NCBI GenBank assembly: GCA_964567575.1
Contig: CAZMMZ010000005.1
Location: 28,715-67,177, forward strand
Direction: 5' to 3'
Length of the DNA: 38,463 bases
Origin: Candidatus Undinarchaeota archaeon
GTDB taxonomy: Archaea > Undinarchaeota > Undinarchaeia > Undinarchaeales > UBA543
This document shows positions 1 through 38,463 of this stretch, one piece after another. Position 1 is the first letter of the stretch. The number at the start of each line of letters is the position of its first letter. The notes under the pieces were generated by a model. It was not told where the DNA came from, ran no database searches, and saw nothing but the letters and a program-made list of their open reading frames with translations. The position numbers were made by a program, and so were the translations under genes.

Positions 1-2
1 AA

Positions 3-350
3 ATGACAAAATTCAAAATTAAAGCAACAATGAAAGAAAACTGGCGCTATATTGTATTTGATTTAATATCAAAAACCACAAGCAAGGAACAGGATATTGT
101 CAGAGCAATAACAGGTTCTATTCTAAAAATGTTTGGGGATATTGGAGCATCAAAAACAAATGTTTGGCTTATTGAATATGATGCTAAAACAAAAAAAGGA
201 ATTGTTAGATGCTCACATACTGCAGTTCAAACAGTTGTTGCTTCAATGACTAGTATAACAAAATTAAATGACGCAGAAGCAGCTTTTGTTGTTCAAGGTG
301 TTTCTGGAACTATCAAGAAAGCGAAAGAGAAGTTCTTAGCAAATGTATAA
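3..350 (+). CDS. rnp2: RNase P protein component Pop5/Rpp14
   Basis: N-terminal RYIVFDLI motif, GIVRC and VQGVSGTIKKA C-terminal motif; canonical position directly upstream of psmA. Confidence 0.9.
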   Translation: MTKFKIKATMKENWRYIVFDLISKTTSKEQDIVRAITGSILKMFGDIGASKTNVWLIEYDAKTKKGIVRCSHTAVQTVVASMTSITKLNDAEAAFVVQGVSGTIKKAKEKFLANV

Positions 351-382
351 ATACAACAAATCAATACCAAACGTTCATTAGT

Positions 383-394
383 TAAACTTATATA
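383..394 (+). promoter_or_regulatory. BRE/TATA-like promoter and Shine-Dalgarno (GAGGTGA, 405-411) upstream of psmA
   Basis: TAAACTTATATA upstream of ATG 419; same AAA-C-TTATA pattern recurs before many genes in the window. Confidence 0.6.
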
Positions 395-418
395 CAACTA
401 TATTGAGGTGAATAAATA

Positions 419-1171
419 ATGGGAACGGAAATGCAACCCCCACAAATGATGGGATATGACCGAGCAATAACTGTTTTCTCGCCACAAGGCCGATTATATC
501 AGGTCGAGTATGCGAGAGAAGCAGTCAAGAAAGGGACAGTGTCTCTTGGAATTGTTTTCAAGGACGGCGTTCTTCTCGCTGCAGACAAGAATGTGAATGA
601 AAACCTTATGGTTCCACATTCTGTTGAAAAGCTATTCCAAATTGATGAGCACATGGGTGCAGCAACTTCCGGTCTTGTGGCTGATGGTCGCAGGATTATA
701 GACCGTGCAAGAGTAATTGCGCAGTCTCATAGGATAACATATGACGAACCAATTGGTGTAAGTACACTCACAAAAGAAATCTGTGATTACAAGCAATTGC
801 ACACACAAGTCGCTGGAGTCAGACCATTCGGAACCGCACTCTTGCTTGCTGGTGTTGACAATGGAAAACCACAGCTCTTTGAAACAGATCCAAGTGGATC
901 ATTCTGGGAGTACAATGCAACTGCAATTGGTGAAGGCATTGAAAAGGTCAAAGAAATATTCGAGAAAGGATACAAAGATGGAATGGATCTTGACCAAGCT
1001 GTTGAGCTAGGCTTAAAAGCACTATACACAGGAACACAAGAACGATTCAATGAACAAAGCATCGAAGTGGCATACATTGATCTTAAAGGAAAGTTCCACA
1101 AAATCAGCTTAGAAAAAGTAAAAGATTACATCCTAAAAGTAATTGGGAATGTAAAGAAAGTAAAAAAATAA
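419..1171 (+). CDS. psmA: Proteasome alpha subunit
   Basis: GYDRAITVFSPQGRLYQVEYA signature, GVRPFG motif. Confidence 0.98.
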   Translation: MGTEMQPPQMMGYDRAITVFSPQGRLYQVEYAREAVKKGTVSLGIVFKDGVLLAADKNVNENLMVPHSVEKLFQIDEHMGAATSGLVADGRRIIDRARVIAQSHRITYDEPIGVSTLTKEICDYKQLHTQVAGVRPFGTALLLAGVDNGKPQLFETDPSGSFWEYNATAIGEGIEKVKEIFEKGYKDGMDLDQAVELGLKALYTGTQERFNEQSIEVAYIDLKGKFHKISLEKVKDYILKVIGNVKKVKK

Positions 1172-1213
1172 AATCATACTCATCTCATTTTGATGATTGT
1201 GTAGGAGAATAAA

Positions 1214-1912
1214 TTGGTAAGTATCGACAAAGCCGTCCTTGCACGTTTTAGCCAAGGTGGCCATAATTTCGAAATATACGTCGACCCTGTCCTTGCGGTT
1301 AAACTCAAGGATTCGGATCCGAATGTTAGTGTAAGAGATGTTCTTGCTGCTAACGAAGTTTACAAAGACGCTAGACAAGGAGACAAAGCATCTGAAACTA
1401 TCATGCAAGATGTTTTTGGAACTTCTGATGTTGAAAAAGTAGCGTATGAAATCATAACAAAAGGTAGCGTTCAACTCACCACCGAACAAAGAAAACAAAT
1501 GGTGGATGAGAAGAAACGAGCTATTATCGCGATAATCGCGCGAGAGGCATACAACCCACAAACCAAAACGCCTCACCCGCCTCAAAGAATCGAAACCGCA
1601 ATGGATGAGGCTCGCGTTTCAATAAATCCTTCTGTAAAAGCAGAGGATCAAGTTGAAAAGATTGTGCAAGACCTTAAGCCACTGATTCCAATAAGTATGG
1701 AAAGGCTCAAAATAGAGGTTATTGTTCCGCCGGAATATACTGGAAAAGTTTACGGAATGTTGAAACACCATTCTCTTGAAAAAGAGACATGGGACGACAA
1801 CGGATTCCTAAAAGCAATTGTTGTTATTCCTGCAGGACTTGAAACTGACTTCTATGATGAAATTCAAAACGAAACAAAAGGGCAAGCACAATTTAATCGA
1901 TTAAATAATTAA
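1214..1912 (+). CDS. sdo1: Ribosome assembly factor SBDS/Sdo1 (TTG start)
   Basis: FEIYVDP, NPQTKTPHPPQRIE motifs; GGAG SD at 1204-1207; superoperon position. Confidence 0.95.
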   Translation: MVSIDKAVLARFSQGGHNFEIYVDPVLAVKLKDSDPNVSVRDVLAANEVYKDARQGDKASETIMQDVFGTSDVEKVAYEIITKGSVQLTTEQRKQMVDEKKRAIIAIIAREAYNPQTKTPHPPQRIETAMDEARVSINPSVKAEDQVEKIVQDLKPLIPISMERLKIEVIVPPEYTGKVYGMLKHHSLEKETWDDNGFLKAIVVIPAGLETDFYDEIQNETKGQAQFNRLNN

Positions 1913-1930
1913 GGAGAAATAAAAAATAAA

Positions 1931-2821
1931 ATGACTTTACAAATAGAAAATAGACAATTAGTTCTTCCTGGCGACAAAATCGCAGAAGGAGACTACTTGT
2001 TAGGAGAAGGAACTTATAGAGAAGGGACAGGTGTTTTTTCAACTGTTCTTGGACTCTTAGACGCAAAGGAATCTTTTCTTAAAGTGATTCCACTTAAAGG
2101 AAAATATGTTCCAAAGCCAGGTGACCTATTAATTGGTGTCATCACAGATATTGCATTCTCAATGTGGAATGTAGAAATCAATTCCCATTATTCGGGAGTT
2201 CTTTCAGTTTCAAATGGTGTAGAGCGCTACATTGATCTCAATAGTGAGCGCCTATCAGATATCTACGCCATTGGTGATGTTATCCTCGCAAAAGTGGATA
2301 ATGTCTCTGAATCTTTGGCTGCTGGATTAACAATGAAAGACAGAGGTCTCTACAAATTAAATGAAGGAAAACTCATAGAGATTAGTCCAACAAAAGTTCC
2401 TAGAATAATTGGAAAGAAAGGAACAATGATTCAAATGCTCAAAGATAAAACTGGTTGCAGAATTGTTGTTGGCCAGAACGGACGAATTTGGATAAGCGGA
2501 GTCAGATCAGATCTTGCAATTGAAGCAATTCGATTGATTGAAAAGAACGCACACAAACAAGGTCTAACTGATGAAATACAAACTTTCCTAAATTCAAAAG
2601 TTAATGGTGGAGCTCCTGCTCCGGCAGCTGCACCTGCAACACCGGCACCAGTTGCACCAGCAAAACCTGTAGCTCCTAAAGCTCCAGCTGCTCCGGTAGC
2701 ACCTACACCGGCTACAAAGCCAGTGCCAAAGGTTAAAAAGCTAGGAGAAGCAGCTCTTCCAAAATTGAAAGGTGCTGAGAAACCAGAAAAAGATAATGTA
2801 GATGACATGGAGGTGTTTTAA
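1931..2821 (+). CDS. rrp4: Exosome RNA-binding subunit Rrp4 (S1+KH) with Pro/Ala-rich C-terminal extension
   Basis: YVPKPGDLLIG, KVPRIIGKKG KH loop, VGQNGRIWI. Confidence 0.95.
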   Translation: MTLQIENRQLVLPGDKIAEGDYLLGEGTYREGTGVFSTVLGLLDAKESFLKVIPLKGKYVPKPGDLLIGVITDIAFSMWNVEINSHYSGVLSVSNGVERYIDLNSERLSDIYAIGDVILAKVDNVSESLAAGLTMKDRGLYKLNEGKLIEISPTKVPRIIGKKGTMIQMLKDKTGCRIVVGQNGRIWISGVRSDLAIEAIRLIEKNAHKQGLTDEIQTFLNSKVNGGAPAPAAAPATPAPVAPAKPVAPKAPAAPVAPTPATKPVPKVKKLGEAALPKLKGAEKPEKDNVDDMEVF

Positions 2822-2822
2822 A

Positions 2823-3539
2823 ATGGGAGGAACAAAAACCGACGTACCTTTAATGGTCGATGGAAAAAGAAATGATGGTCGAACAGCTGATCAAATGAGA
2901 AACATTAAAATTGAAGCTGGTGTTCTTGACCGAGCCGATGGTTCAGCTTATGTTGAACTTGGTAAAACACATGCAATTGCTGCTGTTTACGGTCCAAAGG
3001 AATGTCATCCAAGACGTGTAATGAATCCTGCAAAAGGAGTTCTAAAAGTTCGATACAGTATGCTTCCTTTCTCTGTTTCTGACAGAAAAAGACCAGGTCC
3101 TGATCGCAGATCAAGAGAAATTGCAAAAGTTACACGAGAAGCTTTTGAATCTGTAATACTTCTTGACAAGTATCCAAGATCAGCAATTGAGATTGATATA
3201 AACATTCTTCAAGCTGATGCTGGAACAAGAGTAACTGGGCTCACTGCAGCTTCTGTAGCTCTTGCTGATGCAGGAATTCAGATGAAAGATCTTGTTTCTT
3301 CATGCGCAGCAGGAAAAATTGCTGACACAGTTGTTCTCGATCTTGATGGTCTTGAAGATAACTGCGGACAAGCAGATGTTCCAGTTGCAACAACTGGAAA
3401 AGATAACAAAATAACTTTGATGCAAATGGATGGTCTTATGACTAAAGCAGAATTACAACAGGCTATGAAATATGCAATACAAGGGTGCAGTACGATACAT
3501 AAAGCACAGCAAGATGCACTACGGAGGAGATACAAATGA
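2823..3539 (+). CDS. rrp41: Exosome catalytic subunit Rrp41 (likely start ATG 2823 rather than 2802)
   Basis: DGKRNDGR, AVYGPKE, RPGPDRRSRE, ADAGTR motifs of RNase PH fold. Confidence 0.96.
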   Translation: MGGTKTDVPLMVDGKRNDGRTADQMRNIKIEAGVLDRADGSAYVELGKTHAIAAVYGPKECHPRRVMNPAKGVLKVRYSMLPFSVSDRKRPGPDRRSREIAKVTREAFESVILLDKYPRSAIEIDINILQADAGTRVTGLTAASVALADAGIQMKDLVSSCAAGKIADTVVLDLDGLEDNCGQADVPVATTGKDNKITLMQMDGLMTKAELQQAMKYAIQGCSTIHKAQQDALRRRYK

Positions 3540-4324
3540 GTAAAAAAATAGTTCCAACTCTTGTAAAGAAAGCAACAAAAGCTCTTATCAAGTCTGGAAA
3601 ACGTTCAGATGGTCGAGCATTTGATGAAATGCGACCTGTTAAAATCATTGTTGGCGAATATGGACAAGCTGAAGGTTCAGCTACTGTCTGGCTCGGAAAA
3701 ACAATGGTTGCTGGCGGAATCAAGATTGGAGAAACAGAACCATATCCGGATTCACCTGATGTTGGTGTTCTTTCATCCAATGCAGAACTTGTTCCTGCAG
3801 CTGATCCACAATTCCAAGCTGGTCCCCCATCAGAGGAAGCTATTGAGCTTGCTCGTGTTGTAGACAGAGGAATTCGAGAATCAAAATGTATTGAATTAGA
3901 AAAACTTTGCATTGAACCAGGAGTTAAAACTCGTGCAGTTTTCATTGATTCATATGTTATGGATAATGATGGAAATTACATGGATGCTTCTTCAATTGCA
4001 GCTATAACCGCATTACATAATGCTGTTGTTCCAGACTTTGGTCCACTACCAATTAGCAAAAAACCAATTGCAAATACTTTTATAAAGGTGGGTAGTGACA
4101 TATTGCTGGATCCAACTTTAGAAGAAGAACACGTTGCTGATGCACGACTTACCATAACAATTGAAGATAACAACATGGTTTGCGCAATGCAAAAAGCAAA
4201 TTCCGGTTCTTGGACTGAAGAAGAAGTTTCAAAGTGTATTGATATTGCTATCAAACGCGCTACTGAAACCAGGCAAAAAGTGGAGGCAGCATTAGCAGCT
4301 GTTAAGACAACAAATGACAACTAA
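3536..4324 (+). CDS. rrp42: Exosome subunit Rrp42
   Basis: [34 protein letters not shown] motifs. Confidence 0.96.
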
Positions 4325-4622
4325 AAAAGTAGGAAGCACTGGACGATATGGTGCAAAGTACGGGCGAAAAATTAAGATTCGCGTTAGAGATATTGAGGCT
4401 ATTGCAAAAGCAAAGCATCCTTGTCCAAAATGTCAGATGATTTCTGTAAAAAGAGTTGCAACTGGTGTTTGGGCATGCTCAAAATGCGGAGCTAAATTCG
4501 CAGGCGGAGCTTATGCACCTTTATCAACAACTGATAAAAAAGTAAATAAACCTGTAAATGTTGAAGATTTTGAAGCTGAACAACCTAAAGAAGTTAAAAC
4601 TTCAGAAAAGGAGGAACAATAA
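4314..4622 (+). CDS. rpl37ae: 50S ribosomal protein L37ae (eL43)
   Basis: [15 protein letters not shown]...CSKCG zinc ribbon, FAGGAY. Confidence 0.96.
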
Positions 4623-4765
4623 TGGCTGATTACAAATGTTGGAACTGTGGAGAAGTTACATCTGAGGCAAGAGATTCTTCCGGTAGTATCCGATGTATTA
4701 AGTGCGGTTACAAGATTTTTTTCAAAGTGCGCCAACCAATTGCCAGAAAGGTTTCTTCCCGTTAA
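4622..4765 (+). CDS. rpoP: RNA polymerase subunit P (Rpo12); not in the supplied ORF track
   Basis: Own translation: [47 protein letters not shown] (47 aa), CxxC...CxxCG-IFFKVR; TAATG overlap with L37ae stop; canonical position. Confidence 0.92.
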   Translation: MADYKCWNCGEVTSEARDSSGSIRCIKCGYKIFFKVRQPIARKVSSR

Positions 4766-4769
4766 TAAG

Positions 4770-4994
4770 ATGATAACTGCAGAAGTTAAACTTGAGACAG
4801 ATAACCCACAAAGGGTTCTTGATTCATTGAAGCCAGATATGGACGATGCAAATCGCTTCTCTGTGAATGCTTCTGTTTCTGGTAAAATTCTTGTCTTCAA
4901 AATAGAGGCAAGTGACATCGCTGCTCTTAAAGCAGCATTAAATTCATATCTACGCCTTGTGCAAATTGCTCAAGGTTTGGAGGTTAAAAAATGA
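4770..4994 (+). CDS. pcc1: KEOPS complex subunit Pcc1 (true start ATG 4770, same frame as listed 4647 ORF)
   Basis: IEASDIAALKAALNSYLRLV motif; position between rpoP and pfdB. Confidence 0.9.
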   Translation: MITAEVKLETDNPQRVLDSLKPDMDDANRFSVNASVSGKILVFKIEASDIAALKAALNSYLRLVQIAQGLEVKK

Positions 4995-5359
4995 CAGAAG
5001 AAATATCCCCAGAAATGCAAAAACAAGTTATGGAATTCCAAGAAGCTCAACAAAACATTAGAATGATTCTTGGTCAGAAGTATCAATTAGAGCTTCAATT
5101 TAAAGAAATTGAAATGGCTCTTGCTGAAATTGAAAAGTCAGAAAGCAAAGAGATTCACAAAGCTGTTGGTCAAATTTTAATTAAAAGCGACAAGGAATCT
5201 ATTACAAAAGACTTGAATGAAAAGAAAGACATGATTGATGTTCGTTTGAAATCACTTCAAACTCAAGAAAAAAGTCTTTCTGAAAAATTAAAATCGCTTC
5301 AAGATAGGTTGCAAGGAGTTATTCCTAAACAACCAGAAGCAAAAGAAAAGTCCAAGTAA
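4991..5359 (+). CDS. pfdB: Prefoldin beta subunit
   Basis: Coiled coil with HKAVGQILIK hairpin motif. Confidence 0.95.
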   Translation: MTEEISPEMQKQVMEFQEAQQNIRMILGQKYQLELQFKEIEMALAEIEKSESKEIHKAVGQILIKSDKESITKDLNEKKDMIDVRLKSLQTQEKSLSEKLKSLQDRLQGVIPKQPEAKEKSK

Positions 5360-5361
5360 AG

Positions 5362-6342
5362 ATGGAACAAATTGCTGATTTTTTAAAGCAGTATTCAGGT
5401 AAGAAAGTAATTTTTATTGCGCATCATAATGCTGATCCAGATGCTGTTGGAAGTGCATTCGCTCTTTCCGAAGCTTTGAAGCAACTTGATTGTGAAACAA
5501 TAATTGGTGTTGCAGAAAGCATCAGCAAACTTTCAAAAAAAGTTATGAAGGTTCTTGGTGGAGAAGTTGTTATTGATCCAAAACTTGATTGTGATCTTGT
5601 AATTCTTCTTGATATTTCAACTCCAGGTCAACTTTCATCTTATGCAGATACTGTTGTCAATTGTTCAGTTCCTAAAGTAATAATTGATCATCATGCAATT
5701 CAAGGTGAATCATTAACAGCTGATCATAAAATTGTTGATGAGAATGCAAAGAGCACAACAGAACTTGTTCACAAACTCTTACCACTTCTTGGTGTTAAAG
5801 TATCTCGAGAGATGGCGCTTGCTATTATTCTTGGACTTATCACAGACACTGCGCATTTCAGATTCGCTAGTGTTGAAACTTTTGAGATTATGGCAAGTCT
5901 TATGAAAGAACATCAAATCGAGCCATCTGAAGTTATGGATATTCTTTCACTTATCCCAGATATCTCTGAAAGAATTGCTGTATTGAAAGGAGAACAGAGA
6001 TTAAAATTCAAAAAAGTTTCTAATTATCTTATTGCAACTACTGTTGTTGGAACTTTTGAAGCTGCAACAGCTCGCGCAATTCTAAGAAGCGGTGCTGATG
6101 TTGCAATTGTAGCAGCTCACAAAGACAAAGAAGTTCGTATTAGCATGCGTTCAAAGAGAACTTTTTCAAATGAAACGAATATCAATCTCGGTGTTGATAT
6201 TGTTCCAGAAGTCGCAAAAATAATTGATGGTAGTGGAAGTGGTCATCCAAATGCCGCTGGAGTCAATGGTCCAAATACCGATAACATTAATAAGGCCTTA
6301 GATAAAGCTGTCGAGTTAATTTCGCAGAGGTTAAACAAATGA
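5362..6342 (+). CDS. DHH/DHHA1 family phosphoesterase
   Basis: HHNADPDAVGS, IDHH, GSGHPNAAG motifs. Confidence 0.9.
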   Translation: MEQIADFLKQYSGKKVIFIAHHNADPDAVGSAFALSEALKQLDCETIIGVAESISKLSKKVMKVLGGEVVIDPKLDCDLVILLDISTPGQLSSYADTVVNCSVPKVIIDHHAIQGESLTADHKIVDENAKSTTELVHKLLPLLGVKVSREMALAIILGLITDTAHFRFASVETFEIMASLMKEHQIEPSEVMDILSLIPDISERIAVLKGEQRLKFKKVSNYLIATTVVGTFEAATARAILRSGADVAIVAAHKDKEVRISMRSKRTFSNETNINLGVDIVPEVAKIIDGSGSGHPNAAGVNGPNTDNINKALDKAVELISQRLNK

Positions 6343-6605
6343 ATCCAGGTATAATCAATCAAGTTGTTGAAACACTTTCAGAACTGTTTGCCGATGACTA
6401 TGTTCCACAGAATGTCAGAGCTAGAGCTCAAGAGGTATCTTCACTTCTTAAGAACGAGAATGAACCTATTGAATCTAGAAAAAACAAGGCGCTTCAGCAT
6501 CTTGAAGATATGTCTGTTGATACAAATATTGACATGTCAACACGCACATTCATATATCGAGCATTAAGTATGGTAGAATCTTTATCAGGAAGCGGACAGA
6601 AGTGA
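6339..6605 (+). CDS. UPF0147 family protein
   Basis: VPQNVRARA...LEDMSVDTNIDMSTRTFIY pattern; usual neighbour of sepF. Confidence 0.8.
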   Translation: MNPGIINQVVETLSELFADDYVPQNVRARAQEVSSLLKNENEPIESRKNKALQHLEDMSVDTNIDMSTRTFIYRALSMVESLSGSGQK

Positions 6606-6674
6606 CATACTTCACTTTTCCTGAGAAAACTTTATAAACAAACAAGATAATGATAATGTCCGAGGGGAGTTATA

Positions 6675-7109
6675 ATGAAGGGATTACTAGATAGAATATT
6701 AAAACCAAGTGTAGGCGCCAGAGCACCTACTCATGTATCGCGCGAGCCAAAGTATCTCGAGCTTGATTGGAAGAGTGGGAAAGCTGACGCTGCTCACGTT
6801 CTTCGAGTTTTAAATCTTAATGATTTTGCAGACGTTGAAGGAATTCTTGATCAACTACGTGATAGGAATAACGTTGTTATTCTCAAAGTCAAACCAAGCT
6901 TAGTTGCTGAAAAGATGGAGCTTAAACGAGCTCTTAAACGAATTCAGAGAACTTGCTCTGCTATTGGCGGGGATATTGCTGGTATTAAAGATGATATTAT
7001 TGTCATCACACCACCAAGCATAAAGATCCACCGTGGTGGTGCTGAACCTATACGATCTGCTGTTGAAGAGCTTCCTACAGATCCAGTATCAACAAATCCA
7101 CTAGAATAA
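6675..7109 (+). CDS. sepF: Cell division protein SepF (archaeal type)
   Basis: ELKRALKRIQ...GGDIAGI...IVITP C-terminal SepF core. Confidence 0.85.
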   Translation: MKGLLDRILKPSVGARAPTHVSREPKYLELDWKSGKADAAHVLRVLNLNDFADVEGILDQLRDRNNVVILKVKPSLVAEKMELKRALKRIQRTCSAIGGDIAGIKDDIIVITPPSIKIHRGGAEPIRSAVEELPTDPVSTNPLE

Positions 7110-7151
7110 GTTTGATTTAACTTTTTTAGAATTAAAGAAGTAGCTTAGGCG

Positions 7152-9056
7152 TTATCTCAATCTAACTGTTTCTAATGCCTTTGGTGCGTATGTATCTATC
7201 TTGTATGCTTTATGTATAGAACTTGCTAAATCAAGACACTTCATATTATCACCATGGTTCACAAGAACTCTGTCAGGTTTTGGATTTAATCTTCCTACGA
7301 AATTCATAAGAGATCTTCGGTCACTGTGACCTGAGAAACCATCAATTGTATGAACCGGTAATTTTACTTCAACAACTTCATTGTGTCCTTTATTATTCTC
7401 AAGAGTTACTCTGTCAAATCCTTTCTGGATACGCTTTCCAAGAGATCCTTCTGCTTGATATGATACAAAAACCATAGAATTCTTTTTACTTTCAGCAAGC
7501 CGTCTGAAATATTCTACAGATGGTCCGCCTGCAAGCATTCCTGATGTTGCTAAAATAACTGCTGATTCTCCACTTTCAATAAGTTCTTCTCTTTCTTTTT
7601 TGCTTCCGATTCTCTTAAATGCATCAGACATGAATGGGTTCTTGTCCTCGTGGAAAATTTGCTGTCTTAAATTTCTTGATAAGTATTCTGGATAAGCTGT
7701 GTGGATTGCGGTTGCATCCCAAATCATTCCATCAAGATAAATAGTGAATTCTCCAACTTTTTTCTGTCGTGCAAGTCTTTCAAGAACAATCATAACTTCC
7801 TGTGCGCGCCCGACAGCCAAAACAGGAATCAAAACTTTTCCTTTCTTTGCAATTGTATCTTTTATAACTTCTGCTAGTTTTGCTTCTGCATCTTGTCGTG
7901 GAGCTTGCATGTCATTTTTCCCACCGTATGTGCTTTCCATAATAAGTGTTTCAAGACGAGGGAATTTGCTTGCTGCTCCTTGAAGCAGATTTGTATTTTC
8001 GAATTTAATATCTCCTGTGTAAATAATATTATGCAATCCGTCACCAACATGGACGTGCGCCATTGAAGATCCAAGAATGTGTCCTGCTGGATAAAAAGTA
8101 AGTCTGCAATCTTGTGTTATGTCAGTTACTTCTTCATAATCTAGAGTTATTGTATGTTTGATAACTTCTTGAATATCTTTTTTTGTGAATGGGACTTTCT
8201 TTCCTTCTCGCTGTGCAATATCAACATAATCGAGTTGCAGCAAGGTCATTAAATCTCTTGTTGCTGGTGTGCAATAAACAGGTCCTTCATATCCGTACTT
8301 GAAAAGGTATGGGATAAATCCGGAGTGATCTAAGTGAGCGTGGGTTACAACAATTGCATCCAGCATTTTCAAATCAAATTCTGGTGCATTTAGATAAGGA
8401 TATGCATTATGTCCGTGAGCTGCTACATTAACTCCACAATCCATCAAAATTTTACTATCTTGTGTTTGAAGGAAAATAGCACTTCTTCCAACTTCTCTTG
8501 CTCCACCAAGTGTGGTAACACGAACCCATTTTTCTTCCTCTTCACCAGTTGTTGATTTTGGTCGAACTTTCCTTCCAAGAGATGCGAGGAATTTTGATCT
8601 GTCTTCCCCATTTGTGTAAAGAACATGACGAACTGTTTGAATAATCTTTGAAGGAATTACTGGAGTTCGCTCAACACGAGGTGACCATTTAATTTCTTTT
8701 TTAATTTCTCGTAAAGTTGCTCCTGCTTTTCCAATAACCAATCCTGGTTTTTTTGCTTCGATAATTACACGGCTTACACCGCTCATGAAAATAATCTCAG
8801 TTACTTCTGCTTCTTTTGGAACCATTTCCATAATTTTCTTTTTTGCTTTGTCTGGATCAACAAGAGCTGAAGCAGTAGCACGAATATCAACACGTTTTTT
8901 GTATTTGTCAACAATTCCTCTAACAATTTCTGGTTTCTCTGAAAAATAATCTGGCTTATTTGCGTAGATTACAATTTTAGATCCCTCTAATTGCACCTTT
9001 TCTACTTGTGCTTGTTTTGGTAAATCATTTTGAATTTCGTCTAGAAATACTGTCAT
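7152..9056 (-). CDS. fttA: KH-beta-CASP ribonuclease aCPSF1 (transcription termination factor FttA)
   Basis: KPGLVIGKAG KH motif, LGGAREVGRS, HAHLDH, AGHILG, DGFSGH; adjacent to psmB. Confidence 0.97.
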   Translation of the reverse strand: MTVFLDEIQNDLPKQAQVEKVQLEGSKIVIYANKPDYFSEKPEIVRGIVDKYKKRVDIRATASALVDPDKAKKKIMEMVPKEAEVTEIIFMSGVSRVIIEAKKPGLVIGKAGATLREIKKEIKWSPRVERTPVIPSKIIQTVRHVLYTNGEDRSKFLASLGRKVRPKSTTGEEEEKWVRVTTLGGAREVGRSAIFLQTQDSKILMDCGVNVAAHGHNAYPYLNAPEFDLKMLDAIVVTHAHLDHSGFIPYLFKYGYEGPVYCTPATRDLMTLLQLDYVDIAQREGKKVPFTKKDIQEVIKHTITLDYEEVTDITQDCRLTFYPAGHILGSSMAHVHVGDGLHNIIYTGDIKFENTNLLQGAASKFPRLETLIMESTYGGKNDMQAPRQDAEAKLAEVIKDTIAKKGKVLIPVLAVGRAQEVMIVLERLARQKKVGEFTIYLDGMIWDATAIHTAYPEYLSRNLRQQIFHEDKNPFMSDAFKRIGSKKEREELIESGESAVILATSGMLAGGPSVEYFRRLAESKKNSMVFVSYQAEGSLGKRIQKGFDRVTLENNKGHNEVVEVKLPVHTIDGFSGHSDRRSLMNFVGRLNPKPDRVLVNHGDNMKCLDLASSIHKAYKIDTYAPKALETVRLR

Positions 9057-9109
9057 TTAAATCAACTTCCTAAATAAGTGATTGTAAAACCCCAAAAGGA
9101 TTGCTTGTT

Positions 9110-9754
9110 TTATTTCTTTAATTCTGCGCGCATTTGGTTAATTGTTTCTTCTGAGATCTTTTCTATTCCTGATTCTTTTATTTTCCAAACGCGTACATTA
9201 TTTCCAGTTGCTGCATCTCTTTCAAGAGCGGTGTGTATGCTTTTTACAGCAAGCTTGACACCTTCTTCCATTGTCATAGTTTCTGTATATCCAGTTTCAA
9301 GCACACCATATGCTGTTGGAGATCCTGAGCCTGTTGATGAAACGTTTTTCTCGCTCATTCCTCCAGCCATATCAAGTTCGAATATTCTTCCTTTATTGTC
9401 GTATCCGCCAATTATGTTTTGGACGAACATTGGATAAAAGCGATTCTGGTGAAGAACATTTGAAAGCAATGTTGTTGCTGCCTTTACTGTTAGTTTCTTT
9501 CCATCCATTTTGTAAAGTGCAATCTGCGCTTTCATTAAGCGGACTAATGCTTGGTTGTCGCCAACCATTCCTGCTGTTGTTATTGCAATGCGATCGTCAA
9601 TTGCAAATATTTTCTGAGCTTCTTTGTCAGCAATCATGAATCCCATTGTTGCACGGGAATCAGACGCCATAATAACTCCGTCACTGCAGACAAAACCAAC
9701 AGTGGTTGTACCTTTCAAACATTTATCCATTTTTTCTTTATCCACTATCCTCAC
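9110..9754 (-). CDS. psmB: Proteasome beta subunit (start may be GTG 9745 or ATG 9730)
   Basis: KGTTTVG propeptide/catalytic Thr, DSRAT, STGSGS; GGTGAGG SD overlaps the listed start. Confidence 0.96.
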   Translation of the reverse strand: MRIVDKEKMDKCLKGTTTVGFVCSDGVIMASDSRATMGFMIADKEAQKIFAIDDRIAITTAGMVGDNQALVRLMKAQIALYKMDGKKLTVKAATTLLSNVLHQNRFYPMFVQNIIGGYDNKGRIFELDMAGGMSEKNVSSTGSGSPTAYGVLETGYTETMTMEEGVKLAVKSIHTALERDAATGNNVRVWKIKESGIEKISEETINQMRAELKK

Positions 9755-9866
9755 CTTTAATCTTTGTAAAACTTTAAAATTGCTTCTGCTATTGTGTTAT
9801 ATGCAGAACTTATAAAGGTTTTGATTCATCCCTAAATTTAAATACAGGTGCTCATAATCGCCTACT

Positions 9867-11090
9867 ATGACCATCACAAAACTCCGCGCTCGTGAAATTG
9901 TTGATTCTCGAGGCAATCCTACTGTTGAAGTTGAGGTCTGGAAAGGAAAGAAAAGCACAATGGCTGCTGCTCCTTCTGGTGCTTCAACTGGTGCAAATGA
10001 AGTTAAAGCATTTCCTGATAATGGAGTTTCTTCTGCAATAAAACAATTCAATTCAAAATATTCAAAAAGATTTGTTGGAGTTGAGATTGATTATCATAAA
10101 ACTGATGCGCTTTTCAGAGAAACTGATCCTGACTTTGAAATTCTTGGTGGAAATTTGTCAGTTGCACTGTCGCTTGCTGTTGGAAAATTGAAAGCACTTG
10201 TTTCTGGGAAACAATTCTATCAAATCTTTGGAAACAAACCTACAATGCCTTTCCCTCTTGGAAATGTTCTTGGTGGTGGGGTGCATGCTGGTAAAGGTAG
10301 TCCAGACTTCCAGGAATTCCTTGCAATTCCTGTTGGTGCAAAGAGAATAAAAGATGCGATTTATGCAAATGAACTTGTTCACAAAATTGTTCTTGAATTA
10401 ATTTATGATAAAATTCCTGATTTCACTCGCGGAAGAAATGATGAAGGGGGTTGGGCTCCAAGGATGACGAATCTAAATGCTCTTGAAACAGTTTCAACTG
10501 CTTGTGAGATTGCGTCGAAGCATCTTGGTTTCGCTGTGAAACCTGGTCTTGACATTGCTGCTACGCAATTTTGGGATTCTAAGAAGAATGTTTATGCATA
10601 CAGAAAAGAACACAAGCAAACTCCTGAAGCGCATCTCAATCACATGGAAGATATTGTCAAGCATTTCGGAATTGTTTATCTTGAAGATCCGTTCCACGAG
10701 CGGGATTTCGATTCATTTACTGAGCTTCGAAAGCGAGTTGGAGATCGCTGTTTAATTGTTGCTGATGATTTGACAGTTACTAATCCTCAGATTTTTGAGA
10801 AGTGTATTTCTCATAAATCTGCAAATGCAATCATTGTAAAGCCGAATCAGGTGGGCTCGTTGACCGATACAGAAAAGGTTATAAACAGGGCTATTGAGAG
10901 TAAGTACACTCCCGTAGTGTCTCACCGCTCTGGTGAAACTGCGGATACATCTATAGCTCATATTGCTGTGGGCTTTTCTGCACCCATTATCAAAACGGGT
11001 GTTACTGGTGGCGAGCGAGTTGCAAAACTTGATGAGCTTATCAGAATAGCTGAAAAGTCAAAAGCAAAAATGGCTAAATTAAGGATTTAA
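9867..11090 (+). CDS. eno: Enolase
   Basis: DSRGNPTVE, PSGASTG, DEGG, VKPNQ, SHRSGET, IKTG all intact. Confidence 0.97.
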   Translation: MTITKLRAREIVDSRGNPTVEVEVWKGKKSTMAAAPSGASTGANEVKAFPDNGVSSAIKQFNSKYSKRFVGVEIDYHKTDALFRETDPDFEILGGNLSVALSLAVGKLKALVSGKQFYQIFGNKPTMPFPLGNVLGGGVHAGKGSPDFQEFLAIPVGAKRIKDAIYANELVHKIVLELIYDKIPDFTRGRNDEGGWAPRMTNLNALETVSTACEIASKHLGFAVKPGLDIAATQFWDSKKNVYAYRKEHKQTPEAHLNHMEDIVKHFGIVYLEDPFHERDFDSFTELRKRVGDRCLIVADDLTVTNPQIFEKCISHKSANAIIVKPNQVGSLTDTEKVINRAIESKYTPVVSHRSGETADTSIAHIAVGFSAPIIKTGVTGGERVAKLDELIRIAEKSKAKMAKLRI

Positions 11091-11091
11091 A

Positions 11092-11745
11092 ATGACTGAC
11101 GAACCAAAAATTGAAGCAGAAAAAACATCTGAAATACAGGATCAAGATACTCTTGTTCCTCTAGATCAGTATCTATCCGCAGGTATACACATCGGAACTC
11201 AAAGAAAATTAAATGATATGAAAAAGTTCATTTACAAAATTAGACCTGATGGACTTTCTGTTCTTGATGTTTCTGCAATTGATCAGCGAATAAGAGCTGT
11301 ATCCACTTTAATTGCTAATTATAATCCAGAAAAAGTTATGATTGTCTGCGCTCGTGATGTTGGCAAACCAGCTGTAAAGAAATTCTGTGATCTTACCGGA
11401 ACAACTCCTATTATCACAAGATTCATGCCTGGTAGTTTAACAAATCCTTCTTATTCAAAATACACCGAACCTGAATTACTTTTTGTTATTGATCCAGGGG
11501 CTGACAAACAGGCATTGGCAGAAGCTTTGAAAATCGGAATTCCTGTTATTTCACTTTGCGATTCAAATAACATGACACAGAATATTGATCTTATTCTTCC
11601 TTCAAATAACAAAGGAAAGAAATCTTTGTCAATGTTGTTCTGGCTCTTATCCCGTGAAGTTATGTTGAAGCAAGGAAAAATCAAAAAAGCAGCTGACTTC
11701 AAATACACTGTTGAAGAATTCGAAGATTTTCCTGAAGAAGAGTAA
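11092..11745 (+). CDS. rps2: 30S ribosomal protein S2
   Basis: YLSAGIHIGT, RFMPGSLTNP, LPSNNKG. Confidence 0.97.
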   Translation: MTDEPKIEAEKTSEIQDQDTLVPLDQYLSAGIHIGTQRKLNDMKKFIYKIRPDGLSVLDVSAIDQRIRAVSTLIANYNPEKVMIVCARDVGKPAVKKFCDLTGTTPIITRFMPGSLTNPSYSKYTEPELLFVIDPGADKQALAEALKIGIPVISLCDSNNMTQNIDLILPSNNKGKKSLSMLFWLLSREVMLKQGKIKKAADFKYTVEEFEDFPEEE

Positions 11746-11784
11746 AAAGTAAAACTTATAAACCAGTATTTTTACAATTTTATT

Positions 11785-12627
11785 ATGGTAAGAGCGCCCG
11801 CAGTTGCTGGCCAATTTTACGCTGGCACAAAACCTGAGCTTGTAAAGCAGTTGAATGCTTGTTTTAAATCTAAGATTGGACCTGGGGTTTTAGCAAAAGC
11901 ACCCACTAAAAAGTTTCCAATGGTTGTTGCAGGAGTAGCTCCTCATGCTGGTTTTACTTATTCCGGTCCTGTTGCTGCGCATCTTTACAATGTTATAAAA
12001 TACAGTCAGCAAGCCAAGACTTACATTATCATTGGGCCAAATCACACTGGTCAGGGTTCTCCAATTTCAATCAGCGGTGCTGATTCTTGGGCAACTCCAC
12101 TCGGTCAAGTTAAGTTAAATTCTCAAATTGCTCAGGATCTTGTTGATGAAACTGGAATTATTGATATTGAAGAAATCTCTCATCTTTACGAACATTCTAT
12201 TGAAGTTCAACTTCCTTTCTTGCAACATGTGAACAAAGCAAAGTTTGATATTGTTCCAATTTGCATGATGCGACAAGATATACAAACTGCGCAAGAACTT
12301 GGTCAAGCAATTGCAAGGGTTTGCGAGAAAAAGAAAGTTACAGTTATTGCAAGTTCTGATTTAACTCATTACGAACCACAGAAGCAGGCAGAGAAAAAAG
12401 ATACTGAAGCAATTAAAGCAATTGAGCAATTGAATCCATTTGCTTTTAATCAAGCAATAACTAAAACCCCTTCAAGTATTTGTGGACCTGGTCCAATAAT
12501 CACCGCAATGTCATATGCAAGACGCATGGGTGCGCAAGCCGGTCATCTTTTGAAATACGCAACATCTGGGGATGTGACTGGAGAGAAAACAAAGATTGTC
12601 GGATACGCAAGTTTGTTATTTGAGTGA
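11785..12627 (+). CDS. amrB: MEMO1 family protein (AmmeMemoRadiSam protein B)
   Basis: RAPAVAGQFY, PHAGFTYSG, GPNHTG, EHSIEVQLPFLQ, ASSDLTHY. Confidence 0.93.
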   Translation: MVRAPAVAGQFYAGTKPELVKQLNACFKSKIGPGVLAKAPTKKFPMVVAGVAPHAGFTYSGPVAAHLYNVIKYSQQAKTYIIIGPNHTGQGSPISISGADSWATPLGQVKLNSQIAQDLVDETGIIDIEEISHLYEHSIEVQLPFLQHVNKAKFDIVPICMMRQDIQTAQELGQAIARVCEKKKVTVIASSDLTHYEPQKQAEKKDTEAIKAIEQLNPFAFNQAITKTPSSICGPGPIITAMSYARRMGAQAGHLLKYATSGDVTGEKTKIVGYASLLFE

Positions 12628-12634
12628 TTTTTAC

Positions 12635-12681
12635 CCCTCAAATGTGAGGTTAACCTCACATTTTGTAACTTTAACCTCACA
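12635..12681. repeat. 47-bp element, copy 1 (identical copy at 26529-26575); contains a perfect 24-bp palindrome
   Basis: CCCTCAAATGTGAGGTTAACCTCACATTTTGTAACTTTAACCTCACA read at both loci. Confidence 0.95.
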
Positions 12682-12688
12682 TTGTCAA

Positions 12689-12702
12689 CAAAACTTTATA
12701 AA
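12689..12702 (+). promoter_or_regulatory. BRE/TATA of a probably leaderless RNase J transcript
   Basis: AAAACTTTATAAA with 21 nt to ATG; 21-23 nt TATA-to-ATG spacing also seen for eno (9837), MEMO1 (11755), asnS (20478), 28541 (28510) and 29712 (29681). Confidence 0.7.
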
Positions 12703-12723
12703 CCCCATTAGGTATTTTCTATT

Positions 12724-14082
12724 ATGAGTATTGAACTTTTCGCCATTGGCGGATATGAAGAATGTGGAAAAAATATGACTGCTGTCAAAGTTGACGACCA
12801 AGTCATAATTATGGATATGGGGATTGCCCTTGACAAACTTATGTTATGGGGAGAAGAACTCAAACCAGTTCATGCAGATGAATTAACACGACTGGGTGTT
12901 CTTCCAAACGATGAGCTTCTTAACAAATATCGCGGGCAGGTTTCTGCAATTATTGCATCGCATGCTCACCTTGATCACATTGGTGCAATTGGCAAGCTAG
13001 CGAAAAAATACAATGCTCCAATTGTTGGAACTCCGTTCACTCTCGGAATTGTAAAAGAAACTTTGAAAGAAGAGCAGGATAAGCCAACCAAATTTATGGA
13101 AATGAATGCTGGAGAAGTGTTGGAGCTTGGCGATATTGCAATTGAATTCTTACATGTAACTCACTCAACTCCTCAAACAACTTTCACAGCGCTTCACACT
13201 TCTGAAGGAATTGTATTTTATGCTAATGATTACAAGTTCGATAATTATCAAGCGCTTGAAGCTCCTCCTGATTACAAACGTCTTCAAAAAATTGGGAAAG
13301 AAGGAGTCCGAGCTGTGATTGTAGAATCAGTCAGGGTTGAAGAACCAACGAAAACTCCTTCAGAAGTTGTTGCAAAAGAAATGCTAAAAGATACTCTCAC
13401 ACAAACTCTTAATGACGACGCTGGGATTCTAATTACTTGTTTCAGTTCTCATATCGAGCGACTTAATTCAATTCTCGAAGTTGCTAAAAAACTTGGACGA
13501 AACATTTGTTTCTGCGGAAGTTCTCTTGCAAAATATACAAAAGTTGCAGAGAAATGTGGTATTAGAAATTTCTCTGACGAAGTTGAAATTTACGGAAGAA
13601 CCAAAGGACGCAAGCGCGTTTTGCAGGAAGCTGCGAAGCATAAGAAAGATTATATTTTTGTTGTCACTGGCGGGCAAGGAGAACCTAATGCAGTTTTATC
13701 ACGGATTGCAAATGGTGAATATGATTATAAAATCGGTGCTGGGGATGAAGTTATTTTTTCATGCTCAACAATTCCAAACCCAAGCAACATTGCTAATCGA
13801 GATTCACTTGAAAGCAAATTACAATTCTATGGCGCGCGAATTTTCAGAGATGTGCATGTTAGTGGTCACGCTGGCAAGGAAGATCATCGCGATTTAATTA
13901 ATATGTTAAATCCTGATCATATTATTCCATGTCACGGTGGTCTTGACAAACTTTCTGCTTATGCAAAACTCGCTTCTGAAATTGACAAAGAGCACGATTC
14001 AGATAAATATCTTCTAGGAGAAACAGTCCATCTTCTTAGAGATGGCCAGCGTTTAGAAATTCCTTCTAAATTAAAAACCTAA
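12724..14082 (+). CDS. rnj: Ribonuclease J
   Basis: IGGYEECGKNMTA, HAHLDHIG, THST, GGQGEP, HVSGH. Confidence 0.95.
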   Translation: MSIELFAIGGYEECGKNMTAVKVDDQVIIMDMGIALDKLMLWGEELKPVHADELTRLGVLPNDELLNKYRGQVSAIIASHAHLDHIGAIGKLAKKYNAPIVGTPFTLGIVKETLKEEQDKPTKFMEMNAGEVLELGDIAIEFLHVTHSTPQTTFTALHTSEGIVFYANDYKFDNYQALEAPPDYKRLQKIGKEGVRAVIVESVRVEEPTKTPSEVVAKEMLKDTLTQTLNDDAGILITCFSSHIERLNSILEVAKKLGRNICFCGSSLAKYTKVAEKCGIRNFSDEVEIYGRTKGRKRVLQEAAKHKKDYIFVVTGGQGEPNAVLSRIANGEYDYKIGAGDEVIFSCSTIPNPSNIANRDSLESKLQFYGARIFRDVHVSGHAGKEDHRDLINMLNPDHIIPCHGGLDKLSAYAKLASEIDKEHDSDKYLLGETVHLLRDGQRLEIPSKLKT

Positions 14083-14999
14083 AACACGCTCGCAACAAAC
14101 ATTGTCATCAAAGGCATAAGCGCCAGCACTACTGCTGCTGTTGAAACAAGTGATATGAAAATTGCTGATGTCATTGTTGCTTCATATTTTTCTTTCATTG
14201 CCATTGCATATGCTAGATAGCTGTACATTGAAATTACAATTATGAAAAATATCAAAAGTACAATTGCGCCAAGCATTCCTGCATTTATTGTTTTTGCAAT
14301 GAAACTTGCAGATCCAATTAATTCTGAAATAAACAAAATTGGGATTATCATAAGATTGATTAAGCCAATTGCAATTGAGCAAGCTCCAAATGGAATTCCA
14401 ATTATTTTGTAAGCTTTCCACATTGTGCTCTTGTGATACAATCCGTGCAAAATCAAATGAGCTACAAAAGCGATACCAAGCAACGGTAGGAAGTAATGCA
14501 AAATTGCTACAATTAAATTTCCAAGAACTCCTGTTAATGTTAATCCACCAAATCCAATTACTGCTGAGAAACTTCCTTGCGGTGCAATTATCAAAGTGAA
14601 TTTATTCATAATCTGCGAAGGCAATGTCATTGTTCCTTCAAGAAGCACTCTTTGTAATATAAAAGAAAGGAATAAAATCGTAACTGAAATTGCTCCCATT
14701 AAACCAACGTGAGTTAATTTGCTGTGCTCTGCAGTTTCTTTCATTGTTTTTTCTGGTTCAAAGAAAACTCCAGGAATCCAACTCAGAACGTGCATGAATG
14801 TTTGTCCCTGCAAAAGTTTTTGGTTAGTTTTTCCAGCAGGTTTTTTACCTGACACATGATGTCGAATTTGTACAATTTCAACATCAGGATAACCTTGCGT
14901 TTTCAAATGAGACAAAAGCTTTTCTAGCTCATGTCCTTTTGAAAGGCCATCTTTCACCCATGCGATAAGTTCGTGTTTTACCATTGTATCAATTGGCAT
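14079..14999 (-). CDS. Yip1-domain multi-pass membrane protein with N-terminal helical domain (likely start ATG 14999)
   Basis: VFFEPEKTMKE then ~5 hydrophobic segments incl. AHLILHGL...KIIGIP resembling Yip1; N-terminal WVKDGLSKGH...LKTQGY repeat-like helical unit. Confidence 0.6.
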   Translation of the reverse strand: MPIDTMVKHELIAWVKDGLSKGHELEKLLSHLKTQGYPDVEIVQIRHHVSGKKPAGKTNQKLLQGQTFMHVLSWIPGVFFEPEKTMKETAEHSKLTHVGLMGAISVTILFLSFILQRVLLEGTMTLPSQIMNKFTLIIAPQGSFSAVIGFGGLTLTGVLGNLIVAILHYFLPLLGIAFVAHLILHGLYHKSTMWKAYKIIGIPFGACSIAIGLINLMIIPILFISELIGSASFIAKTINAGMLGAIVLLIFFIIVISMYSYLAYAMAMKEKYEATMTSAIFISLVSTAAVVLALMPLMTMFVASVF

Positions 15000-15072
15000 A
15001 TGCAAATTCAGTTTATAAGAATTTTCATAGACCTATTATATCTTTATATATTATAGAGACTTATCCAACCGC

Positions 15073-16743
15073 ATGAAACTCGACAATCTTATTGAAAAGC
15101 ACGTTCTTGCCAATGCAATTCAGCATAATGGCAAAGCTAATCCAGGTGCTATTGTTGGTCGAGTTCTTGGTGAAGATCCTTCTCAGAAAAAAAATATTCC
15201 AGAGCTTCAGAAAAAGATTGCATTAGTTGTGAAAGAAATCAACGCGCTTGATGTTGATTCTCAAAAAGAAAAACTTTTAAAAATTTGGCCAGAGTTTTTT
15301 GAAGAAAAAGTAGAAGCTCCAAAAGAACTTCCTGAATTACCAAATGCAAAAATGGGGAAAGTTATAACTCGCTTACCACCTGAGCCAAATGGGCACATGC
15401 ATATCGGTCATGCAATTTCATTTTTCTTTAATGAGTATTACGCCAAGAAATACAAGGGCAAACTTCTCCTGCGATTTGAGGATACAAATCCTGGAAAAGA
15501 GAAAAAGGAATTTTATGATTCAATTGTTGAAGATATTGAATGGCTTGGTATAATATATAGAGAGAGGAAAAACGACTCAGATTTCATTGATCTTTTTTAT
15601 GAGAAAGCTGAGGAATTAATTAACAAAGGAAATGCATACATCTGCACTTGCCCTGTTGAAGTTTCTCGAAAAAACCGATATGATGCACTTGACTGCAAAT
15701 GTCGAAAGAAAAAGCCTGCAGAGAATTTGAAACTTTGGAAAGAAATGTTAAAAGATATGGCTCCTGGCAAAGCAGTTCTCAGATTGAAAGCTGACATGCA
15801 ATCCAAAAACAGTGTAATGCGCGACCCAACTCTTTTCAGAATTACTGAAGATAGCCATCCATTGCAAAAGAAAAAATATCGCGTGTGGCCGTTGTATGAT
15901 TTTGCAAATTCAATTGCTGATGCTGAGAGCGGCATAACGCACGTGCTGCGATCCAATGAATTTGTTCAACGTGATGAATTACAAAACAAATTGCGAGAAC
16001 TTCTTGGATATAAAAATCCAGAAATCATTTCCTATTCCAGAATCAACACAAGCGGTGCTCCAACTTCTAAGAGAGAAATCCAACCCTTAATCGATAGCGG
16101 TGACGTCACTGGTTGGGACGATCCACGTCTTGTAACAATTAAAGGATTGAAGAAACGTGGTATTTTGCCAGAGACTTTGCGCCAACTTGCATTGGAAGTT
16201 CGCATGACAAAGAGCTCAACCACTATTGATTACAAAACTATTTTCGGAATCAACAGAAAAATTTTGGATGAGAAAGTTGATCATTATTTCTTTGTTCCAA
16301 ATCCAATTAAAATAAAAGTTAAGAATGCTCCTGGAAAAATCGCAGAATTAAAAATGCATCCAGAATTTCCAAAGCGCGGAAAACGAAAAGTGAAAACAAG
16401 CGACACATTTTTCATCAGCGCTGATGATGAAAAGTCTTTGAAGAAAGGTACAGTCTTCCGATTAAAGGATCTCTATAATGTCAAATATTTAGGTAATGGA
16501 AAAGCGGAATTTGATTCAATGGATGTTAAACAAAACACAAATAAAATTCAATGGGTCACTGAAGAAAATATTAAAATTGAAGTTTTAGTTCCTGGGGAAG
16601 TTGGCAAAAATGGTTTAAAAACCCTGAAAGGTGTTGCAGAGCAAGCTATTGAAAAAATTGAACCTGAACAAGTTGTGCAATTTGAAAGATTTGGTTTTTG
16701 CAAAAAGGAAAATTCTTCTAAATTCGTTATGTCGCACAAGTGA
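15073..16743 (+). CDS. gltX: Glutamyl-tRNA synthetase (archaeal type)
   Basis: RLPPEPNGHMHIGH, LRFEDTNP, MRDP, WPLYDFA, QFERFGF. Confidence 0.96.
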   Translation: MKLDNLIEKHVLANAIQHNGKANPGAIVGRVLGEDPSQKKNIPELQKKIALVVKEINALDVDSQKEKLLKIWPEFFEEKVEAPKELPELPNAKMGKVITRLPPEPNGHMHIGHAISFFFNEYYAKKYKGKLLLRFEDTNPGKEKKEFYDSIVEDIEWLGIIYRERKNDSDFIDLFYEKAEELINKGNAYICTCPVEVSRKNRYDALDCKCRKKKPAENLKLWKEMLKDMAPGKAVLRLKADMQSKNSVMRDPTLFRITEDSHPLQKKKYRVWPLYDFANSIADAESGITHVLRSNEFVQRDELQNKLRELLGYKNPEIISYSRINTSGAPTSKREIQPLIDSGDVTGWDDPRLVTIKGLKKRGILPETLRQLALEVRMTKSSTTIDYKTIFGINRKILDEKVDHYFFVPNPIKIKVKNAPGKIAELKMHPEFPKRGKRKVKTSDTFFISADDEKSLKKGTVFRLKDLYNVKYLGNGKAEFDSMDVKQNTNKIQWVTEENIKIEVLVPGEVGKNGLKTLKGVAEQAIEKIEPEQVVQFERFGFCKKENSSKFVMSHK

Positions 16744-16831
16744 GTGTGTTTCTTGCTAATTGTTTCTAAAACTAATGACATATGTCACCCACGTAACCTA
16801 TATAAACCTTATGTAACTATCGTCCTTAGAG

Positions 16832-18940
16832 ATGGTAAATTCCATGAAAAAAATAATGATTATTCTGCTTGTTTTAACACTACTTCTAGTAAGTAGCGCA
16901 GCTGTGACTGCAAAAATTGTTAGCATTAATGGTGCTGCTGGTGATGAGTGGCCAGTTAACAATACTGTAAATAACAGTGCTACTAATACTAGTTTTATTT
17001 GTAATTATTCTTCTAATGAATCTTTTACTAATGAATCTCACACATATATTTCATTATGGGCTAACTTTAACAATTCAACAGAAGGCGAACTCACTCTAAT
17101 TTATAACTATACTTCTACTGAAAGTGGTGGTTCAGATGTCAATAATACTAATGTTACTATTACACAAGATATTCTTGATGGAAATTGGACTTGGGCCTGC
17201 CGAGGACAAGACAGCACTTACAACTTTTCTACTGATTTAAATAAAGAAGTGTATATTAATATGACTGGTAATTATTCTATTTACATAAATAGTTCAGATC
17301 CAAATGCATCTCAGCCAGCTATTAATTTATCAACCTCAACTGGTCACTTTGTCAAAGCTGGAGATATACTTAACATTTCATTTATGGTAAATGACAGTGA
17401 TTTGAATTTGGATAATGTTAATATTACTATTCTAAATGCAACTGGTAATGCAGGTATTAGTTATTATAATATGACTACAACTTGTGTATATGCTAACACT
17501 TCTACTGGTTTCTGGTGGAATTGTTCTGGATTGTATGTAGTTAATTCATCTCAGAATGCTAATTATACAATTGGAGTAAACACATCTGATAATGCAAGCC
17601 GACGCACATATGTTAATGCTTCTAATCTTGATGAAGATTCTACTTGGTTCGTAATTGATAATAATGTTCCAGTGTTCTCAAACCCAGGATACAACAATTC
17701 ATCTAATAAGTATATTTCAGGAAAGGATACAATTAACATATCATTTATTGTGAATGATACTTACTACAATAATACTATGGTTAATATTACTATCATAAAT
17801 GCTTCTAATAGTAATCTTACAATTAATGATACTATAGCAAATTGTACTACTACTGCTCCTCCAGCTTCTGGTAGTATAAATTGTACGTTGGATTGGGTAC
17901 CAAATGCAACTGGTAATTACACATTCAAAGTTACAGCATATGATAATGCATCTAACAGTGCTTCAGGTATAGCTACTGATTATAACTCAGATATGTGGTT
18001 CCAAGTGTATAATAGTAATACTAGTGTAGTAACAACTTCTCTGTTCCCAGAATCAGGATCAGGAACAGCTACTCTTTCTACTATTATTTCTGTAGCTTTC
18101 GATCATCATATGGATGAAAATAATATGTCTGAGGATAGTAGTTTCTATGTGAATGAAACTGATGGCACTACAGTTGCTGGTACTGTGTCTACTGTTGATA
18201 ATATAACCTGGATTTTCGACCCAACCAGTGATCTTTCTTCAGATACTCAGTATAATGTAACTGTTACACAACGTGCAACTGATAAAGCAGGAAATCCTAT
18301 GACAACTCAATCTACATGGTGGTTCAAGACTGCTGGTACTGGTAGCCCTGAATCTCCTGCTGGTGGCGGAGGCGGTGCTGGTGGTGCTGCGGTTCCTGCA
18401 ATGAAGTTCGAAGAGTCAGTTGATGCAGAAACTGGTGAAACTGTAGAAATCGCTTTAATGACACTTGTTGAAGGTTCAGTCCGCGGTGTTAAAATGGAAG
18501 TTGCAACTTCCTCTGGTGGTACATCCACAGAAAGCCATACCATGACTGTTAAAGAGATTGGTGCAAGCTGGGCTGTTGTGACAGTTGCTTCAACTCCTAT
18601 GGATTACACACTCAGAATTGGTAGGCCAAAATATGTTGATCTTAATGACGATGGTCTAAGTGATCTTCGACTTGAGTTACTAGGACTTAAGAAAGGTGTT
18701 GCTGACATTTCAGTTAAGAAGCTTGCTGATGGTTTCGCAGCTGCAAAAGAAACTGTAACAGTTCCATCAACAACCACAGCCCCAATAAAAGATGAGCCTG
18801 TTGATACTTCAGCTGATGAAGCAACAACAGTATCTGATGTCCCAACAATGCCAAACCTACCACAGTGGGTATACTGGATTATTGGACTTGCAATTGTCGG
18901 TGCTGGATTAGCATACTGGGCTGTTAGCAAGAAGAAATAA
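16832..18940 (+). CDS. Secreted, C-terminally anchored Asn-rich glycoprotein (S-layer/cell-surface-like) with Ig-like domain
   Basis: N-terminal signal peptide, dozens of N-x-S/T sequons, Big_5-like segment (FDHHMD...ATDKAGNPM), poly-Gly linker, C-terminal TM helix + KKK. Confidence 0.75.
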   Translation: MVNSMKKIMIILLVLTLLLVSSAAVTAKIVSINGAAGDEWPVNNTVNNSATNTSFICNYSSNESFTNESHTYISLWANFNNSTEGELTLIYNYTSTESGGSDVNNTNVTITQDILDGNWTWACRGQDSTYNFSTDLNKEVYINMTGNYSIYINSSDPNASQPAINLSTSTGHFVKAGDILNISFMVNDSDLNLDNVNITILNATGNAGISYYNMTTTCVYANTSTGFWWNCSGLYVVNSSQNANYTIGVNTSDNASRRTYVNASNLDEDSTWFVIDNNVPVFSNPGYNNSSNKYISGKDTINISFIVNDTYYNNTMVNITIINASNSNLTINDTIANCTTTAPPASGSINCTLDWVPNATGNYTFKVTAYDNASNSASGIATDYNSDMWFQVYNSNTSVVTTSLFPESGSGTATLSTIISVAFDHHMDENNMSEDSSFYVNETDGTTVAGTVSTVDNITWIFDPTSDLSSDTQYNVTVTQRATDKAGNPMTTQSTWWFKTAGTGSPESPAGGGGGAGGAAVPAMKFEESVDAETGETVEIALMTLVEGSVRGVKMEVATSSGGTSTESHTMTVKEIGASWAVVTVASTPMDYTLRIGRPKYVDLNDDGLSDLRLELLGLKKGVADISVKKLADGFAAAKETVTVPSTTTAPIKDEPVDTSADEATTVSDVPTMPNLPQWVYWIIGLAIVGAGLAYWAVSKKK

Positions 18941-18951
18941 ACATACTTTAG

Positions 18952-19003
18952 CTCTGGGGTTTAAAACCCCTGGAGTAACCTTATTTTTTTAGGTTTTTTA
19001 TTT
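18952..19003 (+). terminator. Hairpin plus T-tract after the surface protein gene
   Basis: CTCTGGGGTTTAAAACCCCTGGAG stem-loop followed by T-rich run. Confidence 0.55.
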
Positions 19004-19042
19004 GAGCATAAGCTATACGCTATTTAGTTTCTAATTAATTAG

Positions 19043-19081
19043 AAAAAGGGTGGGAGCCCAGGGCTTAATACAGCCCTGAGC
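19043..19081 (-). terminator. ftsZ terminator-like hairpin plus U-tract
   Basis: Minus strand GCTCAGGGCT-GTATTA-AGCCCTGGGC (10-bp stem, one G-U) then TTTTT. Confidence 0.6.
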
Positions 19082-19103
19082 AGAATGGCTTTTCCTAGAG
19101 AAT

Positions 19104-20207
19104 TTAGGAAAGGTAATCTATTGACAGCTCTTTCATCATGGGAGGCTGTTTACTGCGTAGGTTTGTAGTTGTTGTCGGAACTGTATCAGCTATGCTGCAG
19201 CGTTTTCCCATGATATTTGGGCTTTTCACTCCAGTTATAATGGTCATAACTCGAATCTTTCCTTCCATTTGTGGATCGATTCTTGCTCCCCATATAACCT
19301 GTGCGCTTGGGTCAAGTGCGCCTGAGATTGCATCTCCTGCGTCTGTGACTTCAGATAAAGTCATGTTTGGTCCACCAGTAACGTGGATTAATGCACCACT
19401 TGCGCCTCTATAATCGACATCAAGGAGTGGATGATTCATAGCGTCGTGAACAGCTTCTTCTACTCGGTTCTTTCCTTCTGATTCACCAACACCAATCATT
19501 GCTACGCCTCCGCCGGTCATAGTAGATTTAACATCTGCGTAATCCAGATTCATCAAACTAGGTACAGTGATTGTTTCTGTAATTCCTTTCATCATTGTAG
19601 CTATTAGCTCATCTGCAACGCCAAACGCTTGATCTACTGGCAAGTCTGGTACATATTCAAGTAGTTTGTTGTTATCAACAACAATTACAGTATCGCAGTG
19701 CTCTCTTAGCTCAACGAGACCTTCTTCTGCTTTTAAAATGCGTGCTTTTTCCAGATCAAAAGGAGTTGTTACAGTTGCTACAACAATAGCACCTGCGTTC
19801 TTTGCGATTTCTGCAACTACTGGTAGTGATCCTGTTCCGGTTCCTCCACCAAGTCCGCATGTCAAGAAAACAAGATTTGCATCTTTTACAAATTCTTTAA
19901 TCTCGTTCTTGCTTGCGACAGCTGCTTCTCGCCCGACTTCTGGGTATCCGCCAGCGCCGAGTCCTTTTGTCTGTTGATATCCAAGCAATAATTTATGGTC
20001 TGCTTTGGACATTTCTAAATGCTGAGCGTCAGTATTAATTATGACACTCTTAGCACCCTTTACTCCACCCATATTCATGAGACGAGTAATAGAGTTGTTG
20101 CCTGCACCACCTGCACCGAGAACCACTATGTTAGCGGCCATTGCACTGCTAGGTGATGTCGTTTCTTCTGGTTGCCTGTCTAGGGCGTTTTTTACTAGGA
20201 AATCCAT
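19104..20207 (-). CDS. ftsZ: Cell division protein FtsZ, FtsZ2 subtype
   Basis: GAGGAGNN, GGGTGTG, NLDYADV; DAMNHPLLDVDYRGASG and GLGAGG match the FtsZ2 subfamily; GGAGG SD at 20221-20225. Confidence 0.95.
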   Translation of the reverse strand: MDFLVKNALDRQPEETTSPSSAMAANIVVLGAGGAGNNSITRLMNMGGVKGAKSVIINTDAQHLEMSKADHKLLLGYQQTKGLGAGGYPEVGREAAVASKNEIKEFVKDANLVFLTCGLGGGTGTGSLPVVAEIAKNAGAIVVATVTTPFDLEKARILKAEEGLVELREHCDTVIVVDNNKLLEYVPDLPVDQAFGVADELIATMMKGITETITVPSLMNLDYADVKSTMTGGGVAMIGVGESEGKNRVEEAVHDAMNHPLLDVDYRGASGALIHVTGGPNMTLSEVTDAGDAISGALDPSAQVIWGARIDPQMEGKIRVMTIITGVKSPNIMGKRCSIADTVPTTTTNLRSKQPPMMKELSIDYLS

Positions 20208-20507
20208 TTTGTTTTTTTTGCCTCCAAATTTATATTCAAGAAAAATAGCGAAATGCTTATATACTTAGATACGCTATCTCTCTTTAATTATAATTCACAA
20301 TAGAACTTTAAAATTCGACATTCAACGCTGATCAATCCGGCAAGATTGATTTCATCAAAACCGTTATCATGAGCGGCAACTCATGGTTGTGTTTGTTTTG
20401 ATCTCTTTCTCAAATGGTTTCTATTTTAGTGTTAGCAAATTCTAGCTTATATATCTTGCGCTTATTCTCCACAAACCTTTATATAATTAAAAGTGAAATT
20501 GATTCTG

Positions 20508-21803
20508 ATGAACTTTATACCAATTCAAGAAGCATTAAATAAAAAGAATGAAGGTAAGTTAGTTTCTATTCGCGGATGGGTTTATCGCGAAAGGAAATTG
20601 AAAGATAAAGCTTTTATTGTGATTCGAGATGCTTCTAATATTATTCAAGCAGTTGTCAAAAGCGATAACAAGAAACTGTTTTCTGAAGCTTCTAAATTAA
20701 CAATGGAAAGTTCTGTGCAACTTTCTGGGAAAGTTCGAAAAGATGACAGGGCTCCTACTGGTTTTGAAATCGATGTTACTTCGCTTGAGATTGTCGGACT
20801 TGCTGAGCGTTTTCCAATTACAAAAGATCAAGGTGCAGACTTTCTTTTAGACAATCGTCATTTGTGGCTAAGAAGCCGTCGTATGACAGCGATTATGAAG
20901 ATTCGCCACACTGTTGTTGGAGCGATTCACGAGTTTTTCAGAAGTAATGGTTATTACGAATTTGATCCGCCAATTATGACAGCAAATGCTTGCGAGGGTG
21001 CAATGACTTTGTTTGAAGTGAAATATTTTGATGAGATTATGTATCTTTCACAGTCTTGGCAACTTTATGCAGAAGCTGGAATTTTTGCTCTTGAAAAAAT
21101 CTATGATATGTCTCCGACTTTCCGAGCTGAGCCATCTAAAACATCAATGCATATTGCTGAGTTCTGGATGGCGGAAATGGAAGCAGCGTGGATGAAGTTG
21201 GATGAAGTCACTGAAGTTGCGAAAGATGAAATCAAATTTATTATTCAAAAAGTTCTTGATGAAAACCGTGCGGAGTTGGAATTACTTGGTCGCGATGTTA
21301 AGATTCTTGAGAAATATGCGAAAGCGAAGTATCCAACAATCACTTACACAGAAGCGTTGAAGATTCTTGATAAGGAATACAAAATGAAAATTCCATGGGG
21401 CAAAGATCTCCGTACAAAAGAGGAAGAGCTTCTTGGTAAACACTTTGGAGTTCCTGTTGTTGTTATTAATTATCCTAAAGAAATCATGGCTTTCTACAAG
21501 CCACCTAATCCAAAGAATCCGAAGGAAGCGCTATGCTTTGACATGATTGCACCGGAGGGTTATCGCGAAATTGTTGGTGGATCAGAACGTTCAACTGACA
21601 TTGCGCAGATGAAGAAGGATGCAAAGAAGAAAGATGCTAGTATTGGAAATTATGATTGGTACTTTGACTTGCGCAGATTTGGTAATGTTCCTCATTCTGG
21701 TTACGGTGTTGGGGTTGAGCGTGTGATTGCGTGGATCTGTGGAATTGACAACATAAAGGATGCTGTTACTTTCCCTAGAACAATGAATCGGATGACACCA
21801 TGA
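20508..21803 (+). CDS. asnS: Asparaginyl-tRNA synthetase (likely start ATG 20508)
   Basis: OB-fold N-terminus, NRHLWLRS, YLSQSWQLY, FRAE..EFW, PHSGYGVGVER; TATA at 20478-20485 is 22 nt from ATG 20508. Confidence 0.92.
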   Translation: MNFIPIQEALNKKNEGKLVSIRGWVYRERKLKDKAFIVIRDASNIIQAVVKSDNKKLFSEASKLTMESSVQLSGKVRKDDRAPTGFEIDVTSLEIVGLAERFPITKDQGADFLLDNRHLWLRSRRMTAIMKIRHTVVGAIHEFFRSNGYYEFDPPIMTANACEGAMTLFEVKYFDEIMYLSQSWQLYAEAGIFALEKIYDMSPTFRAEPSKTSMHIAEFWMAEMEAAWMKLDEVTEVAKDEIKFIIQKVLDENRAELELLGRDVKILEKYAKAKYPTITYTEALKILDKEYKMKIPWGKDLRTKEEELLGKHFGVPVVVINYPKEIMAFYKPPNPKNPKEALCFDMIAPEGYREIVGGSERSTDIAQMKKDAKKKDASIGNYDWYFDLRRFGNVPHSGYGVGVERVIAWICGIDNIKDAVTFPRTMNRMTP

Positions 21804-22399
21804 GCCCAAAAAAGAAAACTCCAAAAAAATCAATTAAAAAAACTAGTTCTAAAAAGAAATCTGTGAAAGAACCACCAGAATTTGAAGATTTTATAACTCA
21901 GGAAGAAAAAGAGGAATATATTGAAGAGCAACTTGAGGATATTGGAGAAGCAATTGAAGAAGAGCTTGATGAAAGTTTGAAAAACTTAAATAAAAAAGAG
22001 GAGCCTGTTGCTGTTTTTGTTAAGGATAAAGAAACTGCAAAGGATATTAAGCGTTTGCGAAAGACTTTGTCAAGTGGTTTAGAAACAACGCAAAAAGGAA
22101 TTGTTGTTTTCTATGAGCAAGCAAGCGAGGCTGGCAATCGAATTCGTGGTTTTACTTTCATGCTTCTTGGAATTTCGTTTATGTTTATGGGTTTCTTTGC
22201 AAAGGATATTGATTTCGTAACATTTAAAGAAATTCTTGTTTCATTAACTAATACAATATCGGGTCGGATAATTGTTTGCACAATTGGTTTTACTGTTTTT
22301 GCATATGGAAGCCGAAAGTTTTTGAAAGGTTTAATGACTCCATTTTTGGAAAAGATGTTTCCTAAAAAGAAGAAATACGTGCAGAAGAAGTTGGTTTAA
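21800..22399 (+). CDS. Hypothetical membrane protein: basic N-terminus, acidic block, two TM helices
   Basis: Long ORF coupled to asnS (ATGA overlap), native codon style, two hydrophobic stretches. Confidence 0.7.
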   Translation: MSPKKKTPKKSIKKTSSKKKSVKEPPEFEDFITQEEKEEYIEEQLEDIGEAIEEELDESLKNLNKKEEPVAVFVKDKETAKDIKRLRKTLSSGLETTQKGIVVFYEQASEAGNRIRGFTFMLLGISFMFMGFFAKDIDFVTFKEILVSLTNTISGRIIVCTIGFTVFAYGSRKFLKGLMTPFLEKMFPKKKKYVQKKLV

Positions 22400-22453
22400 A
22401 AAAACCTACCAAAAGTTTAAAAGCAATTAAAATTAGATTTTTAGAGTTACTAG

Positions 22454-22531
22454 GCCCCGATGGTGTAGTCCGGTCAATCATTTGGCCCTCTCACGGCCAG
22501 GACAGGGGTTCGAATCCCCTTCGGGGCACCA
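22454..22531 (+). tRNA. tRNA-Glu (anticodon CTC), CCA encoded
   Basis: Acceptor GCCCCGA/TCGGGGC, anticodon arm TGGCC-CTCTCAC-GGCCA, T-loop TTCGAAT, ends ACCA. Confidence 0.95.
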
Positions 22532-22541
22532 TTAACATTAT

Positions 22542-22615
22542 GGGCCCGTAGATCAGTCCGGTAGATCGCTACCCTGGCATGGTAGAGGCCTCGAGTTCAA
22601 ATCTCGACGGGTCCA
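22542..22615 (+). tRNA. tRNA-Ala (anticodon GGC), CCA not encoded
   Basis: Acceptor GGGCCCG/CGGGTCC (G3-U70), anticodon arm CTACC-CTGGCAT-GGTAG, T-loop TTCAAAT. Confidence 0.95.
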
Positions 22616-22678
22616 CTCATTTCCACTACCTTTTTAAACTTTAATTTTATACTATTATTGAGGGTGTAATTTCTAACA

Positions 22679-23362
22679 ATGCTTCCAGTTAACATTATCA
22701 AGATTATTGGAGAACCAGGGAAGAACGCGGTTTTGATACTTGATGTTTTATTTAAGAAGAAAGCGAAGGCATCGCTGCATATTGTTTATGCTGATGATAT
22801 TCGCGCGTACTGTGTTAAGAATCCTGCCAAGTTTCCAATTTCTCCAGCTGCTGCAGTTTCTGAAGCGCAGGTTTTGAATTGGTATGGTGTTGTTAAAGTA
22901 ACAAAGCATAACGACAAAATGATTATTGAAAAAGATAAAATGTTTGACGAAGTTGCTAAACTTGCTAAGAAATCTAAACCAAAAACTCAAAAGAAAGTTC
23001 CTAAGAAAAAACCCTCAAAATCTTTTGAATCTATTTTTGATTCATTTCTAGTTAAACCAAAACCGAAAAAGAAAACTGTTAAAAAGTCTGTAACTAAAAC
23101 TAAAAAGAAGGTAAGTAAAAGTGGAAAACGAAAACTGCATATTTTGCAAAATAGTAAAAAACGAAATACCAAGCAAAAAACTGTACGAAGACGAAAAGTT
23201 CCTAAGCTTTCTGGACGTAAATCCAAAAGCAAAAGGCCACGCGCTCGTAATACCAAAAAACCATTACGAAACGTTCCTCGACATGCCGGAAAGCGAGGAA
23301 AAGGAACTGTTCGCAGTAGCACAAAAGCTCGGAAAACAACTAAAAGAAAAACTAAACGCTAA
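22679..23362 (+). CDS. Hypothetical protein: ~90-aa globular (possibly winged-helix) domain plus 134-aa Lys/Arg-rich tail; last 80 codons overlap the HIT gene
   Basis: TATA (22631-22638) and GAGGGTG SD upstream; tail 59 K/R vs 2 D/E; codon-bias evidence for the overlap. Confidence 0.75.
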   Translation: MLPVNIIKIIGEPGKNAVLILDVLFKKKAKASLHIVYADDIRAYCVKNPAKFPISPAAAVSEAQVLNWYGVVKVTKHNDKMIIEKDKMFDEVAKLAKKSKPKTQKKVPKKKPSKSFESIFDSFLVKPKPKKKTVKKSVTKTKKKVSKSGKRKLHILQNSKKRNTKQKTVRRRKVPKLSGRKSKSKRPRARNTKKPLRNVPRHAGKRGKGTVRSSTKARKTTKRKTKR

Positions 23363-23519
23363 GCATATTTTTCTTTTGGTGATGGGTACTGATGTGCCAC
23401 ATACTCATGTTCATCTTATTCCTTCATATGAAGGTGCTGAATTAGATGCAATTAAATTAGGTGATAATGTTGAAACAGATTTAGATGCTGTTTTAGCAGA
23501 AATAAAGGAGGAAAATTAA
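23121..23519 (+). CDS. hit: HIT family nucleotide hydrolase (GTG start)
   Basis: CIFCKIV, FLDVNP, GHALVIPKNH, HTHVHLIP triad; AAGGT SD-like at 23108-23112. Confidence 0.95.
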   Translation: MENENCIFCKIVKNEIPSKKLYEDEKFLSFLDVNPKAKGHALVIPKNHYETFLDMPESEEKELFAVAQKLGKQLKEKLNAKHIFLLVMGTDVPHTHVHLIPSYEGAELDAIKLGDNVETDLDAVLAEIKEEN

Positions 23520-23771
23520 ATGTGGGAATTAGTTGGTATTGCAGCTTCTGTTTTGACTAACATTGGTTTGCTAGTTCAAGTTATTCATGGCATTCGAACT
23601 CGAAAGCTTACGGATCTTTCTTATGGTATGTTAACCCTGCTTGGTGTTGGTCTTGCTTGCTGGCTTGCATATGGAATTCACTTAGCTGATTGGGTTATTG
23701 TTACTGCAAATATTGCTGGTGTTAGTTTTGTTTCAATGCTTCTTGCAATGAAATATGCTTTCTCAAAATAG
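23520..23771 (+). CDS. SemiSWEET/PQ-loop family small transporter
   Basis: Three TM helices, Q..H.IRTR..TDLSY, WLAYG, TAN pattern; PQ motif appears as VQ. Confidence 0.8.
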   Translation: MWELVGIAASVLTNIGLLVQVIHGIRTRKLTDLSYGMLTLLGVGLACWLAYGIHLADWVIVTANIAGVSFVSMLLAMKYAFSK

Positions 23772-23807
23772 TTATAAATATAAAGCGGGAAGTTCATTAA
23801 TAAAAAG

Positions 23808-26003
23808 ATGACACGTATTGAAGATGGTATTATATTAGAACGAACCAGTTCAGATGTTCTTAAAGAAATTAAAGAAGATAATGATGATATCAAAAAGATC
23901 ACTAAAAAATATAATAATAAATTTAATAATCTCAAAAATTCTCTTAAGCGGCAGGTTAAATCTTTAAAGGCAAAAAAAATTAACAAACAAAAGAGGGAAT
24001 TGTTTTTTGAGGATTGGGAACGAATTTTTACCCGATTTATCCAAGCATATTATAATGAAGTTGAGCCTATTCTAAAAGAAGCTGGTCGTTATATTTCATC
24101 TTCTCTTTTGGTTGTTACTATTGCTGAAAAGTGGCGAGGGACAATTTATGATTTGCTTTGGCCAATTGCAGTTGGTTTTGATATTGTTAAAATAGGAACA
24201 TGGCAAGGCAGGCTTACTGAATATGAGCATGCTGGTTATGATATTCCTATTGATAAACCTGATAAGGAAAGTAAAAAACCTCTTTTTGGTATAACTCATG
24301 ATCGTCTTGACATTGTAAAAAAAGGATTATCTGTTCCTGCTTATTTTGAGCTTGAGGATTATGTTTTCCCATATGATCCTAAGTTTTTCAAAAAGATTGG
24401 GGATACAATTACTGCTCGTTCACTAAAACTCGGTTTTCAAGATTATGAAAAGTATGATCGGGAACATGGAACTGAGCACATTATGCGAGCTTTAAAGAAC
24501 GCACAAAACATTGTTAATTCCGAGCGTTTTGAAAAAAATGCTAAGATAAATGAGCATATGGTTTATACTATGGTTGGCTTCCATGATTTTTGGAGAGCTT
24601 CTGATACTGATGCTAATATTTACAATATGGCTGCAAAGGTATTTTTCAAAGAAACAGTTTCAAAAAATCGTATTTATCTTAAGGAACAAGAGTCTCCTGC
24701 AAAAATATTGTATCAAGAGCTTGGGTCTGAACTAAATTCTAATTTCAAGAAGTTTGCAAGCAAAACCACAGACCTTGAATCCAGTTTTGTTATTAGTATG
24801 TTTAAGGAAGTTATTAAGGGATATGACGAAATTTTAGGTATTCTTGAAGATGCTTACTCTAAAAAGAAAGACGAGCTAGATCCAAAGGTTGTTGAGACTG
24901 CGATTTTAACTCTTCGAGATGATATTCTTGCAAATCTTATGAATCCAAATTCAAGACATTTAAAGAGGTTGAATATTCTTTTAGAAAAATTAGATGATGA
25001 TGCTGGTAACAAAACAATTCAGAATGAGATATTGAAGCAATTAATGAAATTTCTTCAGACATTAACTTATTCGGATGTTTCCCCGGATCTTCATGAAAGG
25101 ATAAAGCTTTTAGAAACTCTTTTTATGGAGCTTCGTCCTCCTGAAAAGTTTCCAACTAAACGAGGTTTGACTGATAGTGAAGATAAAGCTCTTACTAAGC
25201 TTCGTGATTTAATGGCATTTTTACGTAGATACAATAAACGTTTGTACAATAAACGTTCTTTAATTGCAGTTTTGCCTAAATCTAATAAATTTGTGTATAG
25301 AAAATTTTATGAAAAATTACATGTTATTGAATTAAATATTCTTCATCGCAGGAAAGTTGCTGCAGCGCGTAGTGGTCACTACCGGCTTGGTGGTCAAGGC
25401 AAGTATAATGTTGGTCTTTTCTTGGATATGCTTGGTTATCCTTTCCAATATACTGAAGTTATGGATTATATCAAAATTCATGATTTTAAATATATTGTTC
25501 CAAAAGTTTTTGAAGCACAAATCGCGCAGGATGCTGATCTTCTTGATGGTGTTGGTGCGCACGCTGTTAAAAGAACTGATATTGTTGGTCGTCAATATGG
25601 TGATGAATATTTTATAACTAAGTCTACTGATAAGGAAACTAAGGGGCAGCCTATTGAAATTAAAGATCGTTTCTATTATTTTGAGAACGCTGGTGGTAGT
25701 CCTGACACTGTTTCAGTTATTTTATGTCTTTGTTATTGCTGGCCTAATTGTATTAACACTGGGGGCGCCAAACTTCTTGTCAAAGAGAGACAAATAGCTA
25801 TGGAAAAGAAGCTTCTTAGCTATTCTAAGAATGTGAAGAAACTTACTCCATCTCAAATGAAGGAGTTGAAGGAAGTTATTGATGAATTTAAGAAAATGGC
25901 TCCTGCGAAATCAAAGGAAATGATTGAAAAGGGAAATAAGATTTACAAGAAAGAAGGTATAACTGGATTGTATCGTATAAGGTCAAAAGATTTGTTTAAG
26001 TGA
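23808..26003 (+). CDS. Large HD-superfamily phosphohydrolase-like protein with internal insertion
   Basis: H220GTEH224IMRA, H259D260FWR, H524, H558, QD575ADLLD580GVG motifs in HD order. Confidence 0.7.
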   Translation: MTRIEDGIILERTSSDVLKEIKEDNDDIKKITKKYNNKFNNLKNSLKRQVKSLKAKKINKQKRELFFEDWERIFTRFIQAYYNEVEPILKEAGRYISSSLLVVTIAEKWRGTIYDLLWPIAVGFDIVKIGTWQGRLTEYEHAGYDIPIDKPDKESKKPLFGITHDRLDIVKKGLSVPAYFELEDYVFPYDPKFFKKIGDTITARSLKLGFQDYEKYDREHGTEHIMRALKNAQNIVNSERFEKNAKINEHMVYTMVGFHDFWRASDTDANIYNMAAKVFFKETVSKNRIYLKEQESPAKILYQELGSELNSNFKKFASKTTDLESSFVISMFKEVIKGYDEILGILEDAYSKKKDELDPKVVETAILTLRDDILANLMNPNSRHLKRLNILLEKLDDDAGNKTIQNEILKQLMKFLQTLTYSDVSPDLHERIKLLETLFMELRPPEKFPTKRGLTDSEDKALTKLRDLMAFLRRYNKRLYNKRSLIAVLPKSNKFVYRKFYEKLHVIELNILHRRKVAAARSGHYRLGGQGKYNVGLFLDMLGYPFQYTEVMDYIKIHDFKYIVPKVFEAQIAQDADLLDGVGAHAVKRTDIVGRQYGDEYFITKSTDKETKGQPIEIKDRFYYFENAGGSPDTVSVILCLCYCWPNCINTGGAKLLVKERQIAMEKKLLSYSKNVKKLTPSQMKELKEVIDEFKKMAPAKSKEMIEKGNKIYKKEGITGLYRIRSKDLFK

Positions 26004-26284
26004 AACTCTTTTATTTTACCCATCAACTTTTCTTTTCCATCTCTTCTTTCCATTTTTCAAAGTCTTTCATAAAGTTTTTTCTTTTTTTTAGTTCTTTTTT
26101 TGTTTCTTTTTCAACAATCATAGTATCAACAAAATTCTGTAAAAATTTCTTCCCACTCGCATTTATTTTTTTCCCTAAATATTTTAAATAAATTTAAAAT
26201 ATTTTTTAAATTTATTTTTATTTTATTTACAATGCTTTTGCACGTGCGTAGGAATGTGTCGCGGCTTATTGGTTTTGGTTGATA

Positions 26285-26356
26285 GGGGCGCTGGGGCGCG
26301 GCTGGGCCGGGGCGCAGACAATTTTATTTTTCTGCGCACCTGCTCCACTGCGCTCC
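26285..26356 (+). other. GC-rich stem-loop / G-quadruplex-compatible island in AT-rich intergenic DNA
   Basis: 26293-26318 pairs with 26331-26356 at 22/26 positions (3 G-U); G4-N4-G4-N7-G3-N2-G4 at 26285-26312. Confidence 0.6.
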
Positions 26357-26528
26357 TGAATTTCTTCTAAAATATTATTTTTTTATAATTATTTGCAAAT
26401 AAATTAAATATTTTCAAATTATTTTGAATCTTTTCACAAATTTGTGCAAGAAAAGTGCTAGTTTATGTGTAAAAGTGGGGTGTAAATCTATTCTATACAG
26501 TATTCTTCCTTTAATTCTCTAAAAACAA

Positions 26529-26575
26529 CCCTCAAATGTGAGGTTAACCTCACATTTTGTAACTTTAACCTCACA
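26529..26575. repeat. 47-bp element, copy 2 (identical to 12635-12681)
   Basis: Exact match, same orientation. Confidence 0.95.
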
Positions 26576-26577
26576 CG

Positions 26578-26599
26578 CCGCCTGGCCGCGGCGGATGGC
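26578..26599. repeat. GC-rich REP-like 22-mer, inverted copy of 28418-28439
   Basis: CCGCCTGGCCGCGGCGGATGGC vs reverse complement CCGCCTTGCCGCGGAGGATGGC, 20/22 identical. Confidence 0.85.
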
Positions 26600-26643
26600 C
26601 GTGGGCATTCGCTTCGCGAAGCCCAGATTTGAAATTGGTTAAT

Positions 26644-28380
26644 TTATTTAACGTAATAATATTCACCTTTCTTTTTCTGCTCACGATCCTTAACACTGTC
26701 TTGTTTATTAGCTCGCGGCCTTCCGGTTTTCTCCTCACGGCGGAATGTGATGTCCAAATCCTTCAAAAATAAGTTCATTCCTTCTTTCATTGTGTATGGT
26801 CCTTTACCTTCCCCAGTTTTTCCAGACTCTCCACTGAAAACCATTAGTCTGTCTGATAAATAATCTAGTAACATTATGTCGTGATCAATTATAATCGCGC
26901 TTTTCTCACGGTCCTCTATGCTGTGTCGTATAACATTTGCAACATTCACTCGCTGTTCAACATCTAAATGCGCTGAAGGTTCATCAAGAAGATACAAGTC
27001 TGCATCTGCAGAAAGACATTTTGCAATTGAAACTTTTTGAAGTTCCCCCCCAGATAATTCACCAAGAGTTCTGTCAAGTAATTTCTCTAAACCAAGATCA
27101 AGCAACACTTTTTGAGCAACTCCTTTCAAAGCAATTCGAACTAAAATATCTTCATCTGGTTTAATGTATTGAGGCTTGTAAGAAATTTTTATTTTTTTAC
27201 TAAGAGATCCAGTGTCTGATTTTAATTCTCCAGCTAATATTTTCATGAAAGTTGTTTTTCCTGTTGCATTTGGACCAACAACTCCAATTAATTCCTTTTC
27301 ATGAATTGCTCCTTTTTCAACTTTCAAAGCAAAATTCTTGAATTTTTTTGTAAGATCTTTGAATTCTACAATTGTGTGAAGTTTTTTTGAATCACTTGCT
27401 GCTTTTACAATAAATTTCAAAGGAGTTTCGCGGAATTGCACATTTTCTTCTTGCAAAAATCCTTCAAGATAAGAATTGATTCCTTCCTTAATTGATTTAG
27501 GATGACTGACTATGCCGTATGCTCCTGGTTTTCCATAAAAGATATGTGCAAGGTCTGCAAGGTAATCTAAAATAATTAAATCGTGTTCAATTATCAAAAC
27601 TAATTTTTTCTCAGCAAGTTTGCGAATTATTTTTGCGATTTTTAATCTTTCTTTAATATCAAGATAAGATGAAGGTTCATCAAAGAAATAAATGTCAGCG
27701 TCTTTCAAGAGGCATGCAGCAATTGCAACTTTTTGCAATTCTCCGCCAGAGATTTTTGAAACTTCACTGTCTAAAATATTTTCAATTCCAATTTCTTTTG
27801 CAATATTATCCAAATTTTTTGTTTCATCAACTTTTTTCAAAAGTTCTTTTACTTTTCCTTTGAACATCTTTGGAATCTTGTCAACGTATTGCGGTTTGTA
27901 AGCCATTTTCTTCTTATTAATATTTGCAAAATATCCTTGCAATTCTGAGCCAGCAAAGAATTTTGATAATTCTTCTTTCGTTGCTTCATGATCTGTTCCG
28001 AGATTTGCTTTTAATCCACCTTCAATAATTTGCAAAGCAGTTGTTTTACCAGTTCCGTTTTGTCCAAGCAAACCAACAACTTGTTTTGGAATAGGAATCG
28101 GAGATCTGAAAAGTGTGAAACCGTTCTTGTCACCGAATTGGTGAACGCATTGTTCCTTCAAAGACTCTGGGAGATTGACAATTGTGATAGCATCGAATGG
28201 ACATTTCTTTGGGCAAATACCGCAACCAGTGCATAGTTCCGTGTTTATGAAGGCCTTTCTGTCTTCGCCTTGTACTATACATTCCTTACCAGTTCGGTTA
28301 ACAGGACAGATACGCTCGCATAGGTAATTACCACATTTCTCTGGGTGGCAGTCCTCTTTTTTCAGTATTGCTATTCTCAT
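26644..28380 (-). CDS. rli: Ribosome recycling ATPase ABCE1/RLI
   Basis: N-terminal CHPEKC..YLC..ICP / CTGCGICPKKCP Fe-S domain, two Walker A (GQNGTGKT, GPNATGKT), ISGGELQ/LSGGELQ, DEPS. Confidence 0.98.
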   Translation of the reverse strand: MRIAILKKEDCHPEKCGNYLCERICPVNRTGKECIVQGEDRKAFINTELCTGCGICPKKCPFDAITIVNLPESLKEQCVHQFGDKNGFTLFRSPIPIPKQVVGLLGQNGTGKTTALQIIEGGLKANLGTDHEATKEELSKFFAGSELQGYFANINKKKMAYKPQYVDKIPKMFKGKVKELLKKVDETKNLDNIAKEIGIENILDSEVSKISGGELQKVAIAACLLKDADIYFFDEPSSYLDIKERLKIAKIIRKLAEKKLVLIIEHDLIILDYLADLAHIFYGKPGAYGIVSHPKSIKEGINSYLEGFLQEENVQFRETPLKFIVKAASDSKKLHTIVEFKDLTKKFKNFALKVEKGAIHEKELIGVVGPNATGKTTFMKILAGELKSDTGSLSKKIKISYKPQYIKPDEDILVRIALKGVAQKVLLDLGLEKLLDRTLGELSGGELQKVSIAKCLSADADLYLLDEPSAHLDVEQRVNVANVIRHSIEDREKSAIIIDHDIMLLDYLSDRLMVFSGESGKTGEGKGPYTMKEGMNLFLKDLDITFRREEKTGRPRANKQDSVKDREQKKKGEYYYVK

Positions 28381-28389
28381 TTTATTTTT

Positions 28390-28455
28390 TTATTGCAGTA
28401 TAGCGGCGTAGCCGCCTGCCATCCTCCGCGGCAAGGCGGAGATTGCAATTCTCAT
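28390..28455 (-). CDS. Putative upstream ORF of ABCE1 (MRIAISALPRRMAGGYAAILQ*)
   Basis: ATG 21-24 nt downstream of a TATA-like GAAAGTTATTTTATAC; in frame with ABCE1; stop 9 nt before ABCE1 ATG. Confidence 0.5.
   Translation of the reverse strand: MRIAISALPRRMAGGYAAILQ
28418..28439. repeat. GC-rich REP-like 22-mer, inverted partner of 26578-26599
   Basis: See partner; flanked by GCGGC-GTA-GCCGC hairpin at 28403-28415. Confidence 0.85.
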
Positions 28456-28540
28456 TGCTAAAACCTAGGATTGTGGGTATAAAATAACTTTCGCTCTCTA
28501 GTCGCAGTCTTTATATCTGACTAAATCTATTGTTTTTCTA

Positions 28541-29665
28541 ATGACTAGTGATCTTGAGGAAATTAAAGAAGCTAAGTGGGAAATACATAAGGATATTCGT
28601 AAAAAGTTGCAGACTTGGTTTCAAGATGGTATACCTACTGAGAAAAAAGATGATGTGATACCTCGAGTTCACACGAGAAGACGTAGTAATCTCAATAAAA
28701 AATATATTGTTCTTCTTGATACCTGTTTACTACACTTTTGTGAGTGCACTCCCCCATTTCGTTTTGGTGAGGTTATTAAAGTATCAATGACCACTTCTAT
28801 AGAGCAGAACCTTGATGGCATTGCTCAATTTTTTATCATTGCTTTGAAGATGGGGGTTTTCAATCTGATTGGAAAACAAATTACAGATATCAAATCTGTT
28901 CGGGACATTACTACTTCACAATTTCAATTATCAGATTATTCCAAGGAGTTTGTGCAAGACTACAAAGAAAAACTCAATAAATTAGATAAACAAGAAAAAA
29001 AACTTCTGGATACAATTCAAGAAGAGCTTGAAAATAAAATAAGAAAAGAAAAGAAAGCCGCTGAAAAAAAACCTCAGTATGAACTAATTAAAATTGAACC
29101 ATTAGACCTATCCTTGCAGGTGATTAGAGACCTTACAAAACTTCTTGGTCCAAAATCTATGAAAAAACTAAAAAAATTAAAAGTGCTCATGATTGATAAG
29201 CTTGAAGAGGGTCCTCTCCTGCGGTTGGAGTTTTCCCGATTTATAAAAAAACAACACCCTAAATTAAACTCTAACTTAGATATGATTACTAGTGCAATAT
29301 TTGAACAATTACTACAAACTAAGGAATATGTAATTTTCTTTAAGTCTCGGTATAAGGGTATTGTAAAGAAAGGAACCAGTATTGAAGATATATCTGATTT
29401 TCTTAAAAATGTAAGTACAGCATCTAAGTCATCCGGTGATATCCGTTTTGGTATAAAAGAGCATTTCTTAAAAGAACTTTATGCAGGTAAAGAAGTATCT
29501 CTTAGTGAATTCCAGGTGTGGGTCCTCAAAACATATGGGGATTCTAAATTCCGAGATGGTACTTTATTATATTATATTACTGATATCATTAAGGACGTGC
29601 GAAATGCAGATGATACTATTCGCAGGATTAAGCGCGGTAGTCTCGTATCCTATAAACTAAAATAA
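28541..29665 (+). CDS. Hypothetical protein with predicted tandem winged-helix domains and central coiled coil
   Basis: C-terminal 70 aa 30/70 identical to the C-terminus of 29712-30470; own TATA 23 nt upstream. Confidence 0.7.
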   Translation: MTSDLEEIKEAKWEIHKDIRKKLQTWFQDGIPTEKKDDVIPRVHTRRRSNLNKKYIVLLDTCLLHFCECTPPFRFGEVIKVSMTTSIEQNLDGIAQFFIIALKMGVFNLIGKQITDIKSVRDITTSQFQLSDYSKEFVQDYKEKLNKLDKQEKKLLDTIQEELENKIRKEKKAAEKKPQYELIKIEPLDLSLQVIRDLTKLLGPKSMKKLKKLKVLMIDKLEEGPLLRLEFSRFIKKQHPKLNSNLDMITSAIFEQLLQTKEYVIFFKSRYKGIVKKGTSIEDISDFLKNVSTASKSSGDIRFGIKEHFLKELYAGKEVSLSEFQVWVLKTYGDSKFRDGTLLYYITDIIKDVRNADDTIRRIKRGSLVSYKLK

Positions 29666-29711
29666 TCAACTACCACAGGATTTATATTTAGTAATAACTA
29701 TCTCTTTCTTA

Positions 29712-30470
29712 ATGGTTCCTAAAATTAGTCATTACACTGCTATAGATCCTGAAGTTGAGCTTCAGAACTATATTCACGAAAAAATCCAAGCATTACATAA
29801 AATGCACGGAAAACGAAATGATGTGCGTATCCGCAAACTTCCATTTGCTCTTGTTGTGAGCATCAAAAGGTGTTTAATTAATCTTTATACGCCGCAAGAT
29901 AAAGCTTTTTCTGAACTTACTCTTAAATCAAATGTTGATCCACAATTCTTTTTCAAACCTGGCACATTCCATATTTTTTTAAATCGTTTATATGATCTTC
30001 AAATTATTAAAAAAATATCTAAAGACAAATTCAAACTAACAAGAAAAGCTAGGAAAATCGCAAAAACTTATCATAGAAAATTTGCTAAACTTAAGGAAAA
30101 AGCAGATGAAGAAGTTCAAAAGAAAATTAAAAAAGATATTGAAGAAGCAAATGCAGAAAGAGAAAAGGAATTGAAAAAGATTCAAAAACTGCAAAATTGG
30201 GAACCCCTAGTTCCATTGAAACCATCAAAGATGACTTCACCTCAGGTTTTTTCTTATATTAAACAGTATTTTCTAAAAGAGCTTGCTAAAGGTAAGGAAG
30301 TTTCTCGTCAGAATTTGTATAAATGGGTTCTTAAGGAATTTAAGGAATCTGTATACCAACCTAACACATTAAATAATTTGCTTAATAATATAATCAATGA
30401 AGTGTTAAAGGAATACAAAACTATTTCCAAGATTCGACATGGCAGGCGAATATTCTATAAATTAAAATAA
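29712..30470 (+). CDS. Hypothetical protein, paralog of 28541-29665; PadR/MarR-like wHTH + coiled coil + C-terminal wHTH
   Basis: PGTFHIFLNRLYDLQIIKK...FKLTRKARKI matches wHTH recognition helix/wing pattern; own TATA 23 nt upstream. Confidence 0.7.
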   Translation: MVPKISHYTAIDPEVELQNYIHEKIQALHKMHGKRNDVRIRKLPFALVVSIKRCLINLYTPQDKAFSELTLKSNVDPQFFFKPGTFHIFLNRLYDLQIIKKISKDKFKLTRKARKIAKTYHRKFAKLKEKADEEVQKKIKKDIEEANAEREKELKKIQKLQNWEPLVPLKPSKMTSPQVFSYIKQYFLKELAKGKEVSRQNLYKWVLKEFKESVYQPNTLNNLLNNIINEVLKEYKTISKIRHGRRIFYKLK

Positions 30471-30473
30471 TAT

Positions 30474-30962
30474 TTATCCAAAAACAATCTGCGTTTTTCC
30501 GCCAAGTACTTTTTCAAAAATCTTTTCAAAAGGTTCTTTATTTCCAATTCGTTTCTCATCCATTCTATCAACATAAATCTTGTAGCTGTTATCGCCAACA
30601 GTCAAGCCTTTCATTTTCGCTGGATTCAAAACTCTTTCAACAAAGTCTCGCTTTTCATTTGTTTCTTCAACAACTTTGATTCGCTTGTTCATATGGGTGC
30701 AGAGCTCTTTGATAAGAGAACCCTTGTGGCCGATAATCTGTCCTGCGCTACCTTTTGGAACAACAATAACAAATAAATCATCTTGTGATTCTGTTTTTAA
30801 AAATTCAGCTTTTTCAAGTTGCGGGTGTTCTTCTGAGACTTTAGACATTGCCCGTGCTAATTCAACATCCGAATGTTGGATCTCTCCTTTTTGAAGCCTG
30901 TCATCGCAGTTTTCACACAGTTTCTCAGATTCGAGACAGGTTCCACAAATGGGCAGTCTCAT
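30474..30962 (-). CDS. NusA-like KH-domain protein with N-terminal Cys cluster (archaeal NusA paralog)
   Basis: CGTC......CENC, AGQIIGHKG KH loop, KRIKVVE. Confidence 0.8.
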   Translation of the reverse strand: MRLPICGTCLESEKLCENCDDRLQKGEIQHSDVELARAMSKVSEEHPQLEKAEFLKTESQDDLFVIVVPKGSAGQIIGHKGSLIKELCTHMNKRIKVVEETNEKRDFVERVLNPAKMKGLTVGDNSYKIYVDRMDEKRIGNKEPFEKIFEKVLGGKTQIVFG

Positions 30963-31009
30963 AGCATATATTATATACGAGTTTTAATAAATAGCTTCCG
31001 GTTAGAGAC

Positions 31010-32206
31010 ATGGCAAAAATTATTGGTATTGTTGGCAAACCGAATTGCGGTAAGTCAACCTTCTTCAATGCAGCGACAATGGCGGGCGCTGAGATAGCTA
31101 ATTATCCATTTACAACTATTGATGCTAACCAAGGAATGGGTTATGTTAGAGTAGAATGTGCTTGTAAATCGCTAGGCGTCACCTGTTCTCCAAAGCACGG
31201 TTCTTGTCATAATGGAACTCGACTTGTTCCTATAGAATTATTAGATGTTGCTGGACTTGTTCCTGGTGCGCATGAAGGAAAAGGTCTTGGAAACCAGTTT
31301 TTGGATAATTTAATGAGTGCCGATGCACTGATTCATATTATTGATACAGCTGGAGCAACAGATGCCGAGGGAAAACCGTGCACTCCTGGTGAGCACAATC
31401 CACTTGATGATGTTAAATTCCTTGAAGAAGAAATAGATCTTTGGTTCCTATCGCTTTTGAAAAAGGATTGGAACAAACTTGCAAGAGAATTACAGCAACT
31501 CAAAAAAGATGCAGGCAAAGAATTAGCTAACCGTTTCTCTGGTTTGAAGATATCTGAACCACTTATTATCAAAGCAGCTCGACATTCTAATTTAAATCTT
31601 GATGAACCTGCAAATTGGGATGATGCTGGATTATTAAAATTTGCTTCCAAATTAAGAGAACTTTCAAAACCTATACTTTTGTCTTGCAATAAATGTGATA
31701 TTCCTGAAGCTGAGAAGAATTTAAAGCCTCTTGAAGAAACCGGAATCCCAACAATCCCAACTTGCGCAGATGCAGAACTTGCATTGCGCCGCGCTGGTGA
31801 GAAAGAACTAATAAAATATTTCCCAGGCGATTCCGACTTTGAAACCAGCAGCAAGCTCGGTGAAAAGCAAGCGAAAGGTTTGGATTTTATTAAAGAAACT
31901 GTTTTGAAAAAATTTGGAAACACTGGAGTTCAGCAAAGTTTAGACAAAACTACTTTTGAAATGCTTGATTTAATTCCTGTTTTCCCTGTTGAAGATGAAG
32001 GAAAATATACAGACAAAAATGGAAATGTTCTTCCAGATGTTCATCTTGTTCCAAAAGGAACAACAGCTCGCGAGCTTGCTTACAAAATTCACACAGATAT
32101 TGGTGATAAATTCATTTGCGCAATTGATGCGCGCACAAAAATGAAATTAGGTGCAGATCACGAATTAAAAAGCAGTGATGTAATAAAAATTAGTTGTTCA
32201 AAGTAA
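31010..32206 (+). CDS. ychF: YchF/OLA1-family translation-associated NTPase with TGS domain
   Basis: [49 protein letters not shown]. Confidence 0.95.
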
Positions 32207-32851
32207 TTCTTTTCTTTTTCTTATTTTTCTTTCTCTGAATTTAGGTGGCGATAGTATTGTAAATTCTAAAAAGTCTACTAATCCATAAAACACTGGGAAC
32301 AGTAGGAGAATTGCAAGAAGTGTTATCCATTCAAGAGGAATCACGCTATGAATTATTGGAGTTATCATTAAAGCAAGATAAGAAATTTCCCGAGAGCGTC
32401 CAATCAAATGCACTATGCTTCGACCTTTATATGATTCTTTTACAACAAATATTGCATAAGTAAATATTGCCATACTTACAAGAATTTTTCCAACCAGCAA
32501 AGCGATGTTTGGTTCTGCTATGTGAACCATTACTGCTGTTCTAATCCAACTAATACAAACCCATGCTCCCATCACTCCATTTGAAATCGCGTTTCTAAAT
32601 CCAGTTCCTCTGAATTCTTGGAAATAATCTGTTGAAATCCAATTCAGGTAAATCGGTGCAATTACAAATATCATATTCCAGTCTTTAATGAAGCTCACAA
32701 AGATTGATAATCCTCTGAAAAACACAGCGCGGAAGCCGTCTGAAATAAATGATAATATCAAATACAAAAATAACATAATCAGTCCAAGCAATCCAATAAA
32801 ATGATGGCTTTTTGAAAACATCTCCATGCTGAATTTGTATTTTCCTGACAT
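32198..32851 (-). CDS. Hypothetical polytopic membrane protein
   Basis: Five to six hydrophobic segments; conserved-looking FQE.RGT.F.NAISNG segment; minus-strand AAAGATATATAAG promoter near 32900. Confidence 0.7.
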   Translation of the reverse strand: MSGKYKFSMEMFSKSHHFIGLLGLIMLFLYLILSFISDGFRAVFFRGLSIFVSFIKDWNMIFVIAPIYLNWISTDYFQEFRGTGFRNAISNGVMGAWVCISWIRTAVMVHIAEPNIALLVGKILVSMAIFTYAIFVVKESYKGRSIVHLIGRSREISYLALMITPIIHSVIPLEWITLLAILLLFPVFYGLVDFLEFTILSPPKFRERKIRKRKELL

Positions 32852-32919
32852 ATTTTTTGGTAGTTATTGTTGGTTAATAAGGTTAAGGGTTCCAATAACT
32901 CTTATATATCTTTGAATTC

Positions 32920-33273
32920 ATGAGTTTAGTTATGCGCTTGGTTATTTTCATCCTGTTGGCAATAGTAGTTTTTTCTAGTGGATGTATTAGTTTAAGCAGT
33001 ACCTATTCTCCTGGTGAAGCAATTGAAAAAGCAAATCGAATTGATGGTGAGGAAATTACAATCACTGGCGAATTAACAGATGTTCTTTGCAGGTGCACAA
33101 GTTTGGAATGTTCAGATGACAATCCAGATTGCAATACGTGTTCTTGCAGTAAAGGTTTCCAAACCGATTCTGGTATACTTGTAGTAAAAGGATACAATAC
33201 AGAATTGAATGATTCTGCATTATCTGGAATATTTTCAAAAATCGGAGAGGAGTATTATTTAGAAATACAATGA
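32920..33273 (+). CDS. Putative Cys-rich lipoprotein
   Basis: Signal peptide ending SSGC; CRCTSLEC...CNTCSC; ATGA overlap with the protease gene. Confidence 0.6.
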   Translation: MSLVMRLVIFILLAIVVFSSGCISLSSTYSPGEAIEKANRIDGEEITITGELTDVLCRCTSLECSDDNPDCNTCSCSKGFQTDSGILVVKGYNTELNDSALSGIFSKIGEEYYLEIQ

Positions 33274-36200
33274 AAAAAAGAATATTACTCATTGGTTTGC
33301 TAATTATCGCAATTTTAATATCTGGGAGTCTTGCAGCATCTGCTGATGCTCCAATTATTCTTAAGTCTCGAAAAATCGCAACCACGCAACAGATTCAAGT
33401 CGAGCCTGCTCTTAGAGGAATGAATAATGAAGCTCAAGCAAATGTAAAATCTCACAAAATTCTTCAATTTGATCATCCTATTTCTGAACAAGAACGAAAG
33501 CAATTAGAAAATCAAGGTGTGATTCTTTCTGATTATATGCCTGGCAATGCGTGGATGGCTTCTTACACTCCTTCACAAGAATCTGTTTTAGAAGATTATG
33601 GTTTGAAATTCAAAACAGAGCTCCAGTCCACAGATAAACTTGATTCAGGTCTATTGGAATTAGAAGGAAATTTAAAAGTTTCCATTAAATTTTATGATGA
33701 TGTTTCAAAAGGTTCTGTTCAATCTGTGGTTTCAAAATATTCTGGAGATTTTGGGGAAGATATCTCTTCTATTATAACTTCAATTGATTCTTCAAAGCTT
33801 CTTGATATTGCATCTGAAGATTCTGTTCAATGGATTGACTTCGCAGGTTATGAAAAAATTTCTTATCTTGATGGTGCAAGAGCAGCAGCTTGGGTAAATC
33901 AAGTTCAAGCAAATCCTTATCTTTACAATGGTTCAGGGGTAACAATTGCAGAGTGGGATGGTGGTTGGGCTGACATTAATCATAATGCTTTCAGTGGCAG
34001 AGCAATAGTTGGTGACAGTGTTGATCAAGGAGCTCTTAGCTGTCGCAATACAACTGGTGGTACTAGTCTTTGCGGTCCTGATAATCACGCAACTCATGTT
34101 GGTGGAATCATTGCAGGTAACGGAAGCGCATCTGGGCAATACCGAGGAATGGCTCCAAACGCTTCTCTTATAACATATGAATGGCCAGATAATGAATCTG
34201 AAACAATAGCTGAAATAAATCATTCAATAGATGCTTATTCTGCAATTGTTTCTTCAAATTCTTGGGGTTTTGGAGTTGACAATAATTATTGTTCTCTTCT
34301 AGGATATTATCATTCTCAAAGCAAGTGGTTTGACAATCTTTCAAATTGGGGAATCAATGGAAGCAATTACATTACTTTTGTTTTTGCAGCTGGAAATTAT
34401 AGAAATGATAATGTGTGTGATATCTCAAACAATCCTTATAATAATACTGCTGGTCCTGGTGCAACAGCTAAAAATCCAATCACTGTTGGTTCTGTAAATT
34501 CAAATGATGAATCAATGACTTCTTACAGTAGTTGGGGTCCAACTGATGATGGTAGAATCAAACCAGAAGTTGTTGCTCCTGGTGATGAAGTTGGAGGCAA
34601 TAGAATTTATTCAACAGGCACTGGTAATTCTTATTATTCTACTGGAGGAACTTCAATGGCAGCTCCAGTTGTTTCAGGTATTGTTGCTTTAATGCATCAA
34701 GCATATCGTGATACTCATAACAATGCAGATCAGCGCCCAGCAACAGACAAAGCAATTCTTACTCATACGGCAAAAGATTTGAATAATACTGGTCCTGATT
34801 ATTCAACTGGATTCGGTCTTGTTAATGCAACGCAGGCTATTGCTAAAATTCTTGAATATTCAAATAATACTGATGTTATAATTGAAAATACATTATCTGC
34901 GGATTCAAATACCTCTTACACAATTTATGCAAACAACACAAATGATCCTCTTAAATTTACATTAGCTTGGGATGATTTGCCACCAAGCAATCTTCCAGCT
35001 ATATCTCTTGTAAATGATTTGGATCTTCTTGTATATGCTCCAAATGGAACTCGTTATTATCCTTGGGTTTTGAATCATACAGTTCCAAACACTCCAGCAT
35101 CTCAAAATCAAAGCGATTACTTAAATCCAATTGAGCAAATTTATGTTGGTGATGTAGCTGTTGGTATTTGGACAATTACTGTAAATAGTTCAGCAAGTCA
35201 GATTGGTACTCAAACATTTTCTTTAGTTACAAGTCACGATACAAATTATGAAAGCAAGTCTCCTCCTGCAATTGCAACAAACTTAACAAATCGTTCAATG
35301 AGCTACACTTGGATTTACTGGGATTGGATACTTCCAGATGATCCTGATTTCAATCATACTGAGGTCTGGATTAATGACAGTTTCTATGCAAATGTTTCAT
35401 CTCCAACATCCTCATACAATTTCACAAACGCAACAATCAACACACTTTATGAAATTCAAATAAGAACTGCTGATAATTATGGAAATATAAATACAACTTG
35501 GGTGAACAACACAACCAGAACCCCGCAAGACACAACACCTCCAGAAGTTGTTCTTACTTCTCCTATTCCAACTTTCAATACAAGTTCTTCACAGGTTTCA
35601 TTCACTTGTAATGCAACTGATGATCATGATATTAGTAGTATAACTCTTTTCACAAATATTTCTGGAACCTGGAAAGCAAATGAAACAAGTAATGTTTCTG
35701 GAACAAGTGCTGGTGTTTCTTTCACAAACATGTCTAATATTTCTGATGGCAATTACATTTGGAATTGCCAGGTTAATGACAGTTCTCAAAATAATATTTC
35801 TTTTGCAAGTGATAGAATCTTTGTTGTAGATTTGGAAGAAGCAAATATTACTGATGTAACTCCACAGCGTTTAGTAAACAGAACTGAAATAATTAATTTC
35901 ACAACTCTTGTAACTGATTCGCATGGTGTTGGTTATGTAGAGCTTAACATTAGTGGAACTAAATATAATTTAACAAAAGAAAGTTCAGCAAGTAATTATT
36001 ATAATTACACTTTAGATACAACAAACTTTGTTACAAAAGTTTATGATTATTCAATAACTGCATACGACATTGTTAGAAATACCAATTCAACTGCAAATGA
36101 AATTGAAATCGCAGAGAAAATTTATTCAAATACAACTTCTTCAATATCTGCAAGAACTTTGACAAAAGTTTTGAATCATGAAGAAGTGCAATTAAGTTTA

Positions 36201-37070
36201 TTATTAAACAGCACAGAATCAAATGTCACAATGTCTGCGCGGGTTTATACGTCTGATCCAAATTCAACAGCAGGACCTGATGGAAAAATAAATGTTTCAC
36301 AATTCTATGAATTTATTCCAGACAACACAGTTGTTTCAGCTTTAGGCTATACAATTGTTGATATGTATTATGACCAAGATGATGTAGCTGGAAATTTAAA
36401 TGAATCTTCTTTGAAAGTTTACAAACTTTCTGGGGGTTCATGGTCTTTAGCATATTCTCCAACACCAATTGTTGTTGACACAACAAACAATTATGTTCGT
36501 GTAAATCTCACAAGCTTTAGTATGTATGGTTTATTTGGAAGTGCTAATGTTGAAGAAGAAGCTGAAGATTCTCCTTCTCCTGGTGGTGGCGGACCTTCTG
36601 GTGCTCCAAATCCAAAAGAAGAAAATGAAGAAGAGGAAGAAGAAGTTGAAAAGGAAATTGAAGTAATTGAAGAAAAAATTGAAGTCATTGAACTTAAAGA
36701 AAAAGTTGAATCTCTTTCTTCTGAAATTGATTCAATAAAAGCAGATGATTCTAAAAAGAAAAACAGTGATGCGTCACAGCTTATTGAAAAAGCAGAAAAT
36801 CTTTTGCAACAAGCATTATCTGCTGCTAATAATGGAGATATTGAAACTGCAAATAATCTTTACAATGAAGCTCAATCTTATATCTACGAAGCCAGAGCTA
36901 TGTTAAAAGCAAAATCACAAAATAAAGTTCTTGGTTTTGTAAATCTCGCATTCAAAAAGAGTTGGAAAGCTGGTTTAATCAGTTTATTCCTCTTATCTTG
37001 TTTAGTTTTTATTTTTCAATACAAAAAAAGAAATATTTCGCCGGCAAATTCTAATTCCGGTTTAACATAG
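33270..37070 (+). CDS. Secreted membrane-anchored S8 subtilase (KP-43-like) with Ig/FN3-like C-terminal domains
   Basis: Triad: IAEWDGG (D), HATHVGGII (H), GTSMAAP (S); FAAGN oxyanion; ATAKN, SSWGPTDDGRIKP, LVNDLDL; C-terminal TM + KKR. Confidence 0.93.
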   Translation: MKKRILLIGLLIIAILISGSLAASADAPIILKSRKIATTQQIQVEPALRGMNNEAQANVKSHKILQFDHPISEQERKQLENQGVILSDYMPGNAWMASYTPSQESVLEDYGLKFKTELQSTDKLDSGLLELEGNLKVSIKFYDDVSKGSVQSVVSKYSGDFGEDISSIITSIDSSKLLDIASEDSVQWIDFAGYEKISYLDGARAAAWVNQVQANPYLYNGSGVTIAEWDGGWADINHNAFSGRAIVGDSVDQGALSCRNTTGGTSLCGPDNHATHVGGIIAGNGSASGQYRGMAPNASLITYEWPDNESETIAEINHSIDAYSAIVSSNSWGFGVDNNYCSLLGYYHSQSKWFDNLSNWGINGSNYITFVFAAGNYRNDNVCDISNNPYNNTAGPGATAKNPITVGSVNSNDESMTSYSSWGPTDDGRIKPEVVAPGDEVGGNRIYSTGTGNSYYSTGGTSMAAPVVSGIVALMHQAYRDTHNNADQRPATDKAILTHTAKDLNNTGPDYSTGFGLVNATQAIAKILEYSNNTDVIIENTLSADSNTSYTIYANNTNDPLKFTLAWDDLPPSNLPAISLVNDLDLLVYAPNGTRYYPWVLNHTVPNTPASQNQSDYLNPIEQIYVGDVAVGIWTITVNSSASQIGTQTFSLVTSHDTNYESKSPPAIATNLTNRSMSYTWIYWDWILPDDPDFNHTEVWINDSFYANVSSPTSSYNFTNATINTLYEIQIRTADNYGNINTTWVNNTTRTPQDTTPPEVVLTSPIPTFNTSSSQVSFTCNATDDHDISSITLFTNISGTWKANETSNVSGTSAGVSFTNMSNISDGNYIWNCQVNDSSQNNISFASDRIFVVDLEEANITDVTPQRLVNRTEIINFTTLVTDSHGVGYVELNISGTKYNLTKESSASNYYNYTLDTTNFVTKVYDYSITAYDIVRNTNSTANEIEIAEKIYSNTTSSISARTLTKVLNHEEVQLSLLLNSTESNVTMSARVYTSDPNSTAGPDGKINVSQFYEFIPDNTVVSALGYTIVDMYYDQDDVAGNLNESSLKVYKLSGGSWSLAYSPTPIVVDTTNNYVRVNLTSFSMYGLFGSANVEEEAEDSPSPGGGGPSGAPNPKEENEEEEEEVEKEIEVIEEKIEVIELKEKVESLSSEIDSIKADDSKKKNSDASQLIEKAENLLQQALSAANNGDIETANNLYNEAQSYIYEARAMLKAKSQNKVLGFVNLAFKKSWKAGLISLFLLSCLVFIFQYKKRNISPANSNSGLT

Positions 37071-37151
37071 AAGCATTTATAAGTGGTCGTTAGCTAAATG
37101 TGAGATAGAAGAATTTTTCTGATTCTTCTTTTTAAATTTCGTGGGGAAACA

Positions 37152-38463
37152 ATGGCTGAAAATAAACTATCAAAGTATGTTATACTTTCAATAATGACTA
37201 TATTGTCTCTATTACTCATTGCAAGTTCAGTGAGTGCTTTTGAGGGATGTAAAAATTCTGATGGTAATTCTGTTGAGAATTATTCTTCTGGTGATTGGTC
37301 ACTAAATGAATCTTTAACTTGTTATAATCGAGTTATACCAAATATGACTGGTAATATGACAACTACAAATTCTACATTCACCTTTATTTTCATTAACTCG
37401 TCAATTAATATGAGTGGTAACCTTACATCAAATGCTTCTATTACTTTTGCTGCTTCAAATCTTACAATAAACAGCACGGTTCAAGTTGTTAATGGAATTT
37501 ATCTTACTGCAGCAAATTTCAGTATTATAAATGGGTCATTACTTACTTCTAATAATACTAATGCTGGTTTTGATGTTTCTATTGACAGAAACTCCACAAT
37601 GTATGTGAATGAATCTGTTGTTGAATATGTTGCTAATGGAACTAACCATGGGTTTGTTTCTGAAGGTAATTTAACCATATTCAACTCAACATTTTCTAAG
37701 TCTGTAACAAATGCATACGCACTTATTGTAAATAATGGGACAACTACGGTTTCTCGTGGTGCGTTTATGACAAACTTTAATGGGATTCTTGTTAATCAAT
37801 CAACTTTCACTATAACAAACAGTAATATTACTGGAACAACAGGATCTTACAGCTTTGCATCTTGGAAGCAGAATGTTACTTTTAATAATACATCTGTTGT
37901 TAATGTAACGTCCTTCTTGAATAATACTAACATTACAATGTCTTGGCCAGTCAGATTTACAATTAATAATAGTTACTCAACACCTAATACAACATTTTAT
38001 CCACTAGTCGGAAGTGCAACTATTTTAATCACATCTTCATCTGATTCTGGCTTTGATAACCAGACTCTAACAACTGATGTGAATGGTACAACTTCTGTCA
38101 TCTACCTAAATGAGTATGTTAAAAATGGTTCATTACCATCTGCCAATGTGACCTTTGCAGCTTATACACTTAATGTTTCTTCATCTCTTGGCAACTTCAG
38201 TGCATGTACTATTAATGTTTCAATGGCAATGGATGGTGCAATAGATGGTGTTAATCGAGGTAATTGTTCTGTCTATGAAGTTTTCAATAATGTATCACTA
38301 GCAAAAATGGCAACATCTGCAACAGCGCCTCCTGGTTCTTTTGCTAATGTAACTTTAACAATTGAGAATGTTGGAAACGGTGGAAATCCAATTAATTGGA
38401 GTCAGATAAATCTTTCAAGTAATGCATCAGGAACTTGGAGTATCAGTTTCACAAATACTTCAG
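37152..38463 (+). CDS. Secreted Asn/Thr/Ser-rich glycoprotein, 5' part only (runs off window); not in ORF track
   Basis: Own translation: open for 437 codons, signal peptide MAENKLSKYVILSIMTILSLLLIASSVSA, ~44 N-x-S/T sequons, beta-helix-like repeats. Confidence 0.85.
   Translation, partial: MAENKLSKYVILSIMTILSLLLIASSVSAFEGCKNSDGNSVENYSSGDWSLNESLTCYNRVIPNMTGNMTTTNSTFTFIFINSSINMSGNLTSNASITFAASNLTINSTVQVVNGIYLTAANFSIINGSLLTSNNTNAGFDVSIDRNSTMYVNESVVEYVANGTNHGFVSEGNLTIFNSTFSKSVTNAYALIVNNGTTTVSRGAFMTNFNGILVNQSTFTITNSNITGTTGSYSFASWKQNVTFNNTSVVNVTSFLNNTNITMSWPVRFTINNSYSTPNTTFYPLVGSATILITSSSDSGFDNQTLTTDVNGTTSVIYLNEYVKNGSLPSANVTFAAYTLNVSSSLGNFSACTINVSMAMDGAIDGVNRGNCSVYEVFNNVSLAKMATSATAPPGSFANVTLTIENVGNGGNPINWSQINLSSNASGTWSISFTNTS

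Follow-up and report, generated by a model that had tools for sequence, protein, structure and literature searches.

A 242-nt same-strand overlap between a winged-helix-type gene and a HIT hydrolase gene in Undinarchaeota is a probable case of cellular overprinting

Long overlaps between co-directional genes in cellular genomes are usually treated as annotation errors. In an analysis of 338 genomes, no real co-directional overlap exceeded 60 bp, and the longest real case measured 56 bp (Palleja et al. 2008; PMC2478687). Loss of a stop codon followed by 3′ extension is the standard model for the formation of unidirectional overlaps in prokaryotes (PMC3887535), and overprinting is well known from viruses and their de novo genes (PMC3494269). 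Among cellular genes, rnpA and rpmH of Thermus form a nested pair (Feltens et al. 2003, described in PMC9841429), and the holD and rimI genes of Enterobacteria share a same-strand terminal overlap that is conserved in relatives, with both proteins conserved across the overlapped region.

Here we describe an overlap of 242 nt, with a traceable origin and a codon-level signature, between a gene for a winged-helix-type protein and a gene for a HIT-family hydrolase in an archaeon. The overlap is maintained across three diverged species, and we assign a probability of roughly 0.8 to the interpretation that a single strand here truly codes in two frames, a state reached by overprinting. As in overprinting by stop loss, an older frame, that of HIT, appears to have been overprinted by a younger and taxonomically restricted frame whose product is predicted to be disordered and is compositionally biased. 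Also as in that model, constraint acts on synonymous positions in the older gene, and the lost stop codon would already have been located just inside the downstream gene. Unlike in viral overprinting, the overlap resides in an archaeal cellular genome and the older gene encodes a housekeeping enzyme. Viral de novo genes differ in a further respect, since the new sequence in this instance forms a tail on an existing folded protein and not a free-standing protein.

The overlap resembles that of holD/rimI in its arrangement and conservation, but is more than four times longer. With the Thermus pair, as that pair is presented in PMC9841429, it has in common that two cellular proteins are encoded out of frame on the same strand over more than 100 nt. 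However, the smaller Thermus gene is fully nested and the two genes share an initiation site, whereas in the present case the tail of one gene lies over the head of the next and the two starts are 442 nt apart. In the same account the Thermus pair is experimentally proven, whereas the present pair is known from sequence comparison. The length rule of Palleja et al. would class this case as an erroneous 3′ extension, given that the upstream gene is longer than its orthologs, but the conservation and constraint described below argue against such an error. As judged by comparative analysis, this is a new and unusually long cellular case of an overprinted overlap, an arrangement that is very rare at such length in cellular genomes, and it would exemplify the de novo birth of protein sequence inside an archaeal housekeeping gene.

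The window, by which we mean the entire stretch of 38,463 nt that was analysed, derives from a 745 kb, 82% complete genome of a marine DPANN archaeon whose relatives are deposited as Candidatus Undinarchaeota or archaeon UBA543. The locus is a three-gene operon on the + strand that follows the genes for tRNA-Glu and tRNA-Ala and consists of a winged-helix-type ORF, the HIT hydrolase gene and a SemiSWEET-type gene (Table 1). The deposited annotation of the upstream gene reads 'hypothetical protein'. At two loci from relatives (G008 and P0003), the 3′ end of a tRNA likewise stands before the upstream gene. A TATA-like element akin to the one at this locus, ATTTAAAC, occurs at about equal distance 5′ in the loci of relatives. 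SD-like G-rich runs of the upstream gene are also found at about equal distance, namely GAGGTGG and TAGGGTGG in two other species of the same genus (G001 and G002, respectively) and AAGGTG at the P0002 locus. The position of the SemiSWEET-type gene is kept in both G001 and G002.

Table 1. Features of the overlapping gene pair and its surroundings (coordinates refer to the window).
Feature	Coordinates	Strand	Basis and remarks
tRNA-Glu(CTC)	22454-22531	+	ARAGORN and Rfam tRNA matches
tRNA-Ala(GGC), directly 5′ of the operon	22542-22616	+	ARAGORN and Rfam tRNA matches
Likely promoter plus ribosome-binding region, upstream gene	22630-22666	+	Read from sequence; putative function
TATA-like element TTTTAAAC	22632-22639	+	Read from sequence
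SD-like GAGGGTG of the upstream gene	22660-22666	+	Read from sequence
Upstream gene, 227 aa: winged helix, Lys-rich linker and overprinted basic tail	22679-23362	+	ORF, orthologs
Winged-helix domain, aa 1-97	22679-22969	+	AlphaFold2, VIA-align, Foldseek (predicted)
Lys-rich linker, aa 98-147	22970-23119	+	Alignments, composition (K21 R0)
Open frame on the opposite strand, 123 codons between stops and 111 aa when read from a GTG	22987-23322	-	Judged a shadow ORF
Linker motif KSFESIFDSFL-x-KPK	23018-23062	+	Alignments; invariant in three species
SD-like GAAGGT inside the linker coding sequence, 8 nt 5′ of the HIT GTG	23107-23112	+	Read from sequence; putative function
Overprinted tail, aa 148-227, and TAA stop (23360-23362)	23120-23362	+	20 K and 16 R, no acidic residue; disorder predicted
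HIT-family hydrolase gene, 132 aa, GTG start, codons 1-80 dual-coding	23121-23519	+	Pfam PF01230
SemiSWEET-type (MtN3/PQ-loop) gene, third gene of the operon	23520-23771	+	Pfam PF03083; start ATG directly follows the HIT stop

Relative to HIT, the upstream ORF occupies the −1 frame, and within the overlap each third position of a HIT codon is the first position of an upstream-ORF codon. A reading of the sequence alone had reported that HIT codons in the overlap end in T in 4 of 79 cases and in C in 23 of 79, compared to 30 of 53 and 0 of 53, respectively, after the stop of the upstream ORF. These counts were reproduced to within the counting of codon 80. Third positions of HIT codons 1-80 comprise 40 A, 23 C, 11-12 G and 4-5 T, and those of the remaining codons (n about 51) comprise 29-30 T, 16 A, 6-7 G and no C. 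Genome-wide third-position frequencies, as estimated from a crude set of 690 long ORFs, are 0.38 for T and 0.11 for C, and the value of 5 T-ending codons among the 80 of the overlap equals the minimum over 162,988 windows of the genome. The enrichment of C at the HIT wobble positions results from avoidance of T in two-fold codons that end in a pyrimidine.

As the sequence-only reading had claimed, the 80 residues of the tail include 36 basic residues (20 Lys and 16 Arg) and no Asp or Glu. Its further claim of a switch from Lys only to Lys plus Arg at the overlap boundary, caused by NNC-GAN junctions in HIT, also holds, as the linker lacks Arg and 7 of the 16 Arg codons of the tail are CGA triplets produced in this manner.

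Open alternative frames of at least 80 codons are common in this genome (89 of 1380 gene-frames). Therefore, raw openness was dropped as a test in favour of tests conditioned on the protein sequence, and the argument leans on how codon usage shifts, how sharp the boundary of this shift is and how well it is conserved. For the HIT protein under plain genome codon usage, an exact calculation over synonymous codons yields a probability of 4e-7 that the second frame has no stop, and of 2e-9 that it has neither a stop nor Asp or Glu. When codon usage is conditioned on the next base, the probability of no stop is 2e-7, 8e-8 and 1.4e-6 for the three species. These values are low because the HIT N-terminus is full of codons that start with AA, AG or GA, and the overlap contains 35 'danger' junctions. 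The check by synonymous shuffling that had been suggested earlier places the chance of a stop-free frame at about 1e-7. In such shuffles, the second frame encodes 20.5 ± 2.8 Lys and Arg residues, and the observed 36 lie 5.5 SD above this mean. Other same-strand ORF overlaps of at least 150 nt in the genome can be put down to shadow ORFs of low complexity or to runs of N.

The overlap is conserved within a narrow phylogenetic range. Among 41 related genomes searched, full-length, stop-free matches to the upstream ORF were found only in G001 and G002 (64-65% identity), and in the remaining related genomes the part of the query located over HIT is matched with 3-7 stops. Scans of metagenome and GTDB contigs recovered the same three lineages only, and the sample of tail-bearing organisms is three species of one genus. 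Because these species share the tail by descent, the cross-species tests presented here are not independent of one another. In both congeners the overlap is exactly 242 nt and closes with an identical TAA stop. Both frames are open through the entire overlap in all three species, and the tail ends in KRKTKR-stop in each. Wobble T in the two congeners occurs at 6-7 of 79 codons within the overlap versus 22-25 of 52 outside. A maximum likelihood change point in the use of T at third positions falls after HIT codon 79 in 3 of 3 species, with log-likelihood ratios of 23, 11.5 and 16. No comparable change point is present in four outgroup HIT genes, where the best ratios are 1.2-6.8 and fall at unrelated codons.

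The origin of the tail can be traced through more distant relatives. An exhaustive HMMER search of 1.84 billion representatives with residues 1-100 of the upstream protein recovered only five true relatives, which are 83-119 aa in length and whose loci retain the pairing of the winged-helix gene with HIT. In four outgroup lineages, the short ortholog has its stop 8-14 nt into HIT and is read in the same frame relative to it, with further stops beyond, and in one further lineage the small gene and HIT are 194 nt apart. The four outgroup HIT genes carry 3-8 stops in the −1 frame within codons 1-80, and the linker motif containing SFESIFDSFL is absent from the aligned outgroup orthologs. The tail is phylogenetically younger than HIT, in that HIT is universal and the tail occurs in one genus only. 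The location of the outgroup stops, 8-14 nt inside HIT, suggests that the tail arose via stop loss and extension. Stops in the −1 frame of HIT orthologs had been named in advance as a finding that would count against overprinting. Such stops are present at the level of the order and absent from the two congeners, which marks the tail as a novelty of the genus and leaves the proposal standing.

These comparisons are consistent with the following series of events. An ancestor would have carried a winged-helix gene of about 85-100 aa directly 5′ of HIT, with its −1-frame stop 8-14 nt into HIT. The common ancestor of the genus would have lost this stop and gained a Lys-rich linker of about 50 codons with the SFESIFDSFL motif, and synonymous changes in HIT would have erased a further 3-8 stops from the −1 frame of its codons 1-80. 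A ribosome that starts at 22679 would now read through to 23362 and generate a protein of 227 aa composed of the winged helix, the linker and a disordered tail of 80 residues, whereas one that starts at the internal SD and the GTG at 23121 would generate the full HIT enzyme. Presumably, the shift of the stop by 240 nt in the 3′ direction replaced the coupling of HIT translation by termination and reinitiation with independent initiation.

The character of the tail reflects the codons that it overprints. The HIT N-terminus is rich in AAR, AAY, GAR and GAY codons. In the −1 frame over such codons, a preceding wobble A or C would yield Lys, Gln or Arg, a G would yield Glu or Gly, and a T would yield a stop. 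Under this rule, selection on the tail is visible at HIT wobble sites, which have lost almost all T and gained C up to exactly the tail stop. More generally, the genetic code predisposes an enzyme N-terminus rich in Lys, Glu and Asn to encode a polycationic peptide in its −1 frame.

Evidence of constraint comes from the comparison of the three species. At conserved HIT residues, synonymous differences in the overlap number 13/63, 13/60 and 3/69 for the three species pairs (0.21, 0.22 and 0.04), compared to 64/149, 80/150 and 70/202 for the same pairs in pooled controls consisting of the rest of HIT, the SemiSWEET-type gene and the non-overlapped part of the upstream gene (Fisher P of 2e-3, 3e-5 and 9e-8). 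The sequence-only reading had proposed a search among orthologs for synonymous variation suppressed in codons 1-80 only, and the rates are indeed 0.04-0.22 inside the overlap and 0.23-0.57 outside. Within the overlap, the three codon positions diverge about equally (0.08/0.06/0.06 for G001 versus G002), whereas outside the overlap wobble divergence stands out (0.26-0.61). In addition, no new stops are seen at danger junctions, versus 5-8 expected per species pair when the synonymous turnover rate of the controls is applied to these junctions (P of 4e-5 to 4e-3).

The constraint extends to the composition of the tail. At junctions where a stop is impossible, T occupies the HIT third position in 4 cases versus 16.8 expected (z of −4.9), with similar results in the other species. 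Hence codons that begin with T (Phe, Leu, Ser, Tyr, Cys and Trp) are avoided in the tail. Likewise, G at the HIT third position before codons that start with A, which would give Asp or Glu, occurs in 0 of 28 cases versus 11 of 50 elsewhere in the overlap (Fisher P of 0.006), and G before A is not avoided genome-wide. Changes to individual tail residues are not strongly conservative (mean BLOSUM62 of differences of −0.35 to +0.09) and include R/G, P/S and T/A swaps. This freedom fits selection on composition and not on the exact sequence. Taken together, the evidence shows that both frames are open, conserved and constrained, and that the hydrophilic, polycationic composition of the tail is under selection beyond mere openness. 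The original proposal that synonymous sites of HIT are selected to keep the second frame open and basic is thereby supported by reduced synonymous change and by avoidance of both T-ending and acid-generating codons.

The alternative that survives best, although we consider it improbable, is that the tail is translated yet functionless and that the frame is open and poor in T for some reason at the level of RNA or translation near the HIT start. For example, termination inside the 5′ region of HIT, or U-rich or structured RNA, might impair HIT expression. A functionless tail would be consistent with the fairly free change of its residues, and the moved stop would alter HIT initiation, with tail-reading ribosomes passing over the HIT start. 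However, a stop at HIT codons 2-4 does no harm in the ancestral and outgroup genes, and the depletion of T spans 240 nt, far past the initiation region, to end exactly at the stop. Furthermore, this explanation does not anticipate depletion of T at sites where no stop can form, avoidance of acidic codons or the excess of Lys and Arg over the shuffled sequences. The RNA of the overlap also matches no Rfam family, and its folding energy is ordinary (z of −1.3).

The antisense strand provides another candidate for the constrained second frame, in which case the open upstream frame would be a by-product, and we regard this as less probable still. In 3 of 3 species no stop interrupts the antisense frame anywhere in the overlap, and between stops it spans 123, 189 and 179 codons. 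The CTA that bounds it overlaps the TAA of the tail, 1 nt apart, so that the two frames share a compositional boundary and the change point in T usage alone cannot separate them. HIT third positions are moreover antisense second positions, and constraint on an antisense protein would also suppress synonymous change in HIT. Several observations nonetheless favour the upstream frame. The antisense start is not conserved, being a GTG located 40 nt inside the boundary in the present genome and a TTG located 28 nt inside in both congeners, with no ATG, and avoidance of T runs on upstream of these starts in what is a weak test (P of 0.04-0.1). The length of the antisense frame also varies. In the present genome a stop cuts it 134 nt ahead of the HIT start, whereas in the congeners it runs 302-332 nt further. 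Of the three frames, it shows the most radical residue changes (mean BLOSUM of −1.6 to −0.8). The lack of G before A leaves the upstream frame with no Asp or Glu, whereas an antisense protein would merely avoid Ser. In addition, the upstream frame extends a conserved gene that has promoter-like and SD motifs, and the ancestral gene ended in that frame. Similar shadow ORFs rich in Phe and Leu are found opposite other K-rich tails of this genome, and we judge the antisense frame to be a probable shadow ORF of the K/R-rich tail.

It is also necessary for dual coding that the 5′ part of HIT continues to be translated as HIT. The opposite case, in which the enzyme is truncated or dead and the stretch encodes the tail alone, is very improbable. 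It draws on the GTG start of HIT in the present genome and on public annotation, in which HIT is called as a 3′ fragment of 78-79 or 45-46 aa on every public contig of the genus examined; the full-length sequence was not found in a collection of 15 billion proteins. Gene callers limit the permitted length of overlaps, and this limit accounts for the truncated calls. With HIT called as 45-79 aa, metabolic reconstructions of these Undinarchaeota miss an intact enzyme.

The features of HIT itself also speak for an intact gene. Its frame is free of stops for 132-133 codons in the three species, with a start and an SD-like motif at the same place; in the two congeners, GAGG or GAGGT is located 4-5 nt before an ATG. 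The match to PF01230 (E of 3.6e-23, 82.5 bits versus a cut-off of 21.5) needs residues 14-104 and therefore spans the overlap, and the His triad HTHVH, which lies 3′ of the overlap, is invariant in all orthologs. Residues 1-80 share 77-81% identity between the present species and its congeners, 89% between the two congeners and 59-73% with the outgroup HIT proteins, and no other frame has substitutions as conservative as theirs (mean BLOSUM of +0.4 to +0.75). Divergence at HIT position 2, which is the wobble position of the upstream frame, is only 0.06-0.15, compared to 0.5-0.6 at wobble positions where the upstream gene is not overlapped. A programmed frameshift that fuses the winged helix to HIT was considered and rejected, as the HIT frame is closed 9-63 nt 5′ of its start and such a fusion would not need 80 open codons.

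Finally, an assembly or frameshift error, or a recombined foreign 5′ fragment with other codon usage, is hardly credible despite the C-rich, T-poor wobble usage that is foreign to this genome, because three species whose genomes were assembled independently share the structure, as do contigs of many separate studies, the closest relatives are the same for either half of HIT, no relative shows A/C-ending usage over the whole HIT gene, and the enrichment of C derives from the avoidance of T noted above. The foreign-fragment possibility had been raised in the earlier reading for the event that the A/C bias proved to be gene-wide in relatives, and it is excluded by the confinement of this bias to the overlap together with the shared relatives of the two HIT halves. 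Contigs from four marine or vent metagenome runs carry the identical sequence, along with one G001-like variant.

Under the overprinting interpretation, the new sequence was added to a protein that already possessed a folded domain. An AlphaFold2 model of the upstream protein, based on an alignment of 8 sequences, has pLDDT values of 82-92 over residues 1-100 and of 46-65 for the rest. The predicted N-terminal topology is H-E-H-H-E-E-H, which corresponds to a winged helix. When this model was compared to known structures with VIA-align, the best matches were the winged helix of Rio2 (Z of 10.8, rmsd of 2.2 A over 86 residues) and that of Cdc6/Orc1 (Z of 10.7), followed by domains of ORC, AF1382, PadR, MarR and TubR (Z of about 9-10); across Rio2, Cdc6/Orc1, AF1382, PadR and TubR, Z spans 10.8 to 9.3. 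Foldseek likewise returned mostly winged-helix DNA-binding proteins, with weak E-values. No Pfam family, linker histone included, matches the 227-aa protein at E ≤ 0.01. Thus, residues 1-100 are predicted to adopt a winged-helix fold, and this fold together with the charge of the protein suggests that the winged-helix domain and the tail bind DNA.

The overall architecture is reminiscent of linker histone H1, in which a globular winged-helix domain carries a long, disordered C-terminal tail rich in Lys and Arg. This likeness is one of architecture only, as there is no sequence relationship and the best structural matches are winged helices of the Rio2, Cdc6/Orc1 and PadR types. By analogy, the tail may bind nucleic acids non-specifically and, as an extension of the winged-helix protein, increase its affinity for DNA (or RNA). 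A search with PF00808 found no histone-fold gene in the 82% complete genome, and an Alba gene is present. A bolder proposal, which we put forward tentatively and hold to be the less probable outcome, is that, through the tail and the linker motif, a winged-helix protein specific to this lineage became a general protein of chromatin or the nucleoid, similar to H1, and that HIT output became tied to ribosome traffic on the upstream gene. PIP boxes follow the consensus Qxx[ILM]xx[FY][FY], and the SFESIFDSFL sequence of the linker was rejected as a candidate for such a motif because its spacing misfits this consensus. C-terminal tails rich in Lys and Arg also occur on other HTH proteins encoded in this genome.

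The winged-helix gene, whose basic tail is overprinted on the start of the HIT gene, and its HIT partner seem to be an old unit sited just after a tRNA gene, because the order of tRNA 3′ end, winged-helix gene and HIT is repeated in distant Undinarchaeota lineages (loci L010, L016 and L001). Separately, a 199-aa ORF lies between asnS and the tRNAs. Its product is rich in Lys at the N-terminus, acidic in the middle and hydrophobic in its C-terminal part, and no family matched it above threshold.

Automatic gene calls cut HIT short in all the public contigs of the genus that were examined (loci L018-L023), to a protein of 78-79 aa (starting at Met55) or of 45-46 aa. The full 132-aa HIT has no entry in a collection of 15 billion proteins.

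Within the Lys-rich linker that precedes the tail, the sequence KSFESIFDSFL-x-KPK is invariant across the three species of the genus, and the remainder of the linker is variable. AlphaFold2 models this segment as a short helix with low confidence, and it may serve as a short docking motif.

The opposite strand carries an F/L/R-rich frame that stays free of stops over 123-189 codons across the three species, with a boundary that coincides with the stop of the tail (CTAA). We judged this frame to be a shadow ORF. An F/L-rich shadow ORF is likewise found opposite the K/R-rich tail in two other helix-turn-helix-type genes of the source genome (G000), and the lineage seems to favour basic tails on its DNA-binding proteins. 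A search for the histone fold (PF00808) gave no match in the genome, which is 82% complete and carries one Alba gene.

Coordinates of features in the window and elsewhere in G000
Feature	Location	Strand	Remark
199-aa ORF	21800-22399		window
Antisense frame	22987-23322	-	window
Linker motif	23018-23062	+	window
HIT	23121-23519	+	window
Helix-turn-helix-type protein, long K/R-rich C-terminal tail	C3:36191-36592	-	outside window
Helix-turn-helix-type protein, long K/R-rich C-terminal tail	C5:25610-26272	-	outside window
Alba	C12:14404-14592		locus L024

Across the whole of G000, the frequency of T at codon position 3 is 0.25 before codons starting with A, versus 0.38-0.47 before those starting with C, G or T. 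Thus, T|A across codon junctions appears to be generally avoided, which leads to fewer off-frame stops.

Follow-up and report, generated by a model that had tools for sequence, protein, structure and literature searches.

An upstream reading frame at an Undinarchaeota ABCE1 gene, probably the footprint of a structured mobile element

The upstream open reading frame (uORF) that precedes the ABCE1 gene in a marine Undinarchaeota archaeon is very probably the footprint of a mobile-element insertion that duplicated the leaderless ABCE1 start, and not an evolved sensor. ABCE1 is the factor that splits post-termination ribosomes, and the first-pass annotation of the locus had read the uORF as a possible device by which poor ribosome recycling raises ABCE1 output, naming a start duplication created by a repeat-element insertion as the simpler alternative. 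The observation holds up, and of the two explanations the ordinary one is right while the bold one lacks support. The uORF is polymorphic in the population and absent from relatives, which argues for an insertion accident rather than an evolved sensor. Judged by the assembled sequences, the insert is present in only some strains of the organism.

In the reading favoured here, an element copy of 61 nt sits 14 nt inside the leaderless ABCE1 gene, and the target end (14 nt, ATGAGAAT[T/A]GCAAT) is duplicated, as at many other copies of the family, so that an intact ABCE1 start was rebuilt 75 nt downstream. The old promoter-proximal ATG now opens a frame of 21 codons, which crosses the element and terminates within its A/T-rich tail.

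A duplicated start between promoter and gene

The window, i.e. the whole stretch of DNA analysed, comprises 38,463 nt of a 745-kb assembly in 18 contigs (G000). The features of the locus are listed below in the order of the ABCE1 sense strand; G001 and G002 are two congeners, G004 belongs to another genus, and L061 is a metagenome contig with an empty site.

28475–28492, minus strand: BRE/TATA promoter GAAAGTTATTTTATACCC, the ancestral ABCE1 promoter; identical 18-mer in G001, G002 and L061
28456–28474, minus strand: 19-nt spacer from TATA to leaderless start, strongly diverged between filled and empty allele (allele alignment)
28442–28455, minus strand: first repeat copy (DR1), the ancestral ABCE1 start ATGAGAATTGCAAT, which now opens the uORF; 13/14 identity to DR2, promoter distance as in relatives
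28390–28455, minus strand: 21-codon uORF (MRIAISALPRRMAGGYAAILQ*), ATG at 28455, TAA at 28392–28390; probable insertion product
28415–28441, minus strand: element core, an H-type pseudoknot (nhmmer E 4e-5; covariance model R1 47.5 bits, E 1.6e-7)
28441–28436 with 28429–28424, minus strand: core helix S1, CTCCGC/GCGGAG, 6/6 pairs
28435–28430 with 28420–28415, minus strand: core helix S2, CTTGCC/GGCAGG, 6/6 pairs
28403–28415, minus strand: second hairpin GCGGC-TAC-GCCGC of the short-hairpin subfamily (shared architecture, local fold)
28381–28402, minus strand: element tail TATACTGCAATAAAAAAATAAA, which holds the uORF stop and the 9-nt gap; GCTATA.TGC is common to subfamily copies
28367–28380, minus strand: second repeat copy (DR2), the functional ABCE1 start ATGAGAATAGCAAT (sequence, Pfam, relatives' starts)
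26644–28380, minus strand: the sole ABCE1/Rli1 gene, coding for 578 aa (Pfam domains Fer4_RLI and Fer4, plus two of ABC_tran)
26570–26651, plus strand: full-length family copy that adjoins the ABCE1 stop codon in the orientation opposite to the 5′ copy (nhmmer E 2e-23); present in both alleles, including L061

Read along the minus strand, the order is promoter, 19-nt spacer, ATGAGAATTGCAAT, a GC-rich block of 39 nt that stands out in a genome of about 35% GC, TATACTGCAATAAAAAAATAAA and then ATGAGAATAGCAAT. The first 14 nt of the gene are repeated at 13 of 14 positions (ATGAGAATTGCAAT versus ATGAGAATAGCAAT), the uORF ATG lies 75 nt 5′ of the ABCE1 ATG in the same frame, and 9 nt (AAAAATAAA) separate the uORF stop from the ABCE1 ATG at 28380. 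The minus-strand sequence, the coordinates, the 21-codon uORF and the in-frame offset of 75 nt are all as the first-pass annotation described them, and its count of 21 out of 24 positions shared with the ABCE1 start once the middle of the uORF is taken out is correct. The apparent start duplication derived from that count holds for its 14-nt part; the last part (ATACTGCAA) is at least partly element sequence. Where the ABCE1 copy has ATACTGCAA after the second hairpin, its subfamily relatives have GCTATAATGC or GCTATAACGC, so most of the 'ATACTGC' that closes the uORF comes from the element and not from a second duplicated piece of the target.

Chance similarity between the two starts was rejected, since ABCE1 is the only one of 664 long ORFs whose first 14 nt recur, with at most one mismatch, within 200 nt upstream. 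Matches of 15 and 13 nt to the uORF start at G000:C12:9055 and C4:59909 are unrelated coding sequence. An initial impression that stop codons occupy all three frames just 5′ of the ABCE1 ATG was false; a hand check found them in two frames only.

ABCE1 is full-length when read from the second repeat copy, and positions 1–35 of the Pfam profile Fer4_RLI align to its residues 1–33; as the domain begins at residue 1, position 28380 is the true start of the gene. The protein is the sole strong match in the whole assembly, and the closest ABCE1 genes (84% identity) come from MAGs labelled Candidatus Undinarchaeota and UBA543.

By its spacing, the promoter fits the upstream ATG. TATA-like hexamers peak at −32 to −28 from the ATG across the genome (159 of 669 ORFs, against 38 in a control window), and SD-like motifs are enriched at −17 to −8 (164 of 669 against 45), so the genome mixes leaderless and SD-led genes. 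GAAAGTTATTTTATACCC places TATA-like hexamers at −29/−28 of the uORF ATG, inside the genome-wide peak, which bears out the earlier remark that this ATG stands at leaderless distance from a BRE/TATA element. The ABCE1 ATG, compared with the same genome-wide motif window, has no TATA-like hexamer at −33 to −27; as had also been noted, it has no SD-like motif at −17 to −8, and the motif windows found none anywhere in the element tail (28381–28402). An internal promoter, by which the element itself would drive a leaderless ABCE1 mRNA, was considered and judged unlikely: the element offers just one TATA-like string, CTATAC at −23, which misses the −32 to −28 peak and is not accompanied by BRE-like purines.

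Filled and empty alleles

In both congeners, whose ABCE1 is 84% identical to the one described here, GAAAGTTATTTTATACCC is followed by 19 nt and then by ATGAGAATAGCAAT, and the insert is absent. A Tara Oceans contig likewise has promoter, 19-nt spacer and ABCE1 start in one contiguous run, i.e. an empty site, and four further, more distant relatives in the order show no start duplication, their ATG following directly on the promoter or on the upstream gene. G001, G002, L151 and L061 are all without the insert. Since the ABCE1 ATG of the relatives comes directly after the same promoter and spacer, the uORF ATG is the ancestral ABCE1 start.

A comparison within the same population was obtained by looking up contigs that code for an identical ABCE1 protein. 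Contig L061 is such a case; its match to the window is 100% over about 3.7 kb, apart from a 110-nt patch in which the 75 nt are missing. Two other contigs (L062 and L063) are 100% identical to the window over 3.3–3.4 kb, insert included. The identical filled allele occurs in three independent assemblies (JGI 3300005508, JGI 3300036767 and ENA ERZ27245245), and an NCBI assembly has the same 160-nt intergenic gap. Identical filled alleles in independent assemblies, taken together with the empty L061, mean that the insert is real, recent and polymorphic; of the assemblies found, four have the filled allele and one has the empty allele.

These data bear on several readings of the locus. Three further explanations, namely an assembly artefact, an intron removed by the splicing endonuclease, and readthrough of the uORF stop to give a 25-aa N-terminal extension, share a practically negligible probability. 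The last of them draws on the fact that the uORF is in frame with ABCE1, such that readthrough of the TAA would extend the protein; against it stands the Fer4_RLI domain, which starts at residue 1 of the downstream ATG. The three independent assemblies, identical across the junctions, speak against an artefact, and a scripted scan found no bulge-helix-bulge motif able to remove the 75 nt or the stop.

Evolved recycling-sensing autoregulation, in which the uORF is kept because poor ribosome splitting raises reinitiation at ABCE1, is highly improbable. The geometry fits, with a leaderless uORF whose stop lies 9 nt before an SD-less ABCE1 AUG; archaeal reinitiation is known at such distances (PMC6728339, PMC10666635), and human ABCE1 is itself regulated by uORFs (PMC8389594). 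The uORF and the start duplication are absent, however, from the two congeners, from the four other relatives in the order and from one allele of the same population, and the pattern across these six relatives and the empty allele is not that of a conserved regulatory uORF or leader peptide. The claim made by the first-pass annotation falls with this distribution.

The two alleles differ by more than the insert. Ten further substitutions separate them, all within the 110-nt patch (28474–28365) and clustered in the spacer and at 28365–28366, while the rest of the 3.7 kb or so is identical. At the variable sites of the spacer the filled allele agrees with the congeners at seven positions and the empty allele at three. 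At ABCE1 codons 5–6 the empty allele, like G001, has ATTTTG, whereas the filled allele has ATACTG, which matches the element tail; this sharing of ATACTG between tail and codons is beyond what a 14-nt duplication accounts for. As aligned, no simple insertion or excision turns one allele into the other. Possible origins of the patch are short-patch recombination from a diverged, insert-bearing lineage, local gene conversion, or repeated insertion and excision; a metagenome scan with promoter plus start returned only a congener's empty site and no donor lineage for the diverged patch.

It is at this point that a history of two events has to be weighed, in which a tandem duplication of about 33 nt copied the ABCE1 start and a GC-rich core of 43 nt later entered the upstream copy. 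Such a history would account for the match of 21/24 on both sides of the core, and also for the ATACTG that follows the core and recurs in codons 5–6 of the filled allele and is seen neither in the empty allele nor in the congeners. It is nevertheless quite improbable: copies of the same subfamily at tRNA genes have GCTATAATGC or GCTATAACGC after the core, which makes 'TATA.TGC' part of the element; the succession of duplication, core, tail and duplication is the regular layout of the family; and the two start copies are unrelated beyond the 24 nt. The preferred reading remains a single element insertion with duplication of its target.

A family of structured elements at gene ends

The 75-nt insert is composed of the 14-nt start copy (13/14) and a 61-nt copy from a family of 70–95-nt repeats, of which nhmmer finds about 10 full and 3 partial copies in the 745-kb genome. 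The middle of the uORF is thus a copy of a dispersed repeat, which also counts against evolved autoregulation. In an alignment of 25 cores from four genomes, helix S1 is paired in 100% of copies with four covarying pairs, and the inner four pairs of S2 covary as well (at one position, for example, as U-A, G-C and C-G). The helices, of the types CTCCGC/GCGGAG (S1) and CTNNNC/GNNNAG (S2), stand in pseudoknot order. The observed pseudoknot score was reached by none of 500 shuffles and by no slid register. T·G wobbles indicate that the structure forms on the given strand, which for the copy upstream of ABCE1 is the ABCE1 sense strand. The covariance model detects 11 cores in G000, 12 in G002, 4 in G001 and 20 in G004, and none in 13 other genomes of the phylum (present in 4 of 17). 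The family is a lineage-restricted, gene-less structured mobile element made up of pseudoknot, hairpin and A/T-rich tail. Empty sites, family copies and covariance model together lend strong support to what had been offered as the simpler alternative, namely that a repeat element duplicated the start when it inserted.

The ABCE1 copy belongs to a short-hairpin subfamily; its second-hairpin architecture is also found at L032 in G001 and at L034, L169, L170 and L002 in G002, and the distal part of its tail is missing or replaced. In Rfam only tRNAs were matched: no family reached the gathering threshold in the window, and none appeared at E ≤1 for five copies of the element. Nothing relevant on an element of this kind in Undinarchaeota turned up in the literature. 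Searches of the four element-bearing MAGs gave no hit to DDE_Tnp_1, RVT_1, Phage_integrase or Cas1, i.e. no DDE transposase, reverse transcriptase, tyrosine integrase or Cas1; this is weak evidence because these MAGs are only 78–82% complete.

About 25 of 45 distinct copies are flanked by exact direct repeats of at least 11 nt, with repeat cores of 11 to 30 or more nt; the longest flanking repeat measures about 57 nt with one mismatch, and the first repeat copy ends just 5′ of the element core. The duplication sites are tRNA 3′ ends, tRNA 5′ ends and gene starts. Copies of a long-hairpin subfamily are found mostly at tRNA 3′ ends, where they run antisense to the tRNA; those of the short-hairpin subfamily, which includes the ABCE1 copy, occupy tRNA 5′ ends in G001, G002 and G004. 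The complete gene is always on the tail side, with a mere stub on the core side. The ABCE1 copy has this layout, with a flanking target repeat of 14 nt (13/14) and an intact end of the gene that was hit.

Two unrelated protein-coding genes of G004 carry the same footprint. At GAPDH the start is duplicated including its SD and 30 nt of coding sequence, leaving a uORF of 43 codons with a TGA that overlaps the true ATG. Nre has two duplications, one nested in the other, and its proximal uORF terminates 8 nt ahead of the ATG. The frame in which the core is read differs between ABCE1, GAPDH and Nre, which implies that the peptide is not what is conserved; that the same family leaves comparable uORFs at genes such as these, with its core in other frames, is a further argument against an evolved ABCE1 sensor. 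The Nre locus (L050:1340-1590, G004:C4) contains two nested element insertions at one leaderless start, and the start ATGAAAG... is present there three times.

At L155 (G004:C4:112414-113261) three copies stand in tandem with nested duplications of GATTGCTCAGAAGCT plus a 30-nt repeat, an array that looks like repeated insertion at one site. In G000, a copy at L067 (C5:23881-24030) has a flanking repeat of 22 nt exact (about 40 nt imperfect) with the end of another copy just upstream, a layout that resembles a small tandem array in a non-coding island. Two composite copies in G001 (L055:1498-1640 and L059:1396-1536) have a hairpin-bearing segment inserted in the core after S1, following which the second half resumes; they are possibly one element inserted into another. 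In five G000 copies (C4:56351, C4:1625, C5:5696, C7:13466 and window position 26651) the tail (…GAAATTGGTTAA) ends exactly at the stop codon of a convergent gene. As most G000 copies away from tRNA genes end at such convergent stop codons, gene 3′ ends are preferred sites too.

The copy at window position 26651 is the one that abuts the ABCE1 stop codon. It lies at the edge of 640 nt of non-coding sequence between an HD-domain gene and ABCE1 (26004–26643), unusually long for a compact genome and containing several repeats and hairpins. If the ABCE1 3′ UTR runs through this copy (26570–26651), the two ends of the mRNA would share about 20 nt of complementarity. Immediately 5′ of the same copy is a palindromic motif of the TTAACCTCACA type (26529–26575, plus strand), which also adjoins a partial element copy at G000:C7:13350-13420; the recurrence suggests an association of the two repeats.

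Small, structured, multi-copy, non-coding repeats of the MITE/REP type are well known, among them Correia/NEMIS and the Rickettsia palindromic elements, which are co-transcribed with their neighbours and occasionally lie in frame within genes. The Undinarchaeota element shares their small size, structure, copy number and lack of coding capacity, but it targets gene ends and rebuilds the end that it hits. In the aligned full copies its 5′ end (GTCCGCCTGGCC...) and 3′ end (...GATTTGAAATTGGTT) are not reverse complements, i.e. terminal inverted repeats are not seen, and the two further hallmarks of a MITE, a target duplication of fixed length and a cognate transposase, were not found in the four MAGs (78–82% complete). 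The closest parallel in duplication behaviour is provided by IS1549/IS1634 with their very variable direct repeats (8–514 bp); these are, however, autonomous elements of 1.5–2 kb with a DDE transposase, while the Undinarchaeota element measures 60–100 nt and has no ORF (PMC2266710).

Expression of ABCE1 from the filled allele

Given that the old promoter is retained, transcription would still begin at the old leaderless site (~28455), and ribosomes would consequently load on the 5′-terminal AUG of the uORF. The essential, single-copy ABCE1 would then be translated from an internal AUG 9 nt past the uORF stop, without a TATA or SD of its own. This AUG lies 75 nt into the predicted transcript, in a stretch that is A-rich and unstructured in the local fold. 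A GC-rich pseudoknot from +15 onwards could hinder loading on the 5′-terminal AUG.

The uORF and ABCE1 are on the same strand with a stop-to-start gap of 9 nt, within the coupling distance of about −8 to +10 nt (PMC10666635). Reinitiation in Haloferax volcanii tolerates gaps of about 10 nt, drops by 40–60% at 13–14 nt and is abolished at 22–23 nt (PMC10666635); in an extract of Saccharolobus solfataricus, leadered mRNAs that lack an SD were not translated (PMC7531240). In the present genome 110 of 185 closely spaced gene pairs have no SD-like motif. On these three grounds termination-reinitiation is the leading candidate, and ABCE1 is most likely made by reinitiation after the uORF, as far as the arrangement of the locus allows this to be predicted. 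The alternative route is direct, SD-independent initiation in the unstructured A-rich stretch.

Natural coupled pairs in archaea are mostly −4/−1 overlaps between real genes (PMC6728339, PMC10666635). The ABCE1 locus resembles them in that no more than 10 nt lie between the uORF stop and a downstream start that lacks an SD, on what is predicted to be the same transcript; it differs in that the upstream ORF is a 21-codon by-product of an insertion, and the coupling is putative. Human ABCE1 is repressed in a scanning-dependent manner by five conserved uORFs (PMC8389594). Upstream ORFs precede ABCE1 in both cases, but there is no homology or shared origin with the Undinarchaeota insertion.

If reinitiation depends on ABCE1 activity, this dependence would be an accidental side effect and not a selected sensor. 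An accidental feedback of this kind, in which a selfish insertion made ABCE1 synthesis depend on reinitiation by unsplit ribosomes and output became self-limiting in the filled strains, is unlikely, although it has the same geometry in its favour as the evolved version, including an ABCE1 AUG with neither TATA nor SD, and the greater frequency of the filled allele (4 versus 1 assemblies) indicates that the arrangement is at least tolerated. Ribosomes that initiate directly, independently of an SD, in the A-rich unstructured stretch would account for ABCE1 synthesis just as simply, and archaeal reinitiation need not involve unsplit 70S ribosomes (PMC10666635, PMC7531240). A still bolder form is rather doubtful: the selfish insertion would have put ABCE1 under a leaderless relay uORF, filled strains would make ABCE1 mainly through ribosomes that stay unsplit after terminating 9 nt upstream, creating negative feedback, and the family might rebuild gene ends by duplicating inward from the transcript end. 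An insertion footprint, with whatever translational consequences follow from it, thus remains the preferred description of the locus.

With regard to outcome, the closest published parallel is provided by the MIRUs (mycobacterial interspersed repetitive units). According to the summary in PMC12548453, these are short, gene-less repeats that insert at gene starts, where a small ORF crosses the repeat and ends beside the host start, probably handing ribosomes on and making the insertion tolerable. The Undinarchaeota element is likewise a short gene-less repeat that occurs at gene starts, with a small ORF that traverses it and finishes beside the host start. The ORFs of MIRUs are coupled at −4 nt and are part of the element, whereas the ABCE1 uORF stops 9 nt before the ATG and opens with a copy of the host gene's own start, the core frame varying from locus to locus. 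The Undinarchaeota case is further set apart by an archaeal host with leaderless mRNAs, a covarying pseudoknot core and tRNA ends as the commonest targets. The outcome resembles that of the mycobacterial elements; the structure does not.

Overall, a regulatory story gives way to documented evolution: both alleles occur in one population, sister species have the empty site, and the footprint recurs at other genes. The locus shows how an archaeal gene that is both essential and leaderless can withstand an insertion 14 nt into its coding sequence, the route of survival being an element that duplicates the gene start and leaves a short frame ending beside the rebuilt one. Filled and empty alleles coexist on otherwise identical DNA, and a natural control therefore exists; with a downstream gene whose product splits post-termination ribosomes, the ABCE1 case is a convenient test bed for reinitiation in archaea.
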